This document shows, one piece after another, positions 1 to 64,000 of a DNA stretch of 64,000 nt (the first letter of the stretch is position 1; each line of letters starts with the position of its first letter). The notes below the pieces were generated by a model. It did no database searches. It was not told the DNA's origin and was given only the letters and a program-made list of their open reading frames with translations. Source of the DNA: Promethearchaeia archaeon. Its GTDB lineage: Archaea > Asgardarchaeota > Lokiarchaeia > Sigyniarchaeales > SOKP01. The position numbers were made by a program, and so were the translations under genes. Location of the stretch: contig JAHQWG010000028.1 in the NCBI GenBank assembly GCA_029856045.1, positions 224,001 through 288,000 on the forward strand, in the 5' to 3' direction.

Positions 1-1357
1 ACGACAAACTCCATTTTGTCCTCCTGAACAAAAAAAAATCCTAATAAAAAAAATAGCAAAAGCCTACTTTACGAAAAAGGAACTTGTAAAATCATTTAAA
101 ATAATTGAAAGATTATCAGATGTTAATGAGCGATGGGGATTATACTCTGATTTGGTTAGAGCATATGCATTTATTAATGTTAAAGAAGCCGTTGATTATG
201 CTGGTGTGATTCCTGATAAGAAAAAAAAAGATAATTTGCTTAAAAATATTGCATTAGATATAATTTTAACTGATGCTGAACAAGCAAGTCAAATTGCATT
301 ACTAATTGATGACTCTAAATTAAAAGAAACAGTCTTATCAGAAATATTATTCAAATGCGTAAAGGGAGAACCTTTATTAGCTATAAAAATATCAAATCTT
401 ATTGAAGATTTAACTTTAAGGATATTAGTTTTATTTGAAATTTGTTCTTCATTATTGGCTCAAAATAACAAATTAAAAGTATTAGAACTTATACAAACCG
501 TTTTAAAAATACTTCTTTCCGAAAAATCCGTTAATTTAGCAGAAAATAATTTTAATAATTTTAATTTTCATCTATTTATAAATTCTATTCATGCTCTTGC
601 TGAATTGGATTCTCCAAAAGCTGCTGATGCTTACATAAAATCACTTAAAGAAAAAAAATTGAGAAAAAAAATCAAAGAGGACCTATTTGATATAATCTAT
701 AAAATGGTTGATGAAACACGCACAAGAATTGATTCCTTCATTGTAATTAATCAATATTTCTTGATAAATACATATTTTTCAACTATTTTTGAAGAATTAT
801 CAAATTTTGCAAATATGGATGGTAATATAAGTGAAAATATATTATCTAAAAATTTTAATTTTAAAATATTAGTATTTTGTCTATTTGGGTATTCATTTCA
901 TACATTTCCCTTTTTTGATAGGATTTATAATGAATTAAAGAAAGAAAACAGTGATTCATTTGCATATTACACATTACCCGTAAAAGGAAAGCATAATGAA
1001 AGTGATTCTATCATAATAAAAAAAACAATTAAACATTTTTTCAAATCAAATTTTTCACAAATGAATAATGACATTTATGTTTTCAATTTGGATTTCATTC
1101 CGTATTTAAATGCACCTACAATTATTATGGAGTCTGATCCCGCTATAAATATTTCGATTCAATCAAAAATAATCAGTAAATTGGGAAATAAAATAAGTTT
1201 TATTCTCGATAATGGAGTTTTTAAAGGTGGGGATATCCCAGAAATTTTAAAATCCATATTTACTAACAGCAATTTTAAAATTATCAATTTAGTATTATCT
1301 TATGAAATATTAAACAATTATATTTTATTTAAGCACTTTCTTAAGGCATTGCTATAA
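1..1357 (+). CDS. 5'-truncated helical-repeat (TPR/HEAT-like) protein with C-terminal degenerate N-formylglutamate amidohydrolase-like domain
   Basis: Frame is open from position 2 through the TTG at 152, so the gene starts before the window. The N-half has amphipathic helical repeats. The C-terminal DNGVFKGGDI...IINLVLSYEIL resembles the FGase NxPFxGGxI...IQIEI pattern without the catalytic residues. Confidence 0.5.
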   Translation, partial: RQTPFCPPEQKKILIKKIAKAYFTKKELVKSFKIIERLSDVNERWGLYSDLVRAYAFINVKEAVDYAGVIPDKKKKDNLLKNIALDIILTDAEQASQIALLIDDSKLKETVLSEILFKCVKGEPLLAIKISNLIEDLTLRILVLFEICSSLLAQNNKLKVLELIQTVLKILLSEKSVNLAENNFNNFNFHLFINSIHALAELDSPKAADAYIKSLKEKKLRKKIKEDLFDIIYKMVDETRTRIDSFIVINQYFLINTYFSTIFEELSNFANMDGNISENILSKNFNFKILVFCLFGYSFHTFPFFDRIYNELKKENSDSFAYYTLPVKGKHNESDSIIIKKTIKHFFKSNFSQMNNDIYVFNLDFIPYLNAPTIIMESDPAINISIQSKIISKLGNKISFILDNGVFKGGDIPEILKSIFTNSNFKIINLVLSYEILNNYILFKHFLKALL

Positions 1358-1372
1358 AAGTGTAATAAAAAA

Positions 1373-3121
1373 ATGACAAAAGGGAAAAAAGAGAAAAAGA
1401 AAAAGAAAGAAGATGAAGAACCCTCAAGTGCTGGATTATTTTCAGCTCTTAGTGGAGGGGCAGAAAAAAGAGATGTTTCTGACTTAAATCCGCTATTTCA
1501 AGCCAATGTGGCATCTTTCTCAGATTTTAAAAAAGGAAAAAAGTCTGTTGAACCCAGAACTATTTCTGAAGTTAGACACGCAACATTGGGCTCTAAAGTT
1601 GAAAAAAAAGATAAATTATCTGTTGGAACGGATTATCAAGAAATTATTCTTCCAGAGATCTCATGGGGTGAAATGCTTGCAGATATAACTAATTGGACGC
1701 CACTCCCTTTTACGCATGGAATAGAGATGGAGCTTATAATCTGTGATGATGATGGGAATTATCCTCCTGGTGATGAAATGGTTTTTAGAATGAAAGAAAT
1801 TGTTAAAGAATCTATAAAAATAATAAATGAGATTATCTATGAGGGGCGAGAGGATTTTTTACCAATGCCTGATTATATTCGAGGGAAAATCATGCAAGCT
1901 CCCTTTGGAAAGGAGGATATCGAAAAAGGGTATGTAATGAATATTTCATATAATCTTCAAGGAACCGAATTAAATATTGATAGTTTTGGAAGAGATGGAA
2001 ATGTCACTGCCATTACTTATATTTTAGAATTAGTCACTCCCCCCTGTGAATACGTCGAAGAATTAGCTTACTGGTCCTCAACATTATTTTTATTAGCAAA
2101 AAAAACACTTCCTAGAGATTTGCATATAGTAGCTTCTGCTATAAATCCTACATCAAAAGAGTATCAAAGAGGTTTATCGCAAGCAGATCATCATCATTTA
2201 GGTGATTTTAATTCCGAATTAGAAAAAATGCAAGCTTATTGTATGATAAGAAATTTCATACCTCATATTATTGCATTATCAACTAATTCCCCTATTATTA
2301 ATAATAGGCCTACAGATGTTATCAAAATAATCAATAATAGAATAACTGCTCCTAACTGTGTTCGTTCTTTAAGATTAAAATATAATTTAACTATGTTGTC
2401 CAATAACGATCCCAAATTTTTTATGCCTTATCTTAGTGAAGGTGGTGAAAATGGGCTTAATTATTTTTTGCAAGTAGTTAATAAAGCCAGTAGAGAAGAT
2501 GGACGATTTCAAGATATTTTTCCATTTACAGATTGGGGAACTATTGAAATAAGAGCAATGGATGCACAAATTTCAATTTGTCGAAGAATTGGATTAGGAT
2601 TACTTGTTCAAACACTATGCTATAAAGCTAGAAAATTGTATCAAAACAAACAATGGGTTCCAGATGCAGGTTCTGAAACAATTGCCTTTAATCGTGCGAG
2701 CGTAATTAACAGAGGGTTAATTGCCCTATTTAAACCAATAAATCTAACAAAAGAAACACTAGTAGAATATGACCCTGAATTTGCTGAAGCATATCTTGGA
2801 CCTGATAATAATCCTAATCGCTATATGTTTCAAGCAGTTCAAAGGATGTTCATATATCTTAAACCGGAATTGGAAGAATTGGGTTTTTTATATTCTCCTT
2901 TTTTAAAGCCACTTTTACAATCAGTTTTTGGAAATGTTTCATATGCTGAACCCCCAATAACCGAAGCAGAATATCAATTAAGTCTTTTTCAGTATAAAAT
3001 AGATAATGATCAATTTCCAGATGTTCTTGAAGATTTAATTTATTTTACAATTGAATATTGTCAAGACCCACTAAATCAACCTCTAACTGGTACTTTACTT
3101 CTTCCGAAAGAAATGAGATGA
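1373..3121 (+). CDS. Carboxylate-amine ligase, glutamate-cysteine ligase family 2 (GCS2/YbdK-like), with long N-terminal extension
   Basis: Motifs FTHGIEMEL, LELVTPPC, HHHLG, IALSTNSP, RSLR, WGTIEIRAMD. Confidence 0.85.
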   Translation: MTKGKKEKKKKKEDEEPSSAGLFSALSGGAEKRDVSDLNPLFQANVASFSDFKKGKKSVEPRTISEVRHATLGSKVEKKDKLSVGTDYQEIILPEISWGEMLADITNWTPLPFTHGIEMELIICDDDGNYPPGDEMVFRMKEIVKESIKIINEIIYEGREDFLPMPDYIRGKIMQAPFGKEDIEKGYVMNISYNLQGTELNIDSFGRDGNVTAITYILELVTPPCEYVEELAYWSSTLFLLAKKTLPRDLHIVASAINPTSKEYQRGLSQADHHHLGDFNSELEKMQAYCMIRNFIPHIIALSTNSPIINNRPTDVIKIINNRITAPNCVRSLRLKYNLTMLSNNDPKFFMPYLSEGGENGLNYFLQVVNKASREDGRFQDIFPFTDWGTIEIRAMDAQISICRRIGLGLLVQTLCYKARKLYQNKQWVPDAGSETIAFNRASVINRGLIALFKPINLTKETLVEYDPEFAEAYLGPDNNPNRYMFQAVQRMFIYLKPELEELGFLYSPFLKPLLQSVFGNVSYAEPPITEAEYQLSLFQYKIDNDQFPDVLEDLIYFTIEYCQDPLNQPLTGTLLLPKEMR

Positions 3122-3143
3122 AAATTAATAGGTATCTTTAAAA

Positions 3144-4703
3144 ATGTTAACTGTTAAAATTGAAAGCACAAAAAGAACATACATAAAAAATTTATTTGTT
3201 ATAGATGCACATTCCCATCTTGGCGAAGATGTAGATGGAGCTACAATGATGAATCCTCTTGCTCCTGGTTCCGGAACTTTTGATTTCTGGACAAAAGTAC
3301 AAGCCAAATTAATTGAAGAATGGAATAAAACAGGAGAAAAATCTTTCCAAACTACAATGGACGGTGAATTAATAAAATTAACTTTTGATTTTACACCTAT
3401 ACCTTTTATTAAAAAGATTTTTGAAAATTTGCAAACATTAAATGGAAATTTTTCAGATGTAAATGAAAAAACAAGCCATACTTCATTTATTGACCAAGCT
3501 GTGGTTTTTCCCTTTCAAGATACTTTTAGAAATAAACGACCAGAAGCCTTGTATCGTGCAAGTAATATTAATATATCAAGATTCACAACGCGCTTTCCAT
3601 TTTCATTTAAATTGATTGGATATTGTCGCGTTGATCCTATGGAAGGAGAAAAAGCAGTAAATGAAGTTAAATATGGTAATGAAGTTTTAGGTCTTAGAGG
3701 TTTAAAATTGCATCCTCGTTCTGAAGGCTGGATTGATCATGTAAATACACAAAAACCGATTAATGTTTTAATCGAAGCTGCAAAGCATTCAATGCCTACT
3801 CTTTTTGATACTAGAGGAAGGCAGACAATCCTAGATATTCGAGATCTTATTACTAACACACGAAATTTAATTCAAAAATCATATCCGGAATTATTGCCCC
3901 ATTTTAAAGTCATTATTGGTCATTGTGCGCAAGGAAATGTTGAAGATTATGAAGTTTATGAGGCAATAATACAACCAAATACAATTGGAGAATTATCAAT
4001 GCTTCATGGTTCAGGAGCGGGAAATTTCTTTGCAAGTTTTAGAAATTGGTATATTAAAAACAATAAAGAAAAAAGCACAGGAAAAAAATGGTCTGAATTT
4101 TTACTTTATGGCTCTGATTATCCATATTTCGGTGATGTTCACGCTGAAAAATTAATAATTTATATTATTAATAAACAATTTTTTGATTCTGGTGGAACCT
4201 TAAATGATGCTGAAAATATTCTGGGATTAAACCTTATTAAACTTCTACCAGAATATAATTTACCTCAAATAGAGAAAAATAATGTAATGGTTAGATCTAC
4301 TCTTATACCAAATATCCAATTAGGTCAAGGTCCCCCTCAAGATAACATACCATTAAACATTGGCACAAAAATAATCGCCAAACTATTATCTGATAACACA
4401 ATTGACATCTCTAAGCTATGTTTCCAATTTAAAGAATCTTTTGAAAATTATAATAATGAAGCACTGTTGAAAACGGTATCTAAAACATCACCAAATAAAA
4501 TTGCAAATTTATTGTTCATGAATTTACTTCAAAATCAACTTGCAATCATCACTCCTCTTAAAAATGATGCAATATGGAATAAATTTGGATATAAATATTT
4601 CAGTATTGAAGATCATGAGCTTTTTAATTCAGTCCTTAGCAATAGCTATCCCACTAACAACATTAATCAAGCAACACAAATAATTTCTCAAATATTTCAA
4701 TAA
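3144..4703 (+). CDS. Amidohydrolase (TIM-barrel, Amidohydro_2-like) with extra C-terminal domain
   Basis: IDAHSHLG, GLKLHP, IIGHC and LYGSDYPY motifs. Confidence 0.85.
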   Translation: MLTVKIESTKRTYIKNLFVIDAHSHLGEDVDGATMMNPLAPGSGTFDFWTKVQAKLIEEWNKTGEKSFQTTMDGELIKLTFDFTPIPFIKKIFENLQTLNGNFSDVNEKTSHTSFIDQAVVFPFQDTFRNKRPEALYRASNINISRFTTRFPFSFKLIGYCRVDPMEGEKAVNEVKYGNEVLGLRGLKLHPRSEGWIDHVNTQKPINVLIEAAKHSMPTLFDTRGRQTILDIRDLITNTRNLIQKSYPELLPHFKVIIGHCAQGNVEDYEVYEAIIQPNTIGELSMLHGSGAGNFFASFRNWYIKNNKEKSTGKKWSEFLLYGSDYPYFGDVHAEKLIIYIINKQFFDSGGTLNDAENILGLNLIKLLPEYNLPQIEKNNVMVRSTLIPNIQLGQGPPQDNIPLNIGTKIIAKLLSDNTIDISKLCFQFKESFENYNNEALLKTVSKTSPNKIANLLFMNLLQNQLAIITPLKNDAIWNKFGYKYFSIEDHELFNSVLSNSYPTNNINQATQIISQIFQ

Positions 4704-4856
4704 TGCATTTAGAATCCATAAACAGTTAAAGATTTTTAATTTATGAATTGGCAAATTTAAAATTAATGTATGTTTTTAAAAAACTCATTTTGTTATAGAT
4801 TATTCAAAAAAAAAAGAAATTTAATATTAACGCTTTAAACAGTTCTAGTAGATGCT

Positions 4857-5246
4857 TTATCCTAAAAGTTCAAAAACTTTTCCCAATGCCATCATTTTTC
4901 CTAATCCACGTAATTTTATTTTCCGAGTAATCCAATTTTTCATCAATGTTCCTGTAGATAACCCTTCACCAAAAACACCTAGAAAAATTTCCATAGGTGC
5001 TTCAAATATACCATCTGGTTTCAAACTTTTCAATGTTTCCTTGTCATTTTTAACGGCTTCTGCATCTATTTTACCCTTATCTATCTTTAATAAAGCGGCA
5101 TACCTTTGATCTTTAGGATTAAGCAAAATATTTACAGTTGTATCACTAAACTCTTTTTTAAACTCGTCTATATAATTTAACGCTTCAATTTGCATCCACA
5201 ATAATCCTGCAAGCCCTCTTCTTACTTTTTTTTTTGGAAACGACAT
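4857..5246 (-). CDS. SCP2 sterol/lipid-binding domain-like protein (copy 1)
   Basis: 129 aa. ALLKIDKGKI..., PDGIFEAP and WITRKIKLRG match the SCP2 pattern. Paralog of 8543..8932. Confidence 0.65.
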   Translation of the reverse strand: MSFPKKKVRRGLAGLLWMQIEALNYIDEFKKEFSDTTVNILLNPKDQRYAALLKIDKGKIDAEAVKNDKETLKSLKPDGIFEAPMEIFLGVFGEGLSTGTLMKNWITRKIKLRGLGKMMALGKVFELLG

Positions 5247-5301
5247 TTTAAATCACATTTAATATAAATTTAATTAGTTTTTTTCAATTTTATTTGATTT
5301 T

Positions 5302-6510
5302 TCATTGATTTTTAGATATTTTTTGCTTCCACTCTTTGAATGATTCCCGTTTTGGTATCTTCAATTCAATATCATCAAGATTATCAGCTATGGGATACCG
5401 ACCATATGTATGTACGGCTGCAATGCCAGCATGAATATGATCAGAAGGAGCATCAGCTGGGAGATTACCAAAGAGAAATTGTACACTATGTTCTCGGGCA
5501 AAAGCATCGATGATACGTTTAACCGCACTGATGATTTTCTCCACTGGACCATCTCGGATCAACCGAGCATTTAACGTTGCAATAATAGACGCATTTATGC
5601 CTTGTTCCCGATATTTAGCTAAATAATCTAGGACCGGTTCCAAAGGATAATCTTGCCAGCGTCCCATGCCCAGAAATAGAGAGGGAGCACCTTGACTTGC
5701 TATTTCAACATCAAAACAGCCATGAAGCACGTTAGCATCAAATTTTTCTAGGCGTTCCTCGCAATAATCACCACTTACGTTCATAGCCATCACACCAATT
5801 TTCTTGGCCTTTTCCAATAATCTTTCGTTGTAAGGTACAACCCACTCCTTCATGTCCTTAACCGAGAGATTTGGAACACATGCCCATGCATCAGCACCAA
5901 CAGCTATGAGTATATCACAAACCTCATTTTGCACCTTAAGATAGGGTAGCAACACATCATCTGTGATAAAAGTAAATAATTCATGAGCAAATTGCGGTCG
6001 TTTCCTCATGTCTTTAATCAATGCAGGGAAACTACGCATTCCCACTGCCATGCTGAAAGGACTGCAAAACATCCCCAAATTTGACCCATACTCTAGGCTT
6101 AGTTCGATACATCCCAATACATAGGGTAACCGTCCATCATTACGCCAATCCACCTCTTTAGCTTTAAGTTTAGTTAAATCCTCAGGATTCTTGATAAGAG
6201 GCTCACGAAAATCAATTGTGGGCATTGAATTCTCACCATAAATCATTTTCGCCCCCATTGCCTCTATCTCATAGTTATAAAGATCGGCAAAAGGATTAAA
6301 CATATCGAAATCGTAATAACCAGTAACATCAGCCATAGCATCAACAATCGCATTGGCATCATAATAGAATTTCTTGGCTGGTACTTCAGCTAATATCATT
6401 GTATGGTCATGCATTTGAGCCAAAACTTGAATCCAAGGTCTTTCACCCCCAGATATGGCACCCGCTAATCCCTTACTTCCTGAACCCTTTTTGGTTTTTT
6501 CTTTCCCCAT
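5302..6510 (-). CDS. Uroporphyrinogen decarboxylase-fold corrinoid-dependent methyltransferase (copy 1)
   Basis: UroD/MtaA family motifs (EIEAMGAK, DGRLP, SPFSMA, ADAWA, GPVEKI). Directly downstream of the corrinoid gene. No HxC zinc motif. Confidence 0.8.
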   Translation of the reverse strand: MGKEKTKKGSGSKGLAGAISGGERPWIQVLAQMHDHTMILAEVPAKKFYYDANAIVDAMADVTGYYDFDMFNPFADLYNYEIEAMGAKMIYGENSMPTIDFREPLIKNPEDLTKLKAKEVDWRNDGRLPYVLGCIELSLEYGSNLGMFCSPFSMAVGMRSFPALIKDMRKRPQFAHELFTFITDDVLLPYLKVQNEVCDILIAVGADAWACVPNLSVKDMKEWVVPYNERLLEKAKKIGVMAMNVSGDYCEERLEKFDANVLHGCFDVEIASQGAPSLFLGMGRWQDYPLEPVLDYLAKYREQGINASIIATLNARLIRDGPVEKIISAVKRIIDAFAREHSVQFLFGNLPADAPSDHIHAGIAAVHTYGRYPIADNLDDIELKIPKRESFKEWKQKISKNQ

Positions 6511-6511
6511 T

Positions 6512-7159
6512 TTAACTAACCTCCATCAATTTCTTAGCCTTTTCTGCAGCGTCAACTGCATCCTTGCCCCAAGCATCAGCTCCAATCTCATCTGAAAATT
6601 CCTGGGATGTAGGAACTCCACCAACCATCACCTTAACGCTGTTGCGCAGACCATTTTCTTGAAGTTTTTTGATAATATCCTTCATATCCAACATCGTGGT
6701 TGTCATATAACAACCTAACCCTAAAATGTTAGGTTTGAGCTCCTTAACTTTTTCTATGAAGGTTGCGATTGATACGTCCTCTCCCACGTCGATAACCTCA
6801 AATCCAGCACTTCGTAACATAACTATCACTATTATTTTGCCCAGGGTGTGCATATCACCAGCCACTGTTCCAATTACTACTTTCCCCGTTGCTCCGAATT
6901 CTCCAGCAGTTAAATGAGGTTCAATGATTTCCATTGCCATCTTGAAAGCTTCGGCACTCATCACAACATCTGGCAGAAAATATTCGTTTTTCTTCCATAA
7001 TTCTCCTGCCTCTTCAATTCCCGGTATAATACCTTCATTCACTATGTTCAAGGGTTGAATATTCTCTTCGAGAGCCTTTTGAGCCAAGCTTTGGGCTAAA
7101 TCATCCTCACCTTCAAGAATTGCATTTTCTAATTCTTTTAAAGTATTTGTAACAGCCAT
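6512..7159 (-). CDS. Methyltransferase cognate corrinoid protein (MtaC/MtbC-like, copy 1)
   Basis: Cap domain plus B12-binding motifs GDMHTLGK and VMVGG. Confidence 0.92.
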   Translation of the reverse strand: MAVTNTLKELENAILEGEDDLAQSLAQKALEENIQPLNIVNEGIIPGIEEAGELWKKNEYFLPDVVMSAEAFKMAMEIIEPHLTAGEFGATGKVVIGTVAGDMHTLGKIIVIVMLRSAGFEVIDVGEDVSIATFIEKVKELKPNILGLGCYMTTTMLDMKDIIKKLQENGLRNSVKVMVGGVPTSQEFSDEIGADAWGKDAVDAAEKAKKLMEVS

Positions 7160-7403
7160 ATTAATTTTATCTCTTTTTTTAATTTATATATTAATTTTAT
7201 TTTTGCTTTTGATTAAACTAATAGTATTTATAATATTATACGATCAAAAAAACTTTATTTGAGTTGAAAAATGAAATATATAAAAATTAAAGATTTTGAA
7301 TGATTATTTATTATATTTGAAATAAAAAAAGATATATTAAAGTTGGAAAACAATTATTTGATTAAACAACTTTTTAAAAGTTAAATATATTAGACCGTTT
7401 TAA

Positions 7404-8288
7404 ATGTCTCAACTTATTATTGACGAACTAAAAGTGTTCTTAAAAAGTGCAAATCTTTCTAATTATGAGATAAATGCATATATAACATTATCAATATCGA
7501 ATCCTTTAAAAGCACGAGAAATAAGTGAAAGATCAGATATACCTATTGGAAGAATTTATGATATATTAGAAAAATTAAAAGAAAAAGGATTAATAGAAAA
7601 TCAAGAAGTACGACCAAAAATGTATAAATCTTTGCCTTTTAGTTTTGCCTTTCAAACTCTAATTGACCAAGTAAGTAATGAAAATCAACAAAAAATATCC
7701 GTATTATATGAAAAGGCAAGAAAAATTGAATCAAAAATTTTTAATTCAAATTTATCAATGAATAAACAAATATCAAAGACATTTTGTTCAATAGAATATG
7801 ATAGAAATTCGATTTTATCATTATATATTAGCAATGTGAAAGAATTAAAAGAAGAGTTGCTTACAATGAGTTTTTTAAATGAAGAAATTCTGAATTTTAT
7901 TTCTATTGGAGAAAATTATTTCTTAGAAATCCTCGAAGCTATGAATCGAGGTGTCCAAGTGAAATATCTTTGGACCCTTAAACCTGGTATAAACCCTTTT
8001 ACGAGTAATCTAACTAATAAAAATCAAAAAATTTATCATAAAATAGAAAAAATAATTAATGATAAATATAATCTTTCCATTGATATTAAAGGATTTGATA
8101 TGAAATATGTCCCCAAAATAATTCCAACTCAATTTAGTATTTTTGATAAAAAAAGAGTTATATTTAAAATACATAATCCTTTTAGAACATCAGAAATTTT
8201 ATTTGCTTTGAATTTATTAGATCCAAACTTAGCGATGAAATTGAGAGAAATATATCTCAATATTTGGTTTTTTGATGTAACTGACTAA
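7404..8288 (+). CDS. TrmB family transcriptional regulator
   Basis: N-terminal LSNYEINAYITL...AREISERSDIPIGRIYDILEKLKEKGLI wHTH. C-terminal FSIFDKKRV effector domain. Confidence 0.85.
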   Translation: MSQLIIDELKVFLKSANLSNYEINAYITLSISNPLKAREISERSDIPIGRIYDILEKLKEKGLIENQEVRPKMYKSLPFSFAFQTLIDQVSNENQQKISVLYEKARKIESKIFNSNLSMNKQISKTFCSIEYDRNSILSLYISNVKELKEELLTMSFLNEEILNFISIGENYFLEILEAMNRGVQVKYLWTLKPGINPFTSNLTNKNQKIYHKIEKIINDKYNLSIDIKGFDMKYVPKIIPTQFSIFDKKRVIFKIHNPFRTSEILFALNLLDPNLAMKLREIYLNIWFFDVTD

Positions 8289-8377
8289 AAAAAATAAATA
8301 AAATTCGAATATTGTTGCAACTAATAAGTTAAAAATTAATTTTAAATTTTTTAATTATTTTAAACGTTTAATAAATT

Positions 8378-8452
8378 ATGTTAAATTTTAAGAGAGAACA
8401 ACAAATATTAGATATTGGTGGAATAAAGCTTGGAATTAATGTATATTTTTAA
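8378..8452 (+). pseudogene. Truncated 5' stub of mtrH-like gene at duplication junction
   Basis: Translates to MLNFKREQQILDIGGIKLG(INVYF*), versus MLNFKKEQQTIDIGRIKIG at 12387. About 55 bp upstream is also duplicated (8322-8377 vs 12331-12386). Confidence 0.85.
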
Positions 8453-8542
8453 AAAACTCATTTTGCTATAGATTAATCAAAAAAAAAAAGAGAAAAAAAA
8501 GAAACCTAATGTTAACGCCCTTTAAAAGTTCTAATGTAAGCC

Positions 8543-8932
8543 TTATCCTAAAAGTTCAAAAACCTTTCCTAATGCCATCATTTTTGTTAATCCACGTAAT
8601 TTTATTTTCCGAGTAATCCATTTTTTCATCAATGTTCCTGTAGATAACCCCTCACCAAAAACACCTAAAAAAATTTCCATAGGTGCTTCAAATATACCAT
8701 CTGGTTTCAAGCTTTTCAATGTTTCTTTGTCATTTTTAACGGCTTCCACGTCTATTGTACCTTTATCAATTTTTAATAAAGCGGCATATCTTTGGTCTTT
8801 AGGATTAAGTAAAATATTTAGACTTGTATCACTAAACTCTTTTTTAAACTCGTCTATATAATTTAAAGGTTTGATTTGCATCCACATTAATCCTGCAAGC
8901 CCTTTTTTTACTTTTGTTTTTGGAAACGACAT
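8543..8932 (-). CDS. SCP2-like protein (copy 2)
   Basis: 12 differences in 129 aa from 4857..5246. Confidence 0.65.
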   Translation of the reverse strand: MSFPKTKVKKGLAGLMWMQIKPLNYIDEFKKEFSDTSLNILLNPKDQRYAALLKIDKGTIDVEAVKNDKETLKSLKPDGIFEAPMEIFLGVFGEGLSTGTLMKKWITRKIKLRGLTKMMALGKVFELLG

Positions 8933-9033
8933 ATTAAATCATATTTAATATAAATTTAATTAATTCTTTTCATTTCAATTTGATTTTTTTTTTAATTTTT
9001 TATTTTTATTTAATTAAATCACATTGTTTTTTA

Positions 9034-10245
9034 CTAGATTGTTCCATCAGTTAATTTTTTCTTCCATTCTTTAAATGATTCACGTTTTGGTATCTTAAAT
9101 TCAATATCATCAAGATTATCAGCTATGGGTAACCGACCATAGGTATGTATAGCCGCAACTGCAGCATGAATATGGTCAGAAGGAGCGTCAGCTGGAATAT
9201 TATCTAAGAAAAAAGATAAACTATGATCTCGGCCAAGAATATCGATATAATGTTTGATAGTATCAACGATTTTTTCTACTGGACCATCTCGGAGTAACCG
9301 AGCATTAACACCAGCAGTAATAGTCACATTAATACTTTCTTCCCGAAGCTTGGCTGTATAATCTCGGACTGGTTCTAAAGGGTAGTCTTGCCAGGGACCA
9401 TAAAGTAGGAATAACATTGGCGCGCCTGTACATGCAATTCCAACATCAAAACATCCATGCAAAATTTCAGCATCAAACTTATCTAGTTGTTCTTCGCTGT
9501 AGGTACCACTGCTGCACATTATCATAACTCCCAATTTTTTGCATTTCTCCCTCAACCGCTCTGTATAAGGTACTACCCATTCTTTCATATCCTTAACTGA
9601 TAGGTTTGGAACAGACGCCCAAGCATCAGGAGCAAAAGCCATGAGGATATCAGTATAATCATTTTGTACCTTAATGTATGGTACTAATACATCATCTATA
9701 ATAAATGTAAATAGCTCATGGGCAAAATCTGGGCGCTTTTTCATATCCTTGATTAATGCTGGATAACTTCGCATTCCTACTGCCATGCTAAAGGGAGCAC
9801 AGAACGATCCTGCTACCCCTTCATAGTCTAGGCTAAGATTAATACACTCTAAAGCATAAGGTAACCGCCCATCATTATACCAGTCCACTTCCTTTTTCTT
9901 GAGTTTATGTAAGTCCTCAAGATTTTTAATTAGAGGGTCTCGAAAATCTATGGTTGGCATTGAATTTTCACCATAGATCATTTTACCCCCCATTGCCTCT
10001 ATTTCAAGATTGTAAACATCAGTGATAGGCGTACAAGAATCTAGCTGGTAATAACCTGATACATCAGCTGTGGATTCAACAAACACCTTAGCATCATGAT
10101 AGAATTTCTTGGCTGGTTCTTCAGTCAATGTCATTATGTGGTCGGGCATTTGAGCAATAACTTGAATCCAAGGCTTTTCTGGATCTATAATAAGACCAGA
10201 TAATCCCTTACTTCCTGCACCCTTTTTGGATTTTTCTTTCCCCAT
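9034..10245 (-). CDS. UroD-fold corrinoid-dependent methyltransferase (copy 2)
   Basis: Paralog of 5302..6510 with the same motifs. Confidence 0.8.
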   Translation of the reverse strand: MGKEKSKKGAGSKGLSGLIIDPEKPWIQVIAQMPDHIMTLTEEPAKKFYHDAKVFVESTADVSGYYQLDSCTPITDVYNLEIEAMGGKMIYGENSMPTIDFRDPLIKNLEDLHKLKKKEVDWYNDGRLPYALECINLSLDYEGVAGSFCAPFSMAVGMRSYPALIKDMKKRPDFAHELFTFIIDDVLVPYIKVQNDYTDILMAFAPDAWASVPNLSVKDMKEWVVPYTERLREKCKKLGVMIMCSSGTYSEEQLDKFDAEILHGCFDVGIACTGAPMLFLLYGPWQDYPLEPVRDYTAKLREESINVTITAGVNARLLRDGPVEKIVDTIKHYIDILGRDHSLSFFLDNIPADAPSDHIHAAVAAIHTYGRLPIADNLDDIEFKIPKRESFKEWKKKLTDGTI

Positions 10246-10246
10246 T

Positions 10247-10894
10247 TTAACTACCCTCCATCAATTTCTTAGCCTTTTCTGCAGCGTCAATGGCATTCTT
10301 GCCCCAAGCATCAGCCCCAATCTCATCTGCAAATTCCTGGGATGTAGGAACTCCACCAACCATCACCTTAACGCTGTTGCGCAGACCATTTTCTTGAAGT
10401 TTTTTGATAATGTCCTTCATATCCAACATCGTGGTTGTCATATAACAACCTAACCCTAAAATGTTAGGTTTGAGCTCCTTAACTTTTTCTATGAAGGTTG
10501 CGATTGATACGTCCTCTCCTACGTCGATAACCTCAAATCCAGCACTTCGTAACATAACTATCACTATTATCTTACCCAGGGTGTGCATATCACCAGCCAC
10601 TGTTCCAATTACTACTTTCCCCGTTGCTCCGAATTCTCCAGCAGTTAAATGAGGTTCAATGATTTCCATTGCCATCTTGAAAGCTTCGGCACTCATCACA
10701 ACATCTGGCAGAAAATATTCGTTTTTCTTCCATAATTCTCCTGCCTCTTCAATTCCCGGTATAATACCTTCATTCACTATGTTCAAAGGTTGAATATTCT
10801 GTTCGATGGCCTTTTGAGCCAAGCTTTGGGCTAAATCATCCTCACCTTCAAGAATTGCATTTTCTAATTCTTTTAAAGTATTTGTAACAGCCAT
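10247..10894 (-). CDS. Corrinoid protein (copy 2)
   Basis: 6 differences in 215 aa from 6512..7159. DMHTLG motif. Confidence 0.92.
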   Translation of the reverse strand: MAVTNTLKELENAILEGEDDLAQSLAQKAIEQNIQPLNIVNEGIIPGIEEAGELWKKNEYFLPDVVMSAEAFKMAMEIIEPHLTAGEFGATGKVVIGTVAGDMHTLGKIIVIVMLRSAGFEVIDVGEDVSIATFIEKVKELKPNILGLGCYMTTTMLDMKDIIKKLQENGLRNSVKVMVGGVPTSQEFADEIGADAWGKNAIDAAEKAKKLMEGS

Positions 10895-11157
10895 ATAAAA
10901 TTCTTCCCTTTTTAGATCTACATTCTAATTTTCAATTATATGAATAAAAGAACGGATGGTTTGCTCCCATCATTTTAATTGGTCTATTATTTCTTTCAAT
11001 TTATCAGGATTTTTGGAAAATATCATAAATTCTGATAACCTAATTTCAACTTACTTTATTTATATTTTAAATTCAAATATCTTTTAGAAATAGATTAAAG
11101 TTATATTTAAATTTTTTTATGTTTATAACATTTCAACACTCTTTTATATTTTAAAAA

Positions 11158-12138
11158 ATGAATTTAAAATTGATGCCTAGAAAAAATAAAGAAAGGGAAT
11201 TGATCGAAGTATTTCAAAATTCAGGTTTAAATTACAAAGAGGCTCTAATTTATTTTACTTTAATGAAATTGGGACAAAAAGGATGTATGGTTAGGGATTT
11301 AATACACAGATTATCTATTGAAAGAACGACGATATATTCTATTCTGCGAAAGTTGATTAAATATGGATATATAAAAAAGGGTGAGAAATCTGAAACAATA
11401 AAAAAGGCAACTATTTTTATTGCAATAGAACCAGAGTCATATTTCTCTAATCTTATATTAAAAAAAGAAAGCGAAATTAACGAATTAAAAAAGATTAAAC
11501 ACAAATATTTTAGACTCTTTCAAAATATATATCAAAATGGATTAGAATATTCATACGATGAGCTTGATTCTTTTATTCAGCCCTATTTTAAGCCTTTATT
11601 AGAGAAAGGTTGGAAAGTTAGATCTTACTATGTTAAAAAAAAAGTACCAATATTTAATTACACGGTTTATGATTGTTCACTTCAATCTCCTAAAGTGAAA
11701 TATATAAAGATCAGTGCCTTTCATGTATTTATTTTTGATTATAACATTGAAAAAGACGAAAATACCTTAAAATATTTTATTAACAGACTTAAAAGACACT
11801 TTAGAGAAGAGACATTATATCATACCGATTTAAAAAAATTTGTGGTTGAAGAAGACGAAATTAAGATATTTGGAAATATTTATCCTTCATTTAATTTGAA
11901 AATAAATATTGAAGAAATAAAAAACTCAAGATTTTTTTCCACTTATTTCGAAGATATTGTTGATTTTAATAATGATAAACATAAAAACCCAAATAATTTT
12001 AGAATTGAAATAATTTCTGTATTATTTCCAATTAAAAATAAATTATTCTTTCTATTTTCGGAATCTCGAGAAACTTTAAAGGAAATGGTGGAGCCTATTT
12101 TAAAAATCGAAAGAAATGCTATTAAAAATATAGGCTAA
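11158..12138 (+). CDS. TrmB-like wHTH regulator with unrelated C-terminal domain
   Basis: GLNYKEALIYFTL...IERTTIYSILRKLIKYGYI...FIAIEP. Confidence 0.75.
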   Translation: MNLKLMPRKNKERELIEVFQNSGLNYKEALIYFTLMKLGQKGCMVRDLIHRLSIERTTIYSILRKLIKYGYIKKGEKSETIKKATIFIAIEPESYFSNLILKKESEINELKKIKHKYFRLFQNIYQNGLEYSYDELDSFIQPYFKPLLEKGWKVRSYYVKKKVPIFNYTVYDCSLQSPKVKYIKISAFHVFIFDYNIEKDENTLKYFINRLKRHFREETLYHTDLKKFVVEEDEIKIFGNIYPSFNLKINIEEIKNSRFFSTYFEDIVDFNNDKHKNPNNFRIEIISVLFPIKNKLFFLFSESRETLKEMVEPILKIERNAIKNIG

Positions 12139-12386
12139 TATAATGCATATTTATATATATTTTTTTTTAAAATTAAATGCCTTCTATTTATTCTAAATTA
12201 AATTATTGAATAAAAATTATATATTTTTTTTTTGCCTTTTTTCCAAATTACCAAAATTTGATTTTTATTCTCCTTTATTTGTTATTATTACATTATAATT
12301 AAATTAAATTTAATTCGCATATTATATAGATAATAAGTTAAAAAGTAATTTTCAATTTTTCAATTATTTTAAACGTTTAAGAAATT

Positions 12387-13322
12387 ATGTTAAATTTTAA
12401 GAAAGAACAACAAACAATAGATATTGGCAGAATAAAAATTGGCGGACAAATTGGTAAATATCCCACGGTTTTAATCGGTAGTATATTTTATGAAGGAGAT
12501 AAAATAGTATCAGATGAAAATAAGGGGATTTTTGATAAAAAAAAAGCAGAAGAATTAATTTTTTTACAAAAAGAGCTTTCCGATAAGAGCGGCAATCCAT
12601 GCATGTTAGATGTAGTTGGTACTTCTGAGGCTGCTTTTCGAAAATATATTGATTTTGTTGCAAATTTAACTTCCGATCCATTTTTATTAAATGCTACATC
12701 TGCTGAGCTTAGAATAAAACTAATAAAATATATAAAAGAAATAGGTTTAACTGATAGAATAATATACAATTCAATTAACTATACGTTTTTAGAAGAAGAA
12801 GTTAACGCTATTAAAAAATATAATATTAAATCTGCACTAATACAATCATTAAATCCGACAAATTCAAGAATTATTGGTATGTTAAAATTATTGAAGGGAA
12901 AAGATGATAAGGAAGGATTGGTAGAAAAATCTTTAAGAGCTGGCCTAAAAAATATACTACTTTTTACAAATGTATTTGAAATACCAACTATAGGACTTGC
13001 CTCTAGAGGAATTTATAGGTTAAAAGAAGAATTTGGACTTCCTACTGGAACCGCACCTGTAGGTGTAATTGGTAAGTGGTGTATAAAAAATAATGTATTT
13101 AAAGGAAATTTCAAAAGTGCATGTGAATCTGCTGGAGTTGCCTTGGCACAAGCTATGGGTGCAGATTATATAATTTATGGTGCTCTAAAAAAAGCAGAAC
13201 ATATTTTTCCATCTGCAGCAATTATTGATGCAATGATTTCTTTGAACTCAAGAATTACTTTTGGACTAAGAACAATTGAGAAAAATCATCCAATTAACAA
13301 ACTATATTTCCCATTAACATAA
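12387..13322 (+). CDS. mtrH: MtrH-family methyl-corrinoid:tetrahydromethanopterin/tetrahydrofolate methyltransferase (stand-alone)
   Basis: IGGQIGKYPTVLIGSIFY, DRIIYNSIN, KEEFGLPTG, GADYIIYG and NHPINKL are MtrH signatures. No other mtr genes are adjacent. Confidence 0.85.
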   Translation: MLNFKKEQQTIDIGRIKIGGQIGKYPTVLIGSIFYEGDKIVSDENKGIFDKKKAEELIFLQKELSDKSGNPCMLDVVGTSEAAFRKYIDFVANLTSDPFLLNATSAELRIKLIKYIKEIGLTDRIIYNSINYTFLEEEVNAIKKYNIKSALIQSLNPTNSRIIGMLKLLKGKDDKEGLVEKSLRAGLKNILLFTNVFEIPTIGLASRGIYRLKEEFGLPTGTAPVGVIGKWCIKNNVFKGNFKSACESAGVALAQAMGADYIIYGALKKAEHIFPSAAIIDAMISLNSRITFGLRTIEKNHPINKLYFPLT

Positions 13323-13517
13323 TAAAGTTTTAAATGATTTAAATCCCAAATTAGAAAAAAGATTAATTCTTTTTAATACTTACCTATTCTTTTTTTAATT
13401 CTTTTAATTTTTTTTCCTTATCCTTATCAATAAAGGTTTTTTGAAGAAATTCTTCTTTAATTAGTTCAATTTTTTTATATCTATTTTAAGATAAAAATTG
13501 AAAAAATAGAAAAAGAC

Positions 13518-13970
13518 TTATTCTGGAGTAATTTCATCCAAATCTGATAAATCCAACCCGGAATCCATCTCAGAGGGCATCTCTGCTAAAAATTCATCTA
13601 GTACTTCTTTTAACTCTTCCCCACTACGTTTTAAAATTAGCCTAATTAGACCAAGATTTACTTCTGGATCCGATATTAAAGTTAGAACCCCGCGCCCACA
13701 GGAGCTCGCAAATATTTTACCATTAGCGAATTCGGAAGTGACAATTTCTAAAAGCCCTAATTCAAGGTTCTTACCCTGTTCCTCAGAAGCACAAAATACT
13801 GCACTTGCAATAGCACCAATACCGTCAACATCGGTGGGGAAATACGAGAATTTTGATACACTGGCAATTGTTAAGCCCGTTCTATCGACTAGAATTACTT
13901 TTTTAATCCCACTTTCAGATTTAATTATTTTACTAAGGATTTTGTCAAAACTTTTTGTATCAAGAGAAAT
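13518..13970 (-). CDS. Roadblock/LAMTOR2 (MglB-like) domain protein, missed by the ORF track; ATT start
   Basis: Translates to (M)SLDTKSFDKILSKIIKSESGIKKVILVDRTGLTIASV...DGIGAIASAVFCASEEQGKNLELG...VNLGLIRLILKR...DEITPE*. GGAG lies 10 nt upstream of the ATT and there is an in-frame TGA further upstream. Confidence 0.88.
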   Translation of the reverse strand: MSLDTKSFDKILSKIIKSESGIKKVILVDRTGLTIASVSKFSYFPTDVDGIGAIASAVFCASEEQGKNLELGLLEIVTSEFANGKIFASSCGRGVLTLISDPEVNLGLIRLILKRSGEELKEVLDEFLAEMPSEMDSGLDLSDLDEITPE

Positions 13971-14568
13971 TTGAATACATCTCCGAGATTTATTTCATTA
14001 ATCAAAACTAAAGGAAATTTTCTTAATAATATAAAGACAATTTATTATATAAAAATTTATTCTTATAAATGATTGAGATTTTCGCCATATTACTCATTAT
14101 AGTATAATTAGGATTTGAAAAATATTTTATTGATTCATGGAATGATATTATTTTTTGAAAACTTCACTTTTTTCCATTTTAATTTTTATTTTAATAGATA
14201 TTGGAGTTATTTACACTTATACATTTATTCTTTTTAATAATTAAATAAATTCAAATATATTTAGTGGAATTTTTAATATTCTATTTTCGCATCTTAATAA
14301 AGCCGCTAATTTTTATAATATTTGCAATAAATCCTAGGCTCTTTTTTTCCAAGTTGAGCAATCATTCTTTTCCCATAAAAGATACTATATAGAAAAATAG
14401 GTACTATCAAAAAGAATAGGTTTTCCCCCTATTCAGTTAGTCTTTATCTCGTATATATAACTATTATCAAAATTTTTCAATAAGATTGAGATTTTCTAGT
14501 GAATTAAAAAAGTTTAAATATAAATCACATTTCTTATATACTCAATTAATCATCTCAGTTGATTAGAT

Positions 14569-15216
14569 TTGAAATTACCAAGAAAATATGCTGGTTTATT
14601 AGGAATAATTGCGGGAATACAGTTTATCATTCTAACAATAATAGCAATGCTTATTTATCCTGGAGGCTACACATTCTGGGAACACTTTTTCAGCAATTTA
14701 GGTTGTGTTGAAGCGTATGAACCAGGAGGTTTAGCCAGAGGTCTGTCAAATATCCCATGCTATATAATCTTTGTAATTACATGTACAACTGCAGCAATTC
14801 TTGTAATACCCTTTGGCCTTGGATTAAATGATCTCTTTAAAGAAAGCAAAATAGAAAAATATCTAAGTACTATTGGAACTATTTTTATTATAGTAGCTGC
14901 TCCTAATCTCTCCTTATTAGCAATATTCCCAAGTGATGTTCTTAATACTCCCCACATCTTAACTACGCAATTTTTCTTCTTGTTTTATGGTATAGCTATA
15001 ATAATCTTTTCTGTAGCAATCTTATTCAATAAAAATTATGCAAATTATTACAGCTATATTGGATTTATTATAGCGACATTTCTTATATTATATACATTTG
15101 TTTTTCTCTTTAATGCTATGTTTCAAAAATTAACTGTCTATTTAACAATTTTATGGAGCGTGGTTCAGGGAATTAAGCTATGGAAAAGCGATATTAGATT
15201 AAAACAACCTTCATAA
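14569..15216 (+). CDS. DUF998-like membrane protein
   Basis: About 6 TM segments. YPGGY...FFSNLG and FPSD...H motifs. Confidence 0.65.
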   Translation: MKLPRKYAGLLGIIAGIQFIILTIIAMLIYPGGYTFWEHFFSNLGCVEAYEPGGLARGLSNIPCYIIFVITCTTAAILVIPFGLGLNDLFKESKIEKYLSTIGTIFIIVAAPNLSLLAIFPSDVLNTPHILTTQFFFLFYGIAIIIFSVAILFNKNYANYYSYIGFIIATFLILYTFVFLFNAMFQKLTVYLTILWSVVQGIKLWKSDIRLKQPS

Positions 15217-15222
15217 TTCCTT

Positions 15223-17187
15223 CTATGAAACCTTTGGAATTAATACAATAAAGTTACTTCCTTTTGAATAATCTCCCTGAATTCTATCCTCTACCCAAAT
15301 TTCTCCGTTATAACTTGTTATGATTTTTTTAACTAAGGACAATCCTAATCCCATACCTCTTCCCGTTATTCCTTCCTCAGTGGTTCTTCGAAAAATAACT
15401 TCTTTTCTATTATTTGGTATTCCTCTCCCGTTATCTATAAACTCAAGTTTAAGAAAATTATTTCTTTCTTTCTGTATTTCTGTAACTCTAATTAAAATTT
15501 CCACTATAGAATTATCATTATGTCTTATACAATTAATTAAGATATTTTCAAAAATATCTATCAATAATTCATTTGCTTGGACGTAGATCTGTTTAATGGT
15601 CGAATCCATTACCATATTAATTTTTCTTTCTTTGAAACCATTCTTTACATTCTCTAGGGCATTTTTTAAAACATTAAAAATTTCCGTTAATTGGGTTTTT
15701 ATATGTGTTTCTTCCAGTTTTGATAATTTTTGTACATTTAAAATTAATTTTGCACCTCTTTTAACTTGATTTTTCATAATTCTCAATATTTCATCCATTT
15801 CTTTGAATTTTTCAGGATTTTTTATGTATAAGGAAAGTAATTCTCCAGAAGATGATATATTTTGAAGAATGTTATTCATGTCGTGAGTAAATAAATCTTT
15901 GTAAAAATTAACACGATTATAGGCTTCACGATATTTTTCTTCAGATTTTTTTAAATTAAGCTCGATTTTTATACGTTCGGTAATATCCCTTGAGATTATT
16001 AACAATTTCCGATTTCCATCATCATCTCTAAACGTTATACCTTTAATATCAAACCAAATCCATTGTCCATTTTTATGTCTTATCCTTCCTTCACGCCTAA
16101 ATTCCCCAGTTATAAGTGCTTTCTTTATTAATCGGATTACTTGCCCGAGCTCATCTGGATGAATAAGCTTTCTTCCAAATTTTCCAATTAAATCTTCTTT
16201 TGAATAACCTATTAATTTTAAATGAGCAAATTCATTAATATATTCAACTTCAATTTTATCATTAAAAACCCGAATTAAATCATTCGCATTTTCCGAAATA
16301 AGACGATATTTTTCTTCAGATTCTTTTAATTTTTGTTCTGCCTTCTTGCGCTCGGTAATGTCTCTTACAACAGATATTACTGTGGGTTCTCCACCAAATT
16401 CAAATAAATGGGAATTTATCTCAACAGGTAGCTTTTTACCAGTTTTGGTTACATTTACTAATTCAAAAAGAATATATTTTTCAGAAATAAGGTTCTTCAT
16501 AAAATTAGGAGCAATTCCAAATTTTTTAGGTGTATCAATATCCCCAGGTGCTAAATTTAGAAATTCTTCTCTTGTATAGCCATATCTCTGACAAGCTATA
16601 TCATTAACTTCGAAAAATCTACTAGGACGTCCATCTTTTGTTACTCTCCAAACAAAAACGGCATCACCACCACTGTTAAATAAAATTTTATATTTTTCTT
16701 CGGATTCTTTTAATTCCTTAGTCCTTTTTTTTACCTTTTGTTCTAATATTTTTAGGTTTTCTTTGGATTCTCTTAATTTTAGTTCTTGTTCCTTTTTATC
16801 TGTAATGTTTTGAATTACACATTGTATATATGTTCCAGTATTTAACTTAAGTAAAGAAGAATTTACTTTTACCCAAATCAAATTACCATTCTTTTTAAGA
16901 AGTTGAATTTCTAATGGTTTTAGAGAATTTCCTTTATCTATTTTTTCTTTTCTTTTCTTTAATAAAGGTATTGATTCTTGAAAGTATGCATTCATCGCTA
17001 GGTAATTTATACCAATCAAATCGCTTTTTTTATATCCAAACATCTCTGTTGTCGCGGAATTGCAATCCATAATCACTCCTTGTGAGTTTAAAAGAACTAT
17101 GGAATCTGGAGAACTCTCAAATAAATGATTGTATTTTGCTTTTAAATCGAGGAAATTCTCTCTAATTATATTTTTTTCTGTTTTAAT
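15223..17187 (-). CDS. Multi-PAS sensor histidine kinase
   Basis: Three PAS/PAC repeats, H-box FTHDMNNILQ, N box NILINCIRH, G boxes DNGRGI and GMGLGL. The frame extends 37 codons upstream of the GTG at 17076 and includes the PAS start YNHLFESSPDSIVLL. Probable ATT start at 17187. Confidence 0.9.
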   Translation of the reverse strand: MKTEKNIIRENFLDLKAKYNHLFESSPDSIVLLNSQGVIMDCNSATTEMFGYKKSDLIGINYLAMNAYFQESIPLLKKRKEKIDKGNSLKPLEIQLLKKNGNLIWVKVNSSLLKLNTGTYIQCVIQNITDKKEQELKLRESKENLKILEQKVKKRTKELKESEEKYKILFNSGGDAVFVWRVTKDGRPSRFFEVNDIACQRYGYTREEFLNLAPGDIDTPKKFGIAPNFMKNLISEKYILFELVNVTKTGKKLPVEINSHLFEFGGEPTVISVVRDITERKKAEQKLKESEEKYRLISENANDLIRVFNDKIEVEYINEFAHLKLIGYSKEDLIGKFGRKLIHPDELGQVIRLIKKALITGEFRREGRIRHKNGQWIWFDIKGITFRDDDGNRKLLIISRDITERIKIELNLKKSEEKYREAYNRVNFYKDLFTHDMNNILQNISSSGELLSLYIKNPEKFKEMDEILRIMKNQVKRGAKLILNVQKLSKLEETHIKTQLTEIFNVLKNALENVKNGFKERKINMVMDSTIKQIYVQANELLIDIFENILINCIRHNDNSIVEILIRVTEIQKERNNFLKLEFIDNGRGIPNNRKEVIFRRTTEEGITGRGMGLGLSLVKKIITSYNGEIWVEDRIQGDYSKGSNFIVLIPKVS

Positions 17188-17497
17188 AAAATATCACTCT
17201 CATTTAAAAAAAGTTAAAATAAATATTAAATGGATATAATTTAGACATAATTGTATTTTTATCTATTTTAATAATATTCTCATAATTAAAAATACTATGC
17301 AAAATAATTCTTGTTCTGATATATGGGAAAAGTTTCTTTATTTTCGGGAAATATTTTTTTACATTTGGATTACATAATTTGAGGGATCTAATACTATTTT
17401 TCGTTAATCAAAAATAAATAGCTGATTAAATACATCGAATTAAATAAAAATTATATAATATTTTTCATAATTTTCAATAGAGATGTTTTTTTTCTCG

Positions 17498-17833
17498 TTA
17501 AGGCCATTCAACGTGCACAATAAATCGTTTAGCCGTCGCATGATAATATTTTTCCTTGATTCCATATTTGTTGATTACAATACGGGGCTCAGCTACCAAT
17601 TCTTTAACCCGCAAATCATCCAAATGACGTTTTATAGTACCCGGGTTCATTTTCAGTTCTTTCTTCAAGTCCATAATATTTTTTTCCCCACGCATTAAAA
17701 GTTTCAAGATAGCTTGCTTTTTCTTGTGAAAGAGCACTGAAACCACTTCCGGATCTGAAATTTTGATTTCCGGGAGCAAAATTGCATTGAATTTCTCTGG
17801 AGAGAGTGAATTACTTTTTCTCATCAACCTCAC
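17498..17833 (-). CDS. ArsR-like winged-helix transcriptional regulator
   Basis: ILKLL...NIMDLKKELKMNPGTIKRHLDDL...EKYYHATA. Confidence 0.8.
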   Translation of the reverse strand: MRLMRKSNSLSPEKFNAILLPEIKISDPEVVSVLFHKKKQAILKLLMRGEKNIMDLKKELKMNPGTIKRHLDDLRVKELVAEPRIVINKYGIKEKYYHATAKRFIVHVEWP

Positions 17834-18704
17834 TAGCTACATAAGTCAAAGAGTTATAAATACGAGTAGTAATTAAAGTTAATATTGGAAGCTCTAAGAA
17901 AAAGGTGATTATTGTCTCCGCAAAATAGAGTGTATAAGACCAATATTTCCAAAGGACTGAATAATGGGGAATTATTAATAATAAGATATAGTAATTAATA
18001 ATATCTATAAAGACCCAAGGCACAGTGAATATTAAGAAGAAGAATAAGAGAGAGATAAAAATACGTTTCCAATTGAGACTTAACAAACGCCAATTCTCAG
18101 AGAAAGCTTGTTTTATTCCGCCTTGTGCGGTTAAACTTGGATATATTTGGATAAATAAAGTCATCCAAAAAAGATTGAAAATACATAGAGTAATATTTAT
18201 TGTCGCATAGGAAAAAACATGGTAAGGTAAGGTTTCTGGTTCTATAATTGGATGCCATAATATTGAACTTATGATTCCTCCATAAACTAAGGGTCCAAAA
18301 TTAAGGAGGAAGAACAAAAGAATATATTGCCACCAATATCGACGAAAGTAGTGGAAAAGACTTTTAAATTTGGTGAATAGGTTACCACTCGACATAATAT
18401 CATAAGATAAGCCAAAAGAGCATCCAAAAAATACAGAATATACTATAATTCCGATTAAAGATCGGATACTCGCTATTATTGATAACCAAACTGGATTATA
18501 GGGAAGAGAATCGCCACCATTAAAAACTATCACAACATTCCATAAATCCCATGGTTGCGGCTGAAATAAGAGAAAAATTATAACACTGATTATTTGAGCA
18601 CTCAAAAACGGTTTGAAATTGGACTTATACAACTTCCAACTTAATTTAAGATCAACCAGCGCCTCGTGTGTATGACTCTGAACTTGTAACCTTTTCTTAT
18701 TCAC
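17811..18704 (-). CDS. Integral membrane protein, unknown function
   Basis: About 6 hydrophobic segments. Overlaps the regulator gene. Confidence 0.65.
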   Translation of the reverse strand: MNKKRLQVQSHTHEALVDLKLSWKLYKSNFKPFLSAQIISVIIFLLFQPQPWDLWNVVIVFNGGDSLPYNPVWLSIIASIRSLIGIIVYSVFFGCSFGLSYDIMSSGNLFTKFKSLFHYFRRYWWQYILLFFLLNFGPLVYGGIISSILWHPIIEPETLPYHVFSYATINITLCIFNLFWMTLFIQIYPSLTAQGGIKQAFSENWRLLSLNWKRIFISLLFFFLIFTVPWVFIDIINYYILLLIIPHYSVLWKYWSYTLYFAETIITFFLELPILTLITTRIYNSLTYVASEVDEKK

Positions 18705-18820
18705 CGGATTACATATCTCCTTCTTTATATTTATTTAATTCTTGGGAAATTACTTGTAGAATCTCTACTGGACAGAAATTTTTTATTTTGCTTTTTTTAC
18801 AAAATGAAAACAGTAAGCGG

Positions 18821-18860
18821 AATATATAAATTTTAGCATTTGCAAAATATGCAAAATGGA
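18821..18860 (-). promoter_or_regulatory. Candidate TATA box plus palindromic operator for the membrane protein/ArsR operon
   Basis: Minus-strand TTTATATA next to the imperfect inverted repeat catttgca-aaata-tgcaaaatg. Confidence 0.35.
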
Positions 18861-19014
18861 ATTTTATTAAAAAAACTGTTTTCTAAAAATAATAAAAATG
18901 AAAAATTGAAAGAGTTTAAGGTAATACATCCTCTTTCTCTTCTAGAATAGAACTAAATTTTCTAAACCCTAAGAATAACAAGAAATATGTAGTATTTTAA
19001 AAAAGATATTAAAT

Positions 19015-20205
19015 CTAAAGATAATCATTTTTGACTCGCGTAAATATTGTGAGTATAATTATTAGAATTCCTATTATTATAAAAAACGCAAAAATGTTCC
19101 ACATTACTATGATTCCAATAAAAGGATAAATAATTGCTTGGATAAGACTTCCAAACATATTAATAGTGCTAAGAACAGTTGCCCGATTTTCAGATTCAAC
19201 CTGACTATTAATTCCATTTATAAATAGTAAATATCTTGGATACCCAAATGCTACAATAATCAATATAACCACAATACCCAAAAATATATTGGTGGTTAAA
19301 CCTAAAAAGATATACGAGAAACCAGTTATTAAATTAAACAAAATTAAAAGTTTGATTTTACTTTTAATCCGTTTTGAAAATTTTGGTATTAAATTAATAA
19401 AAATAGCATCAATAATATTCATCATAGAATTAATAAGACCAAAAAATAAGATATGAACATTAATTTCTTGGAGATAAGGCTGATAAGTCCAAAATAAAAA
19501 AAATATTAACACATTTATGAATAATCTATCAAAACATAGAATTCTTAATATTTTATTTCTTTTAAGTTCTCTAAAACCATCCTTAATTATACTCAAATAT
19601 CTTTCTGATTTATTATGATTTTTATATTTAGGTTCTTTGAATGTCAATGACGCAATAAACGCTCCCATATAAACAAATGCTAAACACGTCATAGAAAATT
19701 GGTATGAAATAAACACTGCAATAATTGACCCAATTGGAGCAGAAAGGGTTAATGCAATCAAATTCATTGTTCGATTTCTTGCTAAAATTTTTGGTAGTTC
19801 ATCTTCTTTTCCTAACTTTCTCAATGTATTATATAAAAAAGCTTCTTCGGTGCCTGACATTAATGCTAAACCTAGAGCCCAAAAAGTCTCTGCAAATATA
19901 AATAATAGAAAACTCGGAAAAATACTATATAAAATCGCTGCAAATGCTACCGAAAGTGCAGATAACGATAACGCAGGTTTTCTCCCAATATAATCCGCAA
20001 TGGCTCCTGATGGAATTTCAAGAAGAAATACCATAAATGTAAAATAACTTTGTAATAACATTATCTCAAAAAATGTAAGCTGCCCCCAAATAGTGAAATA
20101 CGGAATAAATATACCCCTAACCGTATGTATACCTAAAATGAAATGGAAGATATACGATTTATAGATGTTTGATTTAAATTTTCTGTTATTTGCTTCTAAT
20201 TGCAT
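19015..20205 (-). CDS. MFS transporter
   Basis: EIPSGAIADYIGRK motif A. About 12 TM segments. Confidence 0.9.
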   Translation of the reverse strand: MQLEANNRKFKSNIYKSYIFHFILGIHTVRGIFIPYFTIWGQLTFFEIMLLQSYFTFMVFLLEIPSGAIADYIGRKPALSLSALSVAFAAILYSIFPSFLLFIFAETFWALGLALMSGTEEAFLYNTLRKLGKEDELPKILARNRTMNLIALTLSAPIGSIIAVFISYQFSMTCLAFVYMGAFIASLTFKEPKYKNHNKSERYLSIIKDGFRELKRNKILRILCFDRLFINVLIFFLFWTYQPYLQEINVHILFFGLINSMMNIIDAIFINLIPKFSKRIKSKIKLLILFNLITGFSYIFLGLTTNIFLGIVVILIIVAFGYPRYLLFINGINSQVESENRATVLSTINMFGSLIQAIIYPFIGIIVMWNIFAFFIIIGILIIILTIFTRVKNDYL

Positions 20206-20285
20206 GTTATTATGCTTTAATCATACTTAAAAAATTAATAAAATTTTTGATTTTTTTTTATAAGAAATCGTTGTTATGGATGCTT

Positions 20286-20365
20286 TTATGCAATCCACCC
20301 TATATCTAGTTCTTCAAGCTTTATTCTTGTTAGAATTCCATTCTCATCAAAAAATTTCCTTCCAA
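20286..20365 (-). pseudogene. Possible C-terminal remnant of aldehyde:ferredoxin oxidoreductase
   Basis: Reads RKFFDENGILTRIKLEELDIGWIA*, resembling the AOR C-terminal RGWDENGxPTxEKLxELxL. Confidence 0.45.
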
Positions 20366-20376
20366 TTTTTCGTTAT

Positions 20377-20865
20377 TTACCATTCGATTTCATCTCCAAT
20401 TTGTTTCAATGGCCAAATCCAGTAAGATTTTCGCTTTTTGACACCTTTTTCTTTTAATTCTTTAAACAATTTGATTTTTTGCTCTTCTATTAATCCATCA
20501 GGGTCAAATAAAATTTTTCCATCATTCATACAATCCAAAATTAGGTCAACTTTATTCTGAATTAGGTTTTTAAACTCAGTTTCCTTAACCCATATTGAAT
20601 CTATACCAGAAAGAGACAATCCCATCAAATCTAATTTTACTTCAGTTAATTTTTTATGATCTTCAGGAATTTCATTATCAGAAAAAATTACGATTAAATC
20701 AATATCACTTAATTTTTCTTCTGAATGAATAGCTTTATTTCTTGCTAAAGAACCAAATAAAATTATTCCCTTTATTCTTTTTCCTGTTTGGAATAATTTA
20801 TTAAAATATTCATTTAGTATTTTTAAAAAATATTCATCTTTAATAAACGAAAGATTTATACCCAT
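20377..20865 (-). CDS. Minimal nucleotidyltransferase (MNT) domain protein
   Basis: ILFGSLAR...SDIDLIVI. Confidence 0.85.
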   Translation of the reverse strand: MGINLSFIKDEYFLKILNEYFNKLFQTGKRIKGIILFGSLARNKAIHSEEKLSDIDLIVIFSDNEIPEDHKKLTEVKLDLMGLSLSGIDSIWVKETEFKNLIQNKVDLILDCMNDGKILFDPDGLIEEQKIKLFKELKEKGVKKRKSYWIWPLKQIGDEIEW

Positions 20866-21377
20866 TTTTTTAACTCATCCATTAATTTTTCAAATTGCAT
20901 TAATTCATCAATTTGTTTATCCGTTAATTTAAAAGATTCCTTTAGCAAAACCAAAAAAAAATTTATAATTATTCCAAGATATTTAAGAAATTTTTCAATG
21001 TCTTTGATAGTAGAATATATTTCCTCAGAGATTATTAATTCTCCATTTTTAAATATTCCATATCTAGTCTTTGTGCCCTCTTCTTCAAAAAATTTAGAAT
21101 AATTACAGATTTGTTTGAGTATTTCCCTTGTTTTTTCATCTATATTAATAGATTCTTCATTTTTGAGAACATCTTTTAATATAATAGATGGTGTATGCGT
21201 TTTAATACTTTTTATTCCCATTAAATTCAAAATTGATTTGTTTAATTTCTCTACGGCAAATTGACACCTAAAAGCAATATCTGCAAAATCCTCCGTTTTA
21301 AGATCCTTTAAAACTCTATCTATATCATGTATAGCTGAAATAATCCACTTTCTAGCTTGGGAAAAATTAGTTTCCAT
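20856..21377 (-). CDS. HEPN domain protein
   Basis: W...A..D, AFRCQFAVEKLNK, KTH and TRY motifs. Overlaps the MNT gene. Confidence 0.8.
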   Translation of the reverse strand: METNFSQARKWIISAIHDIDRVLKDLKTEDFADIAFRCQFAVEKLNKSILNLMGIKSIKTHTPSIILKDVLKNEESINIDEKTREILKQICNYSKFFEEEGTKTRYGIFKNGELIISEEIYSTIKDIEKFLKYLGIIINFFLVLLKESFKLTDKQIDELMQFEKLMDELKKWV

Positions 21378-21548
21378 TCCTTAATCATTATAAAAAAGAT
21401 TAATTTCCTTATTAAATATTTGATATTACTAATTAAATTATTTAATAAAAAAAATCGTTATTTCTTGTAATTAAATTAATTTTTCATGCAATACTAGACA
21501 TAATTAACATAAAAAATATTCTTAAAATAAAATTAATCGAGAATTATT

Positions 21549-21749
21549 ATGAAAGATCAAAAAGAAAAATTAAAAAAGTATTTACAATATTGGAACGACC
21601 ATAATTCTTCACATTTGGAAAAATTAAATGTTCGAATTGAAATGGCAACTGAAATGGGTTTAAAAGAAGTGGCTGAAAAAATCAAAGAAGCGGTTGAATT
21701 TATGAATAAAGCAAATAAATCATTATTAGAAGCATTTAAAATGGTATAA
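21549..21749 (+). CDS. Small helical protein with WxxHNxxH motif
   Basis: 66 aa, LQYWNDHNSSH, isolated ORF with normal codon use. Confidence 0.65.
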   Translation: MKDQKEKLKKYLQYWNDHNSSHLEKLNVRIEMATEMGLKEVAEKIKEAVEFMNKANKSLLEAFKMV

Positions 21750-21882
21750 TATTGTAAAAATATTTAGCATTAATGTCTATAGTATAAATAGTTTAAGATT
21801 CTTTAAGATAGAGATAAAATATTTATTAAGATTAAACAATTTATAATAATTGCATTGGAATAGAAAAATATTAATAAAAACT

Positions 21883-21980
21883 GCCTCAGTTGCTTAGCCT
21901 GGTAGAGCGTTGCCTTGGTATCAAATCCGTAGGTTTAAACAGAAAGGCAAAGGTCGCGGGTCCGACTCCCGCCTGAGGCT
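21883..21980 (+). tRNA. tRNA-Thr(GGT) with a canonical 37/38 intron (about 21921-21944)
   Basis: Acceptor GCCTCAG/CTGAGGC, anticodon stem TTGCC/GGCAA around TT-GGT-A, T-stem GCGGG/CCCGC. The intron forms the hairpin aaatc-cgta-ggttt. Confidence 0.9.
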
Positions 21981-21994
21981 CAATATTCGAAAAA

Positions 21995-22162
21995 GTCGGT
22001 GTGGCTAAGCTTGGTTACTAAAGCGCTAAAAAGCGTTAGCGCCAACAAGCGCCAGACTCATAATCTCTTATGAAGAATTGGGTCAGAAAATAAGACATCT
22101 GGAGATCGGGGGCTCAAAAAAAAAAGCACTTCGCTTTTATTGAGTAGATCCCCCCACCGACA
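21995..22162 (+). tRNA. tRNA-Met(CAT), probably elongator, with three introns (D-arm about 22018-22046, anticodon 22063-22096, T-loop 22118-22147)
   Basis: Acceptor GTCGGTG/CACCGAC plus A, anticodon stem CCAGA/TCTGG with CT-CAT-A, T-stem GGGGG/CCCCC. Each insertion fits a relaxed bulge-helix-bulge. Confidence 0.85.
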
Positions 22163-22240
22163 CTCTTTCTTTCTTTTAAATTAATTAATATTTTCGCCAA
22201 CATAGATATCTTTTAATAATGTGGTATCAATTTTTTTGTT

Positions 22241-23803
22241 ATGTATAAATTGAATAAATTAAACTTCTCTAAAACAATTTCCAGTTCCCAAATGGCTTCA
22301 GAGGATAATAATTCTGAATGGTTGGGTATTCCCAAGAATTTATTAATGGAATGTGCAGGTTATTCATTCACTCAAAATATTATTGAATATTATAATTTGA
22401 AGCCATATCAACGAGTTATTATATTTTCTGGGCTTGGTAATAATGGTGGTGATAGTTTTGTAATTGCTCGTCATTTATCGAGTATGAAAATATATGTGGA
22501 TTTAATTTTAATAGGATTACCTGAGAAAATAAGAACGGAGGAGTCGCGATTAAATTGGAATATAATTCAAAATCTAAAGTTAGCGATTCAAATCAGAATT
22601 ATAAAGGATTCTTCAGAATTTAAAAATCTTCAAGAAGAGTTAAATAAAATCAAGTTTGAATTAATTATTGATGGACTGCTGGGAACTGGCATTAAAGGAA
22701 AAATAAGAGAACCAATATCATCTGCTATTGATTTAATTAATGAATTTCAATCTAAAGGCATTAAAATCACCTCTATTGATGTACCCTCTGGAATGAATCC
22801 TGATACTGGAACTATATTGGATAAAGTAATTAAAGCTGATTATGTGATAACTTTCCATAAATTAAAAAATGGTTTAAAGGAAAATACTGAATATGCAAAA
22901 AAGGTGGAAGTATGTCCAATTGGAATACCACTTGAGGCAAACCTATTCGTTGGTAGGGGTGACTTAATACCAACAATTAAAATTCACCCCGAATCTTCGC
23001 ATAAAGGTGAAAATGGCAAAATATTAGTAATTGGAGGAAGTAAAGATTATTCTGGGGCACCCGCATTAGCATCCCTGGCAGCAATTAAAATAGGGGTAGA
23101 TTTAGTTAGAACATTTGTACCTGAATCAATCTCAGAAATTATAAAAAAATATTCACCTAATCTAATTGTAAACCATGGGAGTGGAGATTATATTTCTGTT
23201 GAACATTTGGCTTCTCTAAAAGAATTGATTGAATGGGCTGATGCAATTTTAATCGGTCCAGGAATGGGAATTAATAATATTACTCAAGAAGCAACCTTAA
23301 AAATATTAGATATTTTATCTGAATTAAACAAACCTTGTGTTATTGATGCTGATGCCTTGAAATTAATTAAAAATAATCTTAAATTAATACAACGTTCCAA
23401 TATCATATTAACACCACATGAAGGAGAATTTAAGATAATGACTGGAGAATCTCTACCTCCAATGGAAAATTTTATTGAAAGATTAGAGAATGTCTCAAGA
23501 GTCGCAAAAAGATATGGAGCGACATTTTTAGTTAAAGGGAAATATGATCTAATATCTAACGGTTTAGAGAGAAAAATTAATCAAACAGGATGTTCCCAAA
23601 TGACCGTAGGTGGAACCGGTGATATCCTTGCAGGATTGTGTACCGCATTTATGTCTGTGAAAAATAGCGCTTTCAACTCAGCATGTTCAGCGGCTTTTTT
23701 AAATGGATTAGCTGGAGAATTATGTTTAGAGGAAGTTGGAGATTTTTTCACAGCCTCCAACATGATAGATAAAATTCCAGCGACTCTAAAAAAAATATTA
23801 TAA
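22241..23803 (+). CDS. nnr: Bifunctional NAD(P)H-hydrate epimerase/dehydratase
   Basis: LMECAG, GNNGGD, DGLLGTG, SIDVPSG, HKGENG, GPGMG, LTPHEGE, GGTGDILAG. Confidence 0.95.
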   Translation: MYKLNKLNFSKTISSSQMASEDNNSEWLGIPKNLLMECAGYSFTQNIIEYYNLKPYQRVIIFSGLGNNGGDSFVIARHLSSMKIYVDLILIGLPEKIRTEESRLNWNIIQNLKLAIQIRIIKDSSEFKNLQEELNKIKFELIIDGLLGTGIKGKIREPISSAIDLINEFQSKGIKITSIDVPSGMNPDTGTILDKVIKADYVITFHKLKNGLKENTEYAKKVEVCPIGIPLEANLFVGRGDLIPTIKIHPESSHKGENGKILVIGGSKDYSGAPALASLAAIKIGVDLVRTFVPESISEIIKKYSPNLIVNHGSGDYISVEHLASLKELIEWADAILIGPGMGINNITQEATLKILDILSELNKPCVIDADALKLIKNNLKLIQRSNIILTPHEGEFKIMTGESLPPMENFIERLENVSRVAKRYGATFLVKGKYDLISNGLERKINQTGCSQMTVGGTGDILAGLCTAFMSVKNSAFNSACSAAFLNGLAGELCLEEVGDFFTASNMIDKIPATLKKIL

Positions 23804-23922
23804 AAATCATTAAATCTCCAATCTATTTTACACATAAAATTTTATATATTTTTAAATTATTATAATAAATAGTAAAGAATAAAAAAATAATCACTATAAG
23901 TATAATAAGGGTTAGGGTTATA

Positions 23923-24744
23923 ATGGTTCAAGTCTTCAAAATTTTAGATACCGGGGAAACTGAAGAAATTAAAGATACTGGCAATCCAATTAAGGATATC
24001 CTAGACATTTCTGAAGTATATATTATAATCAGCGAACATCGGGATAAAACAATTTGGTTATGGAAAGGTGCAAAATCATCGGTTAGAAGAAAATTCATTG
24101 GAGCCCAGAAGTCGCAGGACGTTCGAGGGCAGGTAGGAATGCAATATTCAGTGTTTCCTGTAGATCAAGGCGAGGAAAAACCAGATTTTATAAAAATTAT
24201 TGGGGGTAATCCCAGTGAAGGATTTGCGAGAGAAATTAAAGATGATAGTGCTGGACTAGAGACTCATCCTTTAAGGCAAAAGCAAATTTTTGAACCACCA
24301 GAACCAGCAGAAGGGATGAAAATCGGACCATCACCTCAGGCTCAAGCTGGAATAGGGCCTTTATATACTGGAGAGGAATCAATATCTAAATATTTAGAAC
24401 CGAATACTGTTGATTTTAAATCGGTGATGCAAAAATTAGAAGAAATTGCTACTCCGGAAGGTTTCGAAAGAGAAATGATTATTATTGGCTCCCAAACCTT
24501 TGCGGTTGTCGAAAAAGTTCAAACATTTTTGGGTAAAAAACAGATTGAGAAAGTTATTGAGCGTATTAGTTCAATCCCTGAAGGTGTTTTTTTTGCTGAA
24601 GGCTATACGCCTCGAATTTTATCAGAAAATGGAAAAGTCTTAGCTGTAGAATTTTTAAAAAAATCAAATAGTAATAAAAATAATAATCCTAATAAAAAGA
24701 ATATCTTAAAAAATCAAATAAACCAACAATTAGGTTCTTCCTAA
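23923..24744 (+). CDS. Single gelsolin-domain protein with C-terminal extra domain (1DGelX-like)
   Basis: LDISEVYII...IWLWKGAKSS...KFIG...VDQGEEKPDF is a gelsolin repeat signature. Confidence 0.85.
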   Translation: MVQVFKILDTGETEEIKDTGNPIKDILDISEVYIIISEHRDKTIWLWKGAKSSVRRKFIGAQKSQDVRGQVGMQYSVFPVDQGEEKPDFIKIIGGNPSEGFAREIKDDSAGLETHPLRQKQIFEPPEPAEGMKIGPSPQAQAGIGPLYTGEESISKYLEPNTVDFKSVMQKLEEIATPEGFEREMIIIGSQTFAVVEKVQTFLGKKQIEKVIERISSIPEGVFFAEGYTPRILSENGKVLAVEFLKKSNSNKNNNPNKKNILKNQINQQLGSS

Positions 24745-24841
24745 TAACAAGAATTTAAAATAAATGATATTAACAAAAAAATATTAAGTCACTTTAATTG
24801 TATTCTATAAAATTAAATAATTTTTAAAATAAAATCTAATA

Positions 24842-25234
24842 ATGAGCGATTTAACACCACAAGAAGCTCAGAATTTATCCGAGTTCTTAGGAAATATCAC
24901 TGAACATACTGATTTAGAAGCATTGGCGTTAGTTACTCGAGAAGGTTTAAGACTTGCTTTTTCATGCGTTCCGGGTTATAACATCAATCCTGATTTATTT
25001 TCGTCTATGAGCGCTGTTGTATTAAAAAGCGGGGACGATGCTATTCAAGCACTTGAATATAATGATCTTCTTGAAGTTATTCTTCGAGGAGATAACGCAT
25101 TCATAATTTTAAGCAACGCTGGACGATTCTTCCTAATGGGAGCAAGTAGAGAGATTAAAGATTTAGGAAAAATAGTCTCAGTCTTTAGATACTATTCAAA
25201 AGAAATCTCTAATAGATATCCAAAATTATCTTAA
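24842..25234 (+). CDS. Roadblock/LC7 (LAMTOR-like) domain protein
   Basis: ALVTREGLRLA...PDLFSSMSAVV...LLEVILRGD...DLGKI. Confidence 0.85.
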   Translation: MSDLTPQEAQNLSEFLGNITEHTDLEALALVTREGLRLAFSCVPGYNINPDLFSSMSAVVLKSGDDAIQALEYNDLLEVILRGDNAFIILSNAGRFFLMGASREIKDLGKIVSVFRYYSKEISNRYPKLS

Positions 25235-25478
25235 AATTACCTAATTCTTTAATATTTAAGGAAAATATTGTTATTACAAAGCGTACAAATCTTCTAAGTT
25301 TCATAATTTTTTTAAAATACACAAGACATATATTTCAAAATTTTATTAATATTGAGTAGAAGTCCGTTTAAAATTTTTTAATGATTAAAAATAAATTATA
25401 AATAAGAATTCTAACATTTTATACTAATGAATATTTATTATGTTCTCAAAGGAATATTAATATTATAAAGGGTTAATC

Positions 25479-27644
25479 ATGTCTAAAGAGCCAATAATGT
25501 TGTTTGTTGAGGTTTTTGATTCAGATTCTGCAAAAGTAATAATCTCTAATGAGAATCTTGAAAAATTAGGTGTTAAGAATGGAGATATTGTTGAAGTTAT
25601 AGATAAAGATACAAATAAAACTACATCAGCATTTATTGAGGGCTCTACGAATGTTCTTGAATTTGCTGGTAAATTTTCTAAATTGATATGTGATAAATTA
25701 GGTTTTAAAGGAGTGGAATTAGGTGTTCAAGTAAGATCTGATATTTCCATAACTCCTGAGCTTACTCCCTCTGAAAAAATTTCAATTCCAGTAACCCCAC
25801 CTACTGAAATAAAACCCCCTAAAATTGAATTCGATATTGAACAACCGCAACCAATGAAACCTCAAACTCCCACTTATGCACCTCCAGAACCACAACTACC
25901 AATTCCTGGAATTACTCCCCCACCGTCCCCACCTGGATTGACTCCAACGCCACCACCCCCTCCACAACCATCACCAACATATGCACCTCCAAAACCGCAA
26001 ATGCCAACACCTGGATTAACACCCCCACCACAACCACCACAAATAGACCAATTAGGAGTTCAACCAAGTGGATTACCCGAAACTGAGATAGCTCCTGCTT
26101 ACACCAATCAAATTGATATATATACTTTGCAGACTCAAAAAAGTGGCTTAATTTTAACACCAAAAGTAGTCGATGATATGGAAGGAAGGATTCATTTAAG
26201 TGAGAATAATCTCCGAAAATTAGGATTGGGTGTAGGAATGTTAATTGCATGGGAAGATCCCTTGACACGCTCTGTAGGTTCAGCGAGAATTTCTATGGGT
26301 CTTAACGTTCCAGATAATCAAATCATAATGGATCAAAATACAAAGGAAGATACTAATCTCCTTTCTGATCAAGTTGTAGTTTTTTCTACTGAACCACCCA
26401 TTCAGAAAATGGAGGAAATTTCCCTGGAAGTTAATTCAAAACCAGAACTTAGTGGTTTTTGTCATGTTAGCCCTAGGATAATGCATTCACTCTCTGTACA
26501 ACCTGGTAATATCTTAGCTTTTGAAGACGAATTAACTGGCGCTATTGGAGCTGCAAAAGTTCAAATTAATGAAAGAATGCCCTCCAATCAAATTGTTATT
26601 GATAATGAGATATTAGAAGCTTCCGGAATCGGTAGTTATGAAGTTATTGTAAGAAAAAACCCAAGACAAATTATTTCTTTACAATCAATAACTTTAGGTT
26701 TAAGTCCAATTAAAGGAGAAAATATGTGGGAGCTTGTAAGTACAATACGTCAAAACGTTGACGCCTTAAAAAATTGGCTTATGAATTATATAATATTTAA
26801 AGGAATTAAATTAAGATGGAATGTAGCCAATGTTGCATGTTCTGTCATAGATTGCATACCTGATTTAACAGGAGATATTTTTGCACAAGTATCTCCAAAT
26901 ACTACATTAAGCTTGAGTCCAACGGGTCTTATTCCGTTTAATGCAATATTAATTATTGACATTAGTAGGAGTATGATGGCGCGCGATGTAGAAATTAGAA
27001 ATATTGCTCCTGCAATCGAGGGAATTAAGGCAGCCATGTATTCCCCAGAAATTCAAGAATTTTTAAAAAAATTTAAGGAAGGTATTTCAGTTCCACGTCG
27101 AATAGCAGCCGCTTTTGCAGCAGTTCTATTCTTAAGTGAGAAAGTGGGAAGAGGATTCGGAGAAAAAGTGAGTGTTATACGTTTTGCTGATGAAGCGCAA
27201 GTATTACCCTTCCAAGGAGGGTTGTATATGGATTCTGCCAGCGGTGAAAAAGGAATTCTTGAGGATTGTGCTCGAATGATTGTTGATAGGATTGGGAACG
27301 CTTATGGTCAAGCAACAAATATGGGTGCCGCAATGCTTGCAGGAAGGGAAGTTCTATACACTTTTGAACAAATAAATCCCGATCAGCCAACAATGTTAGT
27401 AATATTAACTGATGGTGTTCCTACCGATGTAGATAATTTTCTTGAAGCTATTAAGCAATTCAGTGAAAACCCAAATGTTGTAATATATATTGTAGGTCTG
27501 GGAAATCCTGATGATCAATTAATGAATAGAGCTGCTAATTTATGTGGTGGAGAATACTTTAAACCAAATGATGCAGGGGAATTATTGATCTGGTACTCAA
27601 AAAGGGCAAGAGATCTAACGGTAAAACTTAAAGCTCATAAATAG
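25479..27644 (+). CDS. Multidomain protein: CDC48-N/double-psi-barrel-like repeats, proline-rich repeat region and C-terminal vWA domain
   Basis: vWA MIDAS residues DISRSM, ATNMG and LTDG. Three repeats of the IxLSxxxLxxLGvxxGdxV type. Pro-rich at aa about 95-205. Confidence 0.8.
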   Translation: MSKEPIMLFVEVFDSDSAKVIISNENLEKLGVKNGDIVEVIDKDTNKTTSAFIEGSTNVLEFAGKFSKLICDKLGFKGVELGVQVRSDISITPELTPSEKISIPVTPPTEIKPPKIEFDIEQPQPMKPQTPTYAPPEPQLPIPGITPPPSPPGLTPTPPPPPQPSPTYAPPKPQMPTPGLTPPPQPPQIDQLGVQPSGLPETEIAPAYTNQIDIYTLQTQKSGLILTPKVVDDMEGRIHLSENNLRKLGLGVGMLIAWEDPLTRSVGSARISMGLNVPDNQIIMDQNTKEDTNLLSDQVVVFSTEPPIQKMEEISLEVNSKPELSGFCHVSPRIMHSLSVQPGNILAFEDELTGAIGAAKVQINERMPSNQIVIDNEILEASGIGSYEVIVRKNPRQIISLQSITLGLSPIKGENMWELVSTIRQNVDALKNWLMNYIIFKGIKLRWNVANVACSVIDCIPDLTGDIFAQVSPNTTLSLSPTGLIPFNAILIIDISRSMMARDVEIRNIAPAIEGIKAAMYSPEIQEFLKKFKEGISVPRRIAAAFAAVLFLSEKVGRGFGEKVSVIRFADEAQVLPFQGGLYMDSASGEKGILEDCARMIVDRIGNAYGQATNMGAAMLAGREVLYTFEQINPDQPTMLVILTDGVPTDVDNFLEAIKQFSENPNVVIYIVGLGNPDDQLMNRAANLCGGEYFKPNDAGELLIWYSKRARDLTVKLKAHK
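25866..26030 (+). repeat. Internal coding repeat PTYAPPxPQxPxPGxTPPP (2 copies) in proline-rich linker
   Basis: PTYAPPEPQLPIPGITPPP and PTYAPPKPQMPTPGLTPPP. Confidence 0.75.
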
Positions 27645-27673
27645 TAGATATAAATAAAATTTTCCAAAAATTT

Positions 27674-29212
27674 TTAGGTTTTTACTTTTATTTCTTGTTC
27701 AATTACTTTCGCTGGTGATTGCCGTATTTTTAAATCTTTATACATATTATTTTCTTTTAATTGAAGACTAATTATATCTTCAGAGATCCCCATAGAACGA
27801 AGCATTTGGTAACCATTTCTTATTACTGCTTTAATGAATCTAGGGACTTGGGGAAGCATCCAATTGAATTTGGAAAAGGGGTTAATATAACGTTTTGCTA
27901 CCATTTTGAGCCAATCTCTGCCCATATAATAATCAGCATAAGCTTCTCCCACTAACCCATACATCTCGTGATTACTTAATTGTTCTGTTCTCATCATAGA
28001 ATGGAAGAGATCGTAGTACTTATAGTTATTAGTTGTAATCATATTTTTACTCTTCATCTCATCGTAAAAGGGAGTGCCAGGAAAGGCGGTAATTGGTGTA
28101 AATTGTACAATAGTCAAATTAAGTGATTTTGTGAATGAAATATTTTGCCGGACCATTTCTTTGGTTTCACCTGGATAACCAATTATTACACCACCAAAAA
28201 TAGAAATACCGTGATCTTGCAGCATTTTAACAACTTTTGTTATCTTAGCAGGTGTAGTATTTATTTTACCCATAGCATCAAGACTTTGTTGATGAACAGA
28301 TTCAATGCCAAGAAATACTTGTCTCATACCTGCCTTTTGCATAAGATCAACTAACCATGGATTTTGGTAAAGTGTATCAACTCTTGATTGGCAGCTAAAA
28401 TAGAATTTATTTGGAAGCCCCGTCTGGATAATAGTATCTAAAATTTTTTTGGTACGTTTAGCATTAATAGTAAAATTATCTTCACAGAAAAAAATAAAAT
28501 TATGACCCAAATTCACATCATATATTTCTTGCATGATTCTTTTTAGGCTTTTAGTTCGATACGAGATATGGTGGATGGGATCTTTCCACATTTTAATGAT
28601 ACAACAAAATTTGCACGAGTGGGGACACCCTCTTGATGTTTCAAGTGGAGCCACTCTTGTACCTAAATAAATATACTTTTTCCATTTTAATAAATCTCTT
28701 CTGGGCATAGGAAAATTATCTAAGTTCGTTTCTAATCTGCGATCCTTATTATGAGTAACTTTTCCATTATTATTGCAATATGAAACACCATCTATTTCTT
28801 TTAATGTTACATGATTTTGGTTTCCATCAATATAATCAATTATTTCTTTAAAAGTATGCTCACCTTCACCCCGAATTGCATAGTCAACTGATTGATCTCT
28901 AGCTACATAATCCGGATCAAGTGTTGGATGATATCCGCCAATAATTGTTGTACAACCCTGTTCTTTAGCCAATTGTGCCACTTCAAGCGCATGATCGATT
29001 TGAGGTGTCATACTTGTAATCGCAACAACATCATAACGGTTTAATTCGCGTTGAAATCGTTTTTCGTAATATTTTTCAATTTTAAAATCAAATAATTTTG
29101 CATCATGATCGGGAACCATAGCTGCGATTGAAATAAGACTCAATGGTGCGCCTTTAATAATTGCATCAAGCCCAGACTCGAGTCGAGCCGGATTAACATA
29201 AAGAATTTTCAT
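27674..29212 (-). CDS. B12-binding radical SAM protein (class B-like)
   Basis: N-terminal B12 domain (PLSLISIAA, GGYHPT, GEGE). SRGCPHSCKFC, EDNF, GIES and TAFPGT motifs. Confidence 0.92.
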   Translation of the reverse strand: MKILYVNPARLESGLDAIIKGAPLSLISIAAMVPDHDAKLFDFKIEKYYEKRFQRELNRYDVVAITSMTPQIDHALEVAQLAKEQGCTTIIGGYHPTLDPDYVARDQSVDYAIRGEGEHTFKEIIDYIDGNQNHVTLKEIDGVSYCNNNGKVTHNKDRRLETNLDNFPMPRRDLLKWKKYIYLGTRVAPLETSRGCPHSCKFCCIIKMWKDPIHHISYRTKSLKRIMQEIYDVNLGHNFIFFCEDNFTINAKRTKKILDTIIQTGLPNKFYFSCQSRVDTLYQNPWLVDLMQKAGMRQVFLGIESVHQQSLDAMGKINTTPAKITKVVKMLQDHGISIFGGVIIGYPGETKEMVRQNISFTKSLNLTIVQFTPITAFPGTPFYDEMKSKNMITTNNYKYYDLFHSMMRTEQLSNHEMYGLVGEAYADYYMGRDWLKMVAKRYINPFSKFNWMLPQVPRFIKAVIRNGYQMLRSMGISEDIISLQLKENNMYKDLKIRQSPAKVIEQEIKVKT

Positions 29213-29390
29213 TAGTTTAATCGAATCGTTTCTTATTAAATTTTTTAATTTTTTAAAATTATTGTTGAAAATACATAGAGGATAATAATATTTAAACTTT
29301 TTGTTGGTTCTACATAGTTTTTGTTTAGCCTACATATAAAAATTAGTACAAAAAAATTAAAAAAATAAGAGGATTTGAAAAGTTCTATTC

Positions 29391-30569
29391 TCAAAATTTC
29401 AACGTCCACTCTAATTGATCGATGATTTCTATTAGATCTAAGATTTCAAATCCCATTTTAAATTTTTCATTTGCATCGCTTAAATTTGTTCTACAAAATG
29501 GGCATGTTGAAGATACAATTGATGCCCCAGTTTCTTTTGCTTCTTCTAATCTTTCCTGTGATATTTCAACAGACCAATCTGGATATCCAATTTTAACACC
29601 TCCTCCAGCACCACAACACCATGCATGATTCCGATTTCGTCTCATTTCTACAAAATCTATTCCAGGAATCTGTTTATAAACATCTCTTGGGATTTCATAT
29701 ATACCAGAATGTCTGCCTAAATGACATGGATCGTGATAGGTTACAGTTTTATTGTAATTTGATTTGAATTTTAATCTACCTTTTTCTATTAATTCCTTAA
29801 GCAGTTCACAAGTATGATATAGTTTAAAATCATAATCAACACCAAATTTTTTAAAATCATTCTTTAATGTTCGGTAACACCCAGCACAGGAAGTAATTAC
29901 CTTAACTGCACCTGTTTCTTTTATCTTTTCTATATTATAATTCATAAATTCTTTTGAAATAGAAATTTGACCCGTTCTTATCATAGGAGATGTACAACAA
30001 TGTTCATCGATTAGTGTAAAATTAATATTTGCCCTTTTTAGAAAGTTTAATGTCGCATCTCTTAAGGATTGTTGGCGATAATTTGAAGTACAACCTATAA
30101 AATAGACCCATTCTGCTTTATCGGGTAAGTTATACTTTTTCTTTAGCTCCTCATTATCAGAATTGGGCTCATCATAAGGATTGAATTTTTTGATCGCTCG
30201 CTCAATTAGTTTTTCTTGGTTTTGGGCTGGACCAATATGTTTCACCGCTAACTCTCTCAAGGCTTCTATCATATCAACAATATAATCTGCATGTGGTGCT
30301 TGACATGCATCCATGCAAGCTCCACAAGTAGGGCATGCAAAAATGGCATCCTTTAAATCATCGCTCCATTCTAAATCTCCATTTAATACTCCACGTATAG
30401 TTCTTATCTTTCCAGATGCCCAAAACGATTCAAACAGGAATTTTTCGCCTGAAGGACAAGAGGGCTCAAAAGTCTTATATCCATATTTACAAGTGCTACA
30501 CTTGATACAGCGTTCAAAAGCCATTTCTAAATATTCTTTACCCATTAAGGTTTTATCTACTTCTACCAT
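29391..30569 (-). CDS. Fe-S oxidoreductase, GlpC/HdrD family (4Fe-4S plus two CCG domains)
   Basis: CxxCxxC...CP, CPTCGAC...C, YHDPCHLGR and CCGAGGG. The probable start at 30569 overlaps the upstream TAA (TAATG coupling). Confidence 0.9.
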   Translation of the reverse strand: MVEVDKTLMGKEYLEMAFERCIKCSTCKYGYKTFEPSCPSGEKFLFESFWASGKIRTIRGVLNGDLEWSDDLKDAIFACPTCGACMDACQAPHADYIVDMIEALRELAVKHIGPAQNQEKLIERAIKKFNPYDEPNSDNEELKKKYNLPDKAEWVYFIGCTSNYRQQSLRDATLNFLKRANINFTLIDEHCCTSPMIRTGQISISKEFMNYNIEKIKETGAVKVITSCAGCYRTLKNDFKKFGVDYDFKLYHTCELLKELIEKGRLKFKSNYNKTVTYHDPCHLGRHSGIYEIPRDVYKQIPGIDFVEMRRNRNHAWCCGAGGGVKIGYPDWSVEISQERLEEAKETGASIVSSTCPFCRTNLSDANEKFKMGFEILDLIEIIDQLEWTLKF

Positions 30570-32044
30570 TACGTGTTCCACCTCCCTGGATTGAAGATTC
30601 CATTGGGATCCATACATTTTTTTATTTTTTCAAATAAGTTTAGCCAGCCAGGGTTAATTTGGTTGCGCATCTTTTCCGTCATCCAGGCAGGCGTTTTATA
30701 AGGAATACATCCTAATTCTAAACAAGTATCAGTGATTTCTTCTAATAACTTATGAATTCTTTCCTCATCCTTAAATTTATCAAAGCGTATTATTGGTCTA
30801 AATATGGAATAATGTGAATATTTCATACTTTTCATGTAAAGGTACAATGGAATATTATATTTTTTAAAAAGTTTATCTACTTTTTTTGATAATTCTTCTA
30901 TTTTATGAGAGGGAGCATAACTACCAAACCATGTTAAACCAGAATATTCAAATAAAGATAAAACCATAGATGGTAAATCAACTAAACTACGAAGTCTTAA
31001 GTTAAATAATTTTACAAATTCATCAAAATCTATTGAATATACTCTAATACCCTCTTGTTTAATTTTCTCAATTATATTTAAATATATCTCCTTTTTTGCT
31101 TTATATTGATTCTCTGTATGAGCTGTTATTGTGGAAATCGACATCATTCTTGGTTCTTCTGGAAATCTTTTAGGTTCCGGAATTCCACAGCACATTTTGA
31201 CTATTTCAATGCTTCCAAGGGCAATATCATCAATAACCTCCGTCCTTCCAATTTCTCTACAAATTTCTCCTACATCCTCCAAATTAAAAATTACTAATGC
31301 TTCAAATTTTCGAATTGATTTCTTTGGCCATAATTGAACTGCGCATTTTGTTATTAACCCGGTCATACCTTGCCAATTAACAAATAATCCCATTAAATCG
31401 GGCATTGGATAACGACTCCACCAACTATCGGGGTCAGCTTCATCCTTTCCATAAAAACATGAACCTATCCGTGTGATATTTCCATCAACTGTAATAACTT
31501 CTAAACCGTTAATAGAATCCCCCATCGATCCTATTTTACAAGATAAATTATTCATTCCGCTTAATATAGCATTTCCTACTACACCTGCATAGGGTGGTGC
31601 AAAAGGATAATTATATCTAAGGTGCGGGTAATTTTCATCTAAATGCTTTTTTAATTGTCCAAATGTCACTCCAGGTTCTAATAGAGCATACATCATATTT
31701 TCATTTATATATAAAATTTTATTCATTTTTTTTCCGAAATCTACGATAATTCCCCCCCGTTCTGGAATTGTAAGCCCCCCAACATTATTTCCAGAGATAT
31801 AGGGAACGATAGGGATTATATTTTCATTACAATATTTAACTAATTCTACTAATTGTTCTTTATTTTCTGGGATTACAATAAAATCCGGCATATTCGGAGC
31901 GCATTCGGTCATATCGTAAGAATAAGGATATAAATCAACACTTTTACTTGATACATTCTCCTTTCCAAAAATTTCAACTAATTTTTTATAAACTTCTTCT
32001 TTATTGACTTTTTCAAAAATATTTATTTCTTTAGTGATTGTCAT
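30569..32044 (-). CDS. FAD-binding oxidoreductase (GlcD/D-lactate dehydrogenase/alkyl-DHAP synthase superfamily)
   Basis: PDFIVIPEN, GIIVDF, EPGVT, GLEVI, GLITK, MDPNGIFNPG. Confidence 0.9.
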   Translation of the reverse strand: MTITKEINIFEKVNKEEVYKKLVEIFGKENVSSKSVDLYPYSYDMTECAPNMPDFIVIPENKEQLVELVKYCNENIIPIVPYISGNNVGGLTIPERGGIIVDFGKKMNKILYINENMMYALLEPGVTFGQLKKHLDENYPHLRYNYPFAPPYAGVVGNAILSGMNNLSCKIGSMGDSINGLEVITVDGNITRIGSCFYGKDEADPDSWWSRYPMPDLMGLFVNWQGMTGLITKCAVQLWPKKSIRKFEALVIFNLEDVGEICREIGRTEVIDDIALGSIEIVKMCCGIPEPKRFPEEPRMMSISTITAHTENQYKAKKEIYLNIIEKIKQEGIRVYSIDFDEFVKLFNLRLRSLVDLPSMVLSLFEYSGLTWFGSYAPSHKIEELSKKVDKLFKKYNIPLYLYMKSMKYSHYSIFRPIIRFDKFKDEERIHKLLEEITDTCLELGCIPYKTPAWMTEKMRNQINPGWLNLFEKIKKCMDPNGIFNPGRWNT

Positions 32045-32056
32045 AAATTTTACCTC

Positions 32057-32479
32057 TTATCTGGTCTTCTTATTCAATTCAAAATAATTGGTATTAGGTT
32101 CTGCTGCAACCATTTGCATAGAAACCATAAAAATGTTATAAAATTTAACCAATAAATCACTATCATTACCTAACCCTTCCATCTCCATTAAACCATTTTC
32201 CATACCAAAAATAGGATTTTCCCTACCATAAGCAAAATCTAGCATAGTTTGTAAGTTAAGCTTTACTTTCATATCTGCTTTATCAGATTCTCCCATCTCG
32301 AACTTTATATCATTACCTTCAAAAATGACAGTTAATGGATAAAATGGTTCTATATGAATGACCACTTTCTTATTCCAATTAGTTACAAGTTTAACAAATT
32401 CCCTATCATCTTTTCTGTAGCTAAAAATGTTATGAAGCGATATCGAAATTAAATCCTCGGGTTTTTGTATAGAAATCAT
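32057..32479 (-). CDS. SCP2-like protein
   Basis: ADMKVKL...LDFAYGRENPI...GLMEMEG matches the SCP2 pattern. Confidence 0.65.
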   Translation of the reverse strand: MISIQKPEDLISISLHNIFSYRKDDREFVKLVTNWNKKVVIHIEPFYPLTVIFEGNDIKFEMGESDKADMKVKLNLQTMLDFAYGRENPIFGMENGLMEMEGLGNDSDLLVKFYNIFMVSMQMVAAEPNTNYFELNKKTR

Positions 32480-32563
32480 TTTTTAATCACATTAGTTTTG
32501 GAAAATATTATTTATGTTATTATTTGATATTAGTTATAATTAATTTTTATTTTTATTAAGTAT

Positions 32564-33343
32564 TTGAAAAGTGAAATAAAAATAGAATACTTGCAAAATC
32601 TAAGGAAAATCATTGAAGATTTTAAAGAAAATAATGAAAATATTAAAATTTATAAAGCTCCTCAAAATATATCAGAATATTTGATAAACATAGGAATAGA
32701 TGTTAAACTAGACACATATAAAGAGATTATTTTAGAGGAGGAAACTCAGATAGAATTAGGAGGTATTAATAAATACTCTACTTCTGTAATTTTTCCATTA
32801 TCCAATAAAAATAACATTCAAAATGGACAAATAACATTAATTGGCCCGGAAATTCAAGAAATCCGAGAAAATAATATCGATTTTGGTCAAATAATAATTA
32901 TTGGAGGAAAAAAAATATCAGAATCTCACTACAATGATTTCCAGAGATTGCAGTTTATTTCAGATGGAATACAAGGTTTCGTGATTCGCTCAATTCCTCG
33001 AAGATTTTGGTGTAGAATAAGTAAAGATGCGATTAAAAAAGGTTTTTCATTTAATTTATTAGGAAATTCAATTATATATCTATTCAAAAAACAATTTCCG
33101 GAGTTAATAGAAGCCATAGAAATAATTTTTATAAGCGCTAGTGAGCTAAATATCAAAAAATTTGAAGAAGTTATTTCAAAAATTAGAGAAATATATAAAA
33201 GAAATTGGGCTAAAAAAATTGAAGAATGGAAAGAACGTGTAGATTGTAATTATGATTGGGTCTGTGATGTGTGTCCTTATAACGAAACATGTTATAATAT
33301 TTCAGATATATATGAACTAAGAAAAAATATTGAATTTGATTAA
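32564..33343 (+). CDS. Acetyl-CoA synthase beta subunit (CdhC) N-terminal-like protein with C-terminal Cys cluster
   Basis: IELGG, GQITLIGPEI and GFVIR...FWCRISKDAIKKGFSF..LG match the CdhC N-domain. Ends CxxxxxCxxCxxxxxC. No A-cluster domain. Confidence 0.7.
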   Translation: MKSEIKIEYLQNLRKIIEDFKENNENIKIYKAPQNISEYLINIGIDVKLDTYKEIILEEETQIELGGINKYSTSVIFPLSNKNNIQNGQITLIGPEIQEIRENNIDFGQIIIIGGKKISESHYNDFQRLQFISDGIQGFVIRSIPRRFWCRISKDAIKKGFSFNLLGNSIIYLFKKQFPELIEAIEIIFISASELNIKKFEEVISKIREIYKRNWAKKIEEWKERVDCNYDWVCDVCPYNETCYNISDIYELRKNIEFD

Positions 33344-33357
33344 TTATAATCATTATT

Positions 33358-34158
33358 ATGAGCCAAAAAAAGCCTTATATTGTAGCAGTTATAGGAAAAG
33401 GTGGTTCAGGAAAATCAGTATTTTGTGCTATTTCAATAATGATAATTGCTAATATGAAAAAATTTAAATTATTTGCTGTTGATGCAGACCCAACTCATTC
33501 TCATTTATCTGATCTTCTTGATGTGAAAATTGATAAAAGTTTAGAAGCAATCAGGAAGGAAATTATTAAAACTGCAGCACAAGGAAGAGAATCTGGAAAA
33601 ATAAAATTGGCAGAAGACATAGATTATAAAGTTTATAATGCAATCGTTGAAAATAAAGATTTCTCCTTATTAGCTGTAGGACTGCCCGAAGGTCCTGGTT
33701 GTTTTTGTCCAGCAAATAGTTTACTGAAAAAAGTAATATCTTCAATATCTTTGGATTTTGATATAGTTCTAATTGATTGTGAAGCCGGTTTGGAGCAAAT
33801 AAGTAGAGAAGTAATCAGCAATGTGGACACAATAGTAATAATATCAGACATTTCAGTTAGGAGTATAGAAACAGCTAAAACCCTACTCCAAAACTCTAAA
33901 AAATTTACAAAATATAAACATATCGGGATTGTCGTTAATAGAGTTCGAGGAGATATATCTTATCTAAGAAAAAAAATTAAAGATATGAATTTACCTATTT
34001 TTGGAGAAATCCCTGAAGATGATAATGTTATAAAACTTGATATTGAAGGCAAATCTATAAGATATTTATCACAAGCCGCACCAATATATAAAAATATTGA
34101 AAAAATTATACAGAAAGTTTTAGGTTTCAGTGTATCATTAGAAGATTTAAAGATATAA
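33358..34158 (+). CDS. cooC: CooC/AcsF-type nickel-insertion ATPase
   Basis: GKGGSGKS, VDADP, GPGCFCPAN, DCEAGLE. Confidence 0.85.
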   Translation: MSQKKPYIVAVIGKGGSGKSVFCAISIMIIANMKKFKLFAVDADPTHSHLSDLLDVKIDKSLEAIRKEIIKTAAQGRESGKIKLAEDIDYKVYNAIVENKDFSLLAVGLPEGPGCFCPANSLLKKVISSISLDFDIVLIDCEAGLEQISREVISNVDTIVIISDISVRSIETAKTLLQNSKKFTKYKHIGIVVNRVRGDISYLRKKIKDMNLPIFGEIPEDDNVIKLDIEGKSIRYLSQAAPIYKNIEKIIQKVLGFSVSLEDLKI

Positions 34159-34183
34159 TAAAAAAAAAATAAAAAGTTATATT

Positions 34184-35584
34184 TCAGACACTTACTTGTT
34201 TTTCTAATTTTTCTTTATGTAATTTATCAGATTCCAATTTTATCTGTTCATATTTTTCCTTATTAATTGGAAATCGACTCATTGATACGATTCCAATGCA
34301 TAAGGCAATCGCTGGGAAAATAAATATCAAACTTCGAAGACCAAAAATAGTAAAATCTGTAACTTCTTCAGGCTTAAAAACTGTCCAACCAACATTAGTA
34401 AAAACTATACTAATTGTAAGAAATATTAAAATTGTTGATAATTTTGTTATCAAGGCATTTATTCCGTAATAACCCCCTTCTCGTCTTATTCCCGTAGTTA
34501 ATTCATCCTCATCAATGACCGTAGCTAAAACGAGATCCACATATAATAAATCTCCTGCAAGACCTATTCCAACAATAAAAAACGCTATAAAGCCAGTAAT
34601 AACATCAGAAATGAACATGAATGGAAGAAGTGTGATAATAAACGTAGCCATTGACATCATTAGACCTTTTTTTACTCCAACCTTAACAACTACCCAACGC
34701 CAAAAAAATACAAATATAGCTGCAGAAATAAATGTTACTCCTAATAAAAGACCTAATATTGTTGAATTTGTTTCCTTCAATACAAATTCACCATAGAGTG
34801 GAACAATGGTAGGAAGCATTCCTATAACATACCAATGTCCAAGATTTGCAATAATAAAAGTTCTAAATCCTTTGTTCTTTATTGAAGCTTTTAAAGATTT
34901 CAATAATGATGGAGCTGTTTTATAATCCTCAGAAAATTCAGTTCTTTCCCGTACACCAAATTTTATTAAGATAATTCCGCCTATTGCTATGCAAATGCAC
35001 ATAAAAATCCCTGCATAACTGTATTCGGTCAAATAAACAGGATTTGCTAATTCAGGAATGAAAAATGTTGGCATTATAAAAGCAAATATTAGACCAATAA
35101 CCGTAAAAAGCTGCTTAATAGTATTAGCCTTTGCTCTATCACTTAATTTTAAAAACATTTCAGGAAATAAAGATGCATAGTTTAAATCAAACATCGTATA
35201 GAAGAATTCCCATATGATTATTATAACTAAAAAATATGTGAATTTTGTAATATCAGTTGTAAGAACTGGAGTCCACAATAAAATCATTACTATACATAAC
35301 GGGATAATGGCAGCAATAATATACGGTTTTCTTCTTCCCCATTTTGTTCTCGTGCGATCAGATAATGCACCCAATAGAGGATCATTAAATGCATTCCAAA
35401 CAGACCAAATAATAAAACCAACCGTAATATAAATTACATCTAATCCAACTACAGCATAATAAAATGTAAAAATTAAGAATGTAAACATTTGAGAGGCAAT
35501 TGTATCCGAGAATTGACCTACTCCATAGGTTGCTGCATTTCTTAATGAAAATTGCTCTTCTATTTTTTTAGTTTCTTTACTCAT
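34184..35584 (-). CDS. GPH (MelB-like) family MFS transporter
   Basis: NDPLLGALSDRTRTKWGRRKPY and DEDELTTGIRREG. Confidence 0.9.
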   Translation of the reverse strand: MSKETKKIEEQFSLRNAATYGVGQFSDTIASQMFTFLIFTFYYAVVGLDVIYITVGFIIWSVWNAFNDPLLGALSDRTRTKWGRRKPYIIAAIIPLCIVMILLWTPVLTTDITKFTYFLVIIIIWEFFYTMFDLNYASLFPEMFLKLSDRAKANTIKQLFTVIGLIFAFIMPTFFIPELANPVYLTEYSYAGIFMCICIAIGGIILIKFGVRERTEFSEDYKTAPSLLKSLKASIKNKGFRTFIIANLGHWYVIGMLPTIVPLYGEFVLKETNSTILGLLLGVTFISAAIFVFFWRWVVVKVGVKKGLMMSMATFIITLLPFMFISDVITGFIAFFIVGIGLAGDLLYVDLVLATVIDEDELTTGIRREGGYYGINALITKLSTILIFLTISIVFTNVGWTVFKPEEVTDFTIFGLRSLIFIFPAIALCIGIVSMSRFPINKEKYEQIKLESDKLHKEKLEKQVSV

Positions 35585-35730
35585 TTTTATTCATTTACTT
35601 TAAATTTGAATTTAATTATATTGAATAGATTTTCATCAACAAATTATATAATATTTTAGTTTGGGAAATATAATTTATAGTTAAATAATTCCTCTAAATA
35701 TTAAAAAGTATCAACAAACCGTTCAATTCT

Positions 35731-36714
35731 TCATTTTTTTAATGTGGTAATTGGACGGCTTTGTAATATGTATATTTTATCATTTTCTATTGCCCATTCA
35801 ATATCTTGAGGTAAATTGAATGTATTTTCAATTTTTAATCCTAAATTATGAAGTTGGCGAAGTTGTTTTTCGTTTATAGAGCAGACTGTCCTGGATTGTG
35901 GGTCTGTTTCTATCAAAATTGAATATGGACCTTCAGGATTCTTAATCGATTTTTTCTCTTTTTTACCGATAATCTTCTTTATAATTTCGAATTGATTTTT
36001 TTTAATTATAATAGTATCTGGGATTATTAAATTATCAGCAATAGTATCACCAAGCCCCCATGCGGAATTTATCAACATTTGGTTCGAATCATTATTTATT
36101 ACATTAGCTGTAAAAAAAACTCCTGATATTTGTGAATTAACCATTTGTTGAACAATAACAGCCATATAAATATCAGACAATGAAATATTTAATCCTTTTT
36201 TCCGCATTTGAAGGATGTAAAGCATTGATCGAGGGGAAAATAATGAGAGCCAGCAATTTTTTAAAGATGCCATAATATCATAAATGTTATTATTATACAA
36301 ATAGGTGTCAGCTTGTCCTGCAAAGGAAAACTTATTTGTATCTTCAATTGTTGCTGAAGATCTAACTGCGAAAGAATTTTTACTCCCAATATTTTCTTTA
36401 ATTTTATCGAATGCTACTCTGATTTCATCGATTATTTTTTTCGGAATTTTTGATTTCAATATTAAATCTCTGATTTTTATTGAGTGTTGTAGAATTTCTT
36501 TAAAATGAAACTGTTTTGATAATAATTTCATCAATTCACTGCTGTATTTAGATTCTTCAAGGAATTTTCTATAAGATTTTGTATTGATAATGAATCCGGG
36601 AGGGATCATTACTCCTATTTCTATTAATTTGATTAAATTGGATCCTTTACCTCCCAATAAATCAGTATTAGGTGTTACTTCTGAAAAAAATACAACGTAT
36701 TCCGAAAGTTTCAT
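35731..36714 (-). CDS. Stand-alone PEP synthase/PPDK N-terminal ATP-grasp domain
   Basis: GGKGSNL, AVRSSATIED, SFAGQ, MAVIVQQM, WGLGD and PQDIEWA...ILQSRPITT, then a stop a few codons later. Confidence 0.9.
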   Translation of the reverse strand: MKLSEYVVFFSEVTPNTDLLGGKGSNLIKLIEIGVMIPPGFIINTKSYRKFLEESKYSSELMKLLSKQFHFKEILQHSIKIRDLILKSKIPKKIIDEIRVAFDKIKENIGSKNSFAVRSSATIEDTNKFSFAGQADTYLYNNNIYDIMASLKNCWLSLFSPRSMLYILQMRKKGLNISLSDIYMAVIVQQMVNSQISGVFFTANVINNDSNQMLINSAWGLGDTIADNLIIPDTIIIKKNQFEIIKKIIGKKEKKSIKNPEGPYSILIETDPQSRTVCSINEKQLRQLHNLGLKIENTFNLPQDIEWAIENDKIYILQSRPITTLKK

Positions 36715-36984
36715 AGATATTCTTTGAAATAGTAATAAATAAAATATATTTAATTAAATATTAAAAATTTTTATCATTTTAAAATAACTCCTTTATTATT
36801 TTTATTTAATTTAATAAAAATAGCAAACCCAAGTTTCCTAATTTGTTAATTTTTTAATTTTTAAGATATCATATAGCATATTTTTATTTGAATCTTTTAA
36901 AAAATAAAGTATTTATTAGATATTAAAAATAAAATTATAAACTGATATTTTTTCAAAATAATATTTTTAGTATAGTTGATTTAG

Positions 36985-37341
36985 ATGAAGAAAATTGGGG
37001 AAGGATTATCTTGTTCGTCCAATTCAGAAGTTGAAGGAGAATTAGTGTATATTCAATCCGTTCAGGACGTAATAAATTTATTTGATGATGCCAATGGGAA
37101 AATATGTATAGTTGAGGATTCTGGTACTACTACTCTTGGTCCAATTTTATCAGAATTAACAGGAGTATTATGCCCACTCGGTTCTGCAGGCTCACATCTC
37201 GCCATAGTTTCAAGAGAATTCGAAATACCTTGTATAATGAGTGTAGAATTTTTAATAGACGATTTATCCTCACTGACTGGGAAAAAGGGAAAAATAGTTA
37301 CGGAAAGTGAAGACAAGGGGATTATTTATTTACTTGAGTAA
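36985..37341 (+). CDS. Stand-alone PEP-utilising phosphohistidine (mobile) domain
   Basis: GSAGSHLAIVSREFEIPC. Confidence 0.88.
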   Translation: MKKIGEGLSCSSNSEVEGELVYIQSVQDVINLFDDANGKICIVEDSGTTTLGPILSELTGVLCPLGSAGSHLAIVSREFEIPCIMSVEFLIDDLSSLTGKKGKIVTESEDKGIIYLLE

Positions 37342-37443
37342 TTAATAAAATTATTTTCCATTTAAATTTAAAAATATTATATTTAGAAAATGAGTTTAAG
37401 TAATTAAAATCTTAAAAATATCAAATTATAAGGTGTTGTTTAT

Positions 37444-38808
37444 ATGTTAGGTGATATTAGCGACCAAGAAGCAAATGAACTAATCGCGTTGATTTCTAAG
37501 GGCGTTGTAGAAAATATTCTAAAGCGAGGAATGGTTGAAAGTAAAATATTTCCGGTATCGCATTACATTGGCGTTGCTTGTTATATTTTATACGATCAAT
37601 CTTATCAATATAATATCTTAAAAGAAGTTGCAAGTAAGATATCGCCTGAGGAAATCGCCAGAAGATCGAAATCCTTGGGCTCATATTTAAACCAATTGGC
37701 TTTTTATTCTACGTGTATGTTGTATTTGCATGGTCGAGCTCAAGTTATTTATGATAACCTCAATAAAAAAAAAGCTGGCGAAACTAATATCGTTGTTGAG
37801 CCTGAAACGAAGAAAAAAGAAACAAAATTCATTCTTGACTTTTGGAAAAGATTGAGTCCCAATTATCTCAATGACGAGACACTAATATTGAAAAATAAAA
37901 AAATTACGTGCCTTTCCGACGATTATATTGAAAAATTAAAAGATAATATGATCCCTATAAATAATAATAAAGAGATAACCAAGCGTTTAAAGCAAACCAT
38001 CGCCCATTTAACCAACTATAGTTTCCTTTCCCGAGCCGAGTGTAGAATGAGCATATCTGAGCATGGACCATATTATTTTAAAGACAACACTGAACCTTTA
38101 ATATTCAAAGAATTCCTAGAACTACATACTGGGGATGTAATGTTTGGAATAGATATGACTGGAAATATGCCATATAAAATCACCAAGATTGCGCCGTTTT
38201 CAAATGTGATATTTGGAATGACGCTGAAAGATATGAAAAAAATCGAGTTTAATGATTGGAGCACTTTATTTGCCGATCCAACCGATTTTTCTTCAAACAT
38301 AACATCAATAGGGATTTGGACAAGAGAATTATCGCACCCAAAAGATCTTAGATATCCTGATAATTTAGGTGAATTAAAACCCCTCTCGCTTAATATCTTA
38401 GAGGAACTGTCGAAATTTGCAAAAAGTGCCATGAAAGAATTATATATTGATATATCGAAATGGAACTCTACTAAAAAATTGCTTTTTGGGAGTAACCTTT
38501 ATATTAATAGCCTCTTAAGTATGTGTGCCCAATACGCAGGTATAGAAGATAATTTTAACTGGAATTGGGCTTTTGACTATGCATCGGGTAAACCACTTAA
38601 AACTGACTTAATAGACAAAGATAGAATAAAGTTTTACATTGATAAATTAGGGAAAAAAATAAAGTCTAACCTAGATGAAACACAAGTAGAGAAATTGTAC
38701 ATTACAGCTTTAGAAAAATACGAAGGGGTACATCCCAATCTTACGCGAATGTTTAGGAGTAGAAAAGCCCAAAAAATAGACCCGTTTTATTATAATTTAC
38801 AAGATTAA
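37444..38808 (+). CDS. Hypothetical protein co-transcribed with the phosphohistidine domain
   Basis: 454-aa ORF with the motifs AECRMSISEHGPY and FWKRL. No family recognised with certainty. Confidence 0.7.
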   Translation: MLGDISDQEANELIALISKGVVENILKRGMVESKIFPVSHYIGVACYILYDQSYQYNILKEVASKISPEEIARRSKSLGSYLNQLAFYSTCMLYLHGRAQVIYDNLNKKKAGETNIVVEPETKKKETKFILDFWKRLSPNYLNDETLILKNKKITCLSDDYIEKLKDNMIPINNNKEITKRLKQTIAHLTNYSFLSRAECRMSISEHGPYYFKDNTEPLIFKEFLELHTGDVMFGIDMTGNMPYKITKIAPFSNVIFGMTLKDMKKIEFNDWSTLFADPTDFSSNITSIGIWTRELSHPKDLRYPDNLGELKPLSLNILEELSKFAKSAMKELYIDISKWNSTKKLLFGSNLYINSLLSMCAQYAGIEDNFNWNWAFDYASGKPLKTDLIDKDRIKFYIDKLGKKIKSNLDETQVEKLYITALEKYEGVHPNLTRMFRSRKAQKIDPFYYNLQD

Positions 38809-38874
38809 TTGTCAATTGTAGATTCAATAATAATAAAAAGTAAAATAAAATAGTTCAAACTTCAGTTCTTAGTA

Positions 38875-39861
38875 TTAATCCCGCGTTGTGGATAAATACT
38901 CCGAAATGCCATCACCTTCTTTTCCATTGCACGTGAATATTGCTACTTGCTCGTAAATTTCAGTTAATCCTTTCTCAGATGGAAGAGGTAAATATTGCGA
39001 AAATATTGTTTTTGATTCTATGGTTCTTTTCTTTCCATTTTCATCCGTTAAGATAAATGTTGATGAAACAGGTGTTTTTTCGTTTTCTTTCGTTTTTGTG
39101 GTCACTTCTATGTTTTCTATTCTAATATTATCAGCGCCTTTAGAATAAATTATTCCATCTTGTTTTACTTCACCAAGGGCTTCAGCTTTATAAAAATTAA
39201 TTGTCTCATCTTCAAACTGGGCAGAAACCCAATTCCATGCATCAATTCCAGCCCAATCCCTAATACCCCAGCTGTGATCACGATGACCGAGACCCTTAAT
39301 GTTTCTTGTTTCAATTATCTCCCCATTTTTCTTCAGATCTAAAGTACCTGTAGCTATCATAGGTTGCTCATAATGCATCTGAGCAAATACTTGATCTGTC
39401 TTAATTTGATCCTTCTTAAGAAAAGCTAAGGGATCTTCACCCTCAGCTGAATTAAATATTGGAAACCTTCCCTCAAATTTAATATCTAAATTAACTCTAC
39501 TATTTTTAAATTTAATTCTCCATTGTTTCATTGGTTTGATGCAATAATACTTAACTTTCGCATCGAATTCCCAATTATCAGGCATTTTTTCAAGGGGAAT
39601 TTCCTTAAAATAGGTTTTCGTCTTACCATCAATTACTAATAATAATAAAATTAGAGATTTCTTTTTATCCATGTGGTAGGATAATCTAGTAATAAGAAAA
39701 ACCCTATTTGGTCGATCAATAAAATTAAAGTACCAACTCTCGTTGTGGAATGGTGGGAATTTTCCCCAATCATGTCTATATTCATCCTTTTCGGATAATT
39801 CAAAACCTATATTAACTTGTTTTTTGAGTTTTTTCTCTTTTGTCATAATATTCCCATTCAA
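38875..39861 (-). CDS. AttH/tocopherol cyclase/lipocalin-like beta-barrel protein
   Basis: HNESWYFNF, HYEQ and GHRDHSWGIRDW motifs. Confidence 0.7.
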   Translation of the reverse strand: MNGNIMTKEKKLKKQVNIGFELSEKDEYRHDWGKFPPFHNESWYFNFIDRPNRVFLITRLSYHMDKKKSLILLLLVIDGKTKTYFKEIPLEKMPDNWEFDAKVKYYCIKPMKQWRIKFKNSRVNLDIKFEGRFPIFNSAEGEDPLAFLKKDQIKTDQVFAQMHYEQPMIATGTLDLKKNGEIIETRNIKGLGHRDHSWGIRDWAGIDAWNWVSAQFEDETINFYKAEALGEVKQDGIIYSKGADNIRIENIEVTTKTKENEKTPVSSTFILTDENGKKRTIESKTIFSQYLPLPSEKGLTEIYEQVAIFTCNGKEGDGISEYLSTTRD

Positions 39862-39966
39862 AAATTTTGTCCTAATAAAAATTAATAATAAATATCTAAA
39901 ATTATTTAAAAATCTTCTTTACTCGATCTTCCATTTTTGTCCTGCCAACCATTTCTTTAACTACTT

Positions 39967-41229
39967 TTATAATAATGTTTTTGTAAACATTCTAATCTTA
40001 TCCTTCACAGTTTTAATAGAGGCAAAGCGCTTGTCACCGACATCTATATCTATAATTAATAAAGGTATTCCTAATTCATCTCGCAAGGCTTCCCTAAGAA
40101 TTTGGGGTAAAGCTCCGAACTGTTTGCAACCTAAATGAGAAGTAAATATCCCACAATCAGCTTTAAATTCTTTTGTAATATTTATAAATTCTGGAATGAA
40201 ATCATCATAAAAACCAACAGATTGCTTAATCATTGGAAAATTCATTGCTTTTCGTGCCATATCTTTAAACATTTTATCTTCCGAACTTGTATCTACAGGA
40301 TTATATAAATTGTAAGTAAAAACATCTAATAAAACTGACATCCCAATTTCTCTATCCAACCATTCACATAAAGCTAAATCAAAGAATATGGTCATATTAG
40401 GCCAGATTGAACGAATTTGTTCTTCTATGGGACTTTCTTTCTTTTTATATCTTTTTTTTGCTAGATCTAGCACATTTTCATAAAGATCTAATTTCTCTGG
40501 ACGTCCTGCCATAAATACTGCAGCAGCAGCAGATATTGGGTTTATCATACTCTCAAGTGGGCAAGGAACAGCTTTTTTTAATTCATATAATTCTAATTCA
40601 AGTTTTATTGATTGATTTTCAATTTCTAAAGATTTCTTCAGTTTATCGAAATCTGGTTCTTGACCAATTATTTTGCCAATTTCACTTAATCCTATTTTGA
40701 TTTGCTCAGCAAAAAATTCATAACTTTTCTCTTCTTGGATAAAGGGCATGTCTGTAATAACTAAAGGAATATCTTTATATTTAAAGAAAGGGTATGAGGC
40801 ATATGTATTATCGCAGGGAGCAGTTGGAGTGGTTATTACATCAAATTTAAATAGATCATCCAATACCATACCCATTACTCCCTTCTGGGAAGAACATGTA
40901 TGGTAGGGGTGTCCCCAGTTAGTAATTAAGTCATAATATTTTTCTGAACCGTTAGGAAGTAATGCCGCCAATAGATATGATGTTCCTTCAATACAAATAG
41001 GAACACAATCAAAACAATGTAAAAATTCTGCTGGACATGCAAAATGATAACCGATTATTGGCAATCCTTCTTCTGCTTTTTGAATATAGTCAATTAAGCA
41101 TTTTTCTAAATTTTTTAATCCCATTTTTAAAACTTGCATTTCATGTTCTGGAACAATTCTCCATACTAACTCATATGAATTTGAAACAACTTCTAACAAC
41201 ATTTTATAAGGGATAACTTTTTCTTTCAT
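39967..41229 (-). CDS. 2-hydroxyacyl-CoA dehydratase / benzoyl-CoA reductase D-component subunit
   Basis: HTCSSQK, APCD, HLGCK, LGIPLLIIDIDVGD. Confidence 0.85.
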   Translation of the reverse strand: MKEKVIPYKMLLEVVSNSYELVWRIVPEHEMQVLKMGLKNLEKCLIDYIQKAEEGLPIIGYHFACPAEFLHCFDCVPICIEGTSYLLAALLPNGSEKYYDLITNWGHPYHTCSSQKGVMGMVLDDLFKFDVITTPTAPCDNTYASYPFFKYKDIPLVITDMPFIQEEKSYEFFAEQIKIGLSEIGKIIGQEPDFDKLKKSLEIENQSIKLELELYELKKAVPCPLESMINPISAAAAVFMAGRPEKLDLYENVLDLAKKRYKKKESPIEEQIRSIWPNMTIFFDLALCEWLDREIGMSVLLDVFTYNLYNPVDTSSEDKMFKDMARKAMNFPMIKQSVGFYDDFIPEFINITKEFKADCGIFTSHLGCKQFGALPQILREALRDELGIPLLIIDIDVGDKRFASIKTVKDKIRMFTKTLL

Positions 41230-41257
41230 TTTTTATATCCTAATTATGTTTTTACTA

Positions 41258-42406
41258 TTATTTTATCATTTCCAAAAAAGCTTCAATACGAGTTTGGAGT
41301 CGTGTTGTATCGGTTTGTACATATTCCCTATCAATATTTAATACTGGAATTTCTAACTCTTTTAGTTCATGCTCGAACAACATATTGTCACATCCATGAA
41401 GATCACAATTATTTATTCTTTGGAGTATGACACCATCAATTTTTGCTGTTTTAATCTCATCTTTTAAAAATTTTAATCTTCGCTCGTGATCATCCATCAT
41501 GCGTGGACAGGATAATTTATGATACACACGTTTTGAAATTTGTTCTAAGGGATTACTTCCAATTTGTACATCATCTAAAAAATTACGGGTTCCAAAACAC
41601 AAAAAATCTGACACAATTAACGCTCCAGAATTCTCAATCAAATTAATAAACTTTAAATCATCTATAATGCTTCCAACTAACATAATTCTTTTTCGGAGAT
41701 CTTTTATCCCTTCACTTTCTTTTAACTTATAATTAATTCGATATAATTCTTGATTAGTAATACTTTTAGGAATAGAACTATTTGCAACTGAAATCTGTAA
41801 TGCTTCAGCACCAGAAAGTTTTGGGTTTTCTAAAATTCGTAGTCTATGAATCTCTCTTAATAGTGTACGATTTTCATTATGAACCTTAATTGAATTTTCA
41901 AGGTTATTATCAGTTATATCTATATTATAGACTGTTTCTAATTCTTCCTTTAATTCTACAATTTCTTGCCAATACCAATTAAATCCTTCTTCTGATATAA
42001 TATGTGGTACAGAAAAATAAAACCTCGGAACTTTCTTTTTAAAGCCCTCTCGATTAAAAACTTTCATATTAAAAATTTCAAACATCCTACGACTATGGTC
42101 ACAGCTGTTACATATAAGGTATCCATCAAAAAAATCAAAACCACCTCGTAACGCTAAATCGAGTGATGCTCTTACAAAACTACAAGTGAATCTCACCATA
42201 TATATATCTCCAAGTTCAGTTTTATCATTTCCAGTTGCCCGTATTCTAAAAGGTAATAAATTAGCTGCATACAATAATTCTTCAGGGATGTAAGTGCAAT
42301 AATAACCAATAACTTTTTTTTTACTTGCTTGCCATTCTTTAATGTATTGATTATTAATCGAATTAGAAATATTCAGAAATGGGTCATTTTGTAGACTCAT
42401 CTTCAT
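41258..42406 (-). CDS. 2-hydroxyacyl-CoA dehydratase / BcrC-like subunit
   Basis: IGYYCTYIPEEL, CSFVR, NSCD, CFGTR, CPRM, NNCD, RLQTRIEAFLEM. Confidence 0.88.
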   Translation of the reverse strand: MKMSLQNDPFLNISNSINNQYIKEWQASKKKVIGYYCTYIPEELLYAANLLPFRIRATGNDKTELGDIYMVRFTCSFVRASLDLALRGGFDFFDGYLICNSCDHSRRMFEIFNMKVFNREGFKKKVPRFYFSVPHIISEEGFNWYWQEIVELKEELETVYNIDITDNNLENSIKVHNENRTLLREIHRLRILENPKLSGAEALQISVANSSIPKSITNQELYRINYKLKESEGIKDLRKRIMLVGSIIDDLKFINLIENSGALIVSDFLCFGTRNFLDDVQIGSNPLEQISKRVYHKLSCPRMMDDHERRLKFLKDEIKTAKIDGVILQRINNCDLHGCDNMLFEHELKELEIPVLNIDREYVQTDTTRLQTRIEAFLEMIK

Positions 42407-42891
42407 TCTCCTTTATCTTTGATTTTATACATTTCACGCTTTCCTATTGCAATACATCTCAATAGTTTTATAGTAGCTCTTAAAGAACCACTCATTTTAA
42501 TTTTTCCGGTAATGACATACTTAATAAAGAAGCTTAATATTCCAAAAATATTATTTTTTGTTCGCACTATAGCACTTACTACACGAACCACTTCATCTCT
42601 TTTTACATTCAAAGTCACGCACGAAATAGGATTTATAGATCTCCCCTTTCGAGGGTCAAAATTATCTTTATTTTTTACAAGTACAAAAGTTAGATAACCA
42701 TTTAAAGAGGGAAAATAGAATTCAACTTCTTGTCCCTCTCTTTTGCCAATTTTATTAAAAGGTTCATTGAATCCATATATTTCGATTAAAAGTTTAGCTA
42801 ACCTTGCAATATTAAGTAATTTTGTTTCATTTATTAAGTCATGGGCTTTTTTTTCCCGATTTAAAATATGGGTATCATTTTTTTCAATCAT
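42403..42891 (-). CDS. SCP2-like protein
   Basis: C-terminal YVITGKIKMSGS. First gene of the dehydratase operon. Confidence 0.5.
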   Translation of the reverse strand: MIEKNDTHILNREKKAHDLINETKLLNIARLAKLLIEIYGFNEPFNKIGKREGQEVEFYFPSLNGYLTFVLVKNKDNFDPRKGRSINPISCVTLNVKRDEVVRVVSAIVRTKNNIFGILSFFIKYVITGKIKMSGSLRATIKLLRCIAIGKREMYKIKDKGE

Positions 42892-43163
42892 TTAATCATC
42901 ACGATATAGGATTAATAATATCTTTATAAATTTGGTTTGTGATCATTTATTTTAACTTGTTCTTTTTTTATAAAAAATTAATTATTGATGTAAAGTGTTT
43001 TTGATTTTAATTAATTTTTATATTTCAATAATCAATTTTAAAAAAGAATAGAAAAAATTTTTAAAATATTGTCACTTATTTTTCAGAATAGGTTATATCA
43101 TTTCGTGAGTAAAGTTAAAAAAGTAAGGAATAAAAGAATTAAAGATTTATTGGAGATATAAAA

Positions 43164-43577
43164 ATGATAAAACAAATTTCAATATTTTTACCAAATCACC
43201 CTGGTGTTTTAGTGGAGTTAACAAAATTATTAACGGATAATTCCATTAATTTGAGAGCTCTCACGATCTCAGAAACTACGGATTACGGTATTTTAAAGAT
43301 AATAGTGGACAAAACTAGTGAATGTATTCAGATTTTAGAAAGGGAAAGTTATTTAACGGCAGTGACAGAAGTTATTGCAATAGAGATTCCAGATAAACCA
43401 GGTTCTCTACATGAAGTCATAAAATTATTGGGAGAAAATGAGACCAATATCGATTATTTGTATTCCACAATTGTTAAAAATGGTGCAGTTATAATTCTTA
43501 GAGTTTCTGACAATAAAAAAGTAATTGAGTTATTAAAGAGTAAAAATATTAAAGTACTCGATAAAACTGATTTTTGA
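43164..43577 (+). CDS. Tandem ACT-domain (amino-acid binding) protein
   Basis: QISIFLPNHPG...INLRAL...DYGIL and IPDKPGSL...NIDYLY. Confidence 0.9.
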   Translation: MIKQISIFLPNHPGVLVELTKLLTDNSINLRALTISETTDYGILKIIVDKTSECIQILERESYLTAVTEVIAIEIPDKPGSLHEVIKLLGENETNIDYLYSTIVKNGAVIILRVSDNKKVIELLKSKNIKVLDKTDF

Positions 43578-43582
43578 ATATT

Positions 43583-43660
43583 TTAGTTTAAAACAGCATT
43601 ATTTCCTTCCTTCTTGAGATAACCTAAAAAACATACATTATTAGAAAATTTATAAAATTG
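43583..43660 (-). pseudogene. Diverged remnant of the 3' end of the Hef helicase gene
   Basis: QFYKFSNNVCFLGYLKKEGNNAVLN* versus the Hef end KFYQFFNSACYLGYLKKKGNNVILN* (50483-50560). Confidence 0.85.
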
Positions 43661-43666
43661 ATTTGC

Positions 43667-43710
43667 TAAAGAGTAAAAATATTAAAAAAATAGATAAAAG
43701 CGATATTTAA
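43667..43710 (+). repeat. Diverged copy of the ACT gene 3' end
   Basis: taaagagtaaaaatattaaaaaaatagataaaagcgatatttaa versus taaagagtaaaaatattaaagtactcgataaaactgatttttga (43534-43577). Confidence 0.75.
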
Positions 43711-43740
43711 ATTTTTAATTTGCATTTTTGAAATATGAGA

Positions 43741-44211
43741 TTAATATCTAATTCTATTTCTATTTGGATCTCTAAGTTTATCCTTATTTCCTCTCTCCTT
43801 ATGTGATATATAAAGTCCCATCATTCCACCAACCAGTATGCCAATAATTGTAGCTACAATAAAGATTTCGAAAAATAAACTAAGAGTTAAATAAAAATCG
43901 AAGCCGGCGTTCGGTAAAACAAATACAAAGAAAAGAAATATTATTATTGAAATTACAGATAAAAGTGCTCCGAAAAATCCTACAATGAACCCTATGTGAA
44001 TGGGATTATCACCTACTTTTCGAGCTTTTAATGCTAAAATCACCCCAACGATAGCTCCAAATAAAACATGGAGATCTCCTAAAAAAAAAAGAGAAATTGG
44101 ATTAATTAGATAAGCAATAAATGCAATCAAATCGAAAATGATAATTCCGGAAAAGACATTGTGTTCTTTAGATTTTTCATATAGATCTTGAATAAATGGA
44201 ATTTTTGGCAC
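43741..44211 (-). CDS. Small 4-TM membrane protein
   Basis: Gly-rich hydrophobic helices. Confidence 0.6.
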   Translation of the reverse strand: MPKIPFIQDLYEKSKEHNVFSGIIIFDLIAFIAYLINPISLFFLGDLHVLFGAIVGVILALKARKVGDNPIHIGFIVGFFGALLSVISIIIFLFFVFVLPNAGFDFYLTLSLFFEIFIVATIIGILVGGMMGLYISHKERGNKDKLRDPNRNRIRY

Positions 44212-44239
44212 CCATCTTGAATAATTACTTTCAATCGTT

Positions 44240-45343
44240 TTATGAAGGAAAGTGAATAAGATTCATTTCCGTTTCACTGTCAAAAACATGAATTTGATCT
44301 GGAGAGAAAGATATATATGCAATATCACCCATTCGTCCAGGATAAAATCCAGGTGTAACCGCCATAGCGGAAATTTTATCAGGAAATTCGTAAGTAATAA
44401 TCGTTTCTGCACCAAGATATTCAATAACAGTAATTTCAACTTTGTATGAATCTTGATGAGTTTGAGTTGTAACCTTTATGTGTTCAGGTCGAATACCTAA
44501 AATCAAATTTTCAAAACTTGCTTTAACTAGCTTGTTAGCAATATCTTCAGGTAATGGATACTTCTGTTCTCCAAAAATGAGCATATTCCCATTTTTTTGA
44601 TCAAACTTTGTATCAATGAAATTCATAGTGGGAGAACCAATAAACCCAGCAACAAAGAGGTTAATAGGACAATTATATACTTCAGAAGGTGTCCCTAGTT
44701 GTTGAATACGACCATCAAAAAGAATAGCAATTCGATCTGCCATTGACATAGCCTCAACTTGATCATGAGTCACATAAACTAGAGTTATTCCAAGTCTTTT
44801 TTGAAGTTTGATTATCTCACCCCGCATTTGAGTTCGTAATTTAGCATCAAGATTACTCAAAGGCTCATCAAAAAGAAACGCGGTTGGGTTACGCACCATA
44901 CATCTCCCTAGAGCAACTCGTTGTCGTTGGCCCCCACTTAGTTCTTTAGGTTTACGATCCAATAATTCCGAGATTCCAAGGATTTCTGCTGCTACCTTTA
45001 CCCTCTTGTCAATGATACGTTTATCAGTTTTAGATAATTTTAAAGAAAAACTCAGATTATCTCTGACATTCATGTGGGGGTATAATGCATAACTTTGAAA
45101 TACCATCGCAACCTTTCTCTCTTTGGGCGGTAGATAAGATACATCAATATTATTAAACAAAATTCGACCATTAGTTACATATTCTAATCCAGCAATGATA
45201 TTCAAGCATGTTGATTTACCACAACCCGAAGGTCCTACTAGAACTAAAAATTCTTTGTCCTGAATTTCAAGATCAATATCCTTTAAAACGTGGACATCTG
45301 GACTAAAAATTTTATTTACTTTTTCTAAAATTATATTAACCAT
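44240..45343 (-). CDS. Sugar ABC transporter ATP-binding protein (MalK/MsmX-like)
   Basis: GPSGCGKS, VFQSYALYPH, LSGGQRQR, DEPLSNLDAKLR. Confidence 0.95.
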   Translation of the reverse strand: MVNIILEKVNKIFSPDVHVLKDIDLEIQDKEFLVLVGPSGCGKSTCLNIIAGLEYVTNGRILFNNIDVSYLPPKERKVAMVFQSYALYPHMNVRDNLSFSLKLSKTDKRIIDKRVKVAAEILGISELLDRKPKELSGGQRQRVALGRCMVRNPTAFLFDEPLSNLDAKLRTQMRGEIIKLQKRLGITLVYVTHDQVEAMSMADRIAILFDGRIQQLGTPSEVYNCPINLFVAGFIGSPTMNFIDTKFDQKNGNMLIFGEQKYPLPEDIANKLVKASFENLILGIRPEHIKVTTQTHQDSYKVEITVIEYLGAETIITYEFPDKISAMAVTPGFYPGRMGDIAYISFSPDQIHVFDSETEMNLIHFPS

Positions 45344-45366
45344 TTTAATAACCTCTTTTATTTTGT

Positions 45367-47382
45367 TTATCCTTTAACAGCACCACTTGTAATTCCACTT
45401 ATTATTTTATTTTGAAATATTAATACAATAATTACTAGTGGAACAGTAGCGATAGAAGTTGCAGCCATAAGAGCTAAATCAGTATTCCAATCAGCTTGAA
45501 GAAGGGGGCTTCGAACAAAACGTAAAATCGCTCTTGGTACAGTATGATTAATATCTGACGTTAACCATATTTGAGCAAAAAGAAGCTCGTTCCAAGAGGC
45601 AATAAACACTAAAATTGAGCATGTAAAAATCCCTGGAACAGTTAGTGGAAGAATAATTTTGCGGAAAATTTGAAAATTTGATGCTCCATCAACTTTTGCT
45701 GCATGCCATAAATCTTCAGGTATTTCCTTAAAGAAAGCTTGCAGGACAAAAACAGCTAAAGGTAAATTAAATGCAGCATATGGTAGCACAAGGCCCAAAA
45801 TATTATTTCGAAAATCTAAAAACGGGAAAATTTTTGCAATAGATGCCATTTGAATATAAAAGGGGATGGCTATCATTAAAGGTGGCAGACTTGTCATAAA
45901 AAAAATGAAAGAACCTAACGTTGGTTTTAGTCGGAAATTGAACTTCGCTAAAGCATAAGCTATAAAGGAACCAATAAAAATAACCACCAACACTGTTAAA
46001 CCTGAAAGAATGAAACTATTAAGTAATGCATGATCAAAAGAGACTCCAGTAAATTCAGAAGTTTGAAAAACAACTTCATATGATCTTAAATTAAAAACTT
46101 TGGGGAATAATTCAAATCCCGTTTGAGTAATATATGGGTCTCTGAATGATCGTAATATTATCCATATAAAGGGAGATGCACAAAAAAGACACATCATAAT
46201 GGTTATTAAATATAAAACACCTTTTTTTAAGAGAAGCTTCCTTTTAAACCACGCCATTTTCGATTCAGAGAGTTCTAAAATGCTCGATTCTGATTCAATT
46301 TCTATATCCTCTATGACTAATTCCGTAAGATCTTCCTTCCTTTTGAAGAATTTTTGAAATCTTGATTTAGACTTAATAGAAATAGATTTTTCTCTCCTGG
46401 TAAGTTTTAATATAATTACTGCAAATAATAAAATGAATAAAAATAACATAACGGTGACTGCTGCAGATAACCCCCATCTACTTGCAAACCATAAATTAAC
46501 AGCTTGGGAAGTCATTGAATCAACACTTTTATCATTAAAAACTACATTTAGATCATAAACCCTAAGAGCATCCATCATTCGAAAGATTAAAGCAACTCCA
46601 ACGCCTGGTTTAATCAAAGGCCAGGTTATATACCTGAATTTTTGCCAAGCAGTTGCCCCTTCAACATCCGCAGATTTATAAAGGTCTTCTGAAACAATTT
46701 GTAAAGCTGCAAGTATCAAGAGTGTAAAAAAGGGGGTCGTTTTCCACACATCAATTGCAATTATTGTAAACATTGTCATTTTTATAGGAAGAAAATCGAT
46801 AAATGGTTCAAATGGAATAAGGATTGGTAATTCGAATAGAATTAACGCATCAGGTCCATAAAAATCAATAGGACGAATTGAAAGTAGTTCAAGAATATTA
46901 TTAATTAACCCCCATGTAGGGGCTGGCGAGAATATTTCAAAACGGAAAATAGTTGATGAGGCAACAGTTGGAAGTGCCCAAGGGATCAAAAGTGTTGCTC
47001 TAGCTATTCCTCGACCTCGGAATTGTTTGTTCAAGATTTGAGCAAAAATTAGACCTAAAATGAATTCAATAAATAAGGACACTACGGAAAAGAAAATGGT
47101 TTGATAAGTATCTTGCCAAAAATCACGAGTATTATAATTGCCATATGTTAAAAGTTCGTAATAATTTGTAATAGAAAAAGCTGAACCAAAGTATCCAGTA
47201 GTTCCACTACTATTCGTGAAACTAATAAAAACCCCAATAATAATGGGTAAGAAAATAGCTAGACTAAATACAAGTAATGCTGGTATAATTAAAGTGATGA
47301 TAAATTTTGTATCAGTTGGAGGCTTCTCTTCAGTTTGTGAAAAATCGAAGATAATAGAATTTTTTTGAAAACTTTGTTCCAT
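45367..47382 (-). CDS. Fused sugar ABC permease (MalF-like plus MalG-like)
   Basis: Two EAA loops (SADVEGATAWQKF and AAKVDGASNFQIF). C-terminal GITSGAVKG. Confidence 0.9.
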   Translation of the reverse strand: MEQSFQKNSIIFDFSQTEEKPPTDTKFIITLIIPALLVFSLAIFLPIIIGVFISFTNSSGTTGYFGSAFSITNYYELLTYGNYNTRDFWQDTYQTIFFSVVSLFIEFILGLIFAQILNKQFRGRGIARATLLIPWALPTVASSTIFRFEIFSPAPTWGLINNILELLSIRPIDFYGPDALILFELPILIPFEPFIDFLPIKMTMFTIIAIDVWKTTPFFTLLILAALQIVSEDLYKSADVEGATAWQKFRYITWPLIKPGVGVALIFRMMDALRVYDLNVVFNDKSVDSMTSQAVNLWFASRWGLSAAVTVMLFLFILLFAVIILKLTRREKSISIKSKSRFQKFFKRKEDLTELVIEDIEIESESSILELSESKMAWFKRKLLLKKGVLYLITIMMCLFCASPFIWIILRSFRDPYITQTGFELFPKVFNLRSYEVVFQTSEFTGVSFDHALLNSFILSGLTVLVVIFIGSFIAYALAKFNFRLKPTLGSFIFFMTSLPPLMIAIPFYIQMASIAKIFPFLDFRNNILGLVLPYAAFNLPLAVFVLQAFFKEIPEDLWHAAKVDGASNFQIFRKIILPLTVPGIFTCSILVFIASWNELLFAQIWLTSDINHTVPRAILRFVRSPLLQADWNTDLALMAATSIATVPLVIIVLIFQNKIISGITSGAVKG

Positions 47383-47484
47383 TATTAACCTCTCTTATAA
47401 GAATGATTTTATTTGGCAAAATATTAAATCGATTAAAAAAAAAAATATATAATTATTTTTTTAATTTTTTTTTGCTTATATTTA

Positions 47485-48933
47485 TTATTTTTTCCTCTTC
47501 TTCTTATAAATTGCTATAGTTGCAAGTGTTCCTGCTATAGTAAATAGTAAGATAGTGATATCAAATCCAGGAATTTCAGATACTACTCCAAGAACTTCAT
47601 TTACATCGGTTTCCATCTCTGCTAATCCTTCAGCGGGAGTTTTAACGCAACCAATTATGTCGGCAAATTTATCTGCGATTTGGGTTGACATTAATGAATA
47701 TTTTGGAGTGACTGGTCTTGCAAGTGTTAAGGGAAGCTGAGTTTTTACACCCGTTATCCACTCCCAACCCGTTGGAGGACTATCATAAACGGATTTTAAT
47801 GCTGGAAAATTAGAATCACCTGTGAGCTCATATTCTTGTGCAACTGTATCACCAAGGAATTTTATTAGATTAAGTGCTTCTGTTTGATGTGTACTAGTTT
47901 TAGGAATAGTTAAAATCGCACCACCTACAACTGATGATTTTTCACCTGTTGCACCTGTGAAAGTCGGGAGTGGGGCAACCCCAAACTGAATGTAATTACC
48001 ACCAGCATCAGTTGCATTCAAGGGTGATGATGTTGCTGATGCACTATAACCAAATGTCCACTGTCGCATAAAGATAGCATTACCCGCAGTCCATGCACCC
48101 ACCGAAGATCCTTCATCCATAACAAGTCCTTCACGAGGGATAATATAATCTGTATCTTGAACTCCAGTATATCTTGGGGCAATTAATGCCTTTAAAAATG
48201 TCATTGCTTCAACAACTTTGGTTTGATCTAAATTTACAGTATCGTCATCGACCATTATATTAGTAACGCCATTACTACCAATCCATTCAAAGAAATTGCA
48301 TACTCCACCTTCATAAGCATCAAGTTGAGTAACATATCCTACTAAATCTGCATTTAATGCTTGTTCACTTGCATTACCCAATATTGCATTGGCTGTCGTG
48401 TTTAATTCAGCCCAAGTATCGAAATCTGCCGTAGTAAAGCCATTTCTGGTTATAAGATCTTTCCTATAGAATAACAAACCTAAATTCATGAAATAAGGGT
48501 ACGCCCAGATTTTACCTTTATAAGTACACGCTGTTACCATACCTTCGACATAATCATCCATTTCATTTGCGTCTAAAAGACTAGTTAAATCAACGACCCA
48601 ATTATTTTCAGCGAATTGAGCCATCCAAGGAGGATCTACACCCATTACATCGAATTCAGTACTTCCTGCAGTCATTTGGGCTACTAGATAAACAAGTTGA
48701 TCATCAGCACGGGTTCCAGAAGCGATTACTTCCACAGAATCTACTCCTGTTCCGAGAGCAGATGCCAAAAAATCAGCCTTAACACCATCAATCAATGGTT
48801 TTTGTTGGTCAGTCACGATAATTTTCAAAGCCACACCATTAGCCTTGACAGGCATTGGTATAAAAGCAAACAAGAACATCGATAGAAATACAACTAGCAA
48901 AATAATTGCTTTTTTATTTATGGTTTTTTTCAT
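47485..48933 (-). CDS. Trehalose/maltose-type solute-binding protein with signal peptide and C-terminal PGF/Loki-CTERM-like anchor
   Basis: GLLFYRKDL, YEGGVCNF, FMRQW, ARPVTPKY. C-terminal IPGF, TM helix and KKKRKK. Confidence 0.88.
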   Translation of the reverse strand: MKKTINKKAIILLVVFLSMFLFAFIPMPVKANGVALKIIVTDQQKPLIDGVKADFLASALGTGVDSVEVIASGTRADDQLVYLVAQMTAGSTEFDVMGVDPPWMAQFAENNWVVDLTSLLDANEMDDYVEGMVTACTYKGKIWAYPYFMNLGLLFYRKDLITRNGFTTADFDTWAELNTTANAILGNASEQALNADLVGYVTQLDAYEGGVCNFFEWIGSNGVTNIMVDDDTVNLDQTKVVEAMTFLKALIAPRYTGVQDTDYIIPREGLVMDEGSSVGAWTAGNAIFMRQWTFGYSASATSSPLNATDAGGNYIQFGVAPLPTFTGATGEKSSVVGGAILTIPKTSTHQTEALNLIKFLGDTVAQEYELTGDSNFPALKSVYDSPPTGWEWITGVKTQLPLTLARPVTPKYSLMSTQIADKFADIIGCVKTPAEGLAEMETDVNEVLGVVSEIPGFDITILLFTIAGTLATIAIYKKKRKK

Positions 48934-49173
48934 ATTTTTTTGTCACTTTTTTTTAGATATTAGGAGTAAAATTTGAATTTTTCTAATTTTATAAACATAG
49001 AAAAATCATAGAAAGCTATGATATATTTATTTAAAAATTTTTGCAACATTTTTGATTTTTACGTAAAAGTATAAATTTATTAAGTTTAAATCACAAAATA
49101 AAAATTTAAAGCAATAAAATTATAAAAAATTATTATAAAAAAGTTGTAATAAGTAAAAGGGTGTTCTAATTAA

Positions 49174-50394
49174 ATGAAAAAAAAAAATAATTCAATATTA
49201 GAAAAATATCAACGCCTTCTAGGAAAAAAAAAAATCAATTCACTACGAAAAAAAGCAATAAATTTCGAACAAAAAACAGTGTTACATATTAATTCAACCA
49301 AGTTTGGTGGCGGCGTCGCAGAGATTTTGAATAATATGATCCCAATGATGAGGGAACTCAAGATAGATGCTGAATGGAAAGTATTTTCTGCACCTAAAAG
49401 TTTCTTTGAAATTTCAAAGAAGATGCATAATGCATTACAAGGGAATATGTCTATTAATTTCTCGGAAGATGAAATTTCTGCCTTTCTTGAACAAGCCAAA
49501 TCAACATATGAACAAATTCATCCTAATAGTGATTTTGTAATTATTCACGATCCTCAGCCATCTCCTGTGATAGAATACGCTCATGAGAGGAGTGGTAAGT
49601 GGATTTGGCGCTGTCATATCGATACTTCTGATCCGAATCCACAGGCTTGGAATTTGATCTCTCGGTATTTACCCAATTATGATGCACTTATTTTTACTAA
49701 GTTGGAGTATGCTAAACCCGAAATAAACAATCTAATCTATCCGATACCACCTTCAATTGATCCATTTTCAGAAAAAAACAAAAAACTTGATAAAGAAACT
49801 GCAAATGAGATTGTGAAAAAATTTGTTCCACTTGATCGTCCTCTAATAACTCAAGTTTCTCGGTTTGATCCTTGGAAAGATCCCTTGGGTGTCATTGACG
49901 TATTTCGAAAGGTAAGAGAAAAAATCCCAGTTCGATTAGCTTTAATTGGGAGTTTAGCGCACGATGATCCAGAGGGAATTGAATTCTTAGAGAAAGTTAA
50001 GAACTATGCATCCAATGACCCCGAAATCCATATTCTGACTAATCTTGATGGTGTAGCTGACCTTGAAGTAAATGCTTTCCAGCATGTATCAGATATTGTT
50101 CTTCAAAAATCGCTCCGAGAAGGATTTGGATTAACTATTGCCGAAGCTCTTTGGAAAGAGACTCCAGTTATTGGAGGTAATGTAGGAGGGATTAAATTGC
50201 AGATTGAAAATGGTATAACTGGGTTTTTAGTTAATTCTATAGATGAGACAGTTGAAAAAATACTATATCTCCTTGCCAACCCGAGTATCGCAAAAAAAAT
50301 GGGTAAGAAAGGATATGAGAAAATAAAAAATGAATTTCTATTAACACATCATCTCGAGAAATATTTAGATTTATTTAAAATCTTATCCAAATAA
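49174..50394 (+). CDS. treT: Trehalose synthase (glycosyltransferase family 4)
   Basis: INSTKFGGGVAEIL, KKMHNALQG, HDPQP, WRCHID, VSRFDPWKD, EGFGLT. Confidence 0.9.
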   Translation: MKKKNNSILEKYQRLLGKKKINSLRKKAINFEQKTVLHINSTKFGGGVAEILNNMIPMMRELKIDAEWKVFSAPKSFFEISKKMHNALQGNMSINFSEDEISAFLEQAKSTYEQIHPNSDFVIIHDPQPSPVIEYAHERSGKWIWRCHIDTSDPNPQAWNLISRYLPNYDALIFTKLEYAKPEINNLIYPIPPSIDPFSEKNKKLDKETANEIVKKFVPLDRPLITQVSRFDPWKDPLGVIDVFRKVREKIPVRLALIGSLAHDDPEGIEFLEKVKNYASNDPEIHILTNLDGVADLEVNAFQHVSDIVLQKSLREGFGLTIAEALWKETPVIGGNVGGIKLQIENGITGFLVNSIDETVEKILYLLANPSIAKKMGKKGYEKIKNEFLLTHHLEKYLDLFKILSK

Positions 50395-50482
50395 AAAAAT
50401 AACTCTCAATATTTCTTTTTTTTAAACCCAATATAAAAATTTCTAATTTAGAATATTTCTTGGATTAAAATTGCATTTTCAT

Positions 50483-52645
50483 TTAATTTAAAATTACGTT
50501 GTTTCCTTTCTTCTTGAGATACCCTAAATAACATGCACTATTAAAAAATTGGTAAAACTTTTTTCCAGTAATTTCTTCATTGTCTGCGTATTTATTAAAT
50601 TCATCAAATCTAATTATTCCTTTTTCGTCACCGTATGTTTTAACAATATTTATTAGAGTTTTTACATTTCTATTAACATATTTCTTTTTTTCTTTTACCT
50701 TCTTTTTATGTAGTCGAGATTTTATTTTTTCGATATCTTTCGTTAACTGCTCTATGGATTTTTGATAAATGTCCGAATATAATGTTACTCCAAGTTCTCT
50801 AAATTTATTTGAATCTACAGAATTTGATAAAGAGTCAATCTCGTCAATTATTTGACTAATAGACCTTTTTGCTAATATTTTATATTCTTGATTTTTCTTT
50901 TCACGGTATTCTCTCAATAAATCATGAAAATTTATAATGTTAGTTCCGTTAAATGGTCTACAGATATTGTTTCTACTTAATTGTGGAGTTAATTGTAAAT
51001 CTTCTGAAGAAATTAAAGTTTTTAACATAGTATTTTCTTTTTTTAACGAGATATAATTATAAGGTTCATCTACAGTGTATTTAGTTATTAGTATATAACA
51101 ACGTCCAGGAGCTTTTCTACCTGTCCTACCTCTTCTTTGAATCAAACGAATTTCAGATGGAACAGGTTCATAAAAAATAACTGAATCTACATTTGGTATA
51201 TCAAGACCTTCTTCTGCGACACTTGTGGCAATTAAAACATCAATATCTCCATTTCTAAATTGATTTAAAATCTCAATCTGTTTTTTCTGGCTGTATCCAA
51301 GTTCCTTTTTACTCATTGCTTGTCCAATGAATTTTTCTGCACGTAGTTTACCTTTAAATTTTTCATCAAAAAATCTTTTGAGAAGGGAGACCATTTCTCT
51401 GTATTGAGAAAAGATAATAACTTTTTGACAATCTAACTCAAAAAACTCTTTTGTAATTATATTTAATGTTTTTTCAATTTTTGGGTGATTTATTCGCTTA
51501 TTTTTATTTCTCCATTGTTGAATATATGAAAAAATGTACTGGAAATTTTCAGAATTTAAAATACGTTTAGCAGATAAAATATCATTATCAGCCTTTTTAA
51601 CTATTGTTTCTAAAAATGATTCGTATAATGTAATATCTTGAGTTTCTATTAGATCTTTTCCATGCAAAAGAGAGATACAACTTGAAGCCATTGAATATAC
51701 CAAATGAATGTCTATTTTGTTTTTTCTAACGATGTCTATAATTCTAGGATTTTTATAGAATAATAAGTCTCGAATATCAGAAATTTCACCAAATTTAGAT
51801 TCATATAAACATTCATTTTCGTATTTTAAACTAATAGTTAAATCTTTTGCGATGCTAAGAAAGTCAATTTTAGTATAATAAGTCTTTGGCTTTAATAATT
51901 CATTATCCAGAAAAAAAGAGAGATATTTCTTGAACAAAGATTCCCATACTAGACTTAGTTCCATAAATTCTATGGGCAAATCGACATATTCAGTAAAAAT
52001 TTCAATTGGAAATATGTATTCTTTTACATCCACATCCTCTTCAGTTCTATAAAGAACATTTTCAATGAACAGTTTATCACACAGATACTGAATTATTTCA
52101 AAGTTTTTTCCAGGAGATGCACTTAGAGCTAAAATTAAGGGATCTTTACAAGTCCTAATATATTCTTCAGCTAAAAAGGTATAAGCATAATTATTACGAG
52201 CTTTATGTGCCTCATCAAAAATTATTAATGAAACTTGAGATAAATCATATCGATTTCTTAAAATATCATTTTTTATTACTTGAGGTGTGCTAATAATTAT
52301 TTGAGAATTTTGAAACTGTACCATCCTAATAGGAGGTTGAATTTTACCAGTCATTAGACAGACTTTGTTTTTAGGTAAAGTTGTAAATTTTGAAAACATC
52401 TCATAATGTTGATGGACTAACGGGCGTGTTGGAGCCAAAACAAGGATTTTTGTCCAGTTATATTTTAATAATCTATTTGCTGCAGCAATGAGTCCAATAA
52501 TAGTCTTTCCTAAACCAGTAGGTATAACAACTAAAGAATTTCCAGACAAACATCTATTCGAAATATCAACTTGATATTGTCGGTATGAAATACAGTCTTT
52601 TTTCAAATATCTTATATTGAAATAAGTCGGATGTATTTTATTCAT
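50483..52645 (-). CDS. Hef/FANCM/Mph1-like SF2 helicase without ERCC4 nuclease domain
   Basis: YRQYQ, PTGLGKT, DEAH, LSASPG, HPK, TSVAEEGLDIP, IQRRGRTGR. Confidence 0.9.
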   Translation of the reverse strand: MNKIHPTYFNIRYLKKDCISYRQYQVDISNRCLSGNSLVVIPTGLGKTIIGLIAAANRLLKYNWTKILVLAPTRPLVHQHYEMFSKFTTLPKNKVCLMTGKIQPPIRMVQFQNSQIIISTPQVIKNDILRNRYDLSQVSLIIFDEAHKARNNYAYTFLAEEYIRTCKDPLILALSASPGKNFEIIQYLCDKLFIENVLYRTEEDVDVKEYIFPIEIFTEYVDLPIEFMELSLVWESLFKKYLSFFLDNELLKPKTYYTKIDFLSIAKDLTISLKYENECLYESKFGEISDIRDLLFYKNPRIIDIVRKNKIDIHLVYSMASSCISLLHGKDLIETQDITLYESFLETIVKKADNDILSAKRILNSENFQYIFSYIQQWRNKNKRINHPKIEKTLNIITKEFFELDCQKVIIFSQYREMVSLLKRFFDEKFKGKLRAEKFIGQAMSKKELGYSQKKQIEILNQFRNGDIDVLIATSVAEEGLDIPNVDSVIFYEPVPSEIRLIQRRGRTGRKAPGRCYILITKYTVDEPYNYISLKKENTMLKTLISSEDLQLTPQLSRNNICRPFNGTNIINFHDLLREYREKKNQEYKILAKRSISQIIDEIDSLSNSVDSNKFRELGVTLYSDIYQKSIEQLTKDIEKIKSRLHKKKVKEKKKYVNRNVKTLINIVKTYGDEKGIIRFDEFNKYADNEEITGKKFYQFFNSACYLGYLKKKGNNVILN

Positions 52646-52889
52646 TCGTTATTTTTTATGATTCTATTGAGAAATTAAAAGAAAATAGACTGTAGATTTA
52701 GTATTTATTTATATTCTATAATTTTAAATTTTATAATCTTATATTAAAAGATCAATAACTAAATTTATTGAATAGTTCGAAAAGATGAGATTTGCTAATT
52801 TGGAAAAAACGTTTTAAACACAAAGTAAAAATATTAACTATTTTTCTATTACTATGAAGAAGCAATTACATTAGTAGTAAATTGGGAAA

Positions 52890-53144
52890 ATGAAGGAAAT
52901 TCCAATTAGTCAAATTAGAAAACTTGAAAGAAATTTCAAAAAACGAGTTGAATTAATGAAAAATATTCCCTTAGAGCATTTAGAGAAAACATTTATCGAA
53001 TTATACAACTTAGGATTGAAGGAGTATATTGACAATGAAAAAAAGAGATTTCCTAATAAATCTACAAAGGATATAATTATAGACATGTATATGTTTCATG
53101 AGAAAATGAAAGGGCGAAGAAATAAATGGAAATATCGTTTTTAA
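52890..53144 (+). CDS. Small helical protein, putative antitoxin/partner of downstream nucleotidyltransferase
   Basis: 84 aa, overlaps the next gene. Confidence 0.55.
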   Translation: MKEIPISQIRKLERNFKKRVELMKNIPLEHLEKTFIELYNLGLKEYIDNEKKRFPNKSTKDIIIDMYMFHEKMKGRRNKWKYRF

Positions 53145-53752
53145 GCGCTTTTAAGCAATTAATTAATTTTCTTGAAGATTTAGAAAGAAAAAAAAAAGTT
53201 AAATATTTTGTAGTTGGTGGTATTTTAACTAATATATACTCTGATTTTAGGATCACTCGAGATATTGACTTTGTAGTAGATATTGAATCCGTAAATATCT
53301 CAATAGATGAATATGTAAATTTTTTAAAAAATAAAGAATTTCAACCCATTCAAGATTGGAAAACAGCGATTTTTTTAGCCATCGAATCTAATTTTATTCA
53401 ATTTTTAGATAAACAAGGGATGATAAAATTTGATAATTACTTCCTTGATAATTTTAGTAAAAGTAAATACAAAAGAATAGGAGTTTTCTCACTAAAACAT
53501 AGAGTAAGAGAAACACTTTTTGATACCGAATGTTGGATTATATCAAAAGAAGATTTTATTATTAGTAAATTAATATATGGTGGATGGCAAGATTATACAG
53601 ATGCTTTAGGATGTTGGATAAGAAACCAAGATAAATTAAAGATTCCTTATATGGAGCAAATATGCCGTGAACTTGAAATTAAAAGGGAGTTAGAATTATT
53701 GAGATCTGGAATTGATGATCCAGATGAATTTTTCGATGAAATGAATCAATAA
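53126..53752 (+). CDS. Pol-beta superfamily nucleotidyltransferase (DUF6036/AbiEii-like)
   Basis: YFVVGG...RITRDIDF, EDFIISKL, QDYTD. Confidence 0.75.
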   Translation: MEISFLSAFKQLINFLEDLERKKKVKYFVVGGILTNIYSDFRITRDIDFVVDIESVNISIDEYVNFLKNKEFQPIQDWKTAIFLAIESNFIQFLDKQGMIKFDNYFLDNFSKSKYKRIGVFSLKHRVRETLFDTECWIISKEDFIISKLIYGGWQDYTDALGCWIRNQDKLKIPYMEQICRELEIKRELELLRSGIDDPDEFFDEMNQ

Positions 53753-53789
53753 TCAAATTTTTTAGTAAAAAAAATAATAATTATAATTA

Positions 53790-55472
53790 TTATTCTTTAA
53801 CTGGATATTTTCCTGTACTTTTTGCTGCCCTAATCATTGCTCTGATATTTTCTGGTGGCATATCTCGCGGGATTTCACATCCAAAAGCCAACCAATAACC
53901 ACCACCCTTACCTGCAATCTTTATATGTTTGGCACAATCTTCATACATCTGTTTCGGGCTTGCATTAACAAGTTTGTTGTAATTAAGATTTCCCATAATG
54001 GTCACTTTATCTCCAATAAGATTTTTAGCCCATTGCAAATCTACTTGATAATCAAACTGAATTGCTCCACCAGGATTTGTTTCCATTACATATTTAATAC
54101 ATTGAGGGACATAACCACAGCAATGGATAAGAACGGGCAACCCCATCTTGGTTATTTTACTACAAGCTTTTTTCTCTGGTTCTAGTGCAAACCTCTCAAA
54201 AAATTTTGGCGACATAAAATATGCTGCGGATTCTCCTGCACCTATTATATCTGCACCTGCCTCATACATAGCGCGTGCAATTTCAATTTGCCAATCTGCA
54301 TACCAATCTAAAATTTCTTTAAACTCATCTGGATGGTCCATTATAAAAAAGATTTGCATGGGGTCTGCCCCTGCTAAAAGTGATACTCCTTGAAAGGGAC
54401 CTTCCGTCCATCCAATAACGGGTACATCATCTCCAACTTCCTTTTTTGCGATTTCTATACCCTTTATGGTTTCAGTTAACCGACCCGCATTCATAGGATC
54501 TGGCATGTCAAGATTCTTAAAATCTTCATATATAGATCCATGTTTAAGGACAGCTTCTGCAATGCGTGGAATATCATCGTGAGGAAAATCAATTTTTGCT
54601 CCACATGCTCCAGCATATAGCCCAGCATCTGTTGAGAAGCAGAGTGCATCCCAACCAAACGTATTATATACTTTTAATTGACCTTCAGCAATTTTTTCAG
54701 CTTTACTGCAATAAACAGAGAATGGAATTCCAGAAAATTTTGCGGAGAAAGATTGAGCGAAGGGCATTACTGGAACTCTATCCGGTTCTTTGTGTTTAAG
54801 TGAAGTCATAACACGATCATACGATGTCATTTCTGATTTAAGATCTTCCGAAAATTCTTTAACTTTAGGTATCAACTCTATAACATCTTTTACATAAGCA
54901 TCTATGTGTAATTTTTCTGCTAATCCGGGTGATCCAGCTGGACCGCTCAGAATAGTTCTAATTTTATGGCGTATACCTAATTTCCATAATTCTTCTTCCA
55001 ATTTGGCTTCTTGTTCTGCTGAATGTGTTAAATAAATTGCCGAAGCTATAATTCTAGCATTTGAATCTAATGCCGTTTTTGCAATTTTTTCTGGGGGGAT
55101 ATCTGAACCTGCATCAATAACCTCAAAACCGTGAGCTTTCAAATTTGCTGATACAATAGCTGTGCCAATAGTCCAAGGACCACCCATAACACCCAGTACA
55201 ACTCGTTCTTCAGGTTTTCTGGATTCTTCTGTGGAAACTGGGAGTGATCGAACACCTAATTCGAAGGCTCCGGCGGCTAAAACAATATCATCAAGATACA
55301 TTCCCTTATTTTGATACTTTTTACTTGCAGAAGTTATACCATCTGATAGAGCTTGTATAATTTCTTGAGGTGTGAATCCTTTTCTTTTGGCTTTTCTTAC
55401 TATACTTCCTATATGTTTATATTCTCCATTACTTGTTGCTTGAGTAATTTCTTCAAGAAGATTATCTGACGT
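53790..55472 (-). CDS. Fusion of corrinoid protein (cap plus B12 domain) and MtaA/UroD-family methyltransferase; probable ACG start
   Basis: The frame extends 57 codons beyond the ATG at 55301 and encodes the cap domain (SDNLLEEITQA...TPQEIIQALSDGI). C-terminal part has EPDRVPV, IHCCG and FGCEIP. The B12 motif reads GGPWTIG. Confidence 0.85.
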   Translation of the reverse strand, partial: TSDNLLEEITQATSNGEYKHIGSIVRKAKRKGFTPQEIIQALSDGITSASKKYQNKGMYLDDIVLAAGAFELGVRSLPVSTEESRKPEERVVLGVMGGPWTIGTAIVSANLKAHGFEVIDAGSDIPPEKIAKTALDSNARIIASAIYLTHSAEQEAKLEEELWKLGIRHKIRTILSGPAGSPGLAEKLHIDAYVKDVIELIPKVKEFSEDLKSEMTSYDRVMTSLKHKEPDRVPVMPFAQSFSAKFSGIPFSVYCSKAEKIAEGQLKVYNTFGWDALCFSTDAGLYAGACGAKIDFPHDDIPRIAEAVLKHGSIYEDFKNLDMPDPMNAGRLTETIKGIEIAKKEVGDDVPVIGWTEGPFQGVSLLAGADPMQIFFIMDHPDEFKEILDWYADWQIEIARAMYEAGADIIGAGESAAYFMSPKFFERFALEPEKKACSKITKMGLPVLIHCCGYVPQCIKYVMETNPGGAIQFDYQVDLQWAKNLIGDKVTIMGNLNYNKLVNASPKQMYEDCAKHIKIAGKGGGYWLAFGCEIPRDMPPENIRAMIRAAKSTGKYPVKE

Positions 55473-55618
55473 TTTTAATCAACTCTTTTCTTACAATTAA
55501 TTGTCTATAAGTTGTAATTTAATAAACTTATTAATTTTATTTAAACAATTTTAAAAAACTTGTTATAAATGATAATTATAAAACAAATTAAAAGAAAAAA
55601 TATAAATCTAAAATTCAA

Positions 55619-56113
55619 CTATAAGAACAGCTCCATGAAGATTTCATCATCATATTGCCCATCAATTTTAACCTGCCGCGTTAATACTCCTTTAGGGAAA
55701 AATTCTAAGCTGCGGTAAAAAGCTTGGGCTCCAACATTATTTGCTCGAACATAGATAATGATCTTTTCATAGGATTTAGTGCGAGCAAAATTAAGGGTAT
55801 ATTTCATCAAGTACCTTCCAATGCCCTTCCGACGCCATTCTGGGAGAATAATGGTGCCTAATACCCCAATGTGGTCAAATGAATCGGTGTATTTGCCCCA
55901 TAGATCCAGGGATTGGAAACCCACGATATTATCATTCACCTCTGCTAGGAAGATACCTTCGCGATCAGAGAGGAATGCAATGTAATTTCGCTCCTGTTGA
56001 GGAGTAAAAGGGTGATTCACAGCGGTGTAAATCCTTTCCGCGCAGACAACACCCCATATACCAGAAATGGCTTCTGCATCTTCAATTTCGGCTTTATGAA
56101 TATTAATTTGCAT
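55619..56113 (-). CDS. GNAT family N-acetyltransferase
   Basis: ILPEWRRKGIG, NVGAQAFY. Confidence 0.9.
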   Translation of the reverse strand: MQINIHKAEIEDAEAISGIWGVVCAERIYTAVNHPFTPQQERNYIAFLSDREGIFLAEVNDNIVGFQSLDLWGKYTDSFDHIGVLGTIILPEWRRKGIGRYLMKYTLNFARTKSYEKIIIYVRANNVGAQAFYRSLEFFPKGVLTRQVKIDGQYDDEIFMELFL

Positions 56114-56136
56114 TTTAAATAACCCTTTAAATAAGT

Positions 56137-56682
56137 TTAAATTAATGAGACCTTTTCCATAACTTTAAAAGGGTCTCTTGGATTTTCTTTATTTCGCCAT
56201 ATTAATGCAATATCTTTAATAATAAAAGATAATGGTTTCCAATTATATTCCAGTTCCTTTTTTATTGAATATAAATTTGATTTTCCTTTAATTTGACCTA
56301 AACTCAAATGTGGAGTAAATCCAGTTTTAAATTTATTAACGTCATCGCATTCTGGTACATACTCTAATAACTTTTTTTGAAGCTCTATTATTTTATCTGG
56401 AGGTTCAGGTTTTAACCAGAGGGTGTAATTTTCCTTTTTATGATGAAAAAAATCCATTTTTTCAAACCTAATCTCAAATGACTCAAATTTAATTTCACTA
56501 AATTCTTTAATTATCCAAGAAAATTCACTTTGAGGGTAAAAAGGATATAGCATTGTGATATGAGGCATCCAGCGGTCTATATGTTTATCGTATTTTTTAC
56601 GTATTTTTTGAATTGACCCCCAAATATTTTCTGGTGGAATAATTACCACCGCAGTATTATATACCTTCTTCATATTATTCAA
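56137..56682 (-). CDS. 2H phosphoesterase / 2'-5' RNA ligase family protein
   Basis: PHITM and PHLSL motifs. Confidence 0.85.
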   Translation of the reverse strand: MNNMKKVYNTAVVIIPPENIWGSIQKIRKKYDKHIDRWMPHITMLYPFYPQSEFSWIIKEFSEIKFESFEIRFEKMDFFHHKKENYTLWLKPEPPDKIIELQKKLLEYVPECDDVNKFKTGFTPHLSLGQIKGKSNLYSIKKELEYNWKPLSFIIKDIALIWRNKENPRDPFKVMEKVSLI

Positions 56683-57470
56683 ATTTTTTTTTCTGCATAA
56701 ATAAATCCACGAGTAGTGGTAATATCTAATTTTTGATTATTTTCATTTAAATAAATTTCTAAAAATTTTTCTTCAAATTCATTTTTTAAATTATCTGGCA
56801 GAACATTTAAAAATGGAACCATTGCAGCAGATTTAAAATATCCTAATAAATCCTCAAACTTTTTAAATTCATGAATAAACTGATAAGGTTCTATATTTAT
56901 ATTAAAAAATTTATTTTCTTTTAATATTTTGATATTTTCGTCTATTGTGAGAAATCTCCACGGGAGAGTTATTTTACGGAAGTGCTCTCTAAATCTTTTA
57001 ATTCTGTATAATTTATAAATCGTTTTTGTTAAAAGATTTCTCTCTTTCAGACCAGTTTGAATAGAAATACGCCCATTATTTTTCAACGCGTTATAAATTA
57101 ATTTATACAATAATTCAAGATCAGATATCCAATGAATTGCAGAATTAGAAAATACTGCATCAAATTCATTATTAAATTTAATTTTTAATGCATCCATTTT
57201 AATTAACTTGATATTTTTTAAGTTATTTGCATTAATATTTTTCTTTACTTGTTCTGTCATTTCCTTAGAGACCTCAATGGCAGTAATTACGCCATTAGGA
57301 ATTTTTTTGGCTAGTTCAACTGTAAGCATTCCATTTCCCGAACCTATTTCTAATATTTTCTCAGAATCTCTTGGATTCAATCGCTCAATTACCATCAAAC
57401 CAAGATTATATTGAAGTTTGGAATGTTCCTGATATAATTTAGCGTCCCATTGTAAAGATTTTTTTTTCAT
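56679..57470 (-). CDS. Class I SAM-dependent methyltransferase (trans-aconitate methyltransferase-like)
   Basis: WDAKLY, ILEIGSGNG, FDAVFSNSAIHW. Confidence 0.88.
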   Translation of the reverse strand: MKKKSLQWDAKLYQEHSKLQYNLGLMVIERLNPRDSEKILEIGSGNGMLTVELAKKIPNGVITAIEVSKEMTEQVKKNINANNLKNIKLIKMDALKIKFNNEFDAVFSNSAIHWISDLELLYKLIYNALKNNGRISIQTGLKERNLLTKTIYKLYRIKRFREHFRKITLPWRFLTIDENIKILKENKFFNINIEPYQFIHEFKKFEDLLGYFKSAAMVPFLNVLPDNLKNEFEEKFLEIYLNENNQKLDITTTRGFIYAEKKI

Positions 57471-57604
57471 AACTATAAAGTATTTAATATTAAAGTTAAA
57501 TTCAATATTTTCAGTTATGATTTTATTTTATATCAAGTTTTGAAAAAAGTATAAAATTATAATATATTTTACTCTTTTTATATCTTAAAAAAGTGAGGAT
57601 TTTC

Positions 57605-58372
57605 ATGGGTAAATTGAATGAATTGGATAGAAAATTAAATAAGTACCTTAGATTAGCTACTTTTCCAGTAGCAGCAAAATTACTTGAAGATAAAAATGAG
57701 TTAAACAAAATAAACTTCTTAAAGAAAACAGATAAGCAAATCGCCCTATGTCAAATATTCAGTTATTCAAGATATTATGGATGGACAATGGGATGCACTA
57801 TGGAGGATAATTTATGTCCTCTCGCGAATATAGCACTTGGTTTTGAAGAACCGTACAAGCTTTTTTTAGAAGGTGCTTTTTTTGTTGGTAGATATAATGA
57901 AACTAAAGAAGCAGCGAAAAAAACAACAGCAACAATGCCTAAAATACCTTATGGAAAGTTCTCCGCAATAGTTTCGGGAGCTTTAAATCGTGTAGAATTT
58001 GAACCAGATATTATTATGATTTGGGGAAATTCTGCTCAGATAATGAGAATAATTCAGGGTTCTTTATGGAAGGAGGGGGGAAGAATCTCAATGTCAACCT
58101 TTTGTGATGGGGTTTGTGCAGATACCATCGCAAAAGCATATCTTACGGAGGAATTACAAATCGCATTTCCTTGTCTTGGTGATCGCCGGTTTGGAATGGC
58201 AAAAGATACAGACTTAATAGCATCTATACCATACAGAGTTGTTGATTCAATAATAAAAGGAATGGAGAAGACTCATAAAGCTGGCACAAGATATCCAATA
58301 CCTTATGAACTGAGCACACCTGAGTTCTTTGTCAAATTAAAAAAACAATTAGATAAAGTCAAAAAAGATTAA
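57605..58372 (+). CDS. DUF169 family protein
   Basis: FPVAAK, ALCQ, NLCP...LG, CDGVC, PCLGDR. The ATG at 57605 is preferred over the GTG at 57593. Confidence 0.8.
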   Translation: MGKLNELDRKLNKYLRLATFPVAAKLLEDKNELNKINFLKKTDKQIALCQIFSYSRYYGWTMGCTMEDNLCPLANIALGFEEPYKLFLEGAFFVGRYNETKEAAKKTTATMPKIPYGKFSAIVSGALNRVEFEPDIIMIWGNSAQIMRIIQGSLWKEGGRISMSTFCDGVCADTIAKAYLTEELQIAFPCLGDRRFGMAKDTDLIASIPYRVVDSIIKGMEKTHKAGTRYPIPYELSTPEFFVKLKKQLDKVKKD

Positions 58373-58417
58373 TTCTTTTTTCATCATCCATAAGATGTAA
58401 AATAATTAAATATTAAA

Positions 58418-59533
58418 ATGAATATGATAAGAATTCGAGCACCTGGGAGGATTTGTTTATTTGGGGAGCATCAAGATTATTTAGGATTTCCAGTTATTTC
58501 GATGGCATTTTCTAAATACATTTATTTAGAAGCTGAACCAATAATTGATCCCAAATTCATAATAGAATTAACAGATATGGGATATAACGATGAATTTTTA
58601 CTCAATAATAATGAAGTTGATTATTTATCAAATCGAGATTATTTAAGAAGTGGATATAATCTTTTTATTAGATCAGATGCAAAGTTCAATAAAGGTTATA
58701 AAATAAAAATATCAGGAGATATCCCAATTAATGCTGGTTGCGGAAGTTCTTCTGCTTTAATAATCGCATGGCTATTTTTTTTAGCTCACGTTTCTAATCG
58801 TCATCTGAACTTAGAAGATCTTGCAAAATTGGGTTATTCTGCGGAAGTACGAGAATTTGGAGAGGCAGGGGGTATGATGGATCATTATACATCTGCATTA
58901 GGTAAACTAATTTATTTAGAGACATATCCAGAATTTATACCATTAAACTTTAATATAAATATCGAACATTTTATTCTCGGTAATTCTAAAGGGTCTAAAG
59001 ATACAATTGAAGATTTACATAAAGTTAAAAACCGGGCATTAAAAACATTTAAGATATTAAAAGAAATTATGAAAGAATTTAATCCTTATAGAACTAGTCT
59101 TAACGAAATTGAAGAATATCTCCCCAATCTTAATAAGGATCTTCGAAAAATATTAATTGGAAACATAATAAACCGGGATATTACCCAAAAAGCTAAAATA
59201 CTTATTACTAATTACATCCAAAAAAGTTCCAAGATTATAATTGAAAAAAATCAAAACATTGAGTTAGAATTTTACGGAGAATTGGGAAATTTATTAACTG
59301 AACACCATCGGCAATTATCTGGTAATATAGGGATTTCTACTCCAAAAATTGAGAAAATGATATCAATTGCTATTGAAAATGGTGCTTTTGGAGCAAAAAT
59401 CAACGGTTCAGGATTTGGAGGATGTATGTTTGCTTTAGCTTCTGAAAATAAAAAAGAAATAATGGATAACATTGCAGAGGTTGGGGGGATAGGTTATACA
59501 GTTAAAACAAGTGAAGGAGTTGAGCTTTATTGA
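58418..59533 (+). CDS. GHMP kinase (galactokinase-like sugar kinase)
   Basis: APGRICLFGEHQDY, PINAGCGSSSA, GMMDH, GAKINGSGFGG. Confidence 0.88.
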   Translation: MNMIRIRAPGRICLFGEHQDYLGFPVISMAFSKYIYLEAEPIIDPKFIIELTDMGYNDEFLLNNNEVDYLSNRDYLRSGYNLFIRSDAKFNKGYKIKISGDIPINAGCGSSSALIIAWLFFLAHVSNRHLNLEDLAKLGYSAEVREFGEAGGMMDHYTSALGKLIYLETYPEFIPLNFNINIEHFILGNSKGSKDTIEDLHKVKNRALKTFKILKEIMKEFNPYRTSLNEIEEYLPNLNKDLRKILIGNIINRDITQKAKILITNYIQKSSKIIIEKNQNIELEFYGELGNLLTEHHRQLSGNIGISTPKIEKMISIAIENGAFGAKINGSGFGGCMFALASENKKEIMDNIAEVGGIGYTVKTSEGVELY

Positions 59534-60273
59534 AAGCGGTTATTTTGGCAGCCGGTAAAGGTTTAAGAATGCGTCCTTTAACAGAAAGACTACCTAAACC
59601 AATGCTGGAACTGCATGGAAAACCAATTTTACAATATATTATTGAGGGTTTAAGAATCGCCAATTTTAATGAAATTGCGTTAATTGTTGGATATAAACAT
59701 GAATTCATTAGAAAATATTTTAGAAATGGAGAGAATTTTGGTGTTCGGATAAATTATATTTTACAAGCAGACCAAAAAGGAACCGGACATGCAACTTTAT
59801 TGGCCGAACAGTTTTGCGGAGATGAACAATTTCTCCTAACTTATTCAGATGTATTAATATCATATAGTATCTATCAAGAATTATATAAATCATACAAAGA
59901 ACAAAATGAAAGGTTTGTATTGGTAGCAAATCCAACCAACGACCCATATAGAGGTGCTGCAATTTATTATGAAAATGATTATGTTACAGAAATTATCGAA
60001 AAACCTCCAAAAGGGACATCTAAATCAAAATTAAACAATTCAGGTATATTTATCTTATCTCCACAAATCTTTCAAATTTTAAGAAAAACTCCTGATTCTA
60101 TAAGAGGAGAAATTGAACTGACTGAAGCAATTAAATTGGGAATATTAAATCAAAATATAAAATTTAGGCTGATAATGGTGAAAGAGTATCAAATTAGGAA
60201 AGATCTTGGAGATACTAAGGATTATGAAGAATTAATGAATACTACAAAATGGTTAGAAAAACTTAAACAATGA
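59530..60273 (+). CDS. Sugar-phosphate nucleotidyltransferase
   Basis: AVILAAGKGLRMRPLT..PKPM, GTGHA, EKP, RGEIELT. Confidence 0.9.
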   Translation: MKAVILAAGKGLRMRPLTERLPKPMLELHGKPILQYIIEGLRIANFNEIALIVGYKHEFIRKYFRNGENFGVRINYILQADQKGTGHATLLAEQFCGDEQFLLTYSDVLISYSIYQELYKSYKEQNERFVLVANPTNDPYRGAAIYYENDYVTEIIEKPPKGTSKSKLNNSGIFILSPQIFQILRKTPDSIRGEIELTEAIKLGILNQNIKFRLIMVKEYQIRKDLGDTKDYEELMNTTKWLEKLKQ

Positions 60274-60343
60274 AAAATTTATAGATTCCTTAATTCTTTG
60301 AAATATTATTCACGATTTTTGATAATAATTTGGGGTTATAAAG

Positions 60344-60757
60344 ATACCTAACTGGTTCATCCATTTGAAGTGGGCAAAAAAGGTAGGAATTCCCGAAGGT
60401 ATAGCTAATATTACAAATCGCGTTATTGATTATGGCTTTAATTGGGTATTTTCTGCTAAAAGTGAAAACATTAAAAATAATGATGATCCTAGATTCCTTC
60501 ATTTAACCTATTTTTATGAAATGGACCCAAAAAATAAGAATTACATAAAAGCCTATTATCTCCATCGTGCTCTGGACCATCTTAAGGAAACGAGGCACAA
60601 AGAATTAGATAAAGCATTAAAGAAATTTGAAACAGAGAAATGTTTAATTGAAATCGAGAGACCGAATGGTCAAATTATAACTTTCAAAAAAGAGTTAGAG
60701 GGAATTCTTACTCTTCTAAGACAAAATGAAAAAAATGTATTATCTGATATCAATTAA
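60344..60757 (+). CDS. Hypothetical protein (MPxWxxHxKWA / HxxLD, possibly metal-dependent hydrolase-like); probable ATA start
   Basis: The frame extends upstream of the TTG at 60365 as ata-cct-aac-tgg-ttc-atc-cat, after GGGGTT. In-frame TAA at 60326. Confidence 0.55.
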   Translation: MPNWFIHLKWAKKVGIPEGIANITNRVIDYGFNWVFSAKSENIKNNDDPRFLHLTYFYEMDPKNKNYIKAYYLHRALDHLKETRHKELDKALKKFETEKCLIEIERPNGQIITFKKELEGILTLLRQNEKNVLSDIN

Positions 60758-60763
60758 TAGTTA

Positions 60764-61156
60764 TTAAATAAAATTGTGTTTTTTTAGATATTTAATTATC
60801 TCATTTATGAAGCTTTGTCCATTTTTTAGTATTTTTTTAGCTTCACTTTTAGGAATATTTATAAAAAAATCATAATCACCTATTTGTCTTTTATCATAAG
60901 CATTTCTGAGTTGTCTACTCATTTCTATAGGGAAAATATTTGTTTTTATAAAATATTTGCCTAAAGCAGAAATTACGCCTCCGTGAGATTTAAATTTCAA
61001 ATTTTTTGTCAGTAAAACTGCTTCCACTGAATAAAACATAGCATAATATGTTCTGGATACTGACCCATCATAATCTCCATCTTCTAAAAGTGTTTTAGCA
61101 CTTTTAAGTGCTCTGTTTGCTTTTTTAATTAATGAACTCAGATTATTTTTAATCAA
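60764..61156 (-). CDS. HEPN domain protein
   Basis: SRTYYAMF, KSHGG, RQIGDY. Confidence 0.88.
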   Translation of the reverse strand: MIKNNLSSLIKKANRALKSAKTLLEDGDYDGSVSRTYYAMFYSVEAVLLTKNLKFKSHGGVISALGKYFIKTNIFPIEMSRQLRNAYDKRQIGDYDFFINIPKSEAKKILKNGQSFINEIIKYLKKHNFI

Positions 61157-61467
61157 ATTGATATTCCTTCTTCTCTAAGATTAATTAGAAATGGTGTGTT
61201 AAAATGAAAATAATTATGTTCTGAAATAGGATAGAGTGATATTAATACTTCATATTTTAAATCGATATCACATGTAATTTCCGTCAATCTATCAATTTCT
61301 TCAAATGGAACTACTTCACCTTCAAGAATAATCGCTAAATCTACATCTGATTCATCAGTTGCGTCCCCCCTTGCCCATGAACCATATAAGATAATATATT
61401 TTAATCTTTTACCATATAAAGTTTTGAGTTCCATTTTGAATTCTTCTAATAACTTATTTATTTTCAT
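61153..61467 (-). CDS. Minimal nucleotidyltransferase (MNT)
   Basis: LYGSWARGDATDESDVD. Confidence 0.9.
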   Translation of the reverse strand: MKINKLLEEFKMELKTLYGKRLKYIILYGSWARGDATDESDVDLAIILEGEVVPFEEIDRLTEITCDIDLKYEVLISLYPISEHNYFHFNTPFLINLREEGISI

Positions 61468-61674
61468 AATTACAACTCTCTCTATTTCATTGGTATTAAA
61501 TAAGATTTTTGAATTTTTATTATTAATGGAGATAAGAGATATGTAAATTTATTAATTAATACTTAATTCAAATTCGGATATTATTTCTTATGTTGAATAA
61601 TCTTTAAATTTGTCAATATAACATAAAAGTGGTAACTCCTTATTGCTAATCTTCATATAATGGATTTTAAACAA

Positions 61675-62289
61675 TTAAATCTTTTTATAAAGGAAATAAA
61701 TAGAATTTTCTATGACCCAAAAGACAATAGCAAAAAATACCATCCATTCTGAAATAGGCCATCCAGTAAAAATAAAAAATATGAATACTCCAGAAACGGC
61801 AAATCCTATTATGGTTTGCATTTTGGAAAATCTTGAATCAATCCAAATTAAGATACTATAAATGGTGCAAAATATTAATTCACAAAAAAAGAAAATAGTT
61901 GCAAAAAAGATATGAATGATGCCAAGTAAAAGAGTGTAATGTGGAAAACACCCAACAAGAGATATGGAGATTGCCCCAATTATTGATATTTTAATAGCAA
62001 ATTTTTTTATTTTTTCATTAATTTTTTCTTGGGTTAAAGACCTACCAAGATATACTAAAAATGGGATTACCGTAATACCAGTTAAAATGAAACCTATATT
62101 AAACAATGGGGCAGCCAATCCAGGAGATATCCCCAAAACACTAATAAAGCTTTCAATCATATTGTATCCAGGAACTAATAAATATGATAAGAAGGTAAAA
62201 ATAACTCCAATAACCATTGATAAAAGCCCATAATATCCTCCAGGTACTAATTTGAGAAGTTTATCCATTAAATTGTTTATTTTATCCAT
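61675..62289 (-). CDS. DUF998-like membrane protein
   Basis: PGYN...ISVLG, LFN.G, VGCFP...H, EW. Confidence 0.65.
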   Translation of the reverse strand: MDKINNLMDKLLKLVPGGYYGLLSMVIGVIFTFLSYLLVPGYNMIESFISVLGISPGLAAPLFNIGFILTGITVIPFLVYLGRSLTQEKINEKIKKFAIKISIIGAISISLVGCFPHYTLLLGIIHIFFATIFFFCELIFCTIYSILIWIDSRFSKMQTIIGFAVSGVFIFFIFTGWPISEWMVFFAIVFWVIENSIYFLYKKI

Positions 62290-62380
62290 AATTCCTTAAA
62301 TGAATTAGAATCTAAAAATAATCTTGATAAATAACTAAAAATGAAATAATTAATACTATTGAAAAATATTAATTATTATT

Positions 62381-63211
62381 ATGAGTTTTGCAGAAGTAAA
62401 TGGAATAAAAATTTGTTATGAGATGCATGGCGATGGATATCCAATTATTTTAGTTGAAGAATATGGCGCAAAAAAAGAAGGGTGGATTGCACAAATTGGT
62501 CCATTATCAGAACATTTCAAAGTTATTACTTTGGATAACCGTGGGTCTGGCAAATCAGATCGCCCAAACTATCCTTATACAATGGAAATGTTTGCAGATG
62601 ACATTAAAGGTTTAATAGATTTTCTTGGTCTAAAAAAGGCGCATATTGTAGGAAAATCCCTAGGTGGGATGATCGTCCAAGAATTTGCGTTAAAATATTC
62701 ACAATATGTAAATAAATTGGTATTATTGAATACATCTACTGGTTATCCGAGTGATCAAGGACCAGAAATGTACAAGCGAGGAAAAATTGATGAATATTAT
62801 GCAATACTTAAAGATCCAGTTAAATTTTTTTTCGAAGATATAAAAGCGGGATTCTCTCGGGAATTTAGAAAACTAATACAGGAAGATCCAAAAAGAAAAT
62901 TCCATGGTCTTTGGTCAGCTGAAGATCTTATAAAAGAAAGTACAATTGACCCTACGACCCCGCAAGATATTGGAAATCAAGCAAATGCACTTAAGGGATT
63001 TCATCCTCTTGAAGAATTACATAAAATTAAGAGTGAAACTTTAATTCTAGGAGCTGAAAAAGATAGAGTTATGTCGGTCTATAACCAACAACAAATGCAT
63101 GAAAGGATTCCAAATAGTACCCTAAAGATTCTTGAAAATACACGTCACAGTTCTAATTTAGAAAAAGCACCAGAAGTAAATCAAATCCTTATAGATTTTT
63201 TAAAAGATTAA
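62381..63211 (+). CDS. Alpha/beta hydrolase
   Basis: DNRGSGKS, GKSLGG nucleophile elbow, AEKD, RH. Confidence 0.9.
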   Translation: MSFAEVNGIKICYEMHGDGYPIILVEEYGAKKEGWIAQIGPLSEHFKVITLDNRGSGKSDRPNYPYTMEMFADDIKGLIDFLGLKKAHIVGKSLGGMIVQEFALKYSQYVNKLVLLNTSTGYPSDQGPEMYKRGKIDEYYAILKDPVKFFFEDIKAGFSREFRKLIQEDPKRKFHGLWSAEDLIKESTIDPTTPQDIGNQANALKGFHPLEELHKIKSETLILGAEKDRVMSVYNQQQMHERIPNSTLKILENTRHSSNLEKAPEVNQILIDFLKD

Positions 63212-63248
63212 ACACAATTTTTTATAATATTTCTTTATTTCAATTATT

Positions 63249-63383
63249 ATGAGCTTTGCAGAAATAAATGGAATTAAAATTTGTTATGAAATCCATTGAG
63301 AAGGTTATCCCGTAATATTGATTCATGGATTTGGTGGAAAAAAAGAGAATAGTTCAATCATAACTATTAAAAAAGTAGAATGA
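63249..63383 (+). pseudogene. Truncated alpha/beta hydrolase paralog with internal TGA
   Basis: MSFAEINGIKICYEIH*EGYPVILIHGFGGKKE... duplicates the N-terminus of 62381. TGA at 63297 replaces a Gly codon. Confidence 0.85.
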
Positions 63384-63467
63384 AAATAGGTTTAATTATA
63401 AATTGATTTTAAGAAATATAATCTCTTTAATTAACGACTTGTAATATATAGTATTTAGGGAAAGCTT

Positions 63468-64000
63468 TTGATAGAAAAAAGAGTGTTAATTCAAAGTACC
63501 ACTGGAAGTGATCTTCATGGGATCCATTTTTTGCATAGTAAAGAATCAAAAAAAAAATCAATTCTAATAATGTGTCATGGTTTTACAGGGGATAAATATG
63601 AACATGGCCATTTTCCTGAATTAGCTAAAACTTGTAATAAAGAGGGAATCGATGGACTGATTTTTGATTTTACGGGCTCTGGAGAAAATGAGAGAGTACC
63701 CATAACATTATTCAAACAAATTGAGGATTTAGAATCAGTATATAAATGGGTGCAAAATCAAGGTTATGGAAACATTGCTGTATTGGGATTATCATTCGGA
63801 GGTCTTACTGCACTAGGAGCTAATTTATTTGGAATTAAAACATACATTTTTTGGGCACCAGTTTTATTTCTTCATACTACTGATGATCAAACCGACTGGT
63901 TTAAGGATTTAAACAAAGGTCCCGTAGAAATTCCATCAACTATAGAGGGAAGACCTGTAATCATCGATTTAAGTTTTATGACAGATTTTGCAAAGCTTCG
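63468..64000 (+). CDS. Alpha/beta hydrolase, 3'-truncated by the window end
   Basis: TTG start. MCHGFTGDK, FDFTGSGE and GLSFGG motifs. Open to the end of the window. Confidence 0.85.
   Translation, partial: MIEKRVLIQSTTGSDLHGIHFLHSKESKKKSILIMCHGFTGDKYEHGHFPELAKTCNKEGIDGLIFDFTGSGENERVPITLFKQIEDLESVYKWVQNQGYGNIAVLGLSFGGLTALGANLFGIKTYIFWAPVLFLHTTDDQTDWFKDLNKGPVEIPSTIEGRPVIIDLSFMTDFAKL

Follow-up and report, generated by a model that had tools for sequence, protein, structure and literature searches.

A three-intron tRNA gene of a Loki-type Asgard archaeon, predicted to encode elongator tRNA-Met(CAU)

A 168-nt gene on the plus strand at positions 21995-22162 of the window (the whole analyzed stretch of 64,000 nucleotides) very probably functions in a Loki-type Asgard archaeon as an elongator tRNA-Met(CAU) gene, the transcript of which would lose three introns by splicing. 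The gene begins with GTCGGTG and ends with CACCGAC followed by the discriminator A, and these termini form a perfect 7-bp acceptor stem. Excision of 22018-22046 (29 nt), 22063-22096 (34 nt), and 22118-22147 (30 nt), at positions 21/22, 37/38, and 58/59 of the Sprinzl numbering, leaves 75 nt. The first-pass annotation had proposed that a normal cloverleaf appears after removal of these three segments, and this is borne out: the spliced sequence is called tRNA-Met(cat) by ARAGORN and folds into a class I cloverleaf with stems of 7, 4, 5, and 5 bp, a variable loop of 5 nt, the CAU anticodon, and discriminator A73, the D stem containing an A.A mismatch at 13:22. The features of the locus are as follows.

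21883..21980, plus strand: tRNA-Thr(GGT) with one anticodon-loop intron (Rfam RF00005, 49.4 bits), 14 nt upstream of tRNA-Met
21995..22017, plus strand: exon 1; acceptor 5' strand, positions 8-9, D-stem 5' strand, D-loop through A21
22018..22046, plus strand: intron 1; 29 nt, D-loop 21/22, hBH-type motif
22047..22062, plus strand: exon 2; D-stem 3' strand, G26, anticodon-stem 5' strand CCAGA, loop CTCATA with the CAT anticodon
22063..22096, plus strand: intron 2; 34 nt, canonical 37/38, relaxed BHB
22097..22117, plus strand: exon 3; A38, anticodon-stem 3' strand TCTGG, variable loop AGATC, T-stem 5' strand GGGGG, T-loop CTCAA
22118..22147, plus strand: intron 3; 30 nt, T-loop 58/59, strict hBHBh' motif
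22148..22162, plus strand: exon 4; T-loop AT, T-stem 3' strand CCCCC, acceptor 3' strand CACCGAC, discriminator A, no encoded CCA
22163..22178, plus strand: T-rich tract CTCTTTCTTTCTTTT directly 3' of the tRNA-Met gene, read from the sequence

The two tRNA genes, of which the upstream one has its GGT anticodon assigned from the Rfam alignment, are probably co-transcribed, and the Thr-Met tandem is also present in relatives. The T-rich tract CTCTTTCTTTCTTTT could plausibly serve as an archaeal oligo-T terminator. The T-loop of the tRNA-Met (22113-22117 joined to 22148-22149) reads CTCAAAT, with C54 in place of the near-universal U54; among the 13 distinct sequences of its orthologs, 12 likewise lack U54 and have C or A instead, and the neighboring tRNA-Thr and tRNA-Ile(GAT) have TCC at positions 54-56.

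Standard scanners had been expected to overlook this gene, and two of them do. ARAGORN reports no tRNAs in the whole window, and the only match of the Rfam tRNA model there is the neighboring tRNA-Thr. When run with its intron option on the whole genome, ARAGORN makes 35 calls and again misses the tRNA-Met gene; several of these calls are wrong, the neighboring Thr gene being reported as Ser(aga) and another call containing a 560-nt 'intron'. The Rfam tRNA model finds only 25 tRNAs in the whole genome, the completeness of which is estimated at 100%, and it misses both three-intron tRNA-Met genes, those of this genome (G000) and of G002, one of four other genomes of the same genus (G001-G004; five in total). 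The gene is thus a practical test case, since two common finders miss it and the tRNA sets of such genomes look incomplete.

The fold z-score of the 168-nt RNA is -3.9 relative to 200 dinucleotide shuffles. In a genome-wide cloverleaf scan that allowed introns in the loops and required exons of at least 50% G+C (the genome has 29.4%), the tRNA-Met locus tied for the best score. Many long, high-scoring parses with three 'introns' in AT-rich DNA were rejected, all of them being lost under the exon G+C filter. The scans of the genome also revealed further intron-bearing tRNAs, at least nine with D-arm introns (17-34 nt) and four with T-loop introns; within these limited scans, tRNA-Met was the only three-intron gene found.

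We considered an intron to have a BHB motif if it showed a 4-bp central helix, two 3-nt bulges on opposite strands with the cut sites, as well as one or more outer helices (classes hBHBh', hBH, and HBh'). Both the T-loop and the D-loop introns show this arrangement with all four central pairs. The helices TGGT/GCCA and GCTC/GAGT named in the first-pass annotation are present and in BHB register, each flanked by 3-nt bulges that contain the predicted cut sites, and the internal hairpins that it described in these two introns were also found. In the T-loop intron, the central helix GCTC (gene positions 118-121)/GAGT (148-151) is flanked by AAA and AGA as bulges, the outer helix has 4 bp, and the long inner hairpin takes the form A-run/AGC ... 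GCT/T-run (scores: central 4, outer 4, inner 2). The central helix of the D-loop intron, TGGT (18-21)/GCCA (47-50), is bordered by TAC and ACA as its bulges, and the outer helix measures 3 bp (central 4, outer 3, inner 0), with no inner helix in register; this intron has its own 7-bp hairpin, GCGCTAA/TTAGCGC. The canonical intron forms three of four central pairs, C34 being opposite A, and its 5-bp outer helix is the anticodon stem. In the structure favored by RNAfold, the anticodon loop instead pairs with the invariant UGGGUC sequence of the canonical intron. The conformer with all three BHB motifs has a predicted energy of -43.2 kcal/mol versus -54.0 kcal/mol for the predicted ground state, that is, it is about 11 kcal/mol less stable, and the three motifs should be regarded as possible folds rather than as the predicted dominant fold.

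The identity of the tRNA was assessed by comparison with the other candidates carrying the CAT anticodon. In archaeal initiator tRNAs, the first pair is A1:U72 and the anticodon stem has three G:C pairs at its base. Both characters, A1:U72 and GGG/CCC in the anticodon stem, are found in a separate gene with a 21-nt intron (C27:220561-220656), whereas the tRNA at 21995-22162 has G1:C72 and the anticodon stem CCAGA/TCTGG and therefore is not the initiator. Two scans of the genome, which allowed introns anywhere in the loop, revealed no third CAT anticodon arm in addition to these two, within an assembly that is a MAG of 55 contigs, from which a further copy could be missing, and for a search that passes over introns inside the anticodon stem. 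The gene is thus the sole elongator tRNA-Met gene found in the assembly. The first-pass annotation had named an intact elongator Met gene elsewhere, together with lack of a spliced product, as evidence that would point to a pseudogene; the only other CAT tRNA is the initiator.

A tRNA with the CAT anticodon could also be tRNA-Ile2(CAU), in which C34 is converted to agmatidine so that AUA is read, the elongator Met gene then lying elsewhere. The CAT triplet alone cannot separate Met from Ile2, and over 17 nt the D-arm of the gene shows 94% identity with its tRNA-Ile(GAT) counterpart. However, TiaS_FLD scores below the cut-off in this genome and TiaS is found in none of the 41 genomes of the order, whereas all four archaeal controls score. 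In addition, AUA is covered within the genus by a tRNA-Ile(TAT), a gene with two introns in G004 (L020:1494-1652), the last 29 nt of which are present at a contig edge of this genome (C1:2-30). The acceptor stem of the orthologs, GCCGGTG, is unlike the GCGCCCG of tRNA-Ile(GAT) and has the form of uninterrupted genes (e.g., GCCGGGG) that ARAGORN calls tRNA-Met, a call that rests on CAT and cannot itself tell Met from Ile2. We take GCC-type acceptor stems to be a mark of archaeal Met. A BLAST search of this genome with tRNA-Ile(GAT) for an Ile2 gene returned nothing. The Ile2 assignment is thus very improbable; since TiaS was not found, the genus has a tRNA-Ile(TAT), and the initiator is the one other CAT tRNA detected, the tRNA at 21995-22162 is very probably Met and not Ile2. 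With no TiaS found in 41 genomes and a tRNA-Ile(TAT) in the genus, it appears that AUA is decoded here as in eukaryotes, through a UAU anticodon and not through agmatidine-CAU. No paper retrieved in a literature search describes AUA decoding in Asgard archaea.

When 40 related genomes were searched at the DNA level, 17 of them each yielded one tRNA-Met ortholog; 15 of these orthologs (all of the same family) could be parsed, giving 13 distinct sequences. None of the 17 checked pairs of the acceptor, anticodon, and T stems is broken in any of these 13 sequences, and compensatory double changes were observed at six pairs (2:71, 3:70, 5:68, 6:67, 49:65, and 50:64). Orthologs with the canonical intron only are scored at 57-61 bits by Rfam, and one two-intron ortholog at 46 bits. 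In G002, a nearly identical three-intron gene is kept.

These comparisons bear on the possibility that the locus is a decaying pseudogene, a former tRNA-Met that acquired insertions and is no longer processed to a working tRNA. The blindness of standard finders to the gene, the BHB conformer not being the predicted ground state, and the unusual C54 could be cited in its favor. On the other hand, no stem has lost its integrity and the family shows co-variation in the stems, each insertion lies at a BHB-capable site and its removal restores the ortholog sequence, the three-intron form is retained in G002, and no other elongator Met gene was found. The C54 argument is countered by C or A at this position in nearly all distinct orthologs, including those that Rfam scores at 57-61 bits. 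Decay of the gene is therefore extremely improbable.

An exact search with the uninterrupted anticodon arm matched 58 environmental contigs. The parsable matches are uninterrupted tRNA-Met genes that agree with the predicted product at up to 62 of its 75 positions, and the remaining contigs have the same anticodon arm with inserts elsewhere in the gene. The interpretation of these contigs as spliced cDNA was rejected, and we regard them as genomic sequences from other organisms. For the spliced T-loop junction, metagenome contigs gave no exact matches.

There is hardly any probability that only some of the inserts are excised, for example, that the D-loop insert is kept as an enlarged D-loop: the D-loop motif is structurally the weakest, given its empty inner register and competing hairpin, but it belongs to the published hBH class with full central pairing, both bulges, and the outer helix, and cutting there yields GGTTA|AAGC, which matches the GGTTA|TAGC of intron-free orthologs at the same place. 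A retained insert would give a 47-nt D region, which the tertiary structure of tRNA would not accommodate. What may be said for such retention is that tRNAscan-SE often keeps D-arm inserts in the 'mature' tRNA (bioRxiv 10.64898/2026.10.13.758758).

Complete removal of all three introns is the reading that we prefer, and the splicing machinery encoded in the genome is consistent with it. Two EndA genes were identified, with PF01974 matches of 103 and 69 bits; both are on the minus strand, alpha on contig C15 at about 85505-86098 and beta on contig C14 at about 9006-9617. The best match of EndA alpha (197 aa) is the catalytic subunit of Aeropyrum pernix, 3p1z_B (E = 1.8e-38 over 174 residues), with which the H(S/A)PF (His) and SVRK (Lys) motifs align. 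The loop INKPRLEYY of alpha aligns without gaps with VEKPRGADF of A. pernix, KPR being shared. The Lys of this KPR loop is presumably the loop Lys that Hirata 2011 reportedly found to be functional. EndA beta (203 aa) has Pro at the position of the catalytic His in the alignment to 1a79, and because of this replacement it is predicted to be the structural subunit. The EndA of this genome is thus of a predicted (alpha-beta)2 type with the L1, or Crenarchaea-specific, loop. The anticipated need for a heteromeric, broad-specificity endonuclease agrees with this gene content, a predicted catalytic alpha with the Crenarchaea-type loop and a His-less beta. The (alpha-beta)2 EndA with an L1 loop, together with multi-intron tRNAs, has been described in Asgard archaea (Kaneta 2018, PMC5829648).

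The following pathway may be proposed. Transcription, probably jointly with tRNA-Thr(GGU), would produce a precursor with three intervening sequences, each of which would form a BHB with its flanking exons, strict in the T-loop, of the hBH class in the D-loop, and relaxed at the canonical position. The (alpha-beta)2 endonuclease would cut within the two 3-nt bulges, its alpha loop providing broad specificity as in the crenarchaeal enzymes, and an RNA ligase would join the four exons into the 75-nt tRNA. Reading of any internal methionine codon would then require that one RNA pass through three cut-and-join events in succession, and a broad-specificity endonuclease would therefore be indispensable.

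The three introns differ in their distribution among the orthologs. The canonical intron is present in all 15, and by this pattern of presence and absence it is old. Nine of the 15 orthologs carry an intron in the D-arm, but these D-arm introns are unrelated in sequence and occupy at least two positions. The 29-nt D-loop intron is shared with G001, G002, and G004, and G003 has an 18-nt D-loop intron that looks related by eye; the other genera have either unrelated D-arm introns or none, and judging from this distribution the D-loop intron is genus-specific. The T-loop intron is found in G000 and G002 and is exactly absent from G001, G003, and G004, the uninterrupted T-loops of which read CTCGAAT or ATCGAAG. 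This distribution, with two carriers among the five genomes known here from the genus, suggests that it is recent, and most likely it was copied from a similar T-loop intron of another tRNA gene.

Similar T-loop introns of 28-30 nt are indeed located at the same position in five tRNAs of the genome, namely Met, Arg(GCG), Arg(TCT), Trp(CCA), and Lys(CTT). The loci in addition to tRNA-Met are as follows.

C15 ~155040-155190, minus strand: tRNA-Arg(GCG) with a T-loop intron of the family
C27:109920-110055, plus strand: tRNA-Arg(TCT) with a T-loop intron of the family
C47:64259-64390, minus strand: tRNA-Trp with a T-loop intron of the family
C27:339151-339253, minus strand: tRNA-Lys(CTT) with a T-loop intron of the family

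Introns of this family share one design, an A-run, a YTTC-tipped hairpin, a T-run, and then TGARTA, and the family motif occurs in this genome in T-loops only. The Met and Arg(GCG) introns are identical at 24 of 30 positions (80%), and the mean pairwise alignment score of the family is 10.5 versus -4.5 +/- 1.1 for shuffles. A search with the strict motif finds it in G000-G003 of the genus and in a single further genus, but not in G004, which is 100% complete. The T-loop introns of the Met orthologs L012 and L017, from two other genera, have the same GC-NNTTC-GC tip. Two signatures of a transposed family are thus observed, related introns across isotypes in one genome and presence versus exact absence among close relatives, and the simplest reading of these sequences is that the T-loop intron was recently gained by copying between tRNA genes, as has been proposed for Thermoproteales.

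Intron families shared between tRNA types are almost lacking in the focal Asgard lineages of a recent survey, where they account for 1.5% of introns (Goswami 2026, bioRxiv 10.64898/2026.10.13.758758). By contrast, one T-loop family spans five tRNA types here; a signal of copied introns was not what that survey of other Asgard lineages found when it asked how introns arrive. The exact presence and absence among close relatives, combined with 80% identity to the intron of another tRNA, is the most useful by-product of the present analysis.

Two of the orthologs deserve a separate description. In the ortholog of L012 (G015; minus strand, ~1369-1662), which has a T-loop intron, the acceptor 5' strand and the D-arm do not lie within 140 nt upstream of the anticodon stem, which suggests either a very long D-arm intron or a split gene. 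The ortholog of L017 (G008; 1478-1644) has a 61-nt insert in the anticodon loop, possibly representing two introns, and a 32-nt T-loop intron; a T-loop intron of the same design is present in the tRNA upstream of it.

The canonical intron contains a conserved element. Eight of its columns, GGGTCAGA at 22080-22087, are invariant in the 13 orthologs, while the remainder of the intron varies, and GGGUCAGA is unchanged in at least 11 genera. GGGTCAGA nearly duplicates the 5' strand of the anticodon stem and could pair either with the 3' strand of this stem or with nucleotides 30-35, RNAfold choosing the latter. The rest of the genome contains no meaningful recurrence of the motif AATTGGGTCAGA. That GGGUCAGA is a functional RNA element rather than a passenger, acting as a splicing switch or providing a job for the excised intron, is a tentative and rather unlikely proposal. 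As a switch, it would alternate between pairing with the stem 3' strand (UCUGG) and with the anticodon-loop nucleotides 30-35, which might set the order of the three splicing events or keep the precursor cleavable by the endonuclease; alternatively, the excised intron might have a role of its own. A role of the canonical intron as a box C/D guide was considered and rejected, as conservation does not extend to its C-like and D-like words (AUGAAGA here aligns with AUAAAGA in G002, G004, and G001).

Triple-intron tRNAs had been regarded in the first-pass annotation as a specialty of Thermoproteales, a view that is outdated, since multi-intron tRNAs of Asgard archaea were published in 2018, 2024, and 2026. 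Multi-intron Asgard tRNAs and the two-subunit endonuclease have thus been known since 2018. In some Asgard lineages 92-95% of tRNA genes contain introns (Valentin-Alvarado 2024, PMC11291895), and up to five intervening sequences per Asgard tRNA gene have been reported (Goswami 2026 preprint, bioRxiv 10.64898/2026.10.13.758758). The present gene resembles those described in these two studies and in PMC5829648 in belonging to the same phylum and in having several short BHB introns per gene. The intron positions (D-arm, canonical, and T-arm), the escape of D-arm introns from standard tools, and the two-subunit EndA are likewise common to both. Unlike the published surveys, which are centered on Atabeyarchaeia, Freyr-, and Jordiarchaeaceae, the tRNA-Met gene analyzed here belongs to a Loki-type family, and the word 'Loki' is absent from the main text of the 2026 preprint (bioRxiv 10.64898/2026.10.13.758758). 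The gene therefore shows the reach of tRNA gene fragmentation in Loki-type relatives of eukaryotes; its status as the sole copy, the clean gain of the T-loop intron within the genus, and the conserved intron element add a little to its interest.

Among the systems outside Asgard archaea, the closest parallels noted are as follows. Thermoproteales, as reported in Sugahara 2008 and Fujishima 2010 according to later papers that cite them, have up to three BHB introns per tRNA at non-canonical positions, depend on a heterotetrameric EndA with the Crenarchaea-specific loop, and have related introns in different tRNA genes. The present case differs in the phylum, in the 29% G+C genome, and in the A/T-rich introns of stereotyped design (A-run, hairpin, T-run). 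The (alpha-beta)2 EndA of A. pernix (PDB 3P1Z, 3AJV) likewise has the KPR loop and the His/Lys motifs in alpha and a second, non-catalytic paralog, whereas the putative beta subunit found here resembles crenarchaeal beta less in sequence than it does the enzymes of M. kandleri and M. jannaschii. The T-loop introns of ARMAN-2 and other DPANN (PMC3239211) are also short, BHB-type, and in need of a broad-specificity endonuclease; they are located at 59/60 and are associated with an epsilon2 or other type of EndA, whereas the intron described here is at 58/59 and the predicted enzyme is (alpha-beta)2.

Finally, the genome contains a tRNA-Ala-like gene of 137 nt at C27:177866-178002, which carries inserts and an apparent internal repeat of AAGAGGTCA; the G+C-rich stretch around it is taken to be an rRNA operon spacer.
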